Source: Peribolospora baueri
Lineage: Eukaryota
Direction: 5' to 3'
Assembly: GCA_029717555.1 (NCBI GenBank)
Contig: JAMDHS010000031.1
Location: 62,001-126,000 of the forward strand
DNA length: 64,000 nucleotides
Each line of letters starts with the position of its first letter. Position 1 is the first letter of the stretch. A program made the position numbers and the translations under genes. Positions 1 to 64,000 of this stretch are shown here, piece after piece. Below the pieces are notes generated by a model that searched no databases, was not told the origin of the DNA, and saw only the letters and a list, made by a program, of their open reading frames with translations.

Positions 1-268
1 TGGCCTTGGAGCTCGTCCGCTGGCGAGTGGTCCGTGACCAGGAGAAGGGATTATGAGCGCGTCGGACGACGTTCAGATAATGTACACGGTGCACGTTGCG
101 CACTCGGGACGACCAAGTTGCCCAAAGCAAAAAGCTGTGAACATGTGATCACGGATGGGAGGCAGAATAAGAGACAGAGAACGATTCTATCCAAGCTAGT
201 TCCATGTCCTTTTTTTTTTCCTTTCCATGCTCTCATGGTTCCGTCCGTTCGTCCGTTCGAGTCGCCCC

Positions 269-2210
269 TTAGAGCTTGCTCTTGCCGGCCGGAAGCCCAT
301 CTCCTCCAGCAGCGACAGGCCACTTCCCTGGCAGCCCGTCCCTCTTCCTCGCGTCCTCCACCTCCTGAACGATCTGGTCAGAAATGAACAGATCGAGCCC
401 GAGCTCGTCCATAGGTACGGTGGCAAACTTCGCAAGTTCGGCATTGGTCAGGCGGGACGGCGTGACGGTGGGAGAGGGGTGCGGCCGACGGAGGTAGAGC
501 TCGTCGATGAGGAAGTTGCCACTGAGGAGGGGGAGAACGGAAGAGATGAGAGAAACGGAAAGAGATTCATGTTCAGTCGACGAAATTCGCAAGCGGTGGC
601 CAAAACCCGCGCGTTCACGACGACGACGACGGCGGCGGTGCGACTGACCTGAACGTCTTCGCGTCCTCCTTGAAGATGCGCACCGCCGCTTCGGCCATGA
701 TCTCCGGCGCGCGGTGCTTTTCCGGCTTTCCGGAAGGGTCGACCAGGAGCATGGCCGACGTGCCAACGGTCGTGTAAGGCCACAGACCTGTCCGCGCGAT
801 GCGATGCGAGGGAGAAAAAAAAAAAAAAAAAAAAAAAAACGAAGGACGGATGAGCGCAAAGCCTGACTGGTGACCATCACTAACCGGCATGCTGCATTTC
901 GTTCAACGAGCGTCCGCAGCATGGACGCTCACAGTTCGCGGCGATCTCCCCACTCGTCTCCCCAGCGACGCCGAGCATGGCGAGGCTCATTGCGTACTTT
1001 GCCATCGCATACCCGGTGCAACCGGAGAAGTGCCTCTGGACGACATTGGATTGGAGTGGAGGGGAGAGAGTGAGGATGTGAGGGTTGCGTCCGGCTTCGG
1101 CCGAGGCTAGTAGGTGTGGGAGGGCGTGATGGGTGAGCATGTAGGTGCCTCGGGCGTTGATAGAGTGCATGAGGTCGAACTGAGGGACAAACAAATGAGG
1201 AGGGGTGGGGAGATGCCTTCAGTCCGCGGCGTCATGCTAATCGGCGACGATGAGCGCGTGCGTGTAAACGTGAACTTACCGACTTCATCGGCAGGGTCTC
1301 AGCTGGCTGGAGGTTAATAGCCGAGGCCTGCAGGAAGGAAGAACGGTGGAAATCTGGGTCAGTCAAACGAAGCGCCACCCCGCCCCCGCTTCTCCTCTCC
1401 ACCCCAGCCGATGCGCGCGCACACACACGTTGTTGATCAATATATCGAGCCCGCCGAAGCGCTCTACGGTCTTGGCGATAGCTTCTTTGACGGCCTCTTC
1501 CGAGCGCACGTCGACTTGCAGAGCGAGCGCCTTTCCACCCGCGCGCTCGATCTCTGCGGCGGCGGTGTGGATCGTGCCGGGAAGCTGAGAGAAGTCGGAA
1601 ACGGAAGACGGTAGGAAGGGAGATGTGACAGAGGTGGCGAACAGGGCGCGTGAGTAGGAGATCCGAGTCGGACAGACTCACTGGACCGACAGCTTAGTCG
1701 GTACTCGTCCTCCAGTGCCCCCTCCCCTTATCTCCGTTCGTCATGCTCACCTTGGGATGCGGCTCAGCGCTGTCCTCGACAAAAATGGGGGCCGGAGGGG
1801 AATATGCAAAGGATGGAAAGATGAGCAGCGAGGGGCGAGTAGGCTTCGATCCACCTGTCGGACTCATTCATCATTCGGTCGAGCCGTGGCCGACGGCGTC
1901 GGCCCCGGCCATCAACCTCTCTCCCACGCAGCATCCGACCCGTTCGCCCGCCCAACATGCAGCACGCACGCCCTCTCCCTCTCTCTCCTCCACGCCGCCG
2001 CCATTGTTCTGACCGACACGGGGAAAACACAAACTCGACTCACGTCTTGGCAGCGACGACCACGTTGGCGCCCTCCCTGGCGAGGCCCAGCCCGATCGCC
2101 AGGCCTATACCTCTGGAGGCGCCAGAGATGAAAGCGGTCCTGCCTTTCAGGGACGCCGATGCACTTGCCGAGGCGGCAGAGGCGGCGTGGCGGATAGGAG
2201 AGGCGAGCAT
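269..2210 (-). CDS. Short-chain dehydrogenase/reductase, HSDL2-like, with C-terminal PTS1 (SKL)
   Basis: Spliced ORF MLASPIRHAAS...AFISGASRGIG...VAAKT|AEPHPK|LPGTIHTAAAEIERAGGKAL...LINN|ASAI...YAMAK (YxxxK)...NCLWPYT...GKSKL*. Includes a 19-nt microexon at 1751-1769. All junctions are GT-AG and in frame. Confidence 0.9.
815..839. repeat. Poly(A) run of 25 nt (poly-T on the coding strand, inside an SDR intron)
   Basis: Seen directly in the sequence. Confidence 0.95.
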
Positions 2211-3245
2211 GATGAGAGGGGGGGGGTGGAAGGTAAGAGAGAGGCCTCGGAAGAGTTGTCCGAGAGGTCAACGAACAACGGCGATCGTGTCCGGCAAGTC
2301 GTTCTTGTACTCACGCGGGACCTGATGCGCTCTCGCCCGTGATACCACTTCCCTTCCTTCTCCCTTGCATGCTAGACCACCCCCAACCCTCTCAGGCGTT
2401 CTCTCTCCGATTCGGGAGCGCTCCACCCGTCCTCCTCCCCCACACTCCCATCATCCCCCACAGCCCCATCTCTCAGCTTCGTGAAAGAAGTCTCGCAAGT
2501 CGGGCAATCGGAGCCGCCTCGGTCCGGCCCGACGAAGAAGCCGGTATTCCGAGCCACGCGATCGCGGGCCAACCAAAGAAGCGGTCTCTCCCGTTCCTCT
2601 CCTCACATCCCTGGCTCCTCCCGTTCTCCTCTTTACCGATAAATACGGCACTCGTGCTCTCAGCGCAGTGCAACTGGCCCTGCTTGCGGTGTTTGGCGCA
2701 ATGGTAGACGGGTTGCATGCGACTATGCAGCGGCTGTGGGCACTTACGGAAACGACGCAAGAGAACAGAAGCGGGCGGGGAAGGGCAAATAAGGAAGCCT
2801 GGAAGAGGGGATTACACTAGTGGGAGGAGAGCGCTTGATGGAAGATGTCATCTCCTGCTGCGACCGAGGCGGAGGGAGGGCGGGAAGGAGCGAGGCAGAA
2901 GGGCAGGCGGGCGGGGCGAGGAGGCAAGCAGGCGAGGAAGAGGAGGGCGGGGGGAAGGCAAAGCAAAGTCTGACAAGGGCTGGACGATATGCTTTGCGGA
3001 AGGTGGCGCGAAACCCGTGACGAAGAGACGATTAGGGAGCTATGATAAAGAAAAGAGAAGGAAGAGGAGAGGAGAAAAGAGGAGAAAAGAGGATAGGAGA
3101 GAACAGGGAGAACATTTTGTGTCCCCTGCCAGCCTTGACGAACGACGACCAAACGACCGACGACGGTGGCGATCTACCATGCCATACCACATCACTTCAG
3201 GTTGGGTCACACCGCGCCCCATGATGTCGCATCCTGCGGTCTGGC

Positions 3246-5129
3246 TCAAAGCGCTCCGGCGACGACGCTGACAAGGAGGGCGGCGCCGAGTGGGACGATC
3301 TGCATGCTGACTTTGGCGTTGCCGGTGGCACCGTTGGATGCTCGGTTGGAGGAGGTCGAGCCGGAGCCAGAGCCGGAGCGTTCTGGGCCGCCCGAAGAGG
3401 AAGGCGAGGCGGCGGAGGAAGAGGTGGGCGCGGCGGCGGTGGAGGAGGCGTGTGGCGTTGTCGTGGCCGTGGCGACGTATCTGAGTGTCGGGGGAGAAAG
3501 GGCTGTGAGTGAGAAAGGAAGACGGTCATCTCCATCTTCCCAGCTTCCACCCGTCCTCCACACTCACGCGACGCTCATACTGCTGACCACCTGGTCCGCC
3601 AGCGTAACGTTGCCGACCGCCTGAGGCGGCGGCACGTCGACCCATCCACACGTGCCGAGCTGGGTGAAGTAGTAGTAGTTGTCTTCGAGAGCGCCGCCGC
3701 CGGCGCAGGTGGAATTCTCCGAGTTATACCAGCAGTTTTCGAACTGCATACCATAGGTGTTGTTGTAGTCCCAGATGTGCTGCAGAGGGAACGGAAAAAG
3801 GTGAGCGTGGAGGAGAGGTGGAAAGACAGAACGGCGTAGTAGGACGACGACGAGACGGGCGCTCACGATACCGGTATTGGTGAAGGTGTAATTCTCGCTG
3901 AAGGGGATGACCGTCGGCACCGAGTCTTCGTTGGCGACGACGCGCTGTCCGGACTCGCTGATATGGGGAAGAAGAAAGAAACGACGGAGAGCAAGGAAGG
4001 AAGCGGGGAGGGTGAAAAGATATGATATGAGACAGAGGATGGATGACTAGATGGATGCATGAACTGCCGCTCACCCCTCGAAGAGCTTGTTGTAGGCGCT
4101 CGCAGCCGCTGGATTGAACACTCGGGGACTGCGAGGGGGGCACAGCGAAGCGGTCGATGAGCGTATGTGGAGGATGACAAATGAAGAGCACGATCGCTGC
4201 CGCACTCACGCTCCCTGATTATGGCTATAGTGCACCAAGCCCCTGTAGCCGAGATCCAAGGCTGCAATCTGGGCAACGGCGCCTCCGAAAGCATGTCCGG
4301 TGACAGAGAACTTGTGTCCCGTGGATACGACAGCGGCTTTGGCGTCCGCCCAGTCGTTTGTCGCGTTGCGGGCTTCTAGGTACATCTGGAGGGCGACTGA
4401 GTGGGCGGTGCAGCTGCCGCAGTTGCCAATGTTTAGGGGTGCGACTGGGGGAAGAGGGGTGGTGGTGAGCGAGGGAGAGAAGACAGCGATGGAAGGGAAA
4501 GAGAAAGGGGATGCTCACGGGAAGCCGGGGTGTGGTCGCTGACATGTTAAGCCGAGGGAGACGAGGCGACCATGGGAGTGGGTCAGTTGAGAAGAGAGGC
4601 GATGAAAGAAAAGGGAAGGGAGGGGGACTCGACTCGATTTGACTCACAAGTTCTCCCACCCGTACATGCCCTTGAACACGATTACGACCTTGTCCATGGT
4701 CGGCACAATGACTTGATAGCCCTCGAGTCCGGAAGGAGTGGAGAAGTCGCCTATGGGCGTCCAGTTGCCGGCGCCGGCGAAGGCGGTTTGGGGACAAAGA
4801 GTGTTATAGTCTCCGTAGGCGGCCATGGAGAGCCAGCAGTGGAAACGGGCGTGGTACTGGGGATGGGCGGAGGAGACGAAAGGTTCGAGATGAGCTGAGT
4901 TGCGCTCTTCCCTGTGCTCCTCGTAGTTGGACGATACGGATCGGAGCGCTGCTCTCACCAGCTGATCCGGGTCATTCTGCCACCAAGGCACCGTGCTCGG
5001 GTCTACAGGTGCGGGGGCCTGACGGGGAGAGAGAGCATGAGCGTGTGACCGTGGGTCATGACCGGCAGAGGCAGCTGTGGGGGCCGCAAGGATGAGTGCG
5101 AGAGAAGAGAGGGTGGTGGATATGCGCAT
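3246..5129 (-). CDS. Secreted, probably GPI-anchored class-3 lipase-like protein, predicted catalytically inactive
   Basis: Signal peptide MRISTTLSSLALILAAP. Lipase-3 landmarks in order: LSMAAY, VVIVFKGM, CTAH, SVTGHAFGGAVAQIAALDL, GAPRVFN, RVVANEDSVP, C..SEN.TC. Ser/Thr/Gly-rich stalk and hydrophobic tail IVPLGAALLVSVVAGAL*. The exons join in frame. Confidence 0.8.
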
Positions 5130-6704
5130 GGTGGACGGGGGTGCGGGATGGAGGAGAGGAGGATGATAGAGATGCGGATGGAGAAGGCGATGGAGGAGGG
5201 AAGAAAACGTAGCGGATGATCTGGCGCCGTCGCCGTCGCCGTCGTTGTCGTTGTCGTCGTCGCAGCCTGTCCCATAAATGAGGATGAAGAGAAGGAGAGA
5301 AGGAAACTGGTGGACCGGCGGTGAGCGGCTGATTAGCGCTGACGGAGACGCCGCCGGCGAGCGTGGAGACGGAACATGTCAAGTACGGATGCAGCTCGAT
5401 CCATGGATCCGTGCTCGAGCAATGCTGCTATCGTCACAGTGCATCCTCACCGAACTCACCTGTTCACCTCGGCTCGTCCATCTCGACTTCTACCCTCTCA
5501 TCCATCTGACCTCGACAGGCGGCCACCTTGCCCTCCTCGTTCCACAAGGGCCGCCGGCACGCACGTGGCTGGCTGGCTGGCGCCGGCAATGGTCGCGTGA
5601 GGACCAGAGACGCGCCTACAGGACACGTACCGCGTCCTCGCAAGCCATGCCTAACTCCCCCCTTCTCTTCCCACCGTGCCTTGCCTCCCTCCCCATTCCT
5701 ACCTTCCTTGCGCCCTCGTCGGCTGGCCTACGCTCAAGCGGGCGACACGACGCGATGAAATCGAGCGGACGGTCCAACAGGATCGGCGCGGCTTGGCGCT
5801 GCGGCTGCAGATCGACGCCAGCCTTAGATAAGCGGGTCCCTCGTCGGAATGTCTTTCCATTGCTGCGAATATCGCTCAACATGGCCAAGCGGAGGAAGGA
5901 GCGCCACGGCTGGACGGAGCGGGAGCGCCAATCAGGCAAAGGCACGAGGACACCGCGGCAGCTTGAATATAAACGGACTTGCTCCGACTCTCGAGTCGAG
6001 CAACTTGCTAACCGCGCGTATGAACGTGCATGCCACACACGGCCACAATTCGCAGACCAGCCGGACGTGGTGCCCTCCCTTCTTCCACCCATAACCCGCT
6101 AGATGTCCATGTCCGCGTTTCAACAACGATCCTTACCAGTTCAAGATTTTGCCGCCGCCGTCTTCTTCATTTTCTTGCCTTGCCAACTCTAGCGCAGGAA
6201 GCCCCCCAGGCCGACTCGATCCGGACGTTGAGCGACTTGACCCATACGTGTGGCTTCTCTACTGATGACAGCCTCTCTCCAGGGATGAACTAGAGCGTCA
6301 TTTTTGTAACCTCTCAACGATGGTTCTCGGGAACGCGTGCGGAGGGCAGAGGAAAGAAGTCAGAGTCGGAGATGGCGCCCCAGAGATCCCGTCACTCGAA
6401 CGCTAACACGCCGTCGATAGCAATGGTCCAGTCCAGCAAACGCAAACGATGATAGAGGAAAGGTACAAACGATGCACAGTCCATGCTGGCGAATACTTAA
6501 AGCGACACACCAGGCGGGCGAGGTGTTGGCAAGGTTATGTGGAAGGCGGTTGAAGGAATGGTGCCCACGGGCCTCGCTTGTGGGGGGTGGCCGCAGCAAC
6601 CGGCGCGGTGGTTTCTCCGCTGACGTCGTTCCGTCCCTCGATCACTCTCGGCGCGGGGGCCCAAAGGTGCGAACGCCATCAACGTCGCCCCTCGCTGGTT
6701 GACC

Positions 6705-8388
6705 ATGTCGAGCACGCTCCACGATTACGTCCAAGATCCCCATCCGCCCGACCGTCGTCTGGGCTCCACTAGCACGAACACGCCCCCCAGCGCCATGGAC
6801 CCGTCTTCCGATCCCGAGTTCTACCGCCACCGAGACGAGGAGGATAGGAGGAGGTTGAGGATGAGAGAGCAAATGATACGGCTCCAGGTTCTCACCCCCG
6901 TCAGCGTGCTCGTCGCTCTCGGCGCCAACCTCATCTGTGCCGTCCTCGTCAAGCCGAGCATGGGTGAGTGGAGGGACCGGCTGGTGCACCATCGAGGATC
7001 TCCATGCTCACCCCGCCTCCTTCCTTTCCCTTTACCCTTCTTCTCCAGGCGACATATCTCGAAGATATCCGACGCTAATGACGCCCAAGACCGGCCTCAT
7101 CCTCATCTACTGGGCCGTCTTGTACGTCCTCGAGATCGGCTTCTGCCTTCTCTTGGTCATCGCCCGGAGGGAGGAGACCAAGGTGGGCGGCGAGACAGCG
7201 AACGAGCGAGCGGCGTCCGGCGTCCGGCGTCCGGCGTCCGGCGCGGTCTGAAGCTATCCATGATGCCTCCACTCATCTTTTCTCCGCATTTTTTTTTCAT
7301 TCCCGTTTTCTCTCTCTCCGTCTTTCCACCTCTAGGCGGCAATCGTCAAAGCCGTCGGGCTGCGCTTCGCTCTCGCCCAATGGGTCATGGCCGCGTGGGC
7401 GGTGTTCTGGGTAGGCATCGACACATCACCGGGGCTATGGAGGTGAAATGCGCTGACTGACGGACGATCCGCCGGTCGTGCATGCCTCTCTCCTTTCTCT
7501 TCGCCGCCACTCACAGACGCTCGAGTTTTTCAAAACGTCTGCGGTGTTCCTCCTGATCAACCTGGTTATCTTTATCACCATCTACCTCGGCTTGACGGTG
7601 TGGTACCCTCCGAGCGCTCGTAGGCCGCTCGACTGGCTCTTCATCCACGTACCCATGAAGTGAGTCAGTCGTCTCGCTCCTCATCGTCATTGGCCGGAGA
7701 AACGGAAGTGAGGGAATCTAGTCTGACACGATATTGTCCTGCACCCTGGTACGCTCGCTCGCAGGATGTATCTTGTCATCCTCCTCGCTGTTCAGTTTTG
7801 GCACAACGGACAAATTGCACTCGGCTGGGTCGCCAAGGACGAGCGGAGGTGAGTGGGTTTTGTCTATATTTATATCCGAACTTGCGGTGCGGGAATGGAG
7901 AGCGACGCCATATCCGTCCTCAGACGTTCCTTCTTCCTTCCCACCCCCTCTTCCTCCGATGTCTATCACATCCCCCGACGTCACTCTTCTATCTGCCGCC
8001 TTCTCCTCTCGATCGCCACCGCAGCTGGGCACGCTATACCTGGCCGACGTTTGGCATTCTTCTCGGCGTTGCCATTCTCTCCTCCCTCGTCGTTCTCTTC
8101 ACCTTAGACGCCGTCTGGACCCTGTCGGTTGTCTACCTCTATGCCGCTCTCCTCGCAAGGGGCGACAAGCCGGCGCCCGTGTTTGCCGCCATCATCCTTG
8201 GTCTCGTCCTGACCCCCGTGTGCTGGTTGGCCGGCATGGGGTGGAAGAGACTGAAGAAGAGGAGGGAGGGGAGGGTCGCCTTGCCTGTGGATGATGAAGC
8301 GGAGGAGGAGGCGACAGCGTCGGCGGCGGCGAGGGAGGAGCAGAACCATCACAGGCGGGCGCAGAGGTTTGCAGACGATCGCGACTGA
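6705..8388 (+). CDS. Multi-pass fungal membrane protein, DUF1774-like
   Basis: Spliced ORF with about 7-8 hydrophobic segments (QVLTPVSVLVAL, YPTLMTP..LILIYWAVLYVLEIGFC, VGLRFALAQW, PLDWLFIHVPMK...). The family assignment is from memory. Confidence 0.65.
7211..7243. repeat. (CGGCGTC) x ~4.5 tandem repeat in an intron
   Basis: Seen directly in the sequence. Confidence 0.85.
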
Positions 8389-9020
8389 CCGACCGACCGA
8401 TCGCCGAGACGGCGTGGCGCTTCGCGAGACATCCGACTCGGAAACTTGGGACTTGGGGGCCAGGCCAGGCCAGGCGAGGCGGGCAATGATAAGGATGCCC
8501 CGGAGCGCCGCTCTTGCCGAGGCCCAAGAGGCGAGGGGCAACGCCGCCCTGCCGTGCCGTGTAAGACAGAGAGCGAGCTGAGTGAAGGAGGCTTCCTGTA
8601 TATGTATGTGTGTATGTATGTATGTGTGTATGTCCATCTGTCCGTCTTCCGGTCCGTCTATCCAACGCTTTTTTTCTTGTTCTTCCCTTTCGCCCGATCA
8701 TCTGGTCTCACTGGAGCCGCCAGGGAACGAAAGCGCACGAGAAGAAAAAGAGTCCATTGGTGTCGGCGTCCGTCAGAGCGAGTCCCTCGTGGGACGGTCG
8801 ACGGTACAGTATCATAGTGTACGTACAGGTAAGGGACGGGACGAGACGGGATGGGACGGAACAGAACAAAACGGAACGGAACGGGAGGGGACGGGAGGCG
8901 AGGGGCTAGAGATAAAGGGAGGAAGAAGAATGGATAGGGAGAGACGTGAATCGTGAAGGGCGAGGTGAAGAGATGGGCTGGGAGAGGTCGTGTCGCGATG
9001 GGGAGGGAGGATCGAGCCAT

Positions 9021-9766
9021 TTAGTTGCTGGAGTGGGGGAGGGGAGAAGCGAGAAGCAGGGGAGGAGGGTTAGGGTCAGATTCGAGGAAGAGCGGACGAG
9101 GGGACCATCGACGAAAGCGATAACTCACAGGAGGCTGAGGGTGACGTCTCCGTGGGCCTGAGAAGGAGGAGAGGGAGAGGGGCGCGGCGAAAACAGAAAC
9201 GGAAACGAAACGACGGTCGGTTCGGTCAGGTCAGCCCCGGCTGGCCAGCCTGGCTTCGTTCTCTCGAGCGCGCTCAACGTCTCTTTGCCGTACCTTGATT
9301 CGGAGTTCGAGTTCTGAAGAGGGAGGAGGGAAAGGAAAGAAGGATGCGCCCCGATGAATGGGTGAGCGAGGAGAAGCGGATTTGCGGAAGACAGACGAAC
9401 GAGTGGATGATAAGTGCGGCTCACCGATGTCGAGGTTGACGCTGGACAGGGAAAGGGGGAGTGAGCAAAAACAGAGAGAAGGAAAATAAAACAGCACGTT
9501 CAGCCACCAGCCATCCCCACCGTTGACGGTCGCGGCACTGACTCGAGACGCAAGCTGAGCGTGTCCCTCTTGTTATCGCTACTACTCTTTTGATGGAGCT
9601 CGATCTTCTCTTCAATAGACTGCGCGACGGGTTTGATGTATGGCTGCTGCTGCTGCTGCTGGTTTGACTGAGCGACCTGCTTGTTCGCTGTGTCATCCTG
9701 GTTCAGCTGTTGGTGCACTGGGTTCTGCGTCTGCGTGCGCTCGGCGGTGGCGGCGAGGTTGGACAT
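9021..9766 (-). CDS. Small Gln-rich protein (~98 aa) ending DTLSLRLDVNLDIELELRIKAHGDVTLSLL(N); paralogue A
   Basis: Exons 9766-9543, 9441-9425 (17 nt), 9313-9294 (20 nt), 9157-9129 (29 nt), 9027-9021 (7 nt); total 297 nt, all GT-AG. If the last intron is retained, the protein stops at 9125. Confidence 0.8.
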
Positions 9767-10221
9767 GGTTGCGAGCGGACGGGCGGTAGAGTGAAGAAGG
9801 CGAAGGCGAGCGGGTTGGCAGACAGCGGGCAGTTGCGGTGATCGTAAATACAGTTGAAGGGTGCAGTGCAGGTTGGAAAACGAGGAAGACCGTCTTCTTT
9901 GTCCCTCCTTTGGCTTTTGTGGATCGCCCTCCTCCTTCTATCGGTCGGAGTCGTTGTGGCCGGCGTCATAGAGCCGTCTAATGGAGCCGGCGGTCAGCAC
10001 CACGGTCGAAGGGCTCAGGGGGGGCGAGTGTCTGACGACATGGCGCATCTCGCCCGGCCGCTGCTGACGGCATTGTGCCATCTCCCCATTCCATCTCTTG
10101 TGCGGCCTCGACGGACGCGTCGGAACGATGGCGGGCTTTCACCGCCCGTCGCGGGCGATAGTTCGAACGGACGGTAAACCAAACTGGCCATGCTGAGCAG
10201 GGCGGAGAATCGGCATCGCTA

Positions 10222-10376
10222 TTAATAGTTAATGAACGGGGGCCGTCGGATATTAATGGTTAATGAACGGGGGCCGTCGGGTGTTAATGGTTAATGAACG
10301 GGGGCCGTCGGCTGTTAATGGTTAATGAACGGGGGGCCGTCGGCTGTTAATGGTTAATGAACGGGGGCCGTCGGCT
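10222..10376. repeat. Tandem array of five ~31-bp units, consensus TTAATGGTTAATGAACGGGGGCCGTCGGCTG
   Basis: Units start at 10222, 10253, 10284, 10315 and 10347. They are near-identical, with no unique spacers. Confidence 0.95.
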
Positions 10377-10377
10377 C

Positions 10378-10385
10378 TGACGTCA
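10378..10385. promoter_or_regulatory. CRE/ATF-type palindrome TGACGTCA
   Basis: Perfect consensus 1 nt after the array, within the divergent intergenic region. Function is inferred. Confidence 0.45.
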
Positions 10386-10626
10386 TCGTCTAACCCTTAT
10401 CGCTCATCGCGTCTCGTACTGCTCACCATCAGCGGAGAATAGGACGGAGGAGAGAGAGGGAGAGAGAGCAAGAGAGAGAGGAGAAAGTGCGTGACAGACG
10501 ATACGAACGAACGACAGTGGCCGACCTACCTTACGCTCCCATGACGCTCACCCTCATCTCACCCGCTATTCCGGCCGATGGACAGATACACCCACCTAGT
10601 GACGCAAAGCGGCCGTGTCCATCTCT

Positions 10627-10656
10627 TCGCCTCGCCTCGCCTCGCCTCGCCTCGCC
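10627..10656. repeat. (TCGCC)6 microsatellite
   Basis: Seen directly in the sequence. Confidence 0.9.
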
Positions 10657-10842
10657 TTGTTGCCACGACCAGGTTGGTGGCAGTGTGGTCGGCGACGACG
10701 GCGCCTTGCCACCACTTAAGATCCCAATCCGACCGGACGACCAAGCACACGACGTGCGCCACTTCCACTCATTCCTCCACCACCTCGTCCTTCCTTTTCC
10801 CATCCAGACCAGCCAGCCAACGGAGCCAGCCAACCGCCTGCC

Positions 10843-11373
10843 ATGTCCGAAAACCAGAACTGGAACAGTCCCGGCTCTCCCTTCGAGGATGAGCATTATG
10901 CGGATACCAGCCAGTATAGCCAGGAGGATGAGCAGCAAACCGAGCAAGAGTCTCATCAGCAGTCGTTGCCGCGACAGCCCTCCCAACCTACCCCGAAGCA
11001 GCAGCGCCAAGCGCCCACGCAAGAAGAAAAGCTTAAGGGCGGCCCGGACCTCAAGGCCGCTGGTGGTGGCACCGATGCTGCTGGCCAGGTCGTGTCTGGC
11101 GCCGCCAATACGGCCGGCAAGACGGTAGACACAGTGGGAAAGACGGCCACTGGCGTGGTCGGAAACGTGGCCAAGAGCGATGAGGGTGGGAGCGGAAACG
11201 ACAAACCGATGAGTCTCAAGCTGACATTGGATCTCGATGTCGAGGTGAGCGGCACGACGTCCGTGCTCGTTCAAACGCACTGCTCATGCTCACCACGCCC
11301 AATTGTCCGGCACTCATCCCAGTTGACCCTCCGCGCCACCATCCACGGAGACGTGACCCTGAGCCTCTTGTGA
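10843..11373 (+). CDS. Small hydrophilic (Gln-rich, LEA-like) protein ending MSLKLTLDLDVELTLRATIHGDVTLSLL; paralogue B
   Basis: Exon 10843-11244, intron 11245-11322, exon 11323-11373. A further intron (11370-11504) and 7-nt last exon (11505-11511) are possible. Confidence 0.8.
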   Translation: MSENQNWNSPGSPFEDEHYADTSQYSQEDEQQTEQESHQQSLPRQPSQPTPKQQRQAPTQEEKLKGGPDLKAAGGGTDAAGQVVSGAANTAGKTVDTVGKTATGVVGNVAKSDEGGSGNDKPMSLKLTLDLDVEVSGTTSVLVQTHCSCSPRPIVRHSSQLTLRATIHGDVTLSLL

Positions 11374-12916
11374 GTCTTCTCTTTCTGTTGTCCCCCTCTC
11401 TTCCTTGTCATCGTCTGTTTTAGGGGGCAAGGCCGACGCACTACGGCTGCTTCGCACGACCGACGGCCGGATCCACCTTCTTCCCGCTCCCGTCGTCGAC
11501 ACAGCGTGTAGCGCCGCGGCGTCTTCCCTCCATCAGTCCGTCTGTGTGTGTTTGCGTGCGTGCATATCGCCGTCAAACACGTTCAGCACGGTTGCTTTCC
11601 CCCTCCTCCTCTCCCCTTCTCCTGTCTGCCTGCGTCCCCCAAACCCTCGCCGGGTGGATTAGGATGAGCTGGCTGAAGTCACGAACTGGTCATCGCTCCA
11701 TCCCCCTTCCTTCCCTTCCCTTTCTTGCGTTTTCGTGCATTCCATCATCCAACAGGGAGGGCTGATTTCGTACCGCGTCCCTCGACTCCCTTCTACCCAT
11801 GTCCTCCACCGCGTTGTCCGTTCGGCGTCGCGTCGTCGGCAGTGCTTGAGCTCCGCAGTGCCACTATCCGCCCCGCCATGGTATACGACGCGACAGCGAC
11901 GACGACGGCGACAATGACGTTCGACCTTTCCACCCCTTTTCATTCCTTCAACCAGTCCTTCCCCCTTTTCGATGTACGCACCAGCCATCCTTCTCTACGG
12001 ACATTCAAGCTTCCTTCTCTCGTTCCTTCACCGCCTCTCCCCATTCCGTTTTACTCCATCTGATTCTGGCCCCTACTCGCTGTACACCTCCCCATTCTGC
12101 CTCTCCGTTCCTATCAAGCGATGAGGCCCTAGAGCACTGTATGTACTGTAATCGTGGCGCCGTGGAGCGCGGTGAGACGCCGAGGCGGACTGCAGTTCGT
12201 TCGTTTTCGCTTTCTTTCCCCTCTCTCGTCCTTCGCTACGGCATCTCCACCTGGCCCAGAACGAGACGAGCGCGAACGGAAAGAATACGAAGCGAGCGGG
12301 AGCAGAGCGCAGAGAAAAGCTCGGAGCTCGTTCGTCTCCGCTCGCGAATCGTCGAAGAAGGGCCGAGCTAAAAAGTCGCCTTGATGGTTTCCCCTAGCGC
12401 CTGGTCGAGCCCGTCTTATGCGCTCTTCTCTGCATCTCTGTCTAGTTGGGAGCGGGTACTGCCAGATAAGGCGGTGATGAATTCCATCTCCCGCGCCATT
12501 CCCTTCCCCCTATGCGGCCCCTATGCGGCAAGCTCGCCTGAACCTCTTCCCAGGCTTGGCCGCGGCCTCTCCATTTTATTGCCACGTGTGGAGAGCTCCC
12601 TCACAGCCGTCTTTTCGCCCCAACAAGAAACCGCTCTACCGTTGGAGCTGATTCCTTCTCGGCCAGTTCTCGACTCACTCCGCTTCTAATCGCCCTACCA
12701 GCCGTCCTTCCCTTCCCGTCTCGTGCATGCTCCCAGCTCGTTGATTTTCTTCCAGCGCCTTTTGGCATGGTTGAAGGATGTCTCTGCCCACGGCCGGCGT
12801 ACGTCCGAAGTTACAGGTTTAATTCTAAATAAATTATCTTATTCAAACTTTTTAAACAATAAGCTTAGTGTGCGAGAGTGACGCAGGAGAAACGGACGGC
12901 TGCGAGGCGTCCTATC

Positions 12917-15682
12917 TTACGGACCCCCTGCCAGCGTCCTCTCCGCCTCTTCCACCACGGCTGCCCAGGCTTTGTGCACGTGCTCCTCCCTCGTCCAGGG
13001 GCTCCCGACGACGAGGCGCACGCAGAAGACCTCGCCGGGGAGCATGGTCTGCGTGAGGGCGAGGTCGGAGCGCGAGGACAGAGCGGCGTAGAAGGATATG
13101 TTGAGCGCGTTCGCCTCCTCCTTCTCTTCCACGCCGTCACCTTCCTCGCCGCGCGCGCGGGGCGCGCGCGGTCTCAGGCGGAACACCACGAGGCTCCACC
13201 TCGGCTCGGCGCACAGCTCGAAACGCTCGTCGCTCTCGACGAGCTCTCTGAAGACTTGCGCGCAACGCATGCCCAAGCGGAGGTGTGCGCGCAGGCCGCT
13301 GAGTCCGTGGGAACGGAGGACGAACCAGACTTTGATTGAGCGGAAGCGGCGGCCGAGGGTTAGGGACCAGTTCCGGTAGTCCGTCACTTGGCCTGTGGAG
13401 GGGTGAAAAGGGATAAGGGAAGGAGGGGAGCGACGAGAAGAATGGAAAGCGATGTGAGCGGTAACCGGGGAGGCAACGCGGCACAGAAGAGGGGTGGGGG
13501 GGGCGACCAAGATGACATGAGGAAGAAGGGTTCGACTCGACTCACCAGCGCCGCCGCGTTTCGTCTTAAGGTACTCCGGTGTGACCTCGAAAGCATCCTC
13601 AAGCCATGCCCGGTCGCGGATGAAGAGGCACGAAGCGTCAAAGTTGACGAGTCCCCATTTATGGAGCTGTGTGTACGGACGCGAGTCGAGAGCGAGGTGC
13701 GAAAGGACATCGATCAGAGAGGCTTGGTCGTCAACGCGAGCCGACGAGAGGAAGGGCAGGAAGAGCGCGAACGGAGGGAGAACTGACGTTGGTACAGTAG
13801 CTATACGCGCCACTGTTGATGGCATCAAGATAATTGGCTTTGCGCATCTCGGGAAGCGCGAGAGTGACGCCAGCGTAGGCGGCTGCGACACGAGATGTGA
13901 CGAGACGAGAAACGGTCGGGCCGAGTACGGTTCGGTCAGCAAGCCTTTGCGCAAATGAACACAGCAAAGCGGCGCGGGAGCAGACGCTCACCGTCAACGT
14001 GCAGGAACAACTTGGGGTGATCGCGGAGGACCTCGACGATCTCGTCCATGCGATCCACCGCGCCGGACGAGGTCGTACCGACGGTGGCGACTGGGCGACG
14101 ATAAGGGAAACACGATTAGCATGGCACTAGGGAGAGCTTTCTAGCGGACTCACTCAGAAAGAACGGAACCTTCCCCTCCGCCGCGTCCTCCTCAATTGCT
14201 TTCCGGAGCGTCTCCCCGCGCAGGGCAAAGTCGTCTTCCTTGGAGACTGGAAGGGCGCGGAAGGGAAGGCCAAGGATAAGACCCGCTTTGGCGCCGAGCG
14301 AGTGGGTCTGCAGCGCGGAGCGGAGATGCCATAAGGGAGATTGGAAGACCGTGCGAGATGTCGCGCGAGAAGTGGAAGATCAAACGGTGAGAGAGGGCCG
14401 AAAGGGAGCCTAGAAAGCGGCGCTCACTTGAGTGGTACCGTAAATGACCAGCCGACTAGTGATCCTGCTCCTCTGCTCCGCCGTCAATGCCCTAGCCAGG
14501 CTCCGACCCGCTCGTACGGCCGCACTAGGGCTCTCCGTGCCATTCGTCTGCGCCGCCGCTGCCGCCGGTGGCCCGCTAGGATGGGCCTGATCGGGATGCA
14601 CTCGAAGGAGATCGGCGGCAGAAGAGTCTTCTTCTGCAAAAATGAGCCGAATGGCCCTCTCCCTTGCTGCGATGGCAGCCACAAGGGCGACCTCGGAGGC
14701 GCCGCCTAGGATCGCACCTCCACCGACGCCAGTGGTCGATAGGAAGGCAGAGGAGAGGCCGAAGGCCCGCGCCAGTTGGTCCATGACTGCCGATAAGGAG
14801 GGAAGAGAAGGAACACGATAACGTTAACCAACGTCGCGCCTCGACGTACGAAGGAAGTGGAAGACACTAGCTCACCATGCTGTTCCAGCTCGGTCACAGA
14901 GGGCGAGCAAGACCACTGCGGAGCAGAGAGAACGTGATGAGTCCAGCCGAGCACATGCAAGGGTTGTGAGCCCAACGCGAAAGGTGCTCGCTCACGTTGA
15001 AGCCGGGATTGCTGACCGCCGCGGCCCACATGTCGCCGAGGATGCCCTCGAAGCTGGTGTTGGCCGGATAGTAGGCGAAGAAGGAGGGGTGCTGCCAATG
15101 GGTGATGCTAAGCGGAGTGGATGCGAGACAGGTAGTTCAGCCCCACACCACTGTCTCGACGGCACACACAGCATGAGCAAACCTCAGGGTCATGTCTCCT
15201 GGACTCACCCGGGCATGATAACATTTTCAAAGTCATCTTGTATCACCTCCCACGGCTCTGGCTCTTCGGGAAACGTCTCTGAGCGCACGGTCGGGCGAAG
15301 AGGTGAACGAGTGGGACCAATTCAACGAGCGCGCCAAGATGACCCCTTAACCGACCAGCGACCGGCCTACATACCGGGGAGCTGTTTGGTCAGAAAGCCC
15401 GGTTGGACCTGACTGACGACTGGCCGTTCCTGGAGGGCGTAATAATACTCACATATCCTGGAAAAAAAAAGCAGAAGTAGGGATAATTGCCAAAGAGAAA
15501 GACAGAAGCGTGGGTTAGGGCGCCCTGAGCACCGACACGGCCTGCTCACCTGTCCACGGCTGCGTACCCGGCTTTGCGAAAGCTACAGAAGAGCGTCGAT
15601 AAGGTCGGGGTCCGGCTCTTTCGGGCTAGGGGACGAGCCTGACCGGCCACACCGGCAGGCGGACGTACCCTTCGATATCCAT
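12917..15682 (-). CDS. PLP-dependent aromatic-L-amino-acid decarboxylase (group II)
   Basis: MDIEGFRKAGYAAVDRI..., IMPGITHWQHPSFFAYYP, ATVGTTSSGAVD, LHVDAAYAG, NLHKW (PLP lysine), TPEYLK, DYRNWSLTLGRRFRSIKVWFVLR. Confidence 0.95.
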
Positions 15683-16116
15683 CTTTATGTCTAAGGACGA
15701 GAATGCGATTCGATCTGGAACATGCGGGAACAAGACGAGCGACAACGGCGAGTTACGAAACGGGACGGTCGATGGGAGTTGGAAAAGGTCACAGACAGGC
15801 TAATCTTGGACGAGGATCAGACGAGAAGATCGCCGGTCCGAGGAATCGGCGCTATTCGGCCGTCTCGACTCGTGATCGGTAATCAGACCCTCTCCGGTCG
15901 TCGACGTGCGATTCCATCCCATTCGACAGCGAGTTTGTAAAGAAACACGAAGAGAGAGAAAGAGAGTTTCAGGTACGATCCGACACTAGTATTCATAAAC
16001 TAAAGGCGAGAGATCGACCGAGTCCGACGAAGTGAGCCAGGCTGAAGGGGGATGGTGATGGGGATAGAGAGCGAGGGTGCTGTGCGACGTCTCCGAACGT
16101 GAGAGGATCATGCGCG

Positions 16117-17938
16117 TCAAAGGGCCCGCGTCGTGTTCGTGCACTCTCCATTCCCGTACCAGCCCATCCGGATGCCGACGTAAGGTCTGCGACAAAAGCA
16201 GGCAAAGGCAAAAGAGACGCGGTGGCCCCGCGCAGCGTGAGCACAAGTATCAGACAGAAATGGCTGCCAGCGCTCCCTCTCTCCACCTCACGGCCAGCAG
16301 GATGTCGCGCAAACTCACCCGTCATGCATGGCCCAACCCAGGTTATCCGCAACCGAGTCTGCACAGTTCTGGTTCTCCTGCCCTGGACAGTACTCTACGG
16401 ACGTCAAGTTCGGAGAGGGGATCCAGAGCTCGCCTGTTGAAGGAGGGTGCGATAGTGTGACGGAAAATTGAGAGATGTAGACGGGTAAGTCGGTGGGGGT
16501 CCGGTCAGCAGGGAAGATGGTGGCGAAGGTCGACGTGAGTGAAGGAGGAAGGAAATACTCACCTGCTGTGTGCCAGTAGCCCGTGTAAATGGGAGGTAGG
16601 TGGGGCACGATGTCTTCAAGGGGGAAGAAGACAACGTCATCACAATCGAGTTTGAAGTCGTCCATGGGCAACTGCACCTGAAAGCTCTCTCACCGTTATA
16701 GTTCGTGAGATGGTGGATGATACCAAGGTAGCCGGTTTTGTATCGAGCGTCCACGAGATCAGCAAAGTCCTTGTTTCCGACGCGGGGCAAGCCGACTGTG
16801 AAGCGAGGGGGAGCGAGGATAGAAGGGGGGGTGATTGTGATCAGAGAGAAATGGTCAGGTGGGACACGAGCCAAAAGCGACGGAGGCGCGGAGAATGAGA
16901 TGTCTCACATAGGATCGTCTTGACATTAACTTTCCTCCCCACTCGCTCCTCGGTGAGATGGGCGTTAAGAGCGAGGCCGTCCATCAAAGCGATCGCCGCG
17001 CCCAGGCTATGGCCCGTGACCAACACCTCGTCCACCCCGTCACCCTTCGTCACCGCCGCGGTGATGGTGTCTGTGATATTGGCGATCGTAGTGTTCCACG
17101 TTCGCTGGAAGCCTTGGTGCACGGAAGGTTCAATGATGTGGCCGTCTGCGTCTGACGTCTGTGACAGCAGATGCCGAGCAGCGACGTTGTCAGGAAGTGG
17201 ACTCGACGCCGTCCTCGACGAGGGCCGAACGGAAGCCGAGCTGTTGTACGTCACGTTCAAGGCGGACGCGAGCAGAGGGTCGAGTTTGACGGGGAAAAGG
17301 TCAAGGTCGTCGAGGATGGACAGGATCGAGTTGGTGTTGGTACCTGGGAGAGGGGGAACATGAGCCGAATCAGACAGCGAGTATGGAAGCGAGGCTCGTC
17401 GAGGCGATGGTCCGACGCGACGCCGGTAGGACTCGCCTTGATGAGCGACGACAACGCGACGAGCGCGGGATTGCAGGGCGATGTAGTAGTAAGGCGTAGC
17501 ATCTCCATCTCCGCCCGCCTCCAGCACTTGGACTGGACCGAGCGCTTCACACGCCGCTGCTTGGGAACGAAAGGAAAAGGGACGACTCAATATCGATGGC
17601 TGGGCGCAACGCCGGACGACTTGTCCTGCATACTCACTTCCACAGCTCCACCGGCCTCTTTCCACTACGTCCGCGCAATAACTCGCGCTCGCAAAGTTGG
17701 CCGCCGTGCGAAGGTCGTCCAGCTGGCTCGTGCCGTTGTACGGCACGGCGGGGCGTCTGTTGATGAGTGTCGGGTCGGTGGGCTGGGGGTCGGAGATGGT
17801 CGTGGTCGTGGTGGTGGCCGTGGAGGTCGCGGCGGGCAATGGCAAAGCGTCGGGGGTGGGTACAAAAGGGATCTGCCTGCCAGCCGCGCAGAGGGCGAGA
17901 GAGATGAGGGCGAAAGCGCCAGAGAAAGGCGAACGCAT
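16117..17938 (-). CDS. Secreted class-3 lipase with intact catalytic triad
   Basis: Signal peptide MRSPFSGAFALISLAL; VVVAHQGTN, VHQGF, VTGHSLGAAIA, GLPRVGN, DIVPHLPP, MHDGPY. Last exon ends ...TRAL* at 16117. Confidence 0.9.
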
Positions 17939-18399
17939 CTTGGAGAAACAAAGACAAAATACGGGTACGGTAAGCTGGAGTCCGCTTGGTAACCGGTGCC
18001 TCAACATAAAATAGGGATGACGACGAGGTCAGGATGAGATTCGCCAAGGCAGGAGGGTGATAGCAACGTCCCGAAAGGGGCGACCGTGACATTCGCCTTC
18101 TCCACCCGTCAGCTAGGCCCCTTTCCCAGTCTTGGTTAGCGCCAGGACGTGCTCGAGCGGCTAAGGTTCGATCAGGCTGACTGCGGCTCGCCCACGGGCC
18201 ACGGGTGAGATCGATCTTCAAATTATATGGCTGCTAGAGTAAGGTATGTATCTATGTACCATACGGTCTAAAAGACAAGAAAGAGGCAGGCAGTAAACCT
18301 TGAAGCTCGTCGCTGGTAGCTAGCACGCTACATGGATGGATGGCTAGATGGATAGACCGGACGACCGACGGCTTCCCACGAGATCCGGTCGTTCAAGGG

Positions 18400-21300
18400 T
18401 CAAGGCTGACGGCGGACCGTGAACGAGGGCGACAGGTAGCTATCGTAATCTCTCTGCAACGTGCCATCGGTGAATGGCCTCTGCGCGCGGATGAGCACTC
18501 GGTACACGCCGTCGGGAACGAGCGTGCCGTTGAGGAAGGTGCCCGTGACCGCCTTACCGTTGTATCCGTTGTCCGTCTGGTTGCCCGTGTTCGAGCTCCG
18601 CGACTCGTACGCGCCGGCGTCCATCTGGCCGAGCGTAGGGACCTGATCGAAAGTGAGGTCGTCCTTAGAGGAGGGAGAGGCGGATTGCTGTTGGCTCTGC
18701 GCCGAGCGGCGGCCCTCGTTCCCGAGCCTCCGCTTGCCGGAGACGATCTTGCCCGCACCGCTCTTGCCCTCGGCGTTGGAAATGGTGGGGGAAAAGTCGA
18801 TGTCCGCCTTGACGAGATCGCTGAAGGGATGGAATAGGATGGAGTAGGGTGGGAGAAAGCAACTCAGTCCCCTGCTCAGGAGGAACACGAACGGGAACCG
18901 TAAGAACACCTACGTCTGATAAAATTTCGTTCCCTGGGAGAACTTCCAAACCAGTGCCGGCTGCGACGAGTTGTCCGTGAGCGAGTAGACGTGCTGCTTG
19001 GTGATCACATTGCCGCTCGGGCTGACCAAGGCGGGCATTTGGACGCCGAGTTTCGGGGGGATTCCGTAGTCTAGGACGGGGCAATCCTCCATGCTGCGAT
19101 GACGAAACGAGAAGGAACGCGACGAAAGTATCAGCACCGCGCTCGTACGAATATCTCCCGCCTTGTCCATCACCAACCGGGACTCACCTGGCAGCGACAC
19201 CCATGTAAGGCACGCGGTAGACAGACTGCGTGCCCTCGAGGGGGACGAGCTTGATAAAGCCAGAGTACACCGGGAACTGCCTCGCCTTGAGTCCCGCAAC
19301 GGGAGGCTCAAAGAACGCGCTCACCTCGGCCGTCTGGCCGGGCTCGACGGTTACCGTGGACGAGGCGAAGGTGACGTTCGCATGGGGCCTGATGAGCGGC
19401 ACGGGGTACGGGATGGGCTCGGTCGGCGCGCGAGCGTCGTACGTGAGCGCTGTGCCTGCCGGCTCGTGCTGGAGGGCAAACACCTGCGTGCGCGTGTCCA
19501 AGTTATGCAATCGAAGCGTGTGTGCGCGCACGAAGTGTTTCGTGTCGTTGAGCGCCAGGTGGGAAGGAGTGACGAGCGTGGTGGCTTGCACGGCATCATA
19601 CAGGTTCACCAGTCCACTGCCCTGCTGCGCGGTGGTGTGGACGATACCCGGGGACGAGACGTTGACGGCCACAGGATTGGCCGTGCTGGCGAACAGTGCC
19701 CGCAGGGCGGGCACGTCGGCGAGGCGCCGGTCGCCCTTTGCGCTCATGTAGAGCGCAAGGCATCCGGAGAGAAAAGGTGTAGCCATGGAGGTGCCGGACA
19801 TCATGCCGTACGTGTTGTTGGGGAGCGTGGACAAGATGTTTCCCCCGGGTGCCAAGATGGTGGGCTTCTGAGCGAGCTCAGTGGTGGGGCCGAAGGTGGA
19901 GTAGTCGGACACGTACCCGCCCGTCTTGGTGTTGGCGATTCCGACGAGCTGCTTCGACGAGAAGTCGAGCGTGACATTCTTGCCGGCCGCGTACTGTTTT
20001 GCGAGGTAGACGCCATCCTCGCGCTGCAAAAAGGCCGTGCGAAGCCCCTTATAGTGATCCTCTGCGAGGAAGCGACGATCGAACAAGGACGACATGTGAG
20101 AGTCCGCCTCCTGTGTGAGAGTCTATCTGTCCATCATCGCGCCGACCCAGACCCATTTGCACGTACCGAGATAAGTGATACCCGCTCCAGCGTTATTATA
20201 AATAAGCACAAATTTCGCCTTCTTGGCCTTCGCGTGAGTGTACTTCGTGGTGAACAAGCACGTCCCTCTCTGAATGATGACAATGTAGCCGCTCAAGTCT
20301 GGTGTCGAGTCAGGCAGGGGCTCGCATGCGTCGGCCGGGTTGGACGTGTTCGTAGAGGTGAAATAGATGGGCATCGGCCTGCCAATGTCGAAGGGCAAAG
20401 CGGAGAGATAGGTGATTTCGGCGTGGCCGTCGGACAGCGAGGTGTTGTAGCCCGGGAAGATGCTGTTGTCCACAGAGCCCACCGAGACGACGTGGTAGGC
20501 TGTCGCCGGAGACGAAGAGTAGAACATGCCCATCGCGCCGTCGTTGCCCGCGGCAGTCACCACGGGCGTGCCCAGGTGGGCAATGCGCGAGGCGACGGCC
20601 GAGTCGGGACTCTCTGCCCATCCGCTCGGCCCGCCGAGCGACATGGAGATGACGTCTACACCGTCGTGAAAAGCGCGTTCCATCTAAAAGGCGAAGGGCG
20701 GAGCGGATGGGACGCAAAGAGGTTAGGCACGGCTCAATGATGGGCGGGACGGATGGGAAAGGAAACAAAAACAAGGAGACTCACGGCCTTGATGACAATG
20801 TCATTCGCAGCGCTGCCGCTACATCCGAAGATTCGGTACATGTTGATCTTGGCCTTCGGCACGACGCCATTAAAGCCGAGCGCGTTGTCTTCGGCGGCGA
20901 TGATACCACTCACGTGCGTTCCGTGGGACGCTCCGGAGCAGGTCTTGACGACGGGGTCCGGGTCCGGATGGGGCGTGTTATCGCCCTGCGATGGGAGAGG
21001 AAAAAGAAAAATATTGTTCGCAAGCAGTGAGCCAGAGTCCGAGTGGGCGGCGGACTGACGGAAGGGGCCGGAAGCGAGGACTAACGTCGTAATCATCCCC
21101 GACGAGATCGTATCCGCCATGGATCTTGCATCCCTTCTGTCCCCAGCAGTCTCCGCCCAGAGCGGAGTGCACGCCGATGCCGCTGTCAAGGATACCGATG
21201 AGGGTGCCCTCGCCCGCGTAGCCCTCAGCGTGGAGCTTGTCGACGCCAGTCATGGCGTGAGTGGAGAAGGAGTCCTTGAAAGTTTTGCTCAGTCCGGCGG

Positions 21301-21842
21301 AGACGTCGATGGTGATGGCCTTGGTGCCAGGGGCCGGCTGTGGCCTCGGGTAGATGCGAATGGGGGTGATTCCTTTGACGCCGTCGATGCTGAGCAGCTC
21401 CTTCACGTCGTCGGCGCTGTGGAGGAGGAAAGATGCGCCAACGAAGAGACGAGAGTCATTGTAATGTTGGCGGGTCGTGTAGGAAACCTTGCGCTTGGAG
21501 AGGGAAGTAAAAAAATGTTCGTGCGTCTTTTTTGGGGGCGAAGAGGCAAAGAAGCGAGACAGACCATTCGTTTAGGCTCGTCAGACTTGTGTACGCGCAT
21601 ATAGAGATCCTGATAACTCGGTCCGGAGATTGGGCGCTCACCCCAGGCACAATGTTCCTAGTCTGTCCTGCAGACTTTTTGAGCCTCGTGACCGCTTGGT
21701 CATTGTCGAGCTCGACGATATAGCCTCCGGGAAGGACGTCGGCAATATCCTTGTCCGAGATTCTTAGCGTATCAATCGCCGAGGAGGAGCCTGCAAGGCC
21801 GAGCGTGAGTCCTAGACCGAAGAGGACCACGGAAAGACGCAT
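18400..21842 (-). CDS. Secreted subtilisin-like serine protease (S8) with PA and C-terminal Fn3-like regions
   Basis: Signal peptide MRLSVVLFGLGL; triad motifs GILDSG, HGTHVSGII, SGTSMATP; AAGNDG; PA insert ADAC...IIQRGTCLF. Confidence 0.93.
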
Positions 21843-23343
21843 GACTATGAAATGGGAAAGAAGAGAAACAAAAGGGGAGCGATCAACGCTCGAAGAAAGC
21901 GAGGGTATGGCCGGACGAGCAGGCCGGCTAGCCTGTGGGGTGAGAAAGGGGGGGTGGGATAAGAGAGAAAGTGGTGGTAGATCACGACGTCCACGACAAC
22001 GCAAAAGACGGCTGGAGAAGGAAAGTCGGATACGAAGGGAATAGAATTAAATTGGTTAGAGAGGAGACGGGAGACGGGAGACGATGACGACCACGGGTCG
22101 TCCATGGCACTGAAGCCGGCTTACACAACGTAGACGGTGAGCGAACGGACGATGGGCGAGCAGGGGCAGGAATGAGTCTCGCTGTCGGGTTGGAAGGGAG
22201 GCGAGCTCGTTCGAGCCGGCAGCTAGGGCGGCTGTTAGTGGATGGGGGATGTTGTCTGTCGGCTTTAGCTTAATCTTCACTTTCCTCAGCATCTGGGCCT
22301 CGCTAACACGATCTACTCGGCCAAGAGACGTCAGCCATGAACAATTTATTTTGGAAGGTGGCCGTGATGAAGTGTGCGGCGTCTGCGACAGAATGGAGGG
22401 GGGACCTAGGAAGGGGCGCCATTGGCGTCGGTGAGAAGGATAGAGCACTGGCGTCCACTGCACACGCTACCCGAAGAAGATTTATAAATGTGAGCATGCC
22501 AGTGGGAGATGAGACGGAAGATGAACAGATAGGCCAAGGGGAACGGCAGCAGGACGCGCAAGGAGGAGCGGCGAGGGAAGCAGAAAGCAAGCCACAAGAT
22601 CGGCCAGACATCCAACGCCAATGACGAGGTATCTGAACCAGCCGTGGCGGTTGGAAGACGGAAGGAAGGAAGACAGGGAGCGTCACCGGCATCTGAGCAC
22701 GGCAATCGAGCACTTGACGAGCGAGTTGGGATGTTCAACGACGACGGTGGCGCGGACGTGTGTCAGACGATGGACGATGGATGGATGTGAGATGTGCGAG
22801 AGGGCAGGGAAAAGTAGCCAGCCACGCGCGGCGATCCTGCTGCGGCCTGCCTGTCAATCGGCCGCAGCAGGATCGCCGCCACGTGGCCGCCTCCACCGGA
22901 GAGAGGCGGCGTGAAGCGGTCCGGCGTACTCCGAGACTGGAATCTTTGCCAATGGCTCCGGACGAAGGAGGCAAAAGTTCGACAGGGCGGAAAAGAGGAC
23001 GAAGACAAGACAAGACCAAGGCAAAAAGTATCAAGTCGCACGACGACACGGACAGGACGGATCGACAAGCTACGGGTTGTAACTTGCATCAACTAGACCC
23101 ACGGATAGCAGCGAGCAAGCAAGCACGGCAAGGCTCGCAGAAGCCAGATACCAGACGTCCTTACGAAATATCGGACCGACCTCGGCATTCACAGATTCGC
23201 CTTCTCGCCAACATCCCTCACTTTCCTTCTCTTTCTCTTCCCCGTTCGTGTCTCGCTCCGAACTTTCTTCTTCCCATTTCTCATCCAAGTCCTCGACGAG
23301 CGCCTACCACGGTCGGCTCATTTCCTAGACCGCCGCCGGCATC

Positions 23344-25523
23344 ATGTCCTTCCTCCTCCCTTCCGCCTTTCGCCCCCTCCACTGCGACGCACCACCTTCA
23401 CACCGGGAAGAGAAGCGGGAACACCATGGACGTCCGGAGAGCACCGTAGACTCCCGGATTAAGGGCGAGGGGCGGTTTGTCGTCAACGCCAAGGTGCGCG
23501 CCCCCGGAGAGACACGAGGAGGTGAACTTGGATCGGTCCCCGCACGCACGCACTGCTCACCCTTCTCCATCTTCGCCTTCTCGCACGCCTACCATACCTC
23601 CACCTCCACCGTCCCCGCACTCCTCTCTACCCACAGGTCTACGCCCGACTGCAACCCGACCCCCAATTCGCCGATCACATCGCCCGCTTCCGACAAGAGC
23701 TCGCCCAAGCGCCCCCGGGCTTGATCGCCTACAAATCCACACCCGTTACCTCGTCCAGCGTCGACCCCTCCTCGCAGGCTACTGACGGCCACCTCGTCTG
23801 CCACGAGCTGTATGTCAGCTCCGACCTCGAGCCCCACTCGCAACAGACCGCCTCCTCTACTCCGCCTTCGTCGTCATCAGCATCTCCCTCGCCGAAACCT
23901 GGCGAGCCGGCGGCGGCGGCGGTGGGGGCGGCGGACAAGAAGGGGGTGCAGGGTGCCGTGGCGGGCAAGGCGAGCGGCTTCCTCGATGACCTCTTCCATT
24001 CGGCTTACAACTTCATCCTCGGAGGCATCGCCGGCGCCGTTGGCGCTACGCTCGTCTACCCTATCGACCTCGTCAAGACAAGGATGCAGAACCAGCGGTC
24101 CGTAGGCGAGCGGCATTGAGGAAAGCCAGAGATAATCCTTCTACTCGACGCTCACTCGCTCTCCTCCTTCTTCCAGCTCCTCTCTCGTCGGCGAGCCGCT
24201 GCTCTACAAAAACTCGGCCGATTGCGTGCGCAAGGTGTTCGCCAACGAGGGCTTCCTTGGCTTCTACCGCGGCCTCGGGCCCCAGCTGATCGGTGTTGCG
24301 CCGGAAAAGGCGATCAAGCTGACCGTCAACGATCTTGTCAGGGGCAAGGCTAAGGACTCAGAGACGGGCAAAATTACCTTGTTCTGGGAGATCGTCGCCG
24401 GTGGCACGGCTGGTGGATGTCAAGTGGTTAGTTGAGAGCGCCCGTAGACGGTTCAAGAGGGCGTTCTTGCTTTACTCCAAGGAAATTGGCCCGGCTAAGA
24501 ACCCCGCATCTCTTCCCACCTCCGCAGGTCTTCACGAACCCCCTCGAGATCGTCAAAATCCGTCTCCAGATCGCCGGCGAAGTGGCGAAAGCGGAAGGGG
24601 GTTCCGCGGTCCCTCGCGGCGCCTTGCACATCGTCCGCCAGCTCGGCTTGCTCGGTCTCTACAGAGGCGCGTCGGCGTGCCTGCTGCGCGACATCCCCTT
24701 CTCGGCCATCTATTTCCCCGCGTACGCCCACCTCAAGAAAGACGTTTTCCACGAGGGCAAGAACGGCAAGAAGCTCGGGTTCGGAGAGATGCTCGCCAGC
24801 GCGTCCATCTCCGGCATGCCCGCCGCTTTCCTCACCACTCCAGCCGACGTTATCAAGACGAGGCTACAAGTCGAGGCGAGGAAGGGCCAGAGCACCTATA
24901 AGGGCATCGGCGACGCTTTTGCCAAGATTCGTGAGTTCATCCGTCCGGGGCGTCCTACGCCGTTCGCCGAAGCGAGCTCCGACCGCGCTCACTCCCCGCA
25001 CAACTCCCCTTCTCTCCCTCGTCCTTTCGCCGTCCACAGTCAGGGAAGAAGGTCCGGCTGCGCTGTTCAAGGGCAGCGTGGCCCGCGTCCTCCGCAGCAG
25101 CCCGCAGGTGAGTCCGTCCCGTCCACCACACAGCGCAGGCGCAGCGATATCTCGCGACCCTGACGCCCGCTTTCTTTCCCCCTCGCTTCCCGCCCTTTCC
25201 CAGTTCGGAGCAACGCTCGTGGCCTACGAATACCTCCAAAAGTTCCTGCCCTACCCTTTCGCGAAAGTGTCCCAGGCCGTCGAGCACGCCATCGCTCCGG
25301 AAGACCCAGCGAGGACGCGGGCGAGGAATGCTCTCAAGTTGCTCTTGGTAAGTTGGGTTCCGCGGGCGAGACTTGAGGCTCCTCTCCCTCCGTCGTCTTG
25401 ACGCGTCGACGCACGCTGACCGCACGCGCTCGGATCGGGACCATTTTTCGCTTCGAAACGAAACAGGATATGCATGAAGACTTTGGAAGGCCGACGGTGC
25501 CGGCGGGCTTCGCTTCCAAGTGA
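23344..25523 (+). CDS. AGC1: Mitochondrial carrier, aspartate/glutamate (AGC1/citrin) type, with an atypical N-terminal domain
   Basis: Three PxDxxKxR-type signatures ([36 protein letters not shown]), [32 protein letters not shown], and the tail [17 protein letters not shown]. Confidence 0.88.
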
Positions 25524-27184
25524 TCCTGCCCACCTCCTTCTATTCGCTTCGCCTTCGCCTTCGCCTTGCCTTTGCCTTTTTCTCTTTCTCTTTCTCCTTC
25601 TTCTTCTTCCGTTAACCCTTCGTTCGTGCGTTCCTTCTACCCTTCCGTTGTGTTCTTGAGCCGCTCCTTCGATAGACGGACGTCTCCGTTCATCGCTCTT
25701 TAGATACCGTAGTTGGATGTACGGTCCCGTCCGGTTCGGTTTATGACGGTAAGGCAAGGTAGTGTCGGCGTAGGAGGATGTAAGATGGTTGGCTTGGACG
25801 TCTTCGGATCAGCGGTCGGATGGGGGATTGAACGGATGAGTGAAGCGTTCGGATATCTGTATGAAGGCGTCAATGGCCGGACGGGGAAAACGTCCGGATG
25901 GATGTGCGGATGTGTCGACGACCGATCGAGTGATTGGCGGGTCCAGGACAGAACAGAGCGACCGGTCGTAGACAACTTGACTCCATCGAGCGTTCGAAAG
26001 TTCGGCACAGAGGAGCATGCTCACCACTAGACTGTCTCCGTGCCGTGCCCGCGTGCAGGAGCTTGCGGAGGCATCGAGGGCGCAAAAAATGAAATGCGCC
26101 CCTGTCCTGTCGATGTATGACACATAAGCGGCAAGGCAGCGTCGGCCGGGCAGGACACGCTACGCCGCCACTCTGGCGCTCGAGCTGCTTGCGATGTGAT
26201 AGACGAGACGAGGCGAAGCGAGACTAGACCTGTCACGGCGGAGCGGATGAGAGGAGTTGGAGCGATGATGAAATCGTACGATGGAGGGGGGAGGGAGAAG
26301 GAGGGGAATGAATGTCAGTTAAGCGCCCGTTTTCGGCGCGACGAGAAGCGCTGAAGGTGGAGGCTGAGAAGGTATGAGCGTGCGCGTGCAGGCATCGTAG
26401 TCCCGTACGTCGATAGTCGTCGGCTGGGCCAGGATCGACGTAGAACATGGGACGGCCTCTGCGGCCAGACCGACGCTCTTCGAACGAAGCCATCGTTTGT
26501 GGACGACGAAAGGGGGGATGCATGACGGATGGAGCACGGAGGAGGCGCGGCGGACGCGCACATGTCGGTGACGCCGCCGCGTCATGCTGTTCTCTCGGAC
26601 TCGGGTCGATTGCCAACGTATTCATATCAAGATGCTTTTGCCGTTCTTAGAAGAGACGGCGCTCTGCGCTTTACGAACGAGCGAATCAAGTGCATCCAGC
26701 GTGATTCAAACGATACTTTTCTTCTTCTTCATGGATGAAATGACGCGCTGGACTGGCCAGGCCCAGCGAAATCGCAGAAACTCCCGTACTCGACCAAAGG
26801 ACCGAGCAAAACAGTGTGAAGAATGGTGGCCGCCAGAGTAATGGGGGACGGACAGGGTTGGGGAGGACGGAACGAACGAGAGGGATCCATCGCCTTCCCT
26901 TCTTCGGTGGACGGATGGGAAAATGACGCGACGTAACGGCGCGGGGAATAAAAGTGAAGGACGAACGCACGTGCAGGCGGGTGGGAGAATAAAGGAAGGA
27001 CGGACGAGAAACAAGGACGAATACACAAAAGTGAGACCCCCAAACAGAGTTAGACGAGACGGAAAGGGATGAAGAGTGGATGATCTAAAATGAGCGTGAA
27101 TCGAATGGAAGGGATAGACGATGGAAGCAGAAGGGAGAAAGAGAACTGAGAGCGAAGCGTTCAGCAACGGTGACGGGGGTTACA

Positions 27185-29211
27185 TTACGCTGCGCTCCGC
27201 TCATGCTCCACCATCTCCAGCGCATGCGCGTCAACGTCGGCGGCGGGGGCGACGGCGGTGGCCGCAGGGATCTCCTTGACGTGTCGCCCACCGTCGTGGG
27301 TCGAGGCGGAGGAGCTGCTGCTGCTAAACGCGCGTTCCTTCTCAGCCGTACGCGATGCGGCGGCAGTCAGGGCGTGGTGGTCAGAGTGGCCAGGGGCAAG
27401 GCCGGTGACGTCTGAGAAACCGTCGTTGCAGGCGAGCGCCGTGTAGTCGTAGCATCCCTCGCCCATCTGCTCCTCGTCGATGCCGATGATCTCGGCCTCC
27501 TCGGTGGAGCGGAAATGCATGCCGGGGATGAGGTTGATGGCATATAGGAGGATCATGGAGACGACGAAAGACCAGGCGAAGCCGGAGCAGGAGTCGGCGA
27601 GTTGGTACCCGAGCTGGATCCAGTGGTGGTTGATCCAGCCTCCGCCAATGGGCGCCGAGCCGTCGAAGCTGGCGACGCGCGAGTCTGCGAAGAAGGCGGT
27701 GGCAATGTTGCCGACGAGGCCGCCAACAGCGTGCGCTGCGAACACGTCGAGCGCGTCGTCGTAGTTGAACCACAGCTTGAGCTTAGTCGCAAAGTTGCAC
27801 ACGGTTCCACCGAGGAATCCGATGGCGACGGCGGCCGGAGCGGCTACGTACCCCGAGGCCGGCGTGATGGCGACCAGGCCGGAGACGGCGCCGGAGCAAA
27901 AGCCGACAGCAGACCACTTGCGCTCCAGACGCCAGTCCCAGAACATCCACGTCAAAGCGGCGACCGAGGCGGCCAGCTGTGATAACGGGGAAGAGTGGAT
28001 GACGGAAGGGTAGTCAGTGGGCAAGGGTTCAGAGTACGAAGGAGACGGACGTCGGTTTGATGCTCACGTTAGTCACAGTACAAGCCATGACGGCGCGCAA
28101 GTTGGCGCCGAGAGCGGAGCCACCGTTGAAGCCGAACCACCCGAACCAGAGGAAGACGGTGCCAATGACGACATAAGAGACATTGTGAGGTTTGTACGCG
28201 AGCTGTGCAAGCAGGGACGAATGAAGGTGAGTGAGGGAGTGGATCACGACGCCGCGATCCGCTTGGCCCTTGTCCAGTGATCGTCGCTCACCCTCTCAGT
28301 GCCGTAACCACGGCGCTTGCCGAGGAAAATGGAGATGGCGAGCGCAGCGGTACCAGAGGAGATGTGGACGGGGGTGCCTCCGGCAAAGTCGAGGCCGCCC
28401 ATGTTGTTGGCCCATCCGTAACCGACGTTCCAGGTCCAGTAGGCGATGGGGTTGTAGACGATGGTGGACCAGCAAAAGACCCAGAGCATGATGGGGGCGA
28501 GGCGGGCGCGGTCGGCGAACGCGCCGACGGCAATCATGGGCGTGATGGCGGCGAACATGAGCTGGTAGACGGCGTAGAGGAGCGCGGGCACAGTGGATCC
28601 GCCGGGAGAGGGTGCGATGTCGACGTCAATGAGGCCGAAGTGCTTCAGGTCGCCGATGAACGGGTTGCCCGAGGACTGGGAGAAGGAGAGGGAGTAGCCC
28701 CAGAAGAACCATTCGAAGGAGACGCTGTGTTGCGGGGCAGCGGAAGGCAATGTCAGTCTCACCCTGGAGGCGTCGGCCCCCGCGGATTACGGTATCCCTC
28801 CCCCCACGAACAGTCACATAAGCAGTTCGCAACTCACACAGCCAGACACATCATGCTGGCCCAGATCATGCTTAGCGCGCTCTTCCGTCGAAGGAGTCCT
28901 CCATAGAAAAAGCCGAGACCTGCGAAAGGGAATGGCGTTAAGGGAGACGGACAAAGTAAGTTTATAAATTCAAGGTCCTTCTCCTCTTTTCCAATCCCCG
29001 CTCTCTTGTCCCTCACTCCCTCTCTGGTTCCTTCTCTCTCCATACGACCTCTTCTCGACCTGCCGCCTGGATACGCACCGGGTATCATCAGCATGACAAG
29101 TGCTGTGGAAACGATGATCCAGGCGAGGTCACCGGAGGCATAAGTGTGCGTGGACCCATCAGGGAGGGTAGCGACCAGCTGCGCGCTCGCGTCGTACGTC
29201 ACGTTCACCAT
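27185..29211 (-). CDS. Ammonium transporter (Amt/Mep family)
   Basis: [80 protein letters not shown]. Both pore His residues are present; N-terminal NVT sequon. Confidence 0.96.
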
Positions 29212-31145
29212 CTCGGGCGGACAGGAGCTCGAGATAAGGGGTAGGGGCCGGAAGGGAGTTCGGTTGGAGAGAGATGTGGTGGGCAGGCAGGCTCTCAGGC
29301 TGTGGAGGAGGGGAGGAAGGAGGGGACGGTGGAGTCAGAGGGGAAAGGCTGACCCAGGGTGTGTGGCGGCGTCGAGGCGGGAGGAGAGGATTGGGGGACA
29401 TGGGGAGGAGGAGGTCAAGTCGTGTATATGTATGGGGACAGGGGAAGGGTAGTCGGGGAGGGAGGGAGTCGGAGATGAAGAGGGTGGTAGGTCGGACGGG
29501 ATTGGCTGGATTAGTTTGAGCGAGCTTGAGATAACGCTCGCCAAGGCGGCAGCCCACCCGCACACCCTTCTTCTCGTCCTCTCCCTTCCTCCGCTTGTCC
29601 TCCGCTCGCTCCCGCTTTTTCTCCCTCTCCCTTCCTCCACTCTCCGCCCCACGACGGATGGGTTGCACGGTCAGGAAGATGGACGGCGAGGAGGAAACTC
29701 CATTCCACCACCGTGACTACGAAGCAACAAGGATGGACGCACGGACGGACGGATGAATGAATAGACGCACGGACGCACGGGTCCTCGCGACGCCGCCAGT
29801 ACCCACCCACTCTCACTTCGCATATCACTGTCCTCCCACGACTATCCCATCTCATCGTCGTCGCTCCAAGTCGATGATCCGAGTGGACGAACGAGACGGG
29901 TTCGACGCCCGACTGGGGCGTACGACATTTGACGGACGTTCGTCTCGGGTGAGAAAGGTGTCCGAACCAGCGGTACTATGTCCTCTACCGTGCCCCATCC
30001 CATCCCATCCCGTCCTGTTCCGTGCCTTCCGCCCAATCCTGCCTCTTTTTAGGCAACCCGCCACGCCATCTTCCCATCGCGGCGTCAGGAACCAAGAGCC
30101 CGCAAACCATCTAGTTCCGTGCACATGTACCTGTACGTCGTATATGAGTCCACGGGCACGGTCCGCGGTCGACGGCGACAAGACAAGAGCGAAAGAAGCG
30201 CAACAAGAGGAGAGCCGCGTTGCGTTCTCGTCTCAGCGTCGCGTCGCGTTTCGTCGTCGTTCGTCTCAACCCCGCCAACGGAATCTAGATCTCGCTGATC
30301 CTTCTTGTCTTCAGCGTCGATGACGGCGATGTTGCGACGACGCCCTTAGACCCTTCTTCCTTCCTTCTCTTCCCCCCGTCCTGCTCGTGTGGAATCGGGT
30401 GGGCCTTGTCAGAGATAGGCGGCGGAGCGACAAGGTGTGGCGAAGGAGGAGAGCGGATGGAGATAAGGGTCTCGGGCATGGCCCGCCGTCGCTGCGGCTG
30501 CGGCTGCCCCGTCCAAACACCGCCTGCGCTATGCAGAGATAAGCGGAGTCGCAGGAGACGTCGTGTACACAGGTGCTCATATAGCCGCTTCAACGTATAG
30601 CCGCTTATGGGCGCGTCGGGCCGAGACGAGAGAGAGCGTTCGACAGACGGTAACCAGCTGACAGACTCCTGACGACCGACGACCGAACTGTATGTATATA
30701 CGTGCTGCGACCGATCCAGAGCGAGCGAACGCATTGATTAGGTGGTATATGTCCCATTGGAAGCATACATGCAGGATGCGCGAGAGGCGGTAGCTAAAGC
30801 AAGCCAGCGCGGGGTGCGCGAGGAAGGAGGCAAGATGGACATGACACGAGAGATGATGTACGAGCAAAGCTGGGCAACTCAGAGCAGGTAGCAAAGCGGA
30901 CGAGAAGGGTTTAGTGAAACGCTGGATGGCACACAAGGTAAAGGCGATGGGCGAATGGAAGTCTCCCGGGTGCGAGTCGAATCCATGTCGACAGCGTGCC
31001 TCACGCTGTCTGGCAAACGACACGCCTACGGCAATGAAGATCGGCTGTGGAGAATCAAACAAGAAGAATGGACGTCCCGACCGCAAGCGAGTACGGCTAC
31101 CACGCCACCCTACAGCCCTTCACAACGCCTCTCTTCGGCCCAAGC

Positions 31146-34100
31146 TCAACTGGAAGCCTTGGCGACCAGCCGCCTCTCCTCTTGAGGGGTGAAGCGGAGG
31201 ATGACGGAGAGGACACGCGTCAGGTGGGGCTTCGAACCGTACCGAGTGGAGAAGGGAGGGAGAGCACGTCAAGTCCGGTCCAGTCAGCACCGAATGCAAA
31301 CCCACCGTCACCTTCAAGAATTAATTCGACCATCCCATCCTCTCCTCGCTCCCAAACTCACCCGCATCTCTTTGTGCTCGAGGAACTGCAAAATGACGTT
31401 CCTCAGGTACTCCAAGTTGAGCGCCTCGTCGTCCAACGGCGTGACTGAGCTCGAGGTGGATTCCATCGACGCGCGTCGAGCACCTGCAGCCGCCGCTGCT
31501 CCAGACGGACCTGCACCTGCACCTGCACCTGCACTGGCGCCATCGGGTACAGACGCTAGACCAGCAGAGCTCCCGTTCATCGCTCGCCCTACAGCGCTGA
31601 AGTAGCCTACGCCCGGGTTGCGTTGTCGCTCGGCGAGGGCGACGCCGGACTGGAGCTTCCTCAATTCCTCCCGTAGGGTCTGTTTGGGGGCAGATGGAGG
31701 GGGAGGGGGAGGGAAGGTACGCCCGTTGCATTGGTCAGGCGCAGTTCGTCCATAGGAGCCACGCTGCAGATGGCATCAACAGCGGCTCATCTCACCTTCT
31801 GAGCCGACCGAAGTTGTGACTCCTTGGCTCGCTGCTCCTCCAGCTGCCGACGAAGGGTGTCCGCTTGCTGCTGCACCGTTTTGACCTCCACGCGAGCAGA
31901 GGACTGCAAAAGAATGGTGGGGTGAGGAGGCACTCAAGACGAGCAAGCCGGCGTTCAGAAACGAAGGCGACTTACTTCCCTCTCCTCCACTTCACTCATC
32001 TCCCTCTCCTTCGCCTCTAATCGTCGCTCCAACTCCTCCACTCTCTTCCTGAGCTCCATCCCTTCCCTTTCCGTCTCCGTGATCTTCCCCTCCTTCTCGC
32101 GATGCAACGTGACGGCCTCCGCATACTCCTCGTCCTTCTCTTTGATCGTGCCCCGAAGCCGTTCCACCTCCTTTGCGCGCTCGGCCAGCGTGCGCGACAT
32201 GACTGACTCGAGCTCGTCCCGCTCCCATTCCACCTTCCTGACTCGTTCCTGCGCCTCGTCCACCGCCGCCCGATGCCGTGCCTCGGCTTCGGCCAGTGCC
32301 GTGTTCACATCGGCTTCTCTGTCATTTGACCCTGCTCCAAAGCCGTCGGCGGCCGCTGCAGTCGCCGCTGCCGACCTGACCCTGAGCTCCTCTTCCGCAG
32401 CGGCCAAGCGCTCGTACAACTCCTCGCTCTCTTTGAGTCTGTACCTCATTTCCTGCGTCTCATGCTCCAATCTCTCCATCTGCCCACGCATGCTCTCCAC
32501 CTCCGCCGTCCGCATCTGAACATGGTCGAATAGGTCGTCCCGCTCGTTGCGCACCTCCTTGAGGATCGTCTCCAGTTGCGATATCCTCGCGTCCTTGGAG
32601 CTCACCACCTGGTCATGGGCGGCCTTGGTCGCCATCGTCTCGCGCTCGGCCGCGCTCTTGTGGTTCGCAAGCTCCTTGTCGTGCGCCGCGCGCAACGCCT
32701 CCTTCTCTCTCGTGTGCTCCGACCTGAGCCCCGCCAGCGCTCGCTCTCTCTGCGCCTGCAACGCCTCCACCTCGCGCTGCCACCGCTCCCTCTCGCTTGC
32801 CAGCGTCTCCTTGGTGGCCTGCTCGAGCACCCGAGTAGAGTCGCGCTCGCTCATTACCTCCTCCTTTGCCTTTTCCGCATTGACGAGCTTCTGCCGGACG
32901 GCGCGCAGCAGAGACACGCTCTTGATGCGCTTCTCCTCCTCCTCCCTCGCCGCCATTCGAGCTTTCTCCAGCTCGCTTCGCACCTCCTCCGTCTTGGATG
33001 CCTCCTCCCTTAGCTTAGCCATTTCGGCATTCTTCTCCTCCAGCTGTGTCTGCAGTTCGTCCACCCGTTCGGATTGGGAGTGCGACTCGAGGCGGTGCGT
33101 CTCGATCATCTCCTCCATGACGCCTTTTTGTTCTGCAGGAAGTGCACGACGAGCCAAAAGGATTGAGATGAGCGAGCGCCTCCCCACCTCCTCCAATTGA
33201 CCATGTCAATAAAGTCGTGGGCCGGATACTCACGCTCGAGCAAGCCGGTCAACCTGCGAATCTCCTCCGATCCCATCTCAACCTTTAACGACATATTGCG
33301 CAGGTGCGCCTCGAAGGCTTCGGCATCGCTGAGGCCTTCGAGCGGAGTGAGCTCCGTGACCACCTTTTCGAGAGCTGTCTTCTCCGCTCGCAAGCGTTCG
33401 AGAGATGTAGAAACGTCTGCAAGAACGGGCCATGGAGAGGTAGGGACGTCAGTGCCACCTTGAGGACCGAGCCGACCCCGGCAGGACGGAAGCGATGTAT
33501 GCCCCTCCGATTGGCGTAGAGGTCAACACTCACCCGCAAGCTTACTCTCCGTCTTCTCGAGCTTCTTCAGCCGCCAAGCCTCCACCTCCACCTTGCCCTC
33601 CATACTCTCCGGGACTTGGCTGGACGACGCGCTCTCTAAGCTCTGTCGACCGACGGTGTCGGCATTGTCTGCCTCAAGGGATGAGGGCGGTCCTCTACCG
33701 ACGCTTGCGTCGGCGTCCGTCCCCGTAGTCGCAGCTGCTACGTCCTTCGGCTCGCCCTTGTTCTCATCGTCCGGCTCAGTAACAGGCGGGCCCGCCGCCG
33801 GCGATCGTGCTTCTTGCGCTGCATCCAGAACCTCGCGCGCCTTTCGCCTCGCCTCTTCCGCCCGACTGGCCGCTTGTTCTGCCCCGCTCGGCTGGCCCGT
33901 GTTCGCTCCCTCTCCTCCCGTAGGTTGTGAGTTCGATACTTCCTCGGTTCGAACGGAAGATTGCGGCTGTGGGGGCACCGTCTCCGTCGAGTCGGAGCTC
34001 CGCGATGCCGGAGCTGGGCGCTCCGGTGTCTTGGGAGGCGCGTCTGAAAATGCTTCTACGCCTTTATTAGTGTCGCCGAGCACGTTGACAAGGTCTGCTG

Positions 34101-35454
34101 AAGGGGCTGAAACCTGGACGCTCTGTTTCTCCTCCTCGTCCCCGTCCGTCTCCGTCTTCGCCCTTTCCTGCTCGCCATTACGCCTGTCCTCGCTTCTTGC
34201 CGCATCTGCAGAAACCGCCTCTTTCCACTCTCTCTCCCGTTCGTCCTCCTCGGCGAGGACAACCGCGGACTGGGCGAGTAGTTCGGCCGTCATGGGAGTC
34301 CTAGGCTGAGGACGGGGGTGGGTGAGCTCAGGTGGGCCCATGGACGGACGGTCCGGTCCATACGTCTCGCCCCGCCGCTCCGTCCCGACAACCACTTCTT
34401 GTCCTTCTTCTTCACCTTCCTCCTCTTCCCCGCTCGACTCGAACGCAATGTCCATCTCTGATTTTGTCGTCGAAGAGGCCGTATGTGGAGGCTCGAACCC
34501 CGTCGAGCGACTTGCGAACGAGGCGGAGCCCGGTCCCTCATCAAATTTGAGAACCAGCTCGGGGGAGAGAGGCGTTTCGGTGGTCCCCGTCAGGGATATG
34601 CCAGCCATCCTTTGCTCCTCTTGTTGTTCGGATTGTCCCCCAACGTTCCCATCGTCTTTGCTGTTCGACGTCGCCTGAGAGCCATTCGCACCAGCCGTGG
34701 GCTCTACAGTCGCTGAAGAAGCTCCGGTCGAAATGGCTCTCCACCCAGCTGCCCTTCCTAACCCCTTCAAGCTAGGCAGCGCCCACTCAGCGCCCCTCTT
34801 CGATTGGCTCGGGCTGTGTTGTGAGGGGTCGGGCGTGTGATCACGAGTGGGGGAGGCGGGATGATCTTCTGAGCTTGAAGCTCCAGCCGCTGCATTCGGC
34901 CGGCTCGCTTCGTCCTGGGATTGCCGTGATCTCCCGCCGCCGCCAAAGAAGGACGTTACGGCGGAGACGTCGATGGGGGGCAGGATGTGTCGGTCGCCCA
35001 AAGGGGTCCCGGATCTGCTGCTGCCCGCCGCGCCTGCTCCTGCACCAGCCCCGCCTGCCGGAGCTGAAGAGTTGGCGGAGGAGGAAGCGGTGGGAGGGGA
35101 CTTGACTCGCGAAGCGGCCAGAGAGCGGCGTAGGGAGGAGACGATGGGGTCGGCGGACTCGTTTGAACGCTTGCCGGTCGGCAAGACCGTATTTGCCCTC
35201 GCATTGTCAATGCCGGCGGTTGCGGACGTATCGTTAGCCGACCGTGCCAGTGAGGCCGCCTCCCCGGCCGCGCCACCGGAATCGGTCGGCGGGTCGACCT
35301 GGACCTGGTCGCCCACCTTGTTCTCACGACCTTGCTCGGCTATCGTCCCTGCCGCGTCCCGATCGACCTCGACGGACAGCGCGGAGACAGTGTCGGGTGA
35401 TATGACCCCCTGCTCCTCCGTGCTCGCCCGTGGCGCTGTGTCGGCGCTGCTCAT
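31146..35454 (-). CDS. GRIP-domain golgin (long coiled coil, disordered N-terminus)
   Basis: Extensive E/K/R/A heptad-rich exons. C-terminal LNLEYLRNVILQFLEHKEMR|PHLTRVLSVILRFTPQEERRL matches a GRIP domain with the conserved Tyr. Confidence 0.88.
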
Positions 35455-35834
35455 GGTCGGGAGGGCAGAGGGGACAAGGCAACGTTGGTCGAGGAGGCTT
35501 GCAAAGGCGGGCAGTGGTGGACCGCGTTCGCGAAGTTGGTATGCGCAAGTTGGGAGTTGTAGCCAGCTACACGTGACGTGCACCTGATTAGTCATACTAG
35601 TATACTCCGATCCCGGTGTTAATTGCACGTGATCTCCGATCTACACTAGTATATGACGCGCGGTGCCCGCCACGTGGATACCTCCTGGACCATCGATCGG
35701 GCTTGTCGTCTTGCGCGTCATAGCAGCGAGGGGAAGCGGCGGGGAGAGAGGCTTGGTCATACATAAATGGAGGGGGTCGGATTTTCGTTCCTCGTGCTAC
35801 GGTTTTATTCATTCTTCTCTCCACCGCATCCACC

Positions 35835-37878
35835 ATGAAGGTACTTTTGCTGCTGCTCCTTGGCGCCGCCGCTCTCTCCCAAGTGTCGGCCAATGGTCAG
35901 TCTCGCGATTGGAACCGCATGGAGCAGGAGGGATGGATGGCCGCCCGCTAACCGCTCACTGACTTGCCTCCTCGCCACCTTGTCTCATGTGAAGCCGCGA
36001 CCGATGCCCTGTACGAGCAGTGGAACGAGAGCCAGCTTCAGCGATGGCTCAAGGATCACAACGTCCCCGTCTCGTACGATGAGTCACCTAGCCGCGAGAA
36101 GCTGCTCCGTGAGTGGCCGTGAAGGCAGATATACAATTGGGATGCTATGCCGTCGCTCTGACGCCACTCTCTACGCCCTCAATCCGCCACTCTCTCCGAA
36201 CCGACGCTTCATCTTCTTTGCTCCCTTCTCCCTCTCAAGGCGCCGTGCGGGAAAATTATGACAGCGCTTACAACTCCCTGAAAGACACCGAACTAAAGGC
36301 GTGGCTCCAGCAGCGCGGCGTTATTCCCGCTCCCAAATCCACGCGCGAAGAGCTGATCGAGCAAGCGCGCGAGTACGCCAATTCGGCTGTGGAGCGCACG
36401 CAGAAGGTATTTAACGGCGTCACCCAAGACGCCTTGGACTCGTGGGACGAGAGCGCGCTGCGCAACTGGCTGCTTCAGCATAATGTCGTTGCGCCTTCTT
36501 CCAAGCGAGAGCAGCTCCTCGTGATGGCCAAGCAGAAGAAGAATGACCTGCAAAAGAGTGCCAGCAGCCTCTCTAGCACAGCTAGCTCTGCCGCCAGCTC
36601 TGCTTACCAAAAGGCCGGTGAGGCCACTGCCGCCGGCATTTCAAGGCTTGAGGACAATATGGACGACGCAGTGGACTATGTCTACTCGACTTGGGACGAC
36701 AACCGCTTGCGCGACTGGCTCGTCGAGCACGGTGTGATCAAACCCAAGACGCAGGCGAAGCGCGACGCCCTCTTGGCTTGGATGAAGGATGCTTATGCAC
36801 GTAGCGTTTCGGACATTTGGGAGGCCTGGAGTGATAGCTTCATTGTGAGCCTCCGTGGCCCGGGCGTCAGGTTTTAACTGAGCGACTGCCTCTTTTATGC
36901 TCACCATCCGTCCGCACCTCACCCCACAGCGTAAGTGGCTCATTCAGCATGGCATCATCAAGCCGAAGGCACAGGCGACTCGGGACCAGCTGCTGGAAAT
37001 CATGAAAGACAACTATTATACCGCCAACGACAAGGTGAGCACGCTCTATTGGTTGCACGCCGAGCACTCCAGTCGCCCACACCTTGCATCTGGATGAGGA
37101 CAGATATGGGACAATTGGTCCGAGTCGGAGCTTCGGGATGTGAGTCGGTCCTTTCGTACGTCTTATATTTACGAGCCTCCATTTAGCTGATCATCGGCCC
37201 CTCCGTTACCATCCGCAGTGGCTCATCGGCCAAAACCTGATCAAGCCGGACCGCAAGTACCGCCGTCACCAGTTGGAACGTCTGGTGTCGAACAACTACC
37301 AGCAGGTCCCTGACGTTGTCTTCTCCAGCTGGAAGGACTCGGACATGCGTCAGTGGCTCATCGACAACGGCTACCTCAAGTCGGACGAACGCTCCCGACG
37401 CGATGATCTCGTCAAGCTGATGAAGATTCACTACGAGCACATCCAAGGAACCGCGCAGCCATACCTGTCGTGGAGTGATGCGCGCCTCAAGGGTTGGTTG
37501 CGCGAGCATGACATTGAGCCTCCTTCAAAGAGGGACCAGTTGTTGCAAGCTGTCAGAGATGTGAGCGCTTCGATCGGTCCCTCGATCTGTCGTTTGTTAG
37601 TGGATTCAGCGACACTGACGATCGCCTTTGTCTCTTGGTTGATTTGTTAGAACTACGTCGCTACCACTTCGGCGGTGCAGTCAGGCTTGTCCTCCATCTA
37701 CTCGGCTCTCAAGGACACCATCGCCGGCGGCGTCGAGATCGCTGAGGACAAGGTGTACCGCATCCTAAATATCCTCCATTCGGGCGCGACCGATGCGGAG
37801 GTCGAGGCAGAGAAGAAGGTCGAAAAGGCCAAGGAGGATGCGAAGAAGACGAAGGAGAAGGTCAAGGAAGAGCTCTAA
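35835..37878 (+). CDS. ISH1: Ish1/Msc1-family stress-responsive nuclear envelope/ER protein
   Basis: Signal peptide MKVLLLLLLGAAALSQVSA; repeated W(S/D)xxxL(R/K)xWLxx(H/R)G/N...RDxL units; ends KEEL*. Confidence 0.85.
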
Positions 37879-38992
37879 GCCAAACCGACACACCCGTCCG
37901 ATCGATCGGACGGCGTTCGTCCCTATCTCCTTTTCTCGCGCGCTTGCCGCGCTCGTTTAGCGGGCCGCGTACTGCTACGGAAGCCTGTCTTGTCCCTCCT
38001 CTCATCGCCCACAGTCAGTAGCCGTGGGCGAAAACGTCTCCCAACCTCCCTTCCCTCTTCCTACTCCCTGGATTCCGATGTGCCGGTGCAGGACGGCTTG
38101 GTGACGCGCGGGCTACTGTCACCCTCCCCCGTCGTCCCCGTCTTGTCGCCTGTGCGTCTAAGCTCTCTGTACGCCCGTCTCTCCATCCTTCCGTCTGTCG
38201 ACGTGTCCGTCCATGTAACGTACGAATCTTTCCGCTCGCAACCAGATTGAACAGATTTCCTTTTGTGTAATGTCTCTTTCCGTTCCTCGATCGGGTGCTC
38301 CTGTCACGGGGTAGGACCTCCTTGATCGCGACCCGTGCCTGGGCTTTCTCCCCGGAAAGCTTCAAGGTCGGCCCATGTCAGGGGGAGGTCGCTCATTGTC
38401 AAGGTATATATCCAGTCGGTCGCAAAGTGACGTAACTGTTTGTGTTCGTTTTGGTAGATAGACGATTCGTCCCTGGATGCTGCGCTCTATCTAGCGGACG
38501 GCCGCAGCTCGTACAAACTAAATCGAAATGATCGGGGACGGTGATATTTTCACGCCCATCTCCGGTGACATCCTTCTTTGTATCCCTTCCTTTTCCCTTT
38601 CCTTGGCGCCCCGCTGCCTCGGCTGCGCTCTCTCCAGGTCCGGCTCTTCTGGTTCCCTCGCGGCTACTTGGCGCCGATATCTCCCGCTCGGCTCGACGGA
38701 CGGAGGAAGGACGGGAGCACCTATACCCTCGGTCTACTTGACACATCGTAGGACCGACCTTCATGGGTTCGCCATCTCGGCATTCCCAAACTACCTGCCA
38801 CCTCGTCTCGCATCAACAGCCTCGTTCACCCGCCTGCCTCTCCCTGCGCCGCATCGAGCCGGATATCACACTCGGGACGACGAGGACCTTGACCCTGACC
38901 AACCCGAGAGAAAGAAAAGGAACGGAAAAAGGGCGAGGAATCGCTTGGATGGGATGCTCTTCTACGAGCATGCTGGACTGGCTACAAGGACG

Positions 38993-41900
38993 ATGCCGCT
39001 TTCTACCTTGAGCGCCGCCGTGCACTTGACACCCAGTGAGTCTAGGATCCGCTTGCTCGTCTTGTCTCCTCTGGCGTTGTGTGGAACGATTCAACGGCCC
39101 TTACTTATGCCTTCCGCTTGTCGGCAGCCGTCATCTCTACTTTCGTCCGCCACTACGTGACGAAGGTTCGCAAGCAGCGCCGTTTCCGCAACATCGAGGC
39201 GACGGACGAGATTTTGTTCGACGAGGCCTTCCATATCGTCCGCTCTTTCATCGACCTCGGGACCCACAACACCGTCGAGTCGCTCCAGTCCTTCACGAAC
39301 ACACATGTCCCCTCCCCGCCTTGGACCGTTGTCGTCCCCGTTCTTGTCCCCCTCTCCTCGTGCGATGACGCCGCCAGATATCTCATCCAGGCCTTTGGGC
39401 CGGCCGAGATCATTAAAGTGGTTGGTGGCGAGAGGTGGTGGCAGGTCCGCGGCTTGGACGGCGTGAGGGCCGAGTGGATTGCCATGAGGGCTGACTGGAA
39501 GAAGGTGCGCAAGGCTGAGAAGGAGAGCGCAGGCAAGTCCGGTACCGCGCCGCCGCCCACAGTCGAGGGCGGCGGCGAAGAGCGCCACGCCGGAGATCAG
39601 GAGAGCTGGCAGGACGACGACGACGACGCCGGGGAAATCAATGAGCCCGCCATGCGCAGATCATCTCACTGTCGCAGGCCCAGCTCCCAGCATCGTCGTC
39701 GCGCAGCGCACGGCCGCAGTGCCGGCAACTCCGGCGGAGACGAGAGTCCCGCGACGGATGAGTACAGTCCCGAGATGGACGATCTGAAGCGAGTAATGGT
39801 CAGTGGATCACCTATGTCATTTCGTGCCGGCGAACAGGAGCCACTGACCTTTACATTCGTTCTGTCCACCTCTCCATTGACCGACAGCTCTACATTCACG
39901 GAGGAGCCTACTATTGGGGGTCGATAAATACCCATAGATATCAAATGATCCGATATGCTCGCAAGATGGCGGGAAGGGTCTTTGCCGTCAACTATCGAAA
40001 GGCGCCTCAGTACCCTTTCCCCTGCGCCCTTCAGGACTGTCTCGCTGCTTGTGAGTGTGCCCACACTTACGAAGCGAGGCATGTCTCAGCATTTAGAGGT
40101 TTATTGAGATCAACCTCTTTTACTGTTGTCACACAGACCTTTACCTAATCCGCCCCCCACCCGAAGTGGCACATGCCCCTGTCTCTCCGGATCATCTGGT
40201 CATCGCGGGCGACTCGGCAGGTGGAGGACTCGCCATCAGCCTCCTCACTATCCTCCGCGACGTCGGCTTGCCCCTACCCGCCGGATCCGTGTTGATCAGC
40301 CCCTGGGTAGACTTGACTCATAGCTTTCCTAGCGTTATGAAGAACACCGCCACGGTAAGCATGTGGGCACGGGGCGTATCGCCGAAGACGCTCGGTCGGA
40401 GGATTCGTTGTGATGACACCGGACTTGGGCCGTCACCCCTCTTTCTTCTTGCCCCTTCCAGGATATTATTCCCCCCTACGGATTGTGCGTCTCCGGCCTC
40501 CAAAACCCCATTCTCCCCACCGTCTACACCCCCTGAATTTGGTCTTCGCATTGACATTCCTCCATCCTTCCCGCACGCCTTCCCTGCAGCATCCACAAGC
40601 CCAGCTGTATCTGGCCCCATCCCGCGCGCGGCGACCGCATCTGGCCTCGCGAGGCACTGGGTGTGCCGACGGATCAAAAGGCGGCCAAGGCTCATCGGAT
40701 GGAGGTGGATGAAAGGAAGGAAGCCAAGGGTATGAAGAAGGCGAACGGGGACGGCTACGGCGGGACGAAGCAGGTGCCGGATGGTGTTCCGCCTGAGAGA
40801 GATGTGGGCAGTGAAGCGAACGCTCCCGGTGCGCCCGAGGCTGGTGAGGCAACCCACGATCCGACGACACAGATGCCCGATGGAGCACCCACCGCTCGAG
40901 CGCCAGCCGCTCGAAAGGACGTACAAGACGTTGTAGGACCGGACGGACGTGGACGAGAAAAGCAAGTCGCGGAAGAAGGAGTGGCCACACAACCCCCCGA
41001 CGCTCGTCGCTGTCTTCTCGGCCCGATCCCTTCGACCGCCACCACCGTTCCCGCCGGGCAGACGGACTCGACCAACCACTCTGCAGCCGACTACGCTTCC
41101 TCCACCCCGGACCCTGCGACGAACCGCTCCTCCCCGCACTTCATTAAAGTACCTCTGACCTCTACCTCCGACGCCAAGCCCGTCGAACTCCGCGCGCAGA
41201 TTCAGCTCTATGCCAAGAACGAGCAGCTCACCCATCCTTACGTCAGCCCTTTGCTTCAGGGCAGCTTGGGCGGCTTGCCGCCGATGTACATCCTGGCGGG
41301 CGATGCCGAGGTGTTGAGAGATGAAGGTAGGCGGCGGTCGCTTAATTTCCATCTTTCAATATAGAGCGAACAGCGAGCGAAAGTGTCAGCTGGCTGAGAC
41401 GAGCTTTCACATGTTTGCCTTGTACGCAATCCGACCATGATAGTCATATACCTGGCCCACAAGGTCTGTGCCTCGTCATCCCGCCGGCGACAGTCTGGAC
41501 CTTCGACTCGTCTCCTTCGACCGCAGCGCTGACCCCAACCGTCCTGTCTTCTCGGTCTCTGCCTTCTCCCCAGGCAGCCCACCCGGACCGGTTCCCTCTC
41601 AGAGACGACCTCCTACAAATGAGCGAGAGACAGCGGGAGAACGTGGAGAAGTATAACAGGTACCCTACCAAGGTGGGTCAAATCTACCAGAGGTTTGCAG
41701 AGCCTCTGCCGCGCCCGCGCTCACATTTTTCTCACTGCTTCCTCACTTCTTCTTTGCCTCGTCCTCGGCGTCTCCCTACCTCAGGTCCATCTGCAGGTGT
41801 TCGACGACATGTGTCACGTGTTGACTGTGTTTTCTTGGACTACGCCTGCTAAGTATGCCTTTCGCGCAATCGCCTCCTTCTGTCGACATGTCACCGGGGC

Positions 41901-43437
41901 GCCTTCCCATGAGCTCGCCAACCCATTCCCTGACACCGTGCTGAAGGGCGCCGATGGTGCCATTCTCCGTCGAACCGAGTCGCCGGCCGCCGCCGAGTAT
42001 CCTGACGCTGACCCCGCCAACTCCACCGGCAACAGCCTGCCACGCATCGTGACGGGAGACGTGACGCGCGGCATCACCCCTGGCAAGCAGGGTGTGAATT
42101 GGACCGAGGGCCCCGTCTCGAGGTCTTTCCTCGACCCTTCTGGCCCTCAGTCCCCATCCAGAGGTCCCGATGACGGCGGCGGCGGCGGTGGTGGAGCGGG
42201 AACGGCCTCCCCGACTATCGTCCAATCTCCCACTGACTTTGCGGACACGCCGACGAGCGCCACTTCAGCTTTCTCCGATAAAGACTGGTCCGGGGATGGT
42301 AAGGACGACAACGATCCCAAGAAGGCGGCCAGGAGGGAGAAGCTCCATCTGCGCGAGGAGAAGAGGAAGAAGACGCTACTGGGCCACCAGAATGAGTATT
42401 CGGGTGTTTTGCCTTTAAAGGTGAGCGGGTCTGTTCGGTACGGTAGGGGGGGGGGGAGGGGGGGGGGCTGGGAAGCCTTCGGGCGCCGAGAACAGGGGGG
42501 CTGATGGATCTTTGCCTTCTTTGTTCGTCTGCCGTCCCCTTTCCTACGATGCTATTTACCCACCCCCTGCGTCCAGCGCCCAAGCTTTCAGAACTATATG
42601 GTCCGCGAGAGGGTAGCTGTTAATGGAAACATTAGGCCTTTGGAACCGGAAACAGATATCCCAGCCCTACGCCTCCCGCCATCGGATATAGGAATCATCA
42701 AAGAAACGCCAATGCGGCGTTGGCTGACCGGACAGGAGCTGTGGGACAAAAAGTTTTCGCGCACGGCGCGGACGGCGGAGAGGGAGCGGGAGCGGTGGAA
42801 GGAGAAGGGGGACGCGCTCGTCAGGGATGCGAGGGAGAAGGGGATCATCAGCCAGAAGGAGAGGTTGGGCGAAGGAGAGGGACTGGTGAAGGAGGTGTGG
42901 AAAGAGGGAGGACAGGGGCATGGCCAAGGGACAGAAGAAGGTCGAAGCAGAGACGAAGGCGCTGCGAAGTTCGAACGGACCAAGTGGACCATATTCGATC
43001 TCGATGGCGAGACTCCACCACCATCCTCAATCACGGCTTCGCGGCACGATACGCCCGATTCATATGGGCTGCTCAAGCGAACCCTCATCGAGCTCCGAAG
43101 CCCGTCCGCCTCGGAAAGCAAGACGGGGAAGAAGAGGCGCGAGAAAGCCTCTGGTGGCTCGCCGGGGCTGTCGGCCGCCGAACAGGAGGTGTCACCGGTG
43201 CCTCAAATGGGGATTCCCCATGGCGTGCACATGTGGAACGGCTTCATGAGATATATGGAGAGGAAGGCGATGGACGGGAAGAGGAAGAAGAATGGACTGG
43301 GAAAGGAAAAGGGGATGGGAGACGCTGACGGAGAGAGAGGCGATAAGGCAGGAAGCAGGAGCAAGAGCAATGAGGGGGCCGCGGTGAACGTAGATGAGAC
43401 GAAGCAAGCCGCGGACGGACAGGAGAAGAAGAAATGA
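38993..43437 (+). CDS. Alpha/beta-hydrolase (HSL/Abhydrolase_3) lipase/esterase with low-complexity insertions
   Basis: LYIHGGAYYWGS, VNYRKAPQYPFPCALQD, AGDSAGGGL, ISPWVDLTHSFPS, GGLPPMYILAGDAEVLRDE, FDDMCHV. The start could lie at an upstream in-frame ATG. Confidence 0.88.
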
Positions 43438-44608
43438 AAGCCGGCCGACCAGCATGTAGAGGCGGCAGACAGGCTGGCTGCTGTCGGCACGGAGGTTACG
43501 TAATCGGACTCATTTCAACATTTCCATTGATCACCGTCGTTTTTCGCTACTCCTTCCTTCTTCTCTTTCCGTCTGCGAAGGACTCAAACGCTCCCTTGAT
43601 AGGACGTCCTACGACGGAGAGCTGAGGAGAGGACCAGCCGGAGTGCTTGTACGTTTTTCTGTTGGTGATATGTGCCACCGCCCTTTGGAAGACTCCCGAC
43701 TGCTGTCGTCGATGCGTCACTCACGCAGTGCAAAGGTCTTCAGGCTTCCCTGGCCGCCAGACGCTTTCCCCCCCTTTCTGCTCAACCCCGGCTACATCTC
43801 TTCCTTTCCGCCTGCACGAGCAAGCCCTCACGCACCCCTCATTAACCGGTGCCGGAGCAGGGGGGCAGGTTAGCCTGCCTCCACGCCTTCAAGCCTCCTC
43901 ATCTCATCTATGTCATCCAGCCTGACATCGATAGAAGGGGGCAATTCCGTCAGCACTAATGGCGCTGCCTTTGATCCACCGCTGCCACCTCCAACTTGCA
44001 AGTCAGCGCGCCGCAACCTGCCTGATCCGTGAACGCTTTCCTACAGACCAACTTTGACGCTCGCGCGTCCAAACACGAATCGTCGGGCTCCCATGTTGGC
44101 CGGCTCCGCCTTGCGTTCCGCAATCCGTATAGAGGTTCCGTAATCCTTGATCCTCGTCTACTATGGATGTAGACAGCGCGCTCACCGCTAGACGATACGC
44201 CGAAGCGCGAAGACCTTGGAACCGGCGTCGCCAACCTGGACCGGTTCCTCCAAGTGGTTTATGAGGACGGCGTCGGCAGAGGAGCCCCACACTTGTCGGT
44301 GTGGCTCGGTCCTCGGTCCGGAGATAAACTGGATCTCCGCATCCGGAAGACGGGTGAGTTGCCGCAGCCGCAACGCCAAGTCGGAGCGCAACTTATTAGT
44401 CTCGCAGTCGTGCCTTGTCTTCCTATTTCCTTCTGCCTTGCCGAGCAACGGCGGTGATCGTCAACGCACTACTCTAGCATGGCTAGCCGAGCGGAACGTA
44501 TTGTTGGCGAGACGGGGAGGCGGCCACAAGCATCGGCACCCTTCGGCTTTCTTCGTGCGGGCCTGTTTGCAGACGTCGATCTGGCCGCCGGCACAGAGCG
44601 ATCTGGCA

Positions 44609-44614
44609 TATAAA
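44609..44614 (+). promoter_or_regulatory. TATA box (TATAAA) of the GDSL gene
   Basis: About 100 nt upstream of the ATG at 44712, in a GC-rich background. Confidence 0.5.
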
Positions 44615-44711
44615 TGACACATCCATAAGGCCATCCCAGCCGCTCTTCGTCCTCGCATAGCATTCCCCCGTCTCTTGTTGGCAGATACCTTCCACTCGAC
44701 CGACCGTGAAG

Positions 44712-46319
44712 ATGTTCGTCTCTGCCCTGCTTGCAGCTTCTCTTCCCCTTCTTTCTTTTTCCTCCGTCTCCGCCCTTGTCGTCGACCCACGCTTCGATAC
44801 CGTCTCGAGCTGGGAGCGCTCGCAGCCGCCTGCCGGTGTGGACAAGGGCTCTGGGAGCAATGGGGCGGCGTCATTGCCGCAGAACATGGTCATCTTTGGC
44901 GATAGTGAGTAATATAGGAGCAAAGGGAGCGGAGAGGGAAGCAAGTCTTACCGTCCCTTTTAACGCCTCATCCGACCCCATTCTCATCCGTCTTCACAAG
45001 GCTACACCGACAATTGTAACTTTTGGCGAGAGTTTTCCGTCCCGCCTAACGTGTCAGATGCCTACCCTTTCCCTTCCTGTCCGCCCCCTCCCACTGGAAG
45101 GGCTGACAACGGCATGTCTTGGGCGGAGTACATCGCCAACACGACGCGCATGAACGTCTTTAATTTTGCCTACTCCGGGGCCACGTGCAACAACACTCTC
45201 TTCTCCCGGGCTTACAAGCAAGCTAATGGCACCACCGCTCCCGACCCGGTGAGCGCAATGGCCATTGGAAGCAAGGCGGTACGAAACTGCATGTCGCCTC
45301 CTCGCTCATCTCTTTTCCGACCGCTTTCCTCGCTCATCTCTACAGGACGTCACGATGCAAATCGATCGTCTCCAAGCCAACGAGTCGCTTGCTCACCTCT
45401 TCGACAGCCAAACTGTGGCAGCTATTTTCATCGGTACGAACGACCTCAATTTTTTCTTCTCCGAGTTCCTCAGTTCTCCCAATGCCACCAACGTGGATCG
45501 CCTACCCCCCGGCGCCACCATTCTCGACGAGGCAAGCTGTGTAGTGGCGCAGGTGAACAGGCTCCACGAATTGGGCATCCGAAAGTTTTTGGTGCTGCAA
45601 AACATCCCGCTACAGTTGACCAGCATGTACAGTGCCAACACGACGTCCGCTGGGGCCCCGCAGACGCAGAATGGTGAGCTTGTCCCCTCCTGCTGGCCTC
45701 TTGGGCTCGTCAAACTCAAGACACTTCTTCCTTCTATTTTGATCACCTCACCTTTCCAGGTCCCTTCATAGCGGAAACTATGGCCAACTACGTCAATACC
45801 AACAATAAGCTCCAGATGTTCCAGCTGGGCGCTCTTCAGCAGAGCCTCAAAGATGGCACCACCGTCGACATCTTCCCTACATATGATCTCTTGTAAGTCA
45901 ATCCCTATCCGTTCGGCCCTCTTTCTTTCAAACACGTTTTCATCCCACCCTGTTCTCCATCGATCCGCCCTGACACCTTTTCTTTCTTCCAGCTGGGACT
46001 TCTATCACAACCCGTCCAAATACGACTTCAAGAACGTCACTTCCTACTGCGACCAACCCTCTGGCCCTTGCTCCAACCCAGAAGACTACCTCTTCTGGAA
46101 CAACCTACAGTGAGAATGACGGTGAACGAGGAGATAAACGAACCGACTGCGTTATGTTCTTGTTCGACCCAGACGGACGAAGCGGCTCACCTAGACTACT
46201 TGTTTCTTGCGCTTCTTCTTCTCGCCAGCCCTGGAGAGCATGCGGACCGCATCCTCGCCTCCAAGGTCGTTTCCTTCCTCCAAGGCCAGACCGACGTCAC
46301 GAGCGGCGGATCGATGTGA
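44712..46319 (+). CDS. Secreted GDSL/SGNH esterase (CE16-like)
   Basis: Signal peptide; IFGDS|YTDN, GRADNGMSWAEY, NFAYSGAT, IFIGTND, YLFWNNL|HP. Confidence 0.85.
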
Positions 46320-46740
46320 CCGGCCCCGTGCAAACGTGCTGCATCACCGACCGACCAGACCCTCTGCCACTTGGGCAACCCTCCGCTCCTTTACGCGAGA
46401 AGCGCATTCACAATGTCACGGAATGGATGATCGGCCCGCCCGCTGTAGAATTTCCCAGGTCCGTCGAGATAGGAAAGTCTTTCATGCCGGGCCAGACGAG
46501 CTCCGTACGAGTGAAATGGATGAGCCCAGTGTGATTCGCAGACGAGCTGTAAAAGATGACCGAGCATCCGTATGGAAAAAAGAAAACCGGTACAAGGAGT
46601 GGCGAGATGATCGAACACACTCGGAAAGGACAGTGATATTGTCGCTCGACTCGGCAAAATGCGCCACCGCACCACATACGCCGTTCTACCCAGCCAATTC
46701 ACATCCAACCCCAATCCAAATCCCACCCCTCTAAATCTCA

Positions 46741-49700
46741 TCACCGAGCCATCATCTCCACCTCTTCCTGCCTGTCTCTCTCGCTGGCGCTCGCCCGCCC
46801 CGCTGCGGCTAGCGACGCGTTCTCAAGCTCTCGGAGGATGCGCACGCACTCGTCGCACCTTTCTCTCGTCGAGCGCATGTACATCAGCAAGCTCGGGATC
46901 GCCTCTGGTGAAAGCGCCAATCGGCGTGTCAAGCTGGCCGATGCGGCCGCGGCTGCAGACTCTTTCGCTGAAGGAGTCGGGGAAAGGCCAGCACTTCCGG
47001 TCGCAGACACCGAACGGCGCATGCCCTCAGGGGTGCGATTGCCGGCGGGGCCGTTCACCGGCGGCCGCCCGTCGATCCCTACGCGACGCAACATAGCTGG
47101 GTTGACCTCGGACGATGAGCGAAGGAGGGCGAGGGAGGGTCGTGCGCTGTCGATCGAAACACCTCTGTTCGCTTCTACCGCCAGCGTTTCCTGCGCTCGT
47201 TGATCTCTTCTGGGCGTGATCGTCAGAGTGGGGCTCGCCACTCGTTCCGCGTCGGCCGGCGTGCTACTACGTCCTCCGCCACCACCACCGCCACTGCTCG
47301 AGCCGAAAGAGAACAGCCGTCGTCTCGGTCCATCTGCGCTGACGGCCGCAGCGATCCAGCTTGTTCGTCGGCGGCGGCAAGGAGATGGATTGGCCGGACT
47401 GTCCCATTCCGACCGGCTCCCGTCCAAGTTCTCCTCGGCAGGCAAGATAACGTCTTCCGGCTCGCTAGCAGCTGCGCCAACAATGCTATTATGACGCGAG
47501 CCACCTTTCCGGGATCGTGAACGAGTTGGAGGCATGGCCGCGTTCATCTTGCTCTTGGACGATTTTCTCAAGATTGACGACGAGGAGAACGGCGCGCCAA
47601 GGCTGCCCAAAATGCCCGATCCTGACGTGGAGCTCGTGCGCTGAAGAGTTCGGGTAGACGGGGAATCTAGGGCCGCGGATGAGGTGAGCGTGGCGGTCGT
47701 GGAGCCAACGCCGACACGCTGGGATGTCCTCGGCGTGAGGGTACGTTGAGCGTCGTCCATAGACGAACGAGGCGGCACAAAGTCATCGCCAACACCTCCT
47801 TCGAAAGCCAACTTGGTTGGGCTCTTGACGCTGTCAGCGTCCGATAGCGCAGAGCCCGGCTGAGCGTTTGCGTCGACTGTCCCCAGCTTCAGCGACTTCA
47901 GCAGGTCTTTGAGACCGGCCAAACCGGCTCTACTCGCGCGTCGCAGCTTGCCCTTGGGCGAGCCCGCCATAGAACTTGCGGTCAGAGCTATCGAGTCAAC
48001 CGACATCGTGACGGGAAGAGCGGCAGAATTGACATCGCCGCCGTTGCTTGGGGGTGAAGAGTAAGGAGAGGCGCGTGTCTGGGGGGTCTTTCGTCCGACA
48101 GCCGGCGGTGGAGTAGTTTGAGAGGAAAGCTGTAACGCAGAGGTCGAAGCGGCGGGCGTACTGATCCGGTGGTAAGATAGACTTACAGCCTGGTTGTCAA
48201 AGGTGACGTTGGATCCGTAATGAGGGGGTGTCGTCGTTGTTCCCTGGCTCATCGAAAGAGCCGGAGATGCCTTGCCATCAGCTGGGAGAGGTCCAGAAAT
48301 AATGCCTCGTAGCATCTCAAGCTGCCGATCAGAAAGACTTTTGCGGCCCGTGCTCGCTCGCCAAGCCGGCACGGCCTTCTCGACAGGCATGCCCTGGCTA
48401 TCGATCGAGAGTCTGCCGGCCGCGATGGACGAGTTGGACGGACTAACGTTATGACCCTTGGCGTCTGGGCTCGGCGCCGCGCTCGCAGTGGGAGTGACCA
48501 TGCTGACTGAGCGCTCTCGTTCCCTCGTCGACTCAGGCGAACCTAGAGCACCACCAGAGTCGTTACCTCCTTGATGTTGTCCTGCGCCGAGGTCGACCAG
48601 TAGGTCCGCCATCTCCCACCACGGCCCATACTCCACATCGAGGCGGTCAAGGAGATGAGCACGATGCGAAGAAAGCGCGAAACCGTTGGCGAGGGAGAAG
48701 GTTGACTCGGTGCGAAGGGCGACCGACAGGGTGCTGTATGTGCGTAGCAGCGCTTTGAGATCTGTCCAGAAGGGTAGCAAAATTTTAAAACCTTTTAGTA
48801 CACAATTTCTCGGGGTCACCCAAGCGCCGCAGGGCCGCGGTTGAACTTACCTTCGATGCCCCTAGCAAACTCCCTGACGTACATGACGTCCTGCCGAATC
48901 CCGCTTTGCGCCTGACTGATCCTCGCCGGGATCTTCAAATCGCTCAAGCTGTTCCTCCTCCCGAGCCCAAGCCCGGAGCCGCTGCCGTTGCTGCCCGTTG
49001 AAGATTTTCCGCCGGCAGACACCCTAGAAGCGGCCTGGGAGTGTGAGTACGAAGGCTCGACAGATATGCTTTGGGAAGCCTGCCGGCGACCCCTTGCCCG
49101 CCCTTCTGAGTTCAAGTCCGAGCTCCGTTGGCTTCCGTGTCCTAGGCCACGCTCAGATTGCTCGGCTTCTCCCTCTTCCACCATGCTGGTCTTCCATGGT
49201 GGAGCGCTGAGCGGCGGCAAGGGCAAATCGGACTCAGTCGGCGGACTCGGATTGGGACTAGAGCGTGGCCGAAGGTGAGGCCGGGCTTTCGGCGTCGCGC
49301 CGATGACTGAGCTCGAGCCCACGGAGCTGGCGGCGCTGGTGTCGACGAAGACGAGCTGGGATGACCGCTTAGCTCTTCGTTTGGAAGCGTGAGCCGTCGC
49401 CGCGTCTTCGCGGAGCCCGGAAGGTCGGGCAAGCTCGAGAGGAGGTTCGAGCCCAGCGACCGCAGGGAAAGCCCGAACTGTCGCATCGTGCTCTAGCGGT
49501 TCGTCTAACTCCGTGTCCGCCCCGGTGGCGGCATTAGAATACCCGATTTCCGAACCGGTCCTCTTTGCACCCAGGACAGGCGTTTTCTTCCGGCGTCTCT
49601 CCTCTCCTCGCAATGAGATTCGCGGAGGTGTGGTTGGCAAGGGCGAGGACGTGGACGGAGTCGGGGTAACAGAGCGGCATTGCTCCGCTCCGGAGGAAGC

Positions 49701-52700
49701 CATACTGCGCCTTTTCCATCCGCCATCGGCTGTGGGAAATGGATGGTGAATGACGCCGCCGAAACCGTCCGTCGTCGACATCGGCTGCGCGCCTGCATCG
49801 GACACCTCAGCGTCCTCCAACGCCTGCCTTTGCTCCTTCTCCTTCATCTTTCGCTGTACGAAACCACGATGTCCGAGAAGAGACGACAAGCCTTGAGAGA
49901 TGGACGTCGACGTGCGGTGGTGAGATCTCTTCGAAGGGGAGGGAGGAATATTCGCCACTTGCGGAGCCTGAGACTGAGCATCAGAGCGGGGAGATCGGCC
50001 ACGACCACGACGATCCGGGGAGAAATCAGAGGGCGCCAGGAGCTTTAGTTTTCCTCGTTGAGGTGACTTGGGAGGCCTGACTGGAGGCAGGCTACTCAGG
50101 GCACCGGAGGAGCCCTCATATCCGCATCCCGCCACATCTGCCCCCTGCTCCTCCGCCTGCCCGCGTCCATATCCTTCCACACGCTCGCGCCCCTCGTCGG
50201 CTTGACAGTCACGCGCAAACTCCACGTCGCGGCTAGAACCGCGGCTTGCCGCACTTCCGGCGTCGGCGCCTGGCAAGGCCCGCCCCATCCGATTCGCTCC
50301 GCTCTTGATGGTGAACCTTTTTGACTTGACCTTTTTCTTCTTGCTCGAGGCGGGCTCAGCAGGCTCAAATCCTGGGGCGATGGTAGAGGCTGTGTTGGGT
50401 CTGGATTCTGGGACGCCAGAGGCGCGACGAGCCGTCCTGGACGCGGACCGACGCGGTGGACTCTGAGCGCGACTAGCGGCCTCCGAGGAGTTGACGTACG
50501 CAGCAGAAGAAGCAGATGGCACGCCGGTAGCGGCGGCGGCAGCGACCAGCGAGTTGCGTCGATCGCGACCGTGATGACCAAACGCGACGGCCGCCGAACT
50601 CCTCAGGGCTGCCCAACCTCGCTCGAGCGGAGAGCTGCTGAGGCTGTTGGGCGTGCTCGCTGGCGCCAGGTGGTCCTGATTCGTCGCCAAGTCTTCCTTG
50701 CTCCCTGCCGCTTCCTTTCCCTCGATGGCCATGGCAACTTCGACCGGCGCGGCGCGCGCACCGCGCGCCCAAAGCATCCCCTCTATCGACGTCCTCCGCC
50801 CACCATCCTCCTCCCCGCTCGCCTCTGCGCTCGAAAAGCTGTACTTGGGCTGCGTCTCTGCGAAGGAAGAGGGGGTGGGCACGATATCGCGGGAGGCACT
50901 TCGACTGGCGTTGTTGGAGCGCCGGGAGGTGGACGAGACGGCTGTCGTAGTAGTGGAAGCGGAAAGAGGTATGAGCCGAGGGACGGGAACGCGAGTTTTG
51001 GAGGGCGAACAAGGCGGAGGGGAAGAAGATAGCATCCCGCTACTGGTCCGGCCACTGCTGCTGTTCGTCCCGATGGCGCGCTGTCGCACCGTCCGATCCG
51101 GATCCTCTTCCGCCCGGACCGAACCAGATCCAGGGACATGTCCCGACGCGGAGCGGTGCGCCAAAGTGGACGAGGAGCGGCGCCGCGAGGAAGAGGCATC
51201 CCCGCTGGCGGAGAGCGCGTCCTCGGCGGAAACTCGACCGAAGCTCTGAGCAGCGAGGGTGGAGAGCGCCCGGAGCGGGCTCGAGCTTGCCAAACCGGCA
51301 GTAGCAGCCGCCGCAGCGCTGGCGACGGATACCGACACTGAGGAGGGCGCAGCCGAGCGGTGGCGATCGAGGTCCTTGAGGTCGATTTGGACAGACAGCC
51401 GCTTCAGCGATTCCGACCGGGACACGGACGCTGTACCCATACCAACTCCCACCTGAGAGGTCGTGGATGCGGCGGCGGTGGATGTGGAGGAGACGGCGAG
51501 CAGGGGTACCCCTTGCGCGGCGACTTCCTCGTCCGGCGGCTCAGGCCCAGACTTCTTTTTCAGCTTCTTGCGCTTGCTGTTCTTCCTTGGCCTCGCCAAC
51601 GGCTGCCCGCCCACGTATTCCTGCTCATAGCCGTACGAGCGCTCCAAATCGAAATCGCCCTCGTGCTCGCCCCGCGAGCCCGGTCGAACGTCGGAGGGGC
51701 GGAATGGAGAGAGATACTCCATGCCATCGTCACCGCTGGCGAGGAAAGAAGAGACAGAGGCGCGGGAGATGGAGCCTCTCGTTGAGCTGCCTTCGCCGGG
51801 CAGGGGGGCGAAGGTGGACAGAGTGGGCGACGGAAACACTTGCGGCGTGCTCCACTCTCTTCCTCCGCCTAGCCCTCGTTCCAGAGCTCCCAGCTCATGG
51901 CGCAGTCGATACTCACTGGAGGACGGAGAAAAGGTCCGCGAATCTGGACCCGCGCCCGCCGTCGAAGCGGCGACACCAGCATGCGAAGAAATCCTCAATG
52001 TCTCTTCCTCCCCTCTACCCTCGGCGCTGCTATCGTAACTCGCGCTTCTCCGATGACGGCCGTGAACAAGAGGTTTCCGACTCGCGCCGGCGTTGACAGT
52101 GGGGTCATCATCAACGAACCCCATCTCCTTATCCCAATCCAGGTCCAGATCCATCGTAGCCTCCTCGTTCCTGTCACGTCCATCATCGCCTACCGCTTTT
52201 CCAGAGGCAACTGAGCTCACTCTCGGAGGCGAAGGCGGCGAGACTGGGGGGGCGGCCGACGAAGCGCCTCGGCTTTTAGCTTCGCTCTTGCGCTTGGAGG
52301 AGATCGGACGGGCAGAGTCGTGACGGCGTGAAGAGCGACGGTGAGCGCCAGCTACGCCGTCCACGCCTTCCGCTTCCGTCTCCGTCTCCGTCAAGTCCTC
52401 ATCCCCATCCGCCCCCACGTCGTCCCGGGCCCAGTCGGGATGGACGCCGAGATCCGAACCAAGCGTCCACTCGCGCGTGTCCTCCACGTCCTCGTACTCC
52501 GCATCGTCGAGCGACGAGGGAAACGAGTCGGTCAAGCCTGGGGTGGGAGAGCGCGAAGTGGTGAAGGACGACATGGTACCGGAGCGTCGCTGTCGGGTGC
52601 GGGGAAGGATAGCCATGGTCGAAGGTGGGGACAGCACGGAGCCTGGCTGAGCGGTGTAGAAGCTTCCCTGGCTGGACTGGTGGGCGAGGGAGCCGGTGGA

Positions 52701-53925
52701 GAGGGTAGAAGGCGGGGCAGCGATATCGGAGGGAGGAGCGTAGGCGAGCGAGCTGCTGCGCGGACTGTCGCCAGCGCTCGCCCTGAGACGGAGCGTGCCT
52801 CCCCTTCCTCCACCCATGACGCTCACGCCGCCGTGAGAAGCGAGCCAGCGGAGCGTAGCCCTCGAGTCAGCGCGCTCATGTGGGCCACCGGCGGATGAAC
52901 GACCAGACGTGAGAGTGGAGGTCGACTGGCAATGTTCCGTCGAAGGCCGCGCATCCAAGTTGCTCCCGCCGACGGGAGGCAAGGAGGACCAGTCCTCCGG
53001 GTCCTCCTCTGAGCTATCGCCCGACCCATATGCAGATCTTCGTCGGAAGCTAGGCGAAGGCGACCCTGAGCCCGCGCCTGAGGACGGAGAGCCAGCGGGA
53101 GCGGTGTGGTAGGATGATGATTGGTGCCTGCGAGATCTCCTCCGCGTCGAGTTGGCCGGAGAGCGAGAGCGGGCGACGGTATTGGACGAATGCAGGTCGT
53201 CTGTGGAGGAAACCTGAAAGAGGAAATCGTCGTCCCATGATTCCGACACCGTGGAGGCTTCGGATGGGAGGCGGGAGCAAGATAACGGAAAAGGGAGCGA
53301 TCAGTGATATGAAGAAAGGTGGTTTTGAAGCGCGCGACGCAAAAGGAAAAGGACGCTCTTACTCACACAAACGACCTGGCTTGCTCATGCCGTTGACCTC
53401 TTCCAATCCTTCCCTAGGCGTATCCAGCTCCGGTTCGTACCCCAACCCGCCAACGAGCAGCCCTAGCCCTCCCATTCGCCCTGCCACCTTTGTCAACGCG
53501 ACCTGGTCCGTACCCTCGAGCGCGCTAGTGCGCTCGCTGAGGGCGCTGACGTAGTCGCTCGCGGCAGGACTGTCAACAGCCGTTGCCGCCCTCGCTGACC
53601 GAGCGCGGGCTGAAGAAGGGGAGGGAGAGGTGCCTGAGAGATGAGCGATGTGTGGTTGGAGGTCCTTGGGCGTGCCGAAGGCGCTGACGAGCGTGCTGGG
53701 CGTGGAAACAGTAAAGTCGCCGGAGTCGTCATACGAGGCTGAGGAGGTGAAGGCGGTGGAGGAGCTTGTGGTGGCCATGGAGTTCTGAGTGGATGAGGAC
53801 ACAGTGCGCTGGTAACTTGATCCCTCCGCCTGGTCTGCAGAGTTGCCGGGCTTTGAGGGCATACGAGGCGAGGAGGAGCCGCCGAAGGCCAAGAAGGGGA
53901 AGCGGGGAGAGCGGTTGGAGGGCAT
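46741..53925 (-). CDS. Large (~2,330 aa) Ser/Ala/Arg-rich, mostly disordered protein of unknown function
   Basis: Exons 53925-53367, 53257-48851 and 48761-46741 join in frame (6,987 nt). Ordered-looking blocks: SLSDLKIPARISQAQSGIRQD..VREFA, YGPWWEMADLLVDLG, LALSPEAIPSLL. Confidence 0.8.
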
Positions 53926-55128
53926 TACGGGCAATCAGAAATCGTGGACGCAAAGACGAGACAAAACTGGGTAAACTGGGTGCGGGACGCCTGAAGGGAT
54001 ATCAATCCAAGCCGACGCTGCTGCTGAACGCCGGGAGAAGGTGAGAAGGGTAACGCAACGAGCGAGGGGTAAATGCGATATGCGAGAAAACAGAAGGGCA
54101 GCAGAGAGAGCAGAGATGGTATGAAGGCCCGGAGATGGGGCGGAAGGGCGAAGGGGTACGAGAAAGACGAGGCGAAGAAGATGGAGAGGATGATGAGCTG
54201 GACGGTGATGGAGAAAAGAGGCGTGATGAGTCGCGTTGCCGTCCGTCTGTCCGTCCACCGCTCTTTTCTATCCCGCCCTTGTCCCCGTCCGTTCTCCTGC
54301 GGTCGTCGGCGTCGTCGATGTCGCGCTGCGTATGTGGGAGGACCGAATGGGATGCGCGTCCCTGCTTGCTTGTGCGCTCGTCTAGCTCAGCTTCCGAGCG
54401 TATATCTACGTTGTCCCGTCGGTCAAGCGCGCCTTCTGGGGATGGTGGCAAAGCTGGTAGCGAGACGACCGAGCAAGCGCAGCCGACGGGGCGCGTGCAC
54501 CGTCAGCGGGAGGACGACGGCGCCGGTTGCTCGCCCTCGGGGAGCTCTCTGCTTGCTCGCGGCTCCCTCAGCGACGGCGGGGGCCGTGCAGCAAGAGAGG
54601 CATCCCCAGCCAGTGTCGGCCAAGGATCGGATTGGAGGCTGGGACGGGGCCGTTGACGAGACGAGAGATGCGCAAGTCGAGGGAGGGAGCAGCGACAGGG
54701 GACCAGCGGCCGCGGCGCTCAGCTGGTTGTATATCCACCGACACGACGGACCGCGTGGAGTTGGTAGCAACGACTTGCAACGGCGCGTGGGAGCGGCCAT
54801 AGTCAGCTGCGTGTCACGCGAATATCACGTGGCCTGTTTTTCTTTGGCACGCTGCGGCGTCGCTGGCGCACGTCGGGCAGGGGCTCGCCGTAAGGGTGCT
54901 CGGCTGGCTGCGGCAGCCTGGGCTGGCTGGCGGCTGGCGGTCGACGGTTGGCTCTGCTGGTGGCCGTCCTCGTCGTCGTCGCGCCCTTCTAATCCCGCCT
55001 CGACCACTCCTCGACCTCTCTCTCCCCCGTCCTTCCGACCGACCCTTCTCCTCCTCTCCCCTCTTTCATCCTCTCCTGCCCTCCCCACCTTCTCTTTCTT
55101 CCCCTCTCTCTCCACACTACAATCAGCC

Positions 55129-56815
55129 ATGGCTGCCAACGGCATCGGTGCGTAGCAGCCGCGCGGTGGTGGGCGGACACGGACGAGCAGAGACAGATAG
55201 ACAGACAGACCGCCGCCTCTCCACGTCCGCTTCCCTCGCTCACCTTTACTTCTTCCTTGGCCCCCGTTCCTATGTACACGCAACGACGTGCGCAGGCATC
55301 GCCAATCTGCCCAACCAGGTGAGCATGAGGACGAACGCAGACCATATCCGCCGTTGCCTTCTTCCGCCCACCTCGCTTCTCGTCTTCTCCGGCGCTCACG
55401 TCCTTCCTTACCGCTCCCTTCTCTTTCTCCAGAGGCACAAAATCGTCGCCAAGCGCGGCGGCCACTTCACTCTCATGGTGGTTGGCGAATCCGGGGTGAG
55501 TAGCCTGCGAGGCCCCACGGAGGTGTGACTCTCGTTCATCGCCATGACTTCTCTCCTTCTCCAACCTCCTCTGCCGACGTCGCCAGGTCGGCAAAACCAC
55601 GTTGGTCAACACGCTCTTCTCCACCGAGCTGGCCAACGTGAAGGACTACAAGCGCCGCCACGCCAAGCAGCTCGACAAGACGGTCGAGATCGACATCATC
55701 AAGGCCGAGCTCGAGGAGAAGCAGTTCAAGGTCAAGCTTACTGTCATCGACACGCCCGGCTTTGGCGACTATGTCAACAACCGCGACTCGTGGACGCCCA
55801 TCATCGACTTCCTTGATGATCAGCATGAGCTCTACATGCGTCAGGAGCAGCAGCCCGAGAGGCGCGACAAGACGGACCTGCGTGTGCACGCCTGTCTCTA
55901 CTTCATCAGGCCCACCGGTCACACTCTCAAGCCGCTCGACATTGAGATCATGAAGAGGCTCGGCACCCGCGTCAACCTCATCCCCGTCGTCGCCAAGGCT
56001 GACACGCTCACCCCACAGGACCTTGCCGTCTTCAAGCAGCGGATCCGCGAGGTGATCAACACCCAGGGTATCCGTGTTTACTCGCCCCCCATTGAGACCG
56101 ATGACGAGGCCAGCGCCGAGCACGCCAAGACGCTCATGGTGTGTTTGCACAACCCCCTTCTCCATTTTCGCCTTCTCTTCGTTCACACTAACCACCTGTT
56201 TCCCCTCGTCACTACCGCAGGGCGCCATGCCGTTCTCCATCATCGGCAGCACGATGGACGTGGTGACGCCCGACGGTAGGACTGTCAAGGGTAGGGAGTA
56301 CCTCTGGGGAGTAGCCGAGGTGGAGAACGAGGAGCACTGCGACTTCAAGAAGCTTCGCTCGCTCCTCATCCGCACCCACATGCTCGACCTCATCTCCACC
56401 ACCGAGGAGACGCACTACGAGAACTACCGCCAGTCCCAGATGGAGACGCGCAAGTTCGGCGAGCCCAAGGTCAAGAAGCTCGACAACCCCAAGTTCAAGG
56501 AGGAGGAGGAGGCTCTCCGTCGCAGGTTCACGGAGCAGGTCAAGTTGGAGGAGGCCAGGTTCAGGCAGTGGGAGCAGCACGTGAGTTTCGTCGATTTTCG
56601 TCTTCCACCGACCAACATCATGTGCATAACCTCCATGCTCACTCTCCACACGCCTTTTTTTTTTTTACCGGACTTGCGTTCCACACCAACAGCTCATCGC
56701 CGAGCGCGATCGCCTCAACAAGGACCTCGAAGCGGCCCACTCGGCCATCAAGTCCCTCGAGGTGGAGCTCGACAACATGCAGGCCGGCTACGGCCGCGGC
56801 ACTCAGAGGCGATGA
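55129..56815 (+). CDS. CDC12: Septin, Cdc12/AspC group
   Basis: [55 protein letters not shown]-terminal coiled coil. Confidence 0.92.
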
Positions 56816-58035
56816 ACGCCCGTGTGTGCCGACGTCCTCGGGCTGGTTGCGTTCTTCGAGCTTCTCGCGCTCCCGCTGGCAAATGTCGTCCATCTGGCCG
56901 TTCGAACGCCTCGTTCGTTCGCATCCGGAGGTCGTGTGTCTTTCCCTCTTCCTTTTTTTAGCGACTTTGCTCTCTCTCGATGTGCCTCTCCCTCGTTCGT
57001 TCGTTAAAGTTCTAGCCGTAGTCAGTCCTTCCTTCCTCTCCCTCTCGTCTTTGGGCAGCAGCTCGACGAAGTAAAGCGTATACCTCTCTCCTTCGGTCCT
57101 TCGTTTCTCCTTCCTATGTCTTCGATTCAACGGCTCGTTGAGTCTCCCTCGTCCCTCGTCAGACCATTCGGAACAGTCTGCTTTCTCTCTTTATTTCCCC
57201 TAGCTCCAGTATCCTCGTTCCGTCCGTTCGCTGAATCTTGACTCGCACCCACATAACCAAACCTAGTCGCTCCGCTTTGTCTATTCTGTTTCGTCCTGCC
57301 GGCCACTCCTCCACCGTCTTGAACGGACGTCATGTTGGATGGCTCTCGGGCTGAAGGAATTGGAATGGGACGGGAACAACATTTGGGTGACCACGCGGTG
57401 GTGGGAGACTTTGGGGTAGAGAGGGAGAGAAATCGCGCATAGCAGCGCTCAGCGCTCTGGCTTCGATCGGCGGCGGCGGCCTCGATGTGAAAGCTGTGGC
57501 GCCGCAGCGGCTGCTTATCACGTGATACTGAGATCGTTCCGCCACTAGCCAGCTCGAGTCGCCCGAGAGAAGCGGGAAGGAAACTCAACTGACACACGAC
57601 CACCCAACTTGACCTTCCACCTCGCCTTCCTTCTTCTCTCCTTCTCCCCACTTTCTCCGAAAAGACCGCTCAGAGGAGCTGATTCTGCGTCGTACCGCCC
57701 TCACTGCGCGCCACCGAACGCTTTTGCAGCCATCCTCTGCGGTGGCCCAGTCTTAGACATCTCTCGCGAGTGCCAACGCGGGACAACTCGTGGACGAGAG
57801 AACGAGTACGTGAGCAAGAACCGAGAAGGAAGAAGAAAGAAGATTGGAGAATGTCGGCTGTGCCTCCAACGCTTATCTCTATTTTGATTCATCTCATCTG
57901 ATCCGCGTACGTCAACCCGGCGTCAGAGGTTTTCCTTTTCCCGCTCGGCGGAATAGGTCGAAGGGACGCCCCGCCACGTAGAGCGAGCTCCATCGCGCGG
58001 AGCAAGACGAACGAGAAGAACGAGCGGCAGCAACC

Positions 58036-59648
58036 ATGGTGCGGAGCACGATTCTAGCTCGCGTTTCGGACGGTGAGTTGGGGCTGAGAATGAATCCCAT
58101 GCGCGCGCGAGTGGGACGGCTTTTCGTTGCGTGACGACTGGGATGGGATGGAGGACGGGAGACGGGCCGTCTAGGTACCGTGCCAGCCCCGTGGCGTGGA
58201 GGGGTTGACGACCTGAGGAGCTGTGGAATACGGCGTGGGTTATGGAACGCCGTCCAGTCTTCCGTTGGAAGGCACCCTCTTGATGAGCTATCGGTCACGA
58301 GGTCGACCCTCGCGATGTACCGCTTTGGAGCACCTTGGAGCAACGGAGAACGTCCTCTGCGACAGCTGGAGCGAACGGCAACGGTGATGCGGGAGCGGCA
58401 TTGCAGGGTTGTGTTGGAGGCCGTTACTGTTGTAGAAGATGCAGCACTACCGACTCTTTGGCTGCCTCGCCGTCCGCGCCGTGCTCGAAATGATAAGCTC
58501 ATCGCGTAATGTCTTTCTTTTTGTTTCCTTTTCTTCTTCTCCCCTCACCACTCCCTCTCACGATTATCTGGGAAATGACTCTGCCTGTCCATTTGTCATC
58601 TTCGTGACAACGTCGACGGATCTCCTTGACGCGAACGGCATACGGCATTGGAATAGGGCTACCCCTCGCGCAGTCCGTAGACGATGACCAGGTCGGTCTT
58701 GCCTTTCTCTCCTTCTGCCGTACCACGCCCAGGCCTCCACTTGCTAATCGTATCTCTCGCCATTTGACCGACACGATGGACAGACTGAAACGGACTTGTC
58801 CGAGTACAAGCAGCAAGCCAAGCTTATCTTCCGCCGCCTCAACCTGAACTCGGAGCCTCGCTGCTCCATTGAGAGCGGGTCATACACTCTGCAGTGCGCT
58901 TTTTGTCTTTTCTCGCCGGCTCACGCTATATAGCGGAAACAAAATTTAATTGTTGAATGCCCACACCTCGCCGTCTTCACTCCTTTCTCGCTCGTACAGC
59001 TACCTCATAGACGGTTCGGTTTGCTACCTCGCCATCTGCGACCGCTCCTATCCTCGCAAGCTGGCCTTCTCCTACCTCGACGAGCTGTCTAAGGAGTTTG
59101 AGAGGAGCTACGGACAGCAGATCGAGCAAAGGAACTTGAGGCCTTACGCTTTCGTCGGATTCGGTGCGTCCCATTTCTTTCCGGGGGCGTCGCGTTTGCG
59201 TTTACTTTCGCAATCCTAATAAATGTCTTACTGCCTTTTTCGATCACCCTTTAAGACACGTTCATGCAACGCACCAAGCGACTTTACCAGGACACGCGGG
59301 GCGCCTCGAGCAACCTCGACAAGCTCAACGAGGACCTGCAGGACGTGACGCGCATAATGACTAAGAACATGGAGGATCTGCTGTGGAGGGGAGATTCTCT
59401 GGATCGTGAGTTGGCGTTCGTTCGTCGTCCCGGATACAGACATGCGACCTGACCTGACGATCGCCTCTGGCCTCCTTTTCGCGCGACGCCTAGGTATGTC
59501 CTCCATGTCCTCCTCGCTGCGCGACGAGAGCATGAAGTACAGGAGGGCGGCGCGCGACATCAACATTGCGGCGATGTACCGCAAGTGGGCACCCGTCGGC
59601 GGCATCGTGCTCTTCCTGATCATCGTCATCTGGTGGAGATTCTTTTGA
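58036..59648 (+). CDS. SEC22: R-SNARE Sec22 (longin domain, SNARE motif, TM segment)
   Basis: MVRSTILARVSD|GLPLAQSVDD, YKQQAKLIFRRL, SYPRKLAFSYLDEL, RPYAFVGFD, DVTRIMTKNMEDLLWRGDSLD, terminal TM segment. Confidence 0.95.
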
Positions 59649-60585
59649 ACGTACGGTACGGTCGCGCAAGGGCGCGGCGAGAAGAAGGCCCAAGTTGTGG
59701 AGGCGTCAGTGGTGTCGCGTAGAGGGAAGCAAGCGGTGGGTGACGACGGCGAGGACAAGTTGAACGCCAGGCACGCTGGTGGGCACTTGTCTGCAGCGGC
59801 TCTTTCATTTTCTACGATACGGTTTTCGTCTTGTATTGCCTTCTCTTAATTTCTTCCATTGCAGAGAATACCGTCCTGCAAATACCGTTATTCCGCACTG
59901 CACGCTCGTCGGTGAGAGTCCGGACTTGCGACAGGACTACATGAAAACATACATGGGGAAAGAAACGCACGGACAGTCGCTCGCGGATCCCGCTATTATG
60001 GACTGGACGTTGGAAACGCGATCTAGGAGGCACGGAATGGCATAAATGAGCCAAGCTTCACCCCATTGAGGGAAATCTGGCAAACAAGTGGCCTGCATCG
60101 GTCGACCGAATGTGGTGTTGCGCTGTCTCCAGGGAACGCTGACGACGGTCGGCAGTGGCGTAGGCCTTCTCCAACAGGCGGTGGCTACAGATTGCGCGCT
60201 GACCGCACGGGGGGGTGACTTGCAGAACGCCCGCTGCCGGGTGGAGCGAGGTACAACGTTGAATCCGTCCTCAGCTTTGCGATAGCCACATGAGACAATC
60301 TCTCGCCCCAATAGCGTCGCTCACTCCGCCTCACGAAACAGTCTCCCCCTCTCTAATTTTTCTCTGTGCATACTTGGCATCCCCGTCGTTCCGTTTGCGA
60401 TAGCTTCGAGAGCTCTTCGCCGAACGGCAGCGAGTTGGTAAGAGTGATCACGTGATGTCATTTCGAGGTCGCGTCCCGATCGTTTCGCCGACGATCAGGT
60501 GCACCTGCACCTGGCTCTTGTCGAACAATTTCTGAACTCGACCGACTCCACTCCACCCGGAGCGTCCGCCTGTCTGCCGCTCGCG

Positions 60586-61663
60586 ATGGACCAGCTTCCG
60601 CCTCCACCGCGTGTTGTCGTGGGCAAAGCCAGTCCCGCCGGCGCCGGCATGGGATTCAACTGTGCCGGGTGCGGCAAGTTTATCGCCGGCAGGACGGTGA
60701 ACGCGATGGGTATCAAATGGCATCCCGATTGCTTCAAGTGAGTGGACAAGCCGTGGAAATCGCTTTGCGTCCTTGGCCAGCGGGGCCGCACGTCAGTCAT
60801 GTCGAGCGAGGCTTACGCCGTGTTTGTTCGTGCTTGGTCTCTCTCGCCGTCGGTGCCGTCTCGGTTGGACAGATGCGATCATTGCGGAGAGCACCTCGAG
60901 CACGTCGCTTTCTACGAGCACGACGGAAAGGCGTACTGTCATTTTGACTATCACGAGGTGAGAGGGCCGGTTTGTTTCGCGACGGCGGGGTCATCCTCTG
61001 ACGCCTTCGGCTTCGTCGTCTCAGCTCTTCTCTCTACGCTGCTTCCATTGCAAGACGCCAATCGTCGACGAGCGGTTCATCGAGATCGACGATCCCGAGC
61101 TCGGCAAGCGCACCTACCACGATCTCCACTTCTTCTGCGCCAACTGCGGAGATCCCTTCCTCGACCCTTCCTCCCCCACCGCCACGCACCTTCCTCCGCA
61201 CCTCCGACAAGAGTCCGGCGGCGGCGGCGGCGGCGGCGGAGACGAACGAGGAGGGGCACCGGAGGGGAAGAGCAAGGAATTTGTCGTCGTTCGTGGACAC
61301 CCTTACTGTGAAGCCTGTCACGTCCGACTCCACAAGCCCAAGTGCTGGGGATGCAAAAAGCCAGTGGCGGAGGAGGTTGTCAAGGCGCTCAACAAGAGCT
61401 GGCACCCGGAGTGCTTCGTCTGCGAGGTGAGTGTGCGGCCTGCCTGCCGTATCGGTTGGGAAGGACGCCTGGCCGGTCGAGAGAGAGAGATATCAGCGTC
61501 CTGTCCTGACCGTTGCCGATTCTCGCCTTTCGGATGCGCCTGGGCACGCCTCGACATACAATAGAGCTGCAAGCGACCATTCGAGACCGAGTCGTTTTTC
61601 GTACGCCAGAACAAACCGTACTGTCAACATTGTTTCGAGATGTTGCTTCGCAACGAGGTGTGA
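60586..61663 (+). CDS. Three-LIM-domain (paxillin/Pxl1-like) protein
   Basis: CAGCGK...WHPDCFKCDHC...YCHFDY; CFHC...HDLHFFCANC...YCEACH; CWGC...WHPECFVCESC...YCQHC. The start is uncertain. Confidence 0.88.
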
Positions 61664-61995
61664 CGGATTTACTCCGCTTCGTCGGTTGTCGCTGTCCTGT
61701 AGAAGGACGTGAAAGCGCTCGCGACCCGCGGCCGCGCGTTCGTCGCGAGCGCTGGATGTATTTCTAGTCCATGTTCTTTTGCGGGGGAAAAGGAAAAGAC
61801 GGACAGATAGCGTTTCACGGGTTCGCTGGCGAACGAGTGCATACGCGGCTGGCGCGGGGTTCGTCCATTCCTTTGTGGAACGAACGCCGTCAACTCGACG
61901 GCTTTGGTGGTACATTGCGTTTAGTGTACAGCATCTACAAAGTACGGCGAGGGGATGTCGGACAGCGTGGACGACGGGTAGGGAAGCGATTTTCC

Positions 61996-62016
61996 TTTTT
62001 TTTTTTTTTTTTTTTT
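61996..62016. repeat. Poly(T) run of 21 nt
   Basis: Seen directly; lies just downstream of the minus-strand stop at 62021. Confidence 0.95.
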
Positions 62017-62020
62017 GTTC

Positions 62021-63097
62021 TCAACGTCTCCGTGCCTCCCGAGATGGGTCTGCCTCGTCCCATCCCTCGTCCCGTTCGCGGCCGCGACTGCCGGCGGACC
62101 CCTCGCCGACGTTATCGCCGCCCTCGCCTGCGAACCTGGCCCCAGCCCGAGCAGCTCGGGCCTCCGCCTGCATCTCCTCCCATACGCTCATGACAGAAAC
62201 ACGAGGTCTACCCACCGGCCTTCCCGTGCCCGTCTTTCCTTTCTTCCTCTGCTGCTGCGGTGGCGGTGGCGGCAGCTCCGCGTCGACCGCGACCGCTCCC
62301 GGTCGAGGAGAGGGAGGCGTAGGCGAGGACAGTGGTGGAGAGGTGGCGGTTGTGCGAGAAGTGACGGGTACGCAGCGGATGCGATGGGTGGTGGAGGTGA
62401 GCGGGGTGAGATGGCCGGTGCCGTCTGGGGAGGCTGAGAGTGGAGAAGGGACAGGATGGGTGGGAACATGATGAGACAGACATACGACTACGACGACGAC
62501 TCGCGCCATCGGTGCGTTGCCGAAAGGCGGACGAGATGAGATGAAATATGTGGAGGTGGACATACGAGCGTCGTCATGGTCATTGTCCTCGTCGTGTCGG
62601 AGGAGAAGCTCCGAGTCGAGGAGCGTCTCCCATTGACCCCTAAAGACCGTCTTTCCGACCCTTACGAACGGCGTGTCCGTCTCGAGGCCCTTTGATGAGA
62701 GGTGGATGACAGAGAAGAGGGTGACGAAGTCAGCCCGGTCGGTCGGTCGGCGAGCCGACACCTGTGCTCGCGGTGGGGGACAGCGGACGAATGGCGAGCG
62801 ACGCACGGTGATCTGATATTCGCCTCCTGCTCCTATGGCCTTCCTCCCTTCAGGACCAAGGTCGAGGGTGATGTAATGCACCTCTTCTTCCTCCCATCCG
62901 TCTTCCTCCTCCTCCTCTTCCTCTATCTCTCCGTCGCGCTCGCGCTCGGCGACGAGACGACGCGGGTCGACCCTCTCCCAAGTGTCGTCGAGGATGGGGT
63001 TCGTGTGGCACTGACCCAGAGGAGGCGGCGGCGGTGGCGACGACGACGACGACGACGTCGTTGGATGTGCGAACGAAGGTCCGACGGCAGAAGCCAT
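62021..63097 (-). CDS. TFIIIC triple-barrel (TFIIIC_sub6)-domain protein
   Basis: Acidic run followed by EEEEVHYITLDLG...EYQIT|GLETDTPFVRVGKTVFRGQWETLLDSELLL; AT-hook-like GRPVGRPR. Confidence 0.75.
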   Translation of the reverse strand: MASAVGPSFAHPTTSSSSSSPPPPPPLGQCHTNPILDDTWERVDPRRLVAERERDGEIEEEEEEEDGWEEEEVHYITLDLGPEGRKAIGAGGEYQITVRRSPFVRCPPPRAQVSARRPTDRADFVTLFSVIHLSSKGLETDTPFVRVGKTVFRGQWETLLDSELLLRHDEDNDHDDARMSTSTYFISSRPPFGNAPMARVVVVVVCLSHHVPTHPVPSPLSASPDGTGHLTPLTSTTHRIRCVPVTSRTTATSPPLSSPTPPSPRPGAVAVDAELPPPPPQQQRKKGKTGTGRPVGRPRVSVMSVWEEMQAEARAARAGARFAGEGGDNVGEGSAGSRGRERDEGWDEADPSREARRR

Positions 63098-63590
63098 TGG
63101 TGGTGACGGCGGTGGTGACGGTGACGGAGGCGAATGAACCGTAACGTCCGATCATCGATCACGACCGTCGTCGTCGTCGTCGGGCTTATCGGGCCTTGTG
63201 GCCGCGATGGCGGTCGTAGGAGGAGGACACACACGCGCTCGTTGCTATCACTCTCCTCACGAGCAGCGGCTTCGGACATGGACATGTACACATGCAATCC
63301 ACCCACGTCTGTCTGTCCCATCTCGTGCTCGCGACGCCGTCGCCGTCGTCCCCCGCCAGAGTATGACTGACGACTGACTGACGACGGACGGTCAACGCTT
63401 TACCCTACGCATCCTCCCGGTTTACTCATGTGCCTAGACACAAACACACACACACACAGAGAGAGAAAGAGAGACAGACGGCACAGGCTCGTCTGCGCTG
63501 CCGGAGTATGGACACGCAGTCGGTCCGCCCCTGCCCGCGACCATATCGTTGTCGGGAGGGTACGTATGGCGGAGGTACAAGGGGTGATGT

Positions 63591-63615
63591 GATGGGATGG
63601 GATGGGATGGGATGG
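63591..63615. repeat. (GATGG)5 microsatellite; CA/GA repeats nearby
   Basis: Seen directly in the sequence. Confidence 0.85.
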
Positions 63616-64000
63616 AGGGGCGCCGATATCAACGGGCCGCGGCGCCGACGACGACAGGTGCATGCGGCGTGAAGTACTGTGCTGCCGGCGTTGGAAGTGC
63701 ATCATAGGACAGGACAGGATAGGACAGGGCAGGACGGTGGTGTATGTGTATGTGTGCGCCTTTTTTACGTACACAACCGTGCACACACACACACGACCCT
63801 CGTTCCTACACTACACATCTCTCCTCCCCTTCCCGTTCCGACTGCCGCCTCCATCCCGACGCACTGCCAGCGACGGCCGTCGTTCACGCTCTACTCCGCT
63901 CCACGTCGGCGCCAGCCAGCCAGCAGAGCCGTCGCTCGTGTCCCCCCGGCGGCGGCGGCGACATGGGCGTCCAACGCTCCACATCCACCCACATACATAT

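Follow-up and report, generated by a model that had tools for sequence, protein, structure and literature searches.

A divergent gene pair

Two small genes, here called A and B, lie head to head in a 64-kb stretch of Peribolospora baueri DNA (64,000 nucleotides, hereafter the window). Both gene models put forward by an earlier sequence-only reading are present, and their ATGs are separated by a 1,076-bp intergenic region (9767..10842) that presumably serves as a bidirectional promoter.

Gene A starts at an ATG at 9766 on the minus strand and is predicted to encode, in four exons, a product of 97 aa. Exon 1 (9543..9766) supplies a Q-rich, hydrophilic head and the first five residues of a conserved C-terminal tail; exons 2 (9425..9441) and 3 (9294..9313) are micro-exons of 17 and 20 nt within the tail, and exon 4 (9125..9157) encodes the last 10 tail residues and the TGA stop (9127-9125). 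All three introns (101, 111 and 136 nt) are bounded by GT..AG, and each holds a CTSAC branch-like word, CTCAC in those that flank exon 2. As predicted, their removal restores an in-frame tail that scores 48.6 bits on the family profile described below. Gene B, on the plus strand with its ATG at 10843, is predicted to encode 150 aa in two exons: exon 1 (10843..11244) carries an acidic, Q-rich head, a G-rich stretch and the first 12 tail residues, while exon 2 (11323..11373) carries the last 16 and a TGA stop, the 78-nt intron between them (11245..11322) being GT..AG, in frame and stop-free. Of contigs assembled from two DNA runs, those of one are identical to the left part of the window, while a second organism matches it in short low-complexity pieces only; neither comparison informs on conservation or splicing.

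At the last Leu codon of both genes the TGA stop overlaps a GTGAGT donor, which begins at 11370 in B and at 9128 in A. In A this donor opens a putative terminal intron of 101 nt with CTGAC and CTAAC words and a CAG acceptor, after which a last exon of 7 nt, inferred from the sequence, would add one Asn (intron and exon together 9021..9128, minus strand); such putative 3' mini-exons of A and B would stop at 9021 and 11511, the outer coordinates of the pair. Family genes of other fungi have a splice donor at the same last-Leu codon, and transcript-like contigs end with the same one-residue extension. Elsewhere, 95 copies of the tail show three kinds of ending: a stop straight after it in 47, a donor but no stop in 26, and one to four further residues in 22.

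The intergenic region contains a 31-bp tandem repeat (10218..10376; 5.1 copies, 94% matches), which has no counterpart in the related loci, and immediately past the array lies the perfect palindrome TGACGTCA (10378..10385), a CRE-like word. The word TGAYRTCA occurs nine times in 10 intergenic regions versus 1.4 times in shuffles, a count to be read with the relatedness of the loci and the probable inclusion of partner coding sequence in some regions; we take this enrichment as a lead towards a promoter-word signal.

The common tail

The 28 C-terminal residues of A and B are exactly as first reported: they agree at 18 of 28 positions, with the last nine identical, and a six-frame regular-expression search found no other copy in the window. 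On a 33-position tail HMM built from 71 proteins, all of other fungi, spliced A scores 48.6 bits and spliced B 41.7 bits, and B scores 87.8 bits on a full-length family HMM. With such scores on a tail profile made solely from the proteins of other fungi, the match is not due to chance. BLASTP finds no relationship between the heads (E = 2.3), and A and B are thus paralogous through the tail only, as had been proposed. Both heads are hydrophilic; the G-rich stretch that precedes the tail in B is absent from A, whose head contains 0% Gly. Neither head has a signal-peptide-like or transmembrane-like stretch, the first 25 residues of the two products have mean Kyte-Doolittle values of -1.26 and -1.71, and neither product contains a cysteine; the hydrophilic N-termini and absent cysteines do not fit a hydrophobin or other secreted amphiphile.

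Residues alternate along the tail with the period expected of a beta strand. Its hydrophobic moment is greatest at 180 degrees (0.92 in A, 0.75 in B), a value reached by none of 1000 shuffles, which bears out the alternating pattern originally noted. An AlphaFold2 monomer model with 71 sequences had a mean pLDDT of 58 and no secondary structure. Two other identities, a mitochondrial beta-signal and a single leucine-rich repeat, were dropped because the spacing, judged by eye, does not fit.

The window tails are more diverged than most tails of the family, A keeping 13 and B 10 of the 14 columns that are invariant elsewhere. Both have Leu at position 13 and Val at position 23, states found in none and one, respectively, of 39 distinct peptides elsewhere. 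In profile comparison the head of A does not resemble the Q-rich heads of partner genes at other loci, its likeness to them being one of composition alone, and its junction ahead of the tail resembles the G-rich type; the window pair may therefore not be orthologous to pairs elsewhere.

An old, fungus-wide family

A and B are members of an old, previously undescribed, fungus-wide family of small disordered proteins that is defined by the 28-residue tail. Word-index database searches with exon 1 of B and with the read-through tail region returned no matches, and exhaustive phmmer searching was needed. Among 1.84 billion representatives, four of the six phmmer matches carry the tail; the other two are a bacterial T9SS repeat protein (P0005), which does not belong to the family, and a protein of 7,691 aa (P0006) that aligned to the Q/E-rich head only. 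A profile search then scored 8000 candidates, of which 552 proteins reached E <= 1. The tail is present in all 120 of the proteins listed from this search, and in 75 of those listed it ends 0-2 residues from the end of the protein, in keeping with the earlier mention of similar C-termini in uncharacterised fungal proteins. All family proteins that bear names are called 'hypothetical'. The family spans Ascomycota, Basidiomycota and Mucoromycota, with matches in the ESM Atlas confined to Ascomycota clusters, and no relative was found across 185,579 prokaryote genomes. A characterised domain that might own the motif was sought and not found: no Pfam model claims the tail, a profile search of the PDB gave only sub-threshold matches to unrelated low-complexity regions, and the literature searched mentions neither the tail sequence nor the locus tags or accessions of members.

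The tail is under strong constraint at the protein level. Fourteen columns are invariant in 71 sequences, and the polar face is as conserved as the hydrophobic one. Its DNA, in 79 distinct versions, has pS 0.77 and pN 0.16, and it is C-terminal in 95 of 95 copies examined, never N-terminal in a long ORF, with the proviso that the loci were gathered through the conserved tail itself, so that apparent conservation is inflated and intron-split copies like that of A would be missed. Named members include PODANS_3_3230 of Podospora anserina, TRIREDRAFT_72581 of Trichoderma reesei and GGTG_05992 of Gaeumannomyces, all of which resemble the window genes in the tail and its C-terminal position, have a G-rich stretch before it like that of B, and have a donor in the last Leu codon. 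Unlike theirs, the tails of the window genes are interrupted by introns, of which A has three and B one. A peptide of 28 residues that is nearly unchanged from Mucoromycota to Ascomycota must do something exact.

Neighbouring genes in other fungi

On metagenome contigs, 14 locus groups have at least 3.7 kb of flank on both sides, and in 10 of these a second family gene lies within 3.7 kb (six head to head, four tandem). Linkage is thus conserved, as the remark that members are often clustered had anticipated; with four of the 14 groups partnerless over that distance, pairing is not obligatory. Across all 66 locus groups there are nine head-to-head and six tandem arrangements. The paired heads are usually one G-rich and one Q-rich, the partner head being the Q-rich one. 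Tail identity is slightly higher within pairs than across them (21.2 versus 19.7 of 28), and in two pairs (L038, L041) both members have Glu24 and Ser26; such shared states could stem from gene conversion rather than co-adaptation. Given that no characterised domain was found to own the motif and that the genes are linked elsewhere, the earlier interpretation, in which co-expressed proteins would hetero-oligomerise through beta-strand pairing into a barrel, filament or amyloid, possibly in stress or dormancy, is not refuted on these two points, and overall we consider it partly supported.

A second kind of neighbour recurs. In all five head-to-head loci tested with downstream flank, a DUF3659 gene follows the G-rich gene on the same strand, and 10 locus groups carry this neighbour's own conserved C-terminal stretch. 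Four database models among the 120 listed also combine the tail with a precomputed PF12396 (DUF3659) annotation; P0065 and P0105, the two that were scanned, have their DUF3659 match outside the tail. The window itself has no DUF3659 gene among the 122 ORFs scanned and no C-terminal stretch of the neighbour type. A preprint reports LdrD, a DUF3659 protein of Aspergillus oryzae, as associated with lipid droplets, and a paralogue of LdrD as lacking droplet localization (bioRxiv 10.1101/2022.11.24.517872). A link between the gene pair and lipid droplets, by way of DUF3659 neighbours in other fungi, is thus possible. Neighbours other than family and DUF3659 genes differ from locus to locus.

A proposed role for the tail

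The reading we favour, at a probability of roughly 0.4, is that A and B are disordered family proteins that are made together and co-assemble by strand pairing between their tails. Both would be produced from the shared intergenic region. The tail would be unfolded when alone and would fold on pairing with like tails and with those of the neighbour's product; its all-Leu/Ile/Val face would pack on another sheet or a hydrophobic surface, while the other face, with its conserved charge pattern (+ + - 0 - - 0 + +), could let antiparallel strands, staggered against each other, pair through their charges. The result would be a joint A/B assembly that displays both kinds of disordered head.

The same aliphatic face could instead lie on a lipid-droplet monolayer or membrane, so that the tail would serve as an interface anchor that tethers the heads, with tail-tail assembly secondary or absent. 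Strict 180-degree amphipathicity with an all-aliphatic face is what such an anchor would show, and the genomic company of the family points the same way: the DUF3659 gene behind the G-rich gene in all five loci, the neighbour's C-terminal stretch in 10 locus groups, the four PF12396 models among the 120 listed, and the reported droplet association of LdrD. We nevertheless think an anchor unlikely, given that the window lacks both the DUF3659 gene and its C-terminal stretch, that the LdrD paralogue is reported to be off droplets, and that a plain lipid anchor would not need a polar face as conserved as the aliphatic one; known droplet anchors, moreover, are helices or hairpins rather than strands (introduction to bioRxiv 10.1101/2022.11.24.517872). 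Alternatively, the tail could dock on a third, conserved folded partner, either adding a strand to it or acting as a signal for sorting or export, with A and B as alternative cargos or adaptors that are adjacent through duplication and shared regulation. Near-invariance of both faces over very different heads in three phyla, a monomer predicted to be unstructured and the lone copy in four of the 14 well-flanked groups would all suit a docking peptide. The Leu-x-Leu-x-Leu spacing of the tail is also loosely like that of leucine-rich export signals. Yet 28 constrained residues are long for a linear docking motif, and the neighbours, which vary between loci apart from family and DUF3659 genes, offer no candidate partner; we consider docking unlikely.

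Two further readings concern what the pair is rather than how the tail binds. Its general logic, a short motif on adjacent genes with a His-Gly turn, is that of the fungal NLR-type amyloid signalling motifs (reviewed in PMC5485727 and PMC9815663), where a receptor serves as template for an effector of cell death. This reading is largely refuted and we give it hardly any weight: of the 133 window ORFs that reach 150 aa, the 122 scanned contain no NACHT, NB-ARC, HeLo or HET domain, both partners are small and disordered, the tail was never found N-terminal in a long ORF and was C-terminal in every one of the 95 copies, and a HET gene lies near one related locus only (L059, about 5 kb away). NLR-associated amyloid motifs are, besides, usually far less conserved than this tail family. 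The pair might also be an artefact of gene modelling: expression of A, B or both would then differ from the model, and the tail of A would be a chance pseudo-exon or a copy in decay. Exon sizes of 17 and 20 nt are out of the ordinary, otherwise invariant columns have been lost (13 of 14 kept in A, 10 of 14 in B), the word-index searches did not bring up the proteins of the window itself, and the splicing and expression of A and B are predicted from sequence. We judge an artefact very improbable, however: three GT..AG introns rebuild an in-frame tail at 48.6 bits, both frames are open from the ATG, and B fits the family over its full length at 87.8 bits.

Co-assembly through the tails, our preferred reading, can be extended to an ancient fungal two-gene module in which a Q-rich and a G-rich protein would be made together and form a mixed beta-sheet polymer through a shared, ionically self-complementary amphipathic tail, DUF3659 proteins with strand-like tails joining in some lineages, and the polymer coating lipid droplets or gelling the cytoplasm in stressed or resting cells. 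This extension is doubtful; if true, eukaryotes would have a functional beta-assembly of a new class. We add here a family definition, a recurrent arrangement of neighbouring pairs and a genomic tie to DUF3659 genes, which together make of a set of 'hypothetical proteins' a system of two partners that can be tested in tractable model fungi. Should the tail prove a natural self-assembling strand module, it would be relevant to functional amyloids, to the stress biology of disordered proteins and to peptide materials; even as a mere sorting tag, it would rank with the best-conserved fungal linear motifs for which no reader is known.

Comparison with known systems

In their hydrophilic, disordered, G-rich heads, proteins of the family resemble LEA-like hydrophilins and DUF3659 proteins such as LdrD. 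No Pfam LEA-type or DUF3659 model matched the window proteins at E <= 10, and the 'LEA-like' label attached earlier to a stretch of B is unsupported by Pfam; the family members tested likewise had no such match, except in fused gene models, where it lies outside the tail.

The HET-s, PP and sigma amyloid motifs are, like the tail, short motifs common to adjacent genes, although the tail has no Pfam match and the A/B pair no NLR or HeLo partner, both of its carriers being small disordered proteins. In bacteria, the curli subunits CsgA and CsgB form a two-subunit functional amyloid; they are secreted, repeat-made products of neighbouring paralogues. A and B, too, are adjacent paralogous genes with a common strand-forming segment, and the co-assembly proposed for them follows the same idea; they differ from curli in lacking a signal peptide and in carrying the motif once, at the C-terminus. 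The peptides EAK16 (from yeast zuotin) and RADA16 combine strict hydrophobic/charged alternation with blocks of like charge and self-assemble into sheet tapes and gels, and the tail shares with them the strict alternation and the charge blocks able to pair between strands. Those peptides are Ala-based repeats studied in isolation, whereas the tail is a terminal module of natural proteins, is based on Leu/Ile and has a fixed His-Gly-Asp turn.

The gene pair and its common tail

The products of the two head-to-head genes, obtained by reading both strands and joining exons by their coordinates, are as the sequence-only reading had described them. Gene A is predicted on the reverse strand from an ATG at 9766, with four exons of 224, 17, 20 and 33 nt encoding 97 aa; its introns (101, 111 and 136 nt) are all GT..AG and each contains a CTSAC word. 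Gene B, predicted on the forward strand from an ATG at 10843, has two exons encoding 150 aa, separated by a 78-nt GT..AG intron that is in frame and open by coincidence. The two start codons lie 1,076 bp apart. Coding micro-exons of gene A, of 20 nt (9294–9313) and 17 nt (9425–9441), fall within the 28-residue C-terminal motif (the tail); the motif was uninterrupted in all copies fetched from elsewhere, by a search able to find uninterrupted copies only. No third tail copy was found in the 64-kb window.

The tails of A and B are identical at 18 of 28 positions, and the heads that precede them are unrelated (BLASTP E = 2.3). Both tails show a sharp 180-degree peak in hydrophobic moment, at a value reached by none of 1000 shuffles. 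The heads are hydrophilic (30% Gln plus Asn in gene A, 12% Gly in gene B), with no signal-like or membrane-like segment in either. Given the 71-sequence family alignment, AlphaFold2 predicted no secondary structure (mean pLDDT 58; tail blocks about 74), so that the tail, in that model, does not fold on its own. By inspection, the polar face of the tail reads + + - 0 - - 0 + +, a pattern that, by reasoning rather than computation, allows ionic pairing of staggered antiparallel strands and, likewise, pairing of Lys with Glu across the His-Gly-Asp turn.

An undescribed fungal protein family

Neither Pfam nor word-index searches returned a match for the window sequences. An exhaustive phmmer search of 1.84 billion representatives, using read-through gene B (the letter-for-letter window translation), gave six proteins at E <= 0.001, four of them with the tail; of the others, one was a bacterial repeat protein matched by composition and one a giant protein whose similarity was confined to the Q/E-rich head. 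Of 8000 candidates scored with a profile of three true matches, 552 proteins then reached E <= 1. The tail was present in all 120 matches listed, 0–2 residues from the protein end in 75 of these, with only 38 distinct 28-mers among them. Sources include Ascomycota (Trichoderma, Fusarium, Podospora, Gaeumannomyces, Sporothrix, Aspergillus), Basidiomycota (Marasmius, Lentinula, Pleurotus, Agaricus) and Mucoromycota (Umbelopsis, Dichotomocladium); no relative was found among prokaryotes, in a scan covering 185,579 species by one genome apiece. Wherever a name was given, it was ‘hypothetical’ or ‘uncharacterized’. No Pfam model covers the family, solved structures include no relative, and its ESM Atlas clusters are all unnamed; a full-text search on tail strings and protein identifiers gave no literature match. 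Thus the tail defines a large undescribed family spanning fungi, within which A and B are paralogues through the tail.

Against an HMM of 71 family proteins, the tail regions of spliced A and B score 48.6 and 41.7 bits. Full-length gene B scores 87.8 bits and is therefore a complete member, having a G-rich stretch and then the tail; gene A has in common with the family just the tail and a few residues preceding it.

More than two residues follow the tail in 45 of the 120 matches listed, and many of these long models look like terminal-intron read-through or fusion with the next gene. An Aspergillus terricola model of 449 aa (P0101) has two tails, at 162–189 and 409–436; annotation has probably merged here two family genes that lie in tandem.

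Constraint and the terminal splice donor

Alignment of 71 proteins shows 14 tail columns without any variation and a further four that are at least 90% conserved. The 95 tail copies from metagenome contigs comprise 79 distinct DNA versions vs 39 distinct peptides, with mean pS 0.77 (saturated) vs pN 0.16, figures biased towards conservation because the loci were found via the conserved tail. The constraint therefore acts on the peptide, covering the aliphatic and charged faces alike.

Family-wide, the window genes included, the last Leu codon contains a splice donor. This terminal donor belongs to a phase-2 intron (window 9125–9130 and 11368–11375; loci L001–L079 in the metagenome contigs). 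A stop directly follows the last Leu in 47 of 95 copies, in most of them within GTAAGT or GTGAGT; 26 have the donor without a stop, and 22, mostly on ~1 kb contigs, run on for 1–4 codons, as in a spliced message. Such ~1 kb contigs ending with 1–4 extra residues look like transcripts. The donor's own TAA or TGA would thus serve as the stop in about half of copies, so that spliced and unspliced messages would encode nearly the same end. In gene A, splicing of a candidate 101-nt terminal intron, which has good branch and acceptor words, would lengthen the product by one Asn and place the gene end at 9021, where the sequence-only reading began its feature. Candidate acceptors in gene B would give either a 29-residue extension to 11511, the end of that feature, or a changed last residue, neither backed by the family.

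Family neighbours in other fungi

The metagenome scan yielded 356 relatives, from which 79 loci were kept, forming 66 groups at 97% identity; partners were sought with the tail HMM over all six frames. Nine groups are head-to-head, their second family gene lying upstream in opposite orientation with tails 1.3–3.7 kb apart (L003, L005, L007, L012/13, L020, L023, L029, L031, L071), and six have another copy in tandem, in the same orientation (L037, L038, L041/42, L045/49, L057, L059/60). A partner is absent despite full flank in four (L035, L039/40/47, L052, L058), and in 47, mostly ~1 kb contigs, the flank is too short to tell. Where both flanks reach at least 3.7 kb (14 groups), six are head-to-head, four tandem and four alone; family genes are often clustered (10 of 14), as the sequence-only reading had stated of similar fungal proteins. 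Neighbouring family pairs therefore recur. In the head-to-head loci, the partner's acidic head is followed by a basic run and a long Gln/Met-rich run, then by a tail that forms its own subtype (alignment A3), and L038 and L041 carry the same two head types in tandem; a G-rich member beside a Q-rich member recurs, as in the window. L045 (10184–14074) and L049 carry three family genes in tandem; the third tail is strongly diverged (25.8 bits), as is a possible fourth (18.2 bits).

In all five head-to-head loci tested, a one-repeat DUF3659 gene lies downstream of the G-rich gene on the same strand (L005, L012, L020, L031, L071), and in three (L005, L012, L071) a five-repeat DUF3659 + DUF6987 gene follows as well; in L005 these occupy 11981–13000 and 14651–17014, on the strand of the G-rich gene. 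The one-repeat neighbour has its own conserved strand-like stretch near the C-terminus, ending IPTVF (10 locus groups). Some database models with the tail carry a precomputed DUF3659 (PF12396) annotation, and these appear to fuse the family and DUF3659 genes.

The window locus compared

The genes flanking the window pair differ from those at related loci, and both window tails are unusually diverged. No profile similarity links the gene A head to the Q-rich partner heads of the metagenome loci, and the residues immediately preceding its tail resemble the G-rich type. The window pair could be a second, derived pair rather than an orthologue of pairs elsewhere. At tail position 13 A and B both have Leu (none of 39 distinct peptides elsewhere), at position 23 both have Val (one of 39), and their last nine residues are the same; both members likewise have Glu24 and Ser26 in the L038 pair and again in that of L041. 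Across 11 distinct pair states, mean tail identity is slightly higher within pairs than across them (21.2/28 vs 19.7/28), a result that fits either co-adaptation or local gene conversion, the data being unable to distinguish them.

Mid-way in the shared intergenic region, a 31-bp unit with two TTAATG words is repeated 5.1 times (94% matches) and directly followed by a perfect TGACGTCA palindrome (together 10218–10385); the repeat is not present in related loci. A GA-rich run (10449–10484) and a (TCGCC)6 run (10627–10657) lie upstream of the gene B start codon. Around and left of the pair (window 1–12000), no ORF of at least 150 aa has a Pfam match. Recognisable genes begin at 12.9 kb with a PLP decarboxylase, class-3 lipase, subtilase, mitochondrial carrier and ammonium transporter, and further along come an Ish1-repeat gene (36.1–37.6 kb), a septin, a LIM protein and a TFIIIC subunit.

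Interpretation

The sequence-only reading proposed a two-component system assembling through beta-strand pairing. The observation is confirmed and that interpretation supported in part, for the paralogy through the tail and the recurring pairs; co-assembly of A and B through the tail is our best reading, at a probability of about 0.4. It is unlikely, though worth weighing, that the tail is instead an interface or lipid-droplet anchor. According to a preprint (bioRxiv 10.1101/2022.11.24.517872), LdrD, a DUF3659 protein of A. oryzae, is associated with lipid droplets and a paralogue is not; the window has no DUF3659 gene, so this lead concerns the family, not the window locus. That the tail serves to dock a third protein seems a little less probable again.

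That the pair is an artefact of the gene models we consider very improbable. Amyloid signalling of the NLR type is the least probable of these readings, since no NLR, HeLo or HET domain occurs among the 122 window ORFs scanned (of 133 of at least 150 aa, leaving out eleven overlapping ORFs inside the 48.8–53.3 kb frame and the B frame itself). The window pair would belong with disordered proteins joined by a strand-forming module; it has no sequence relative among described systems.
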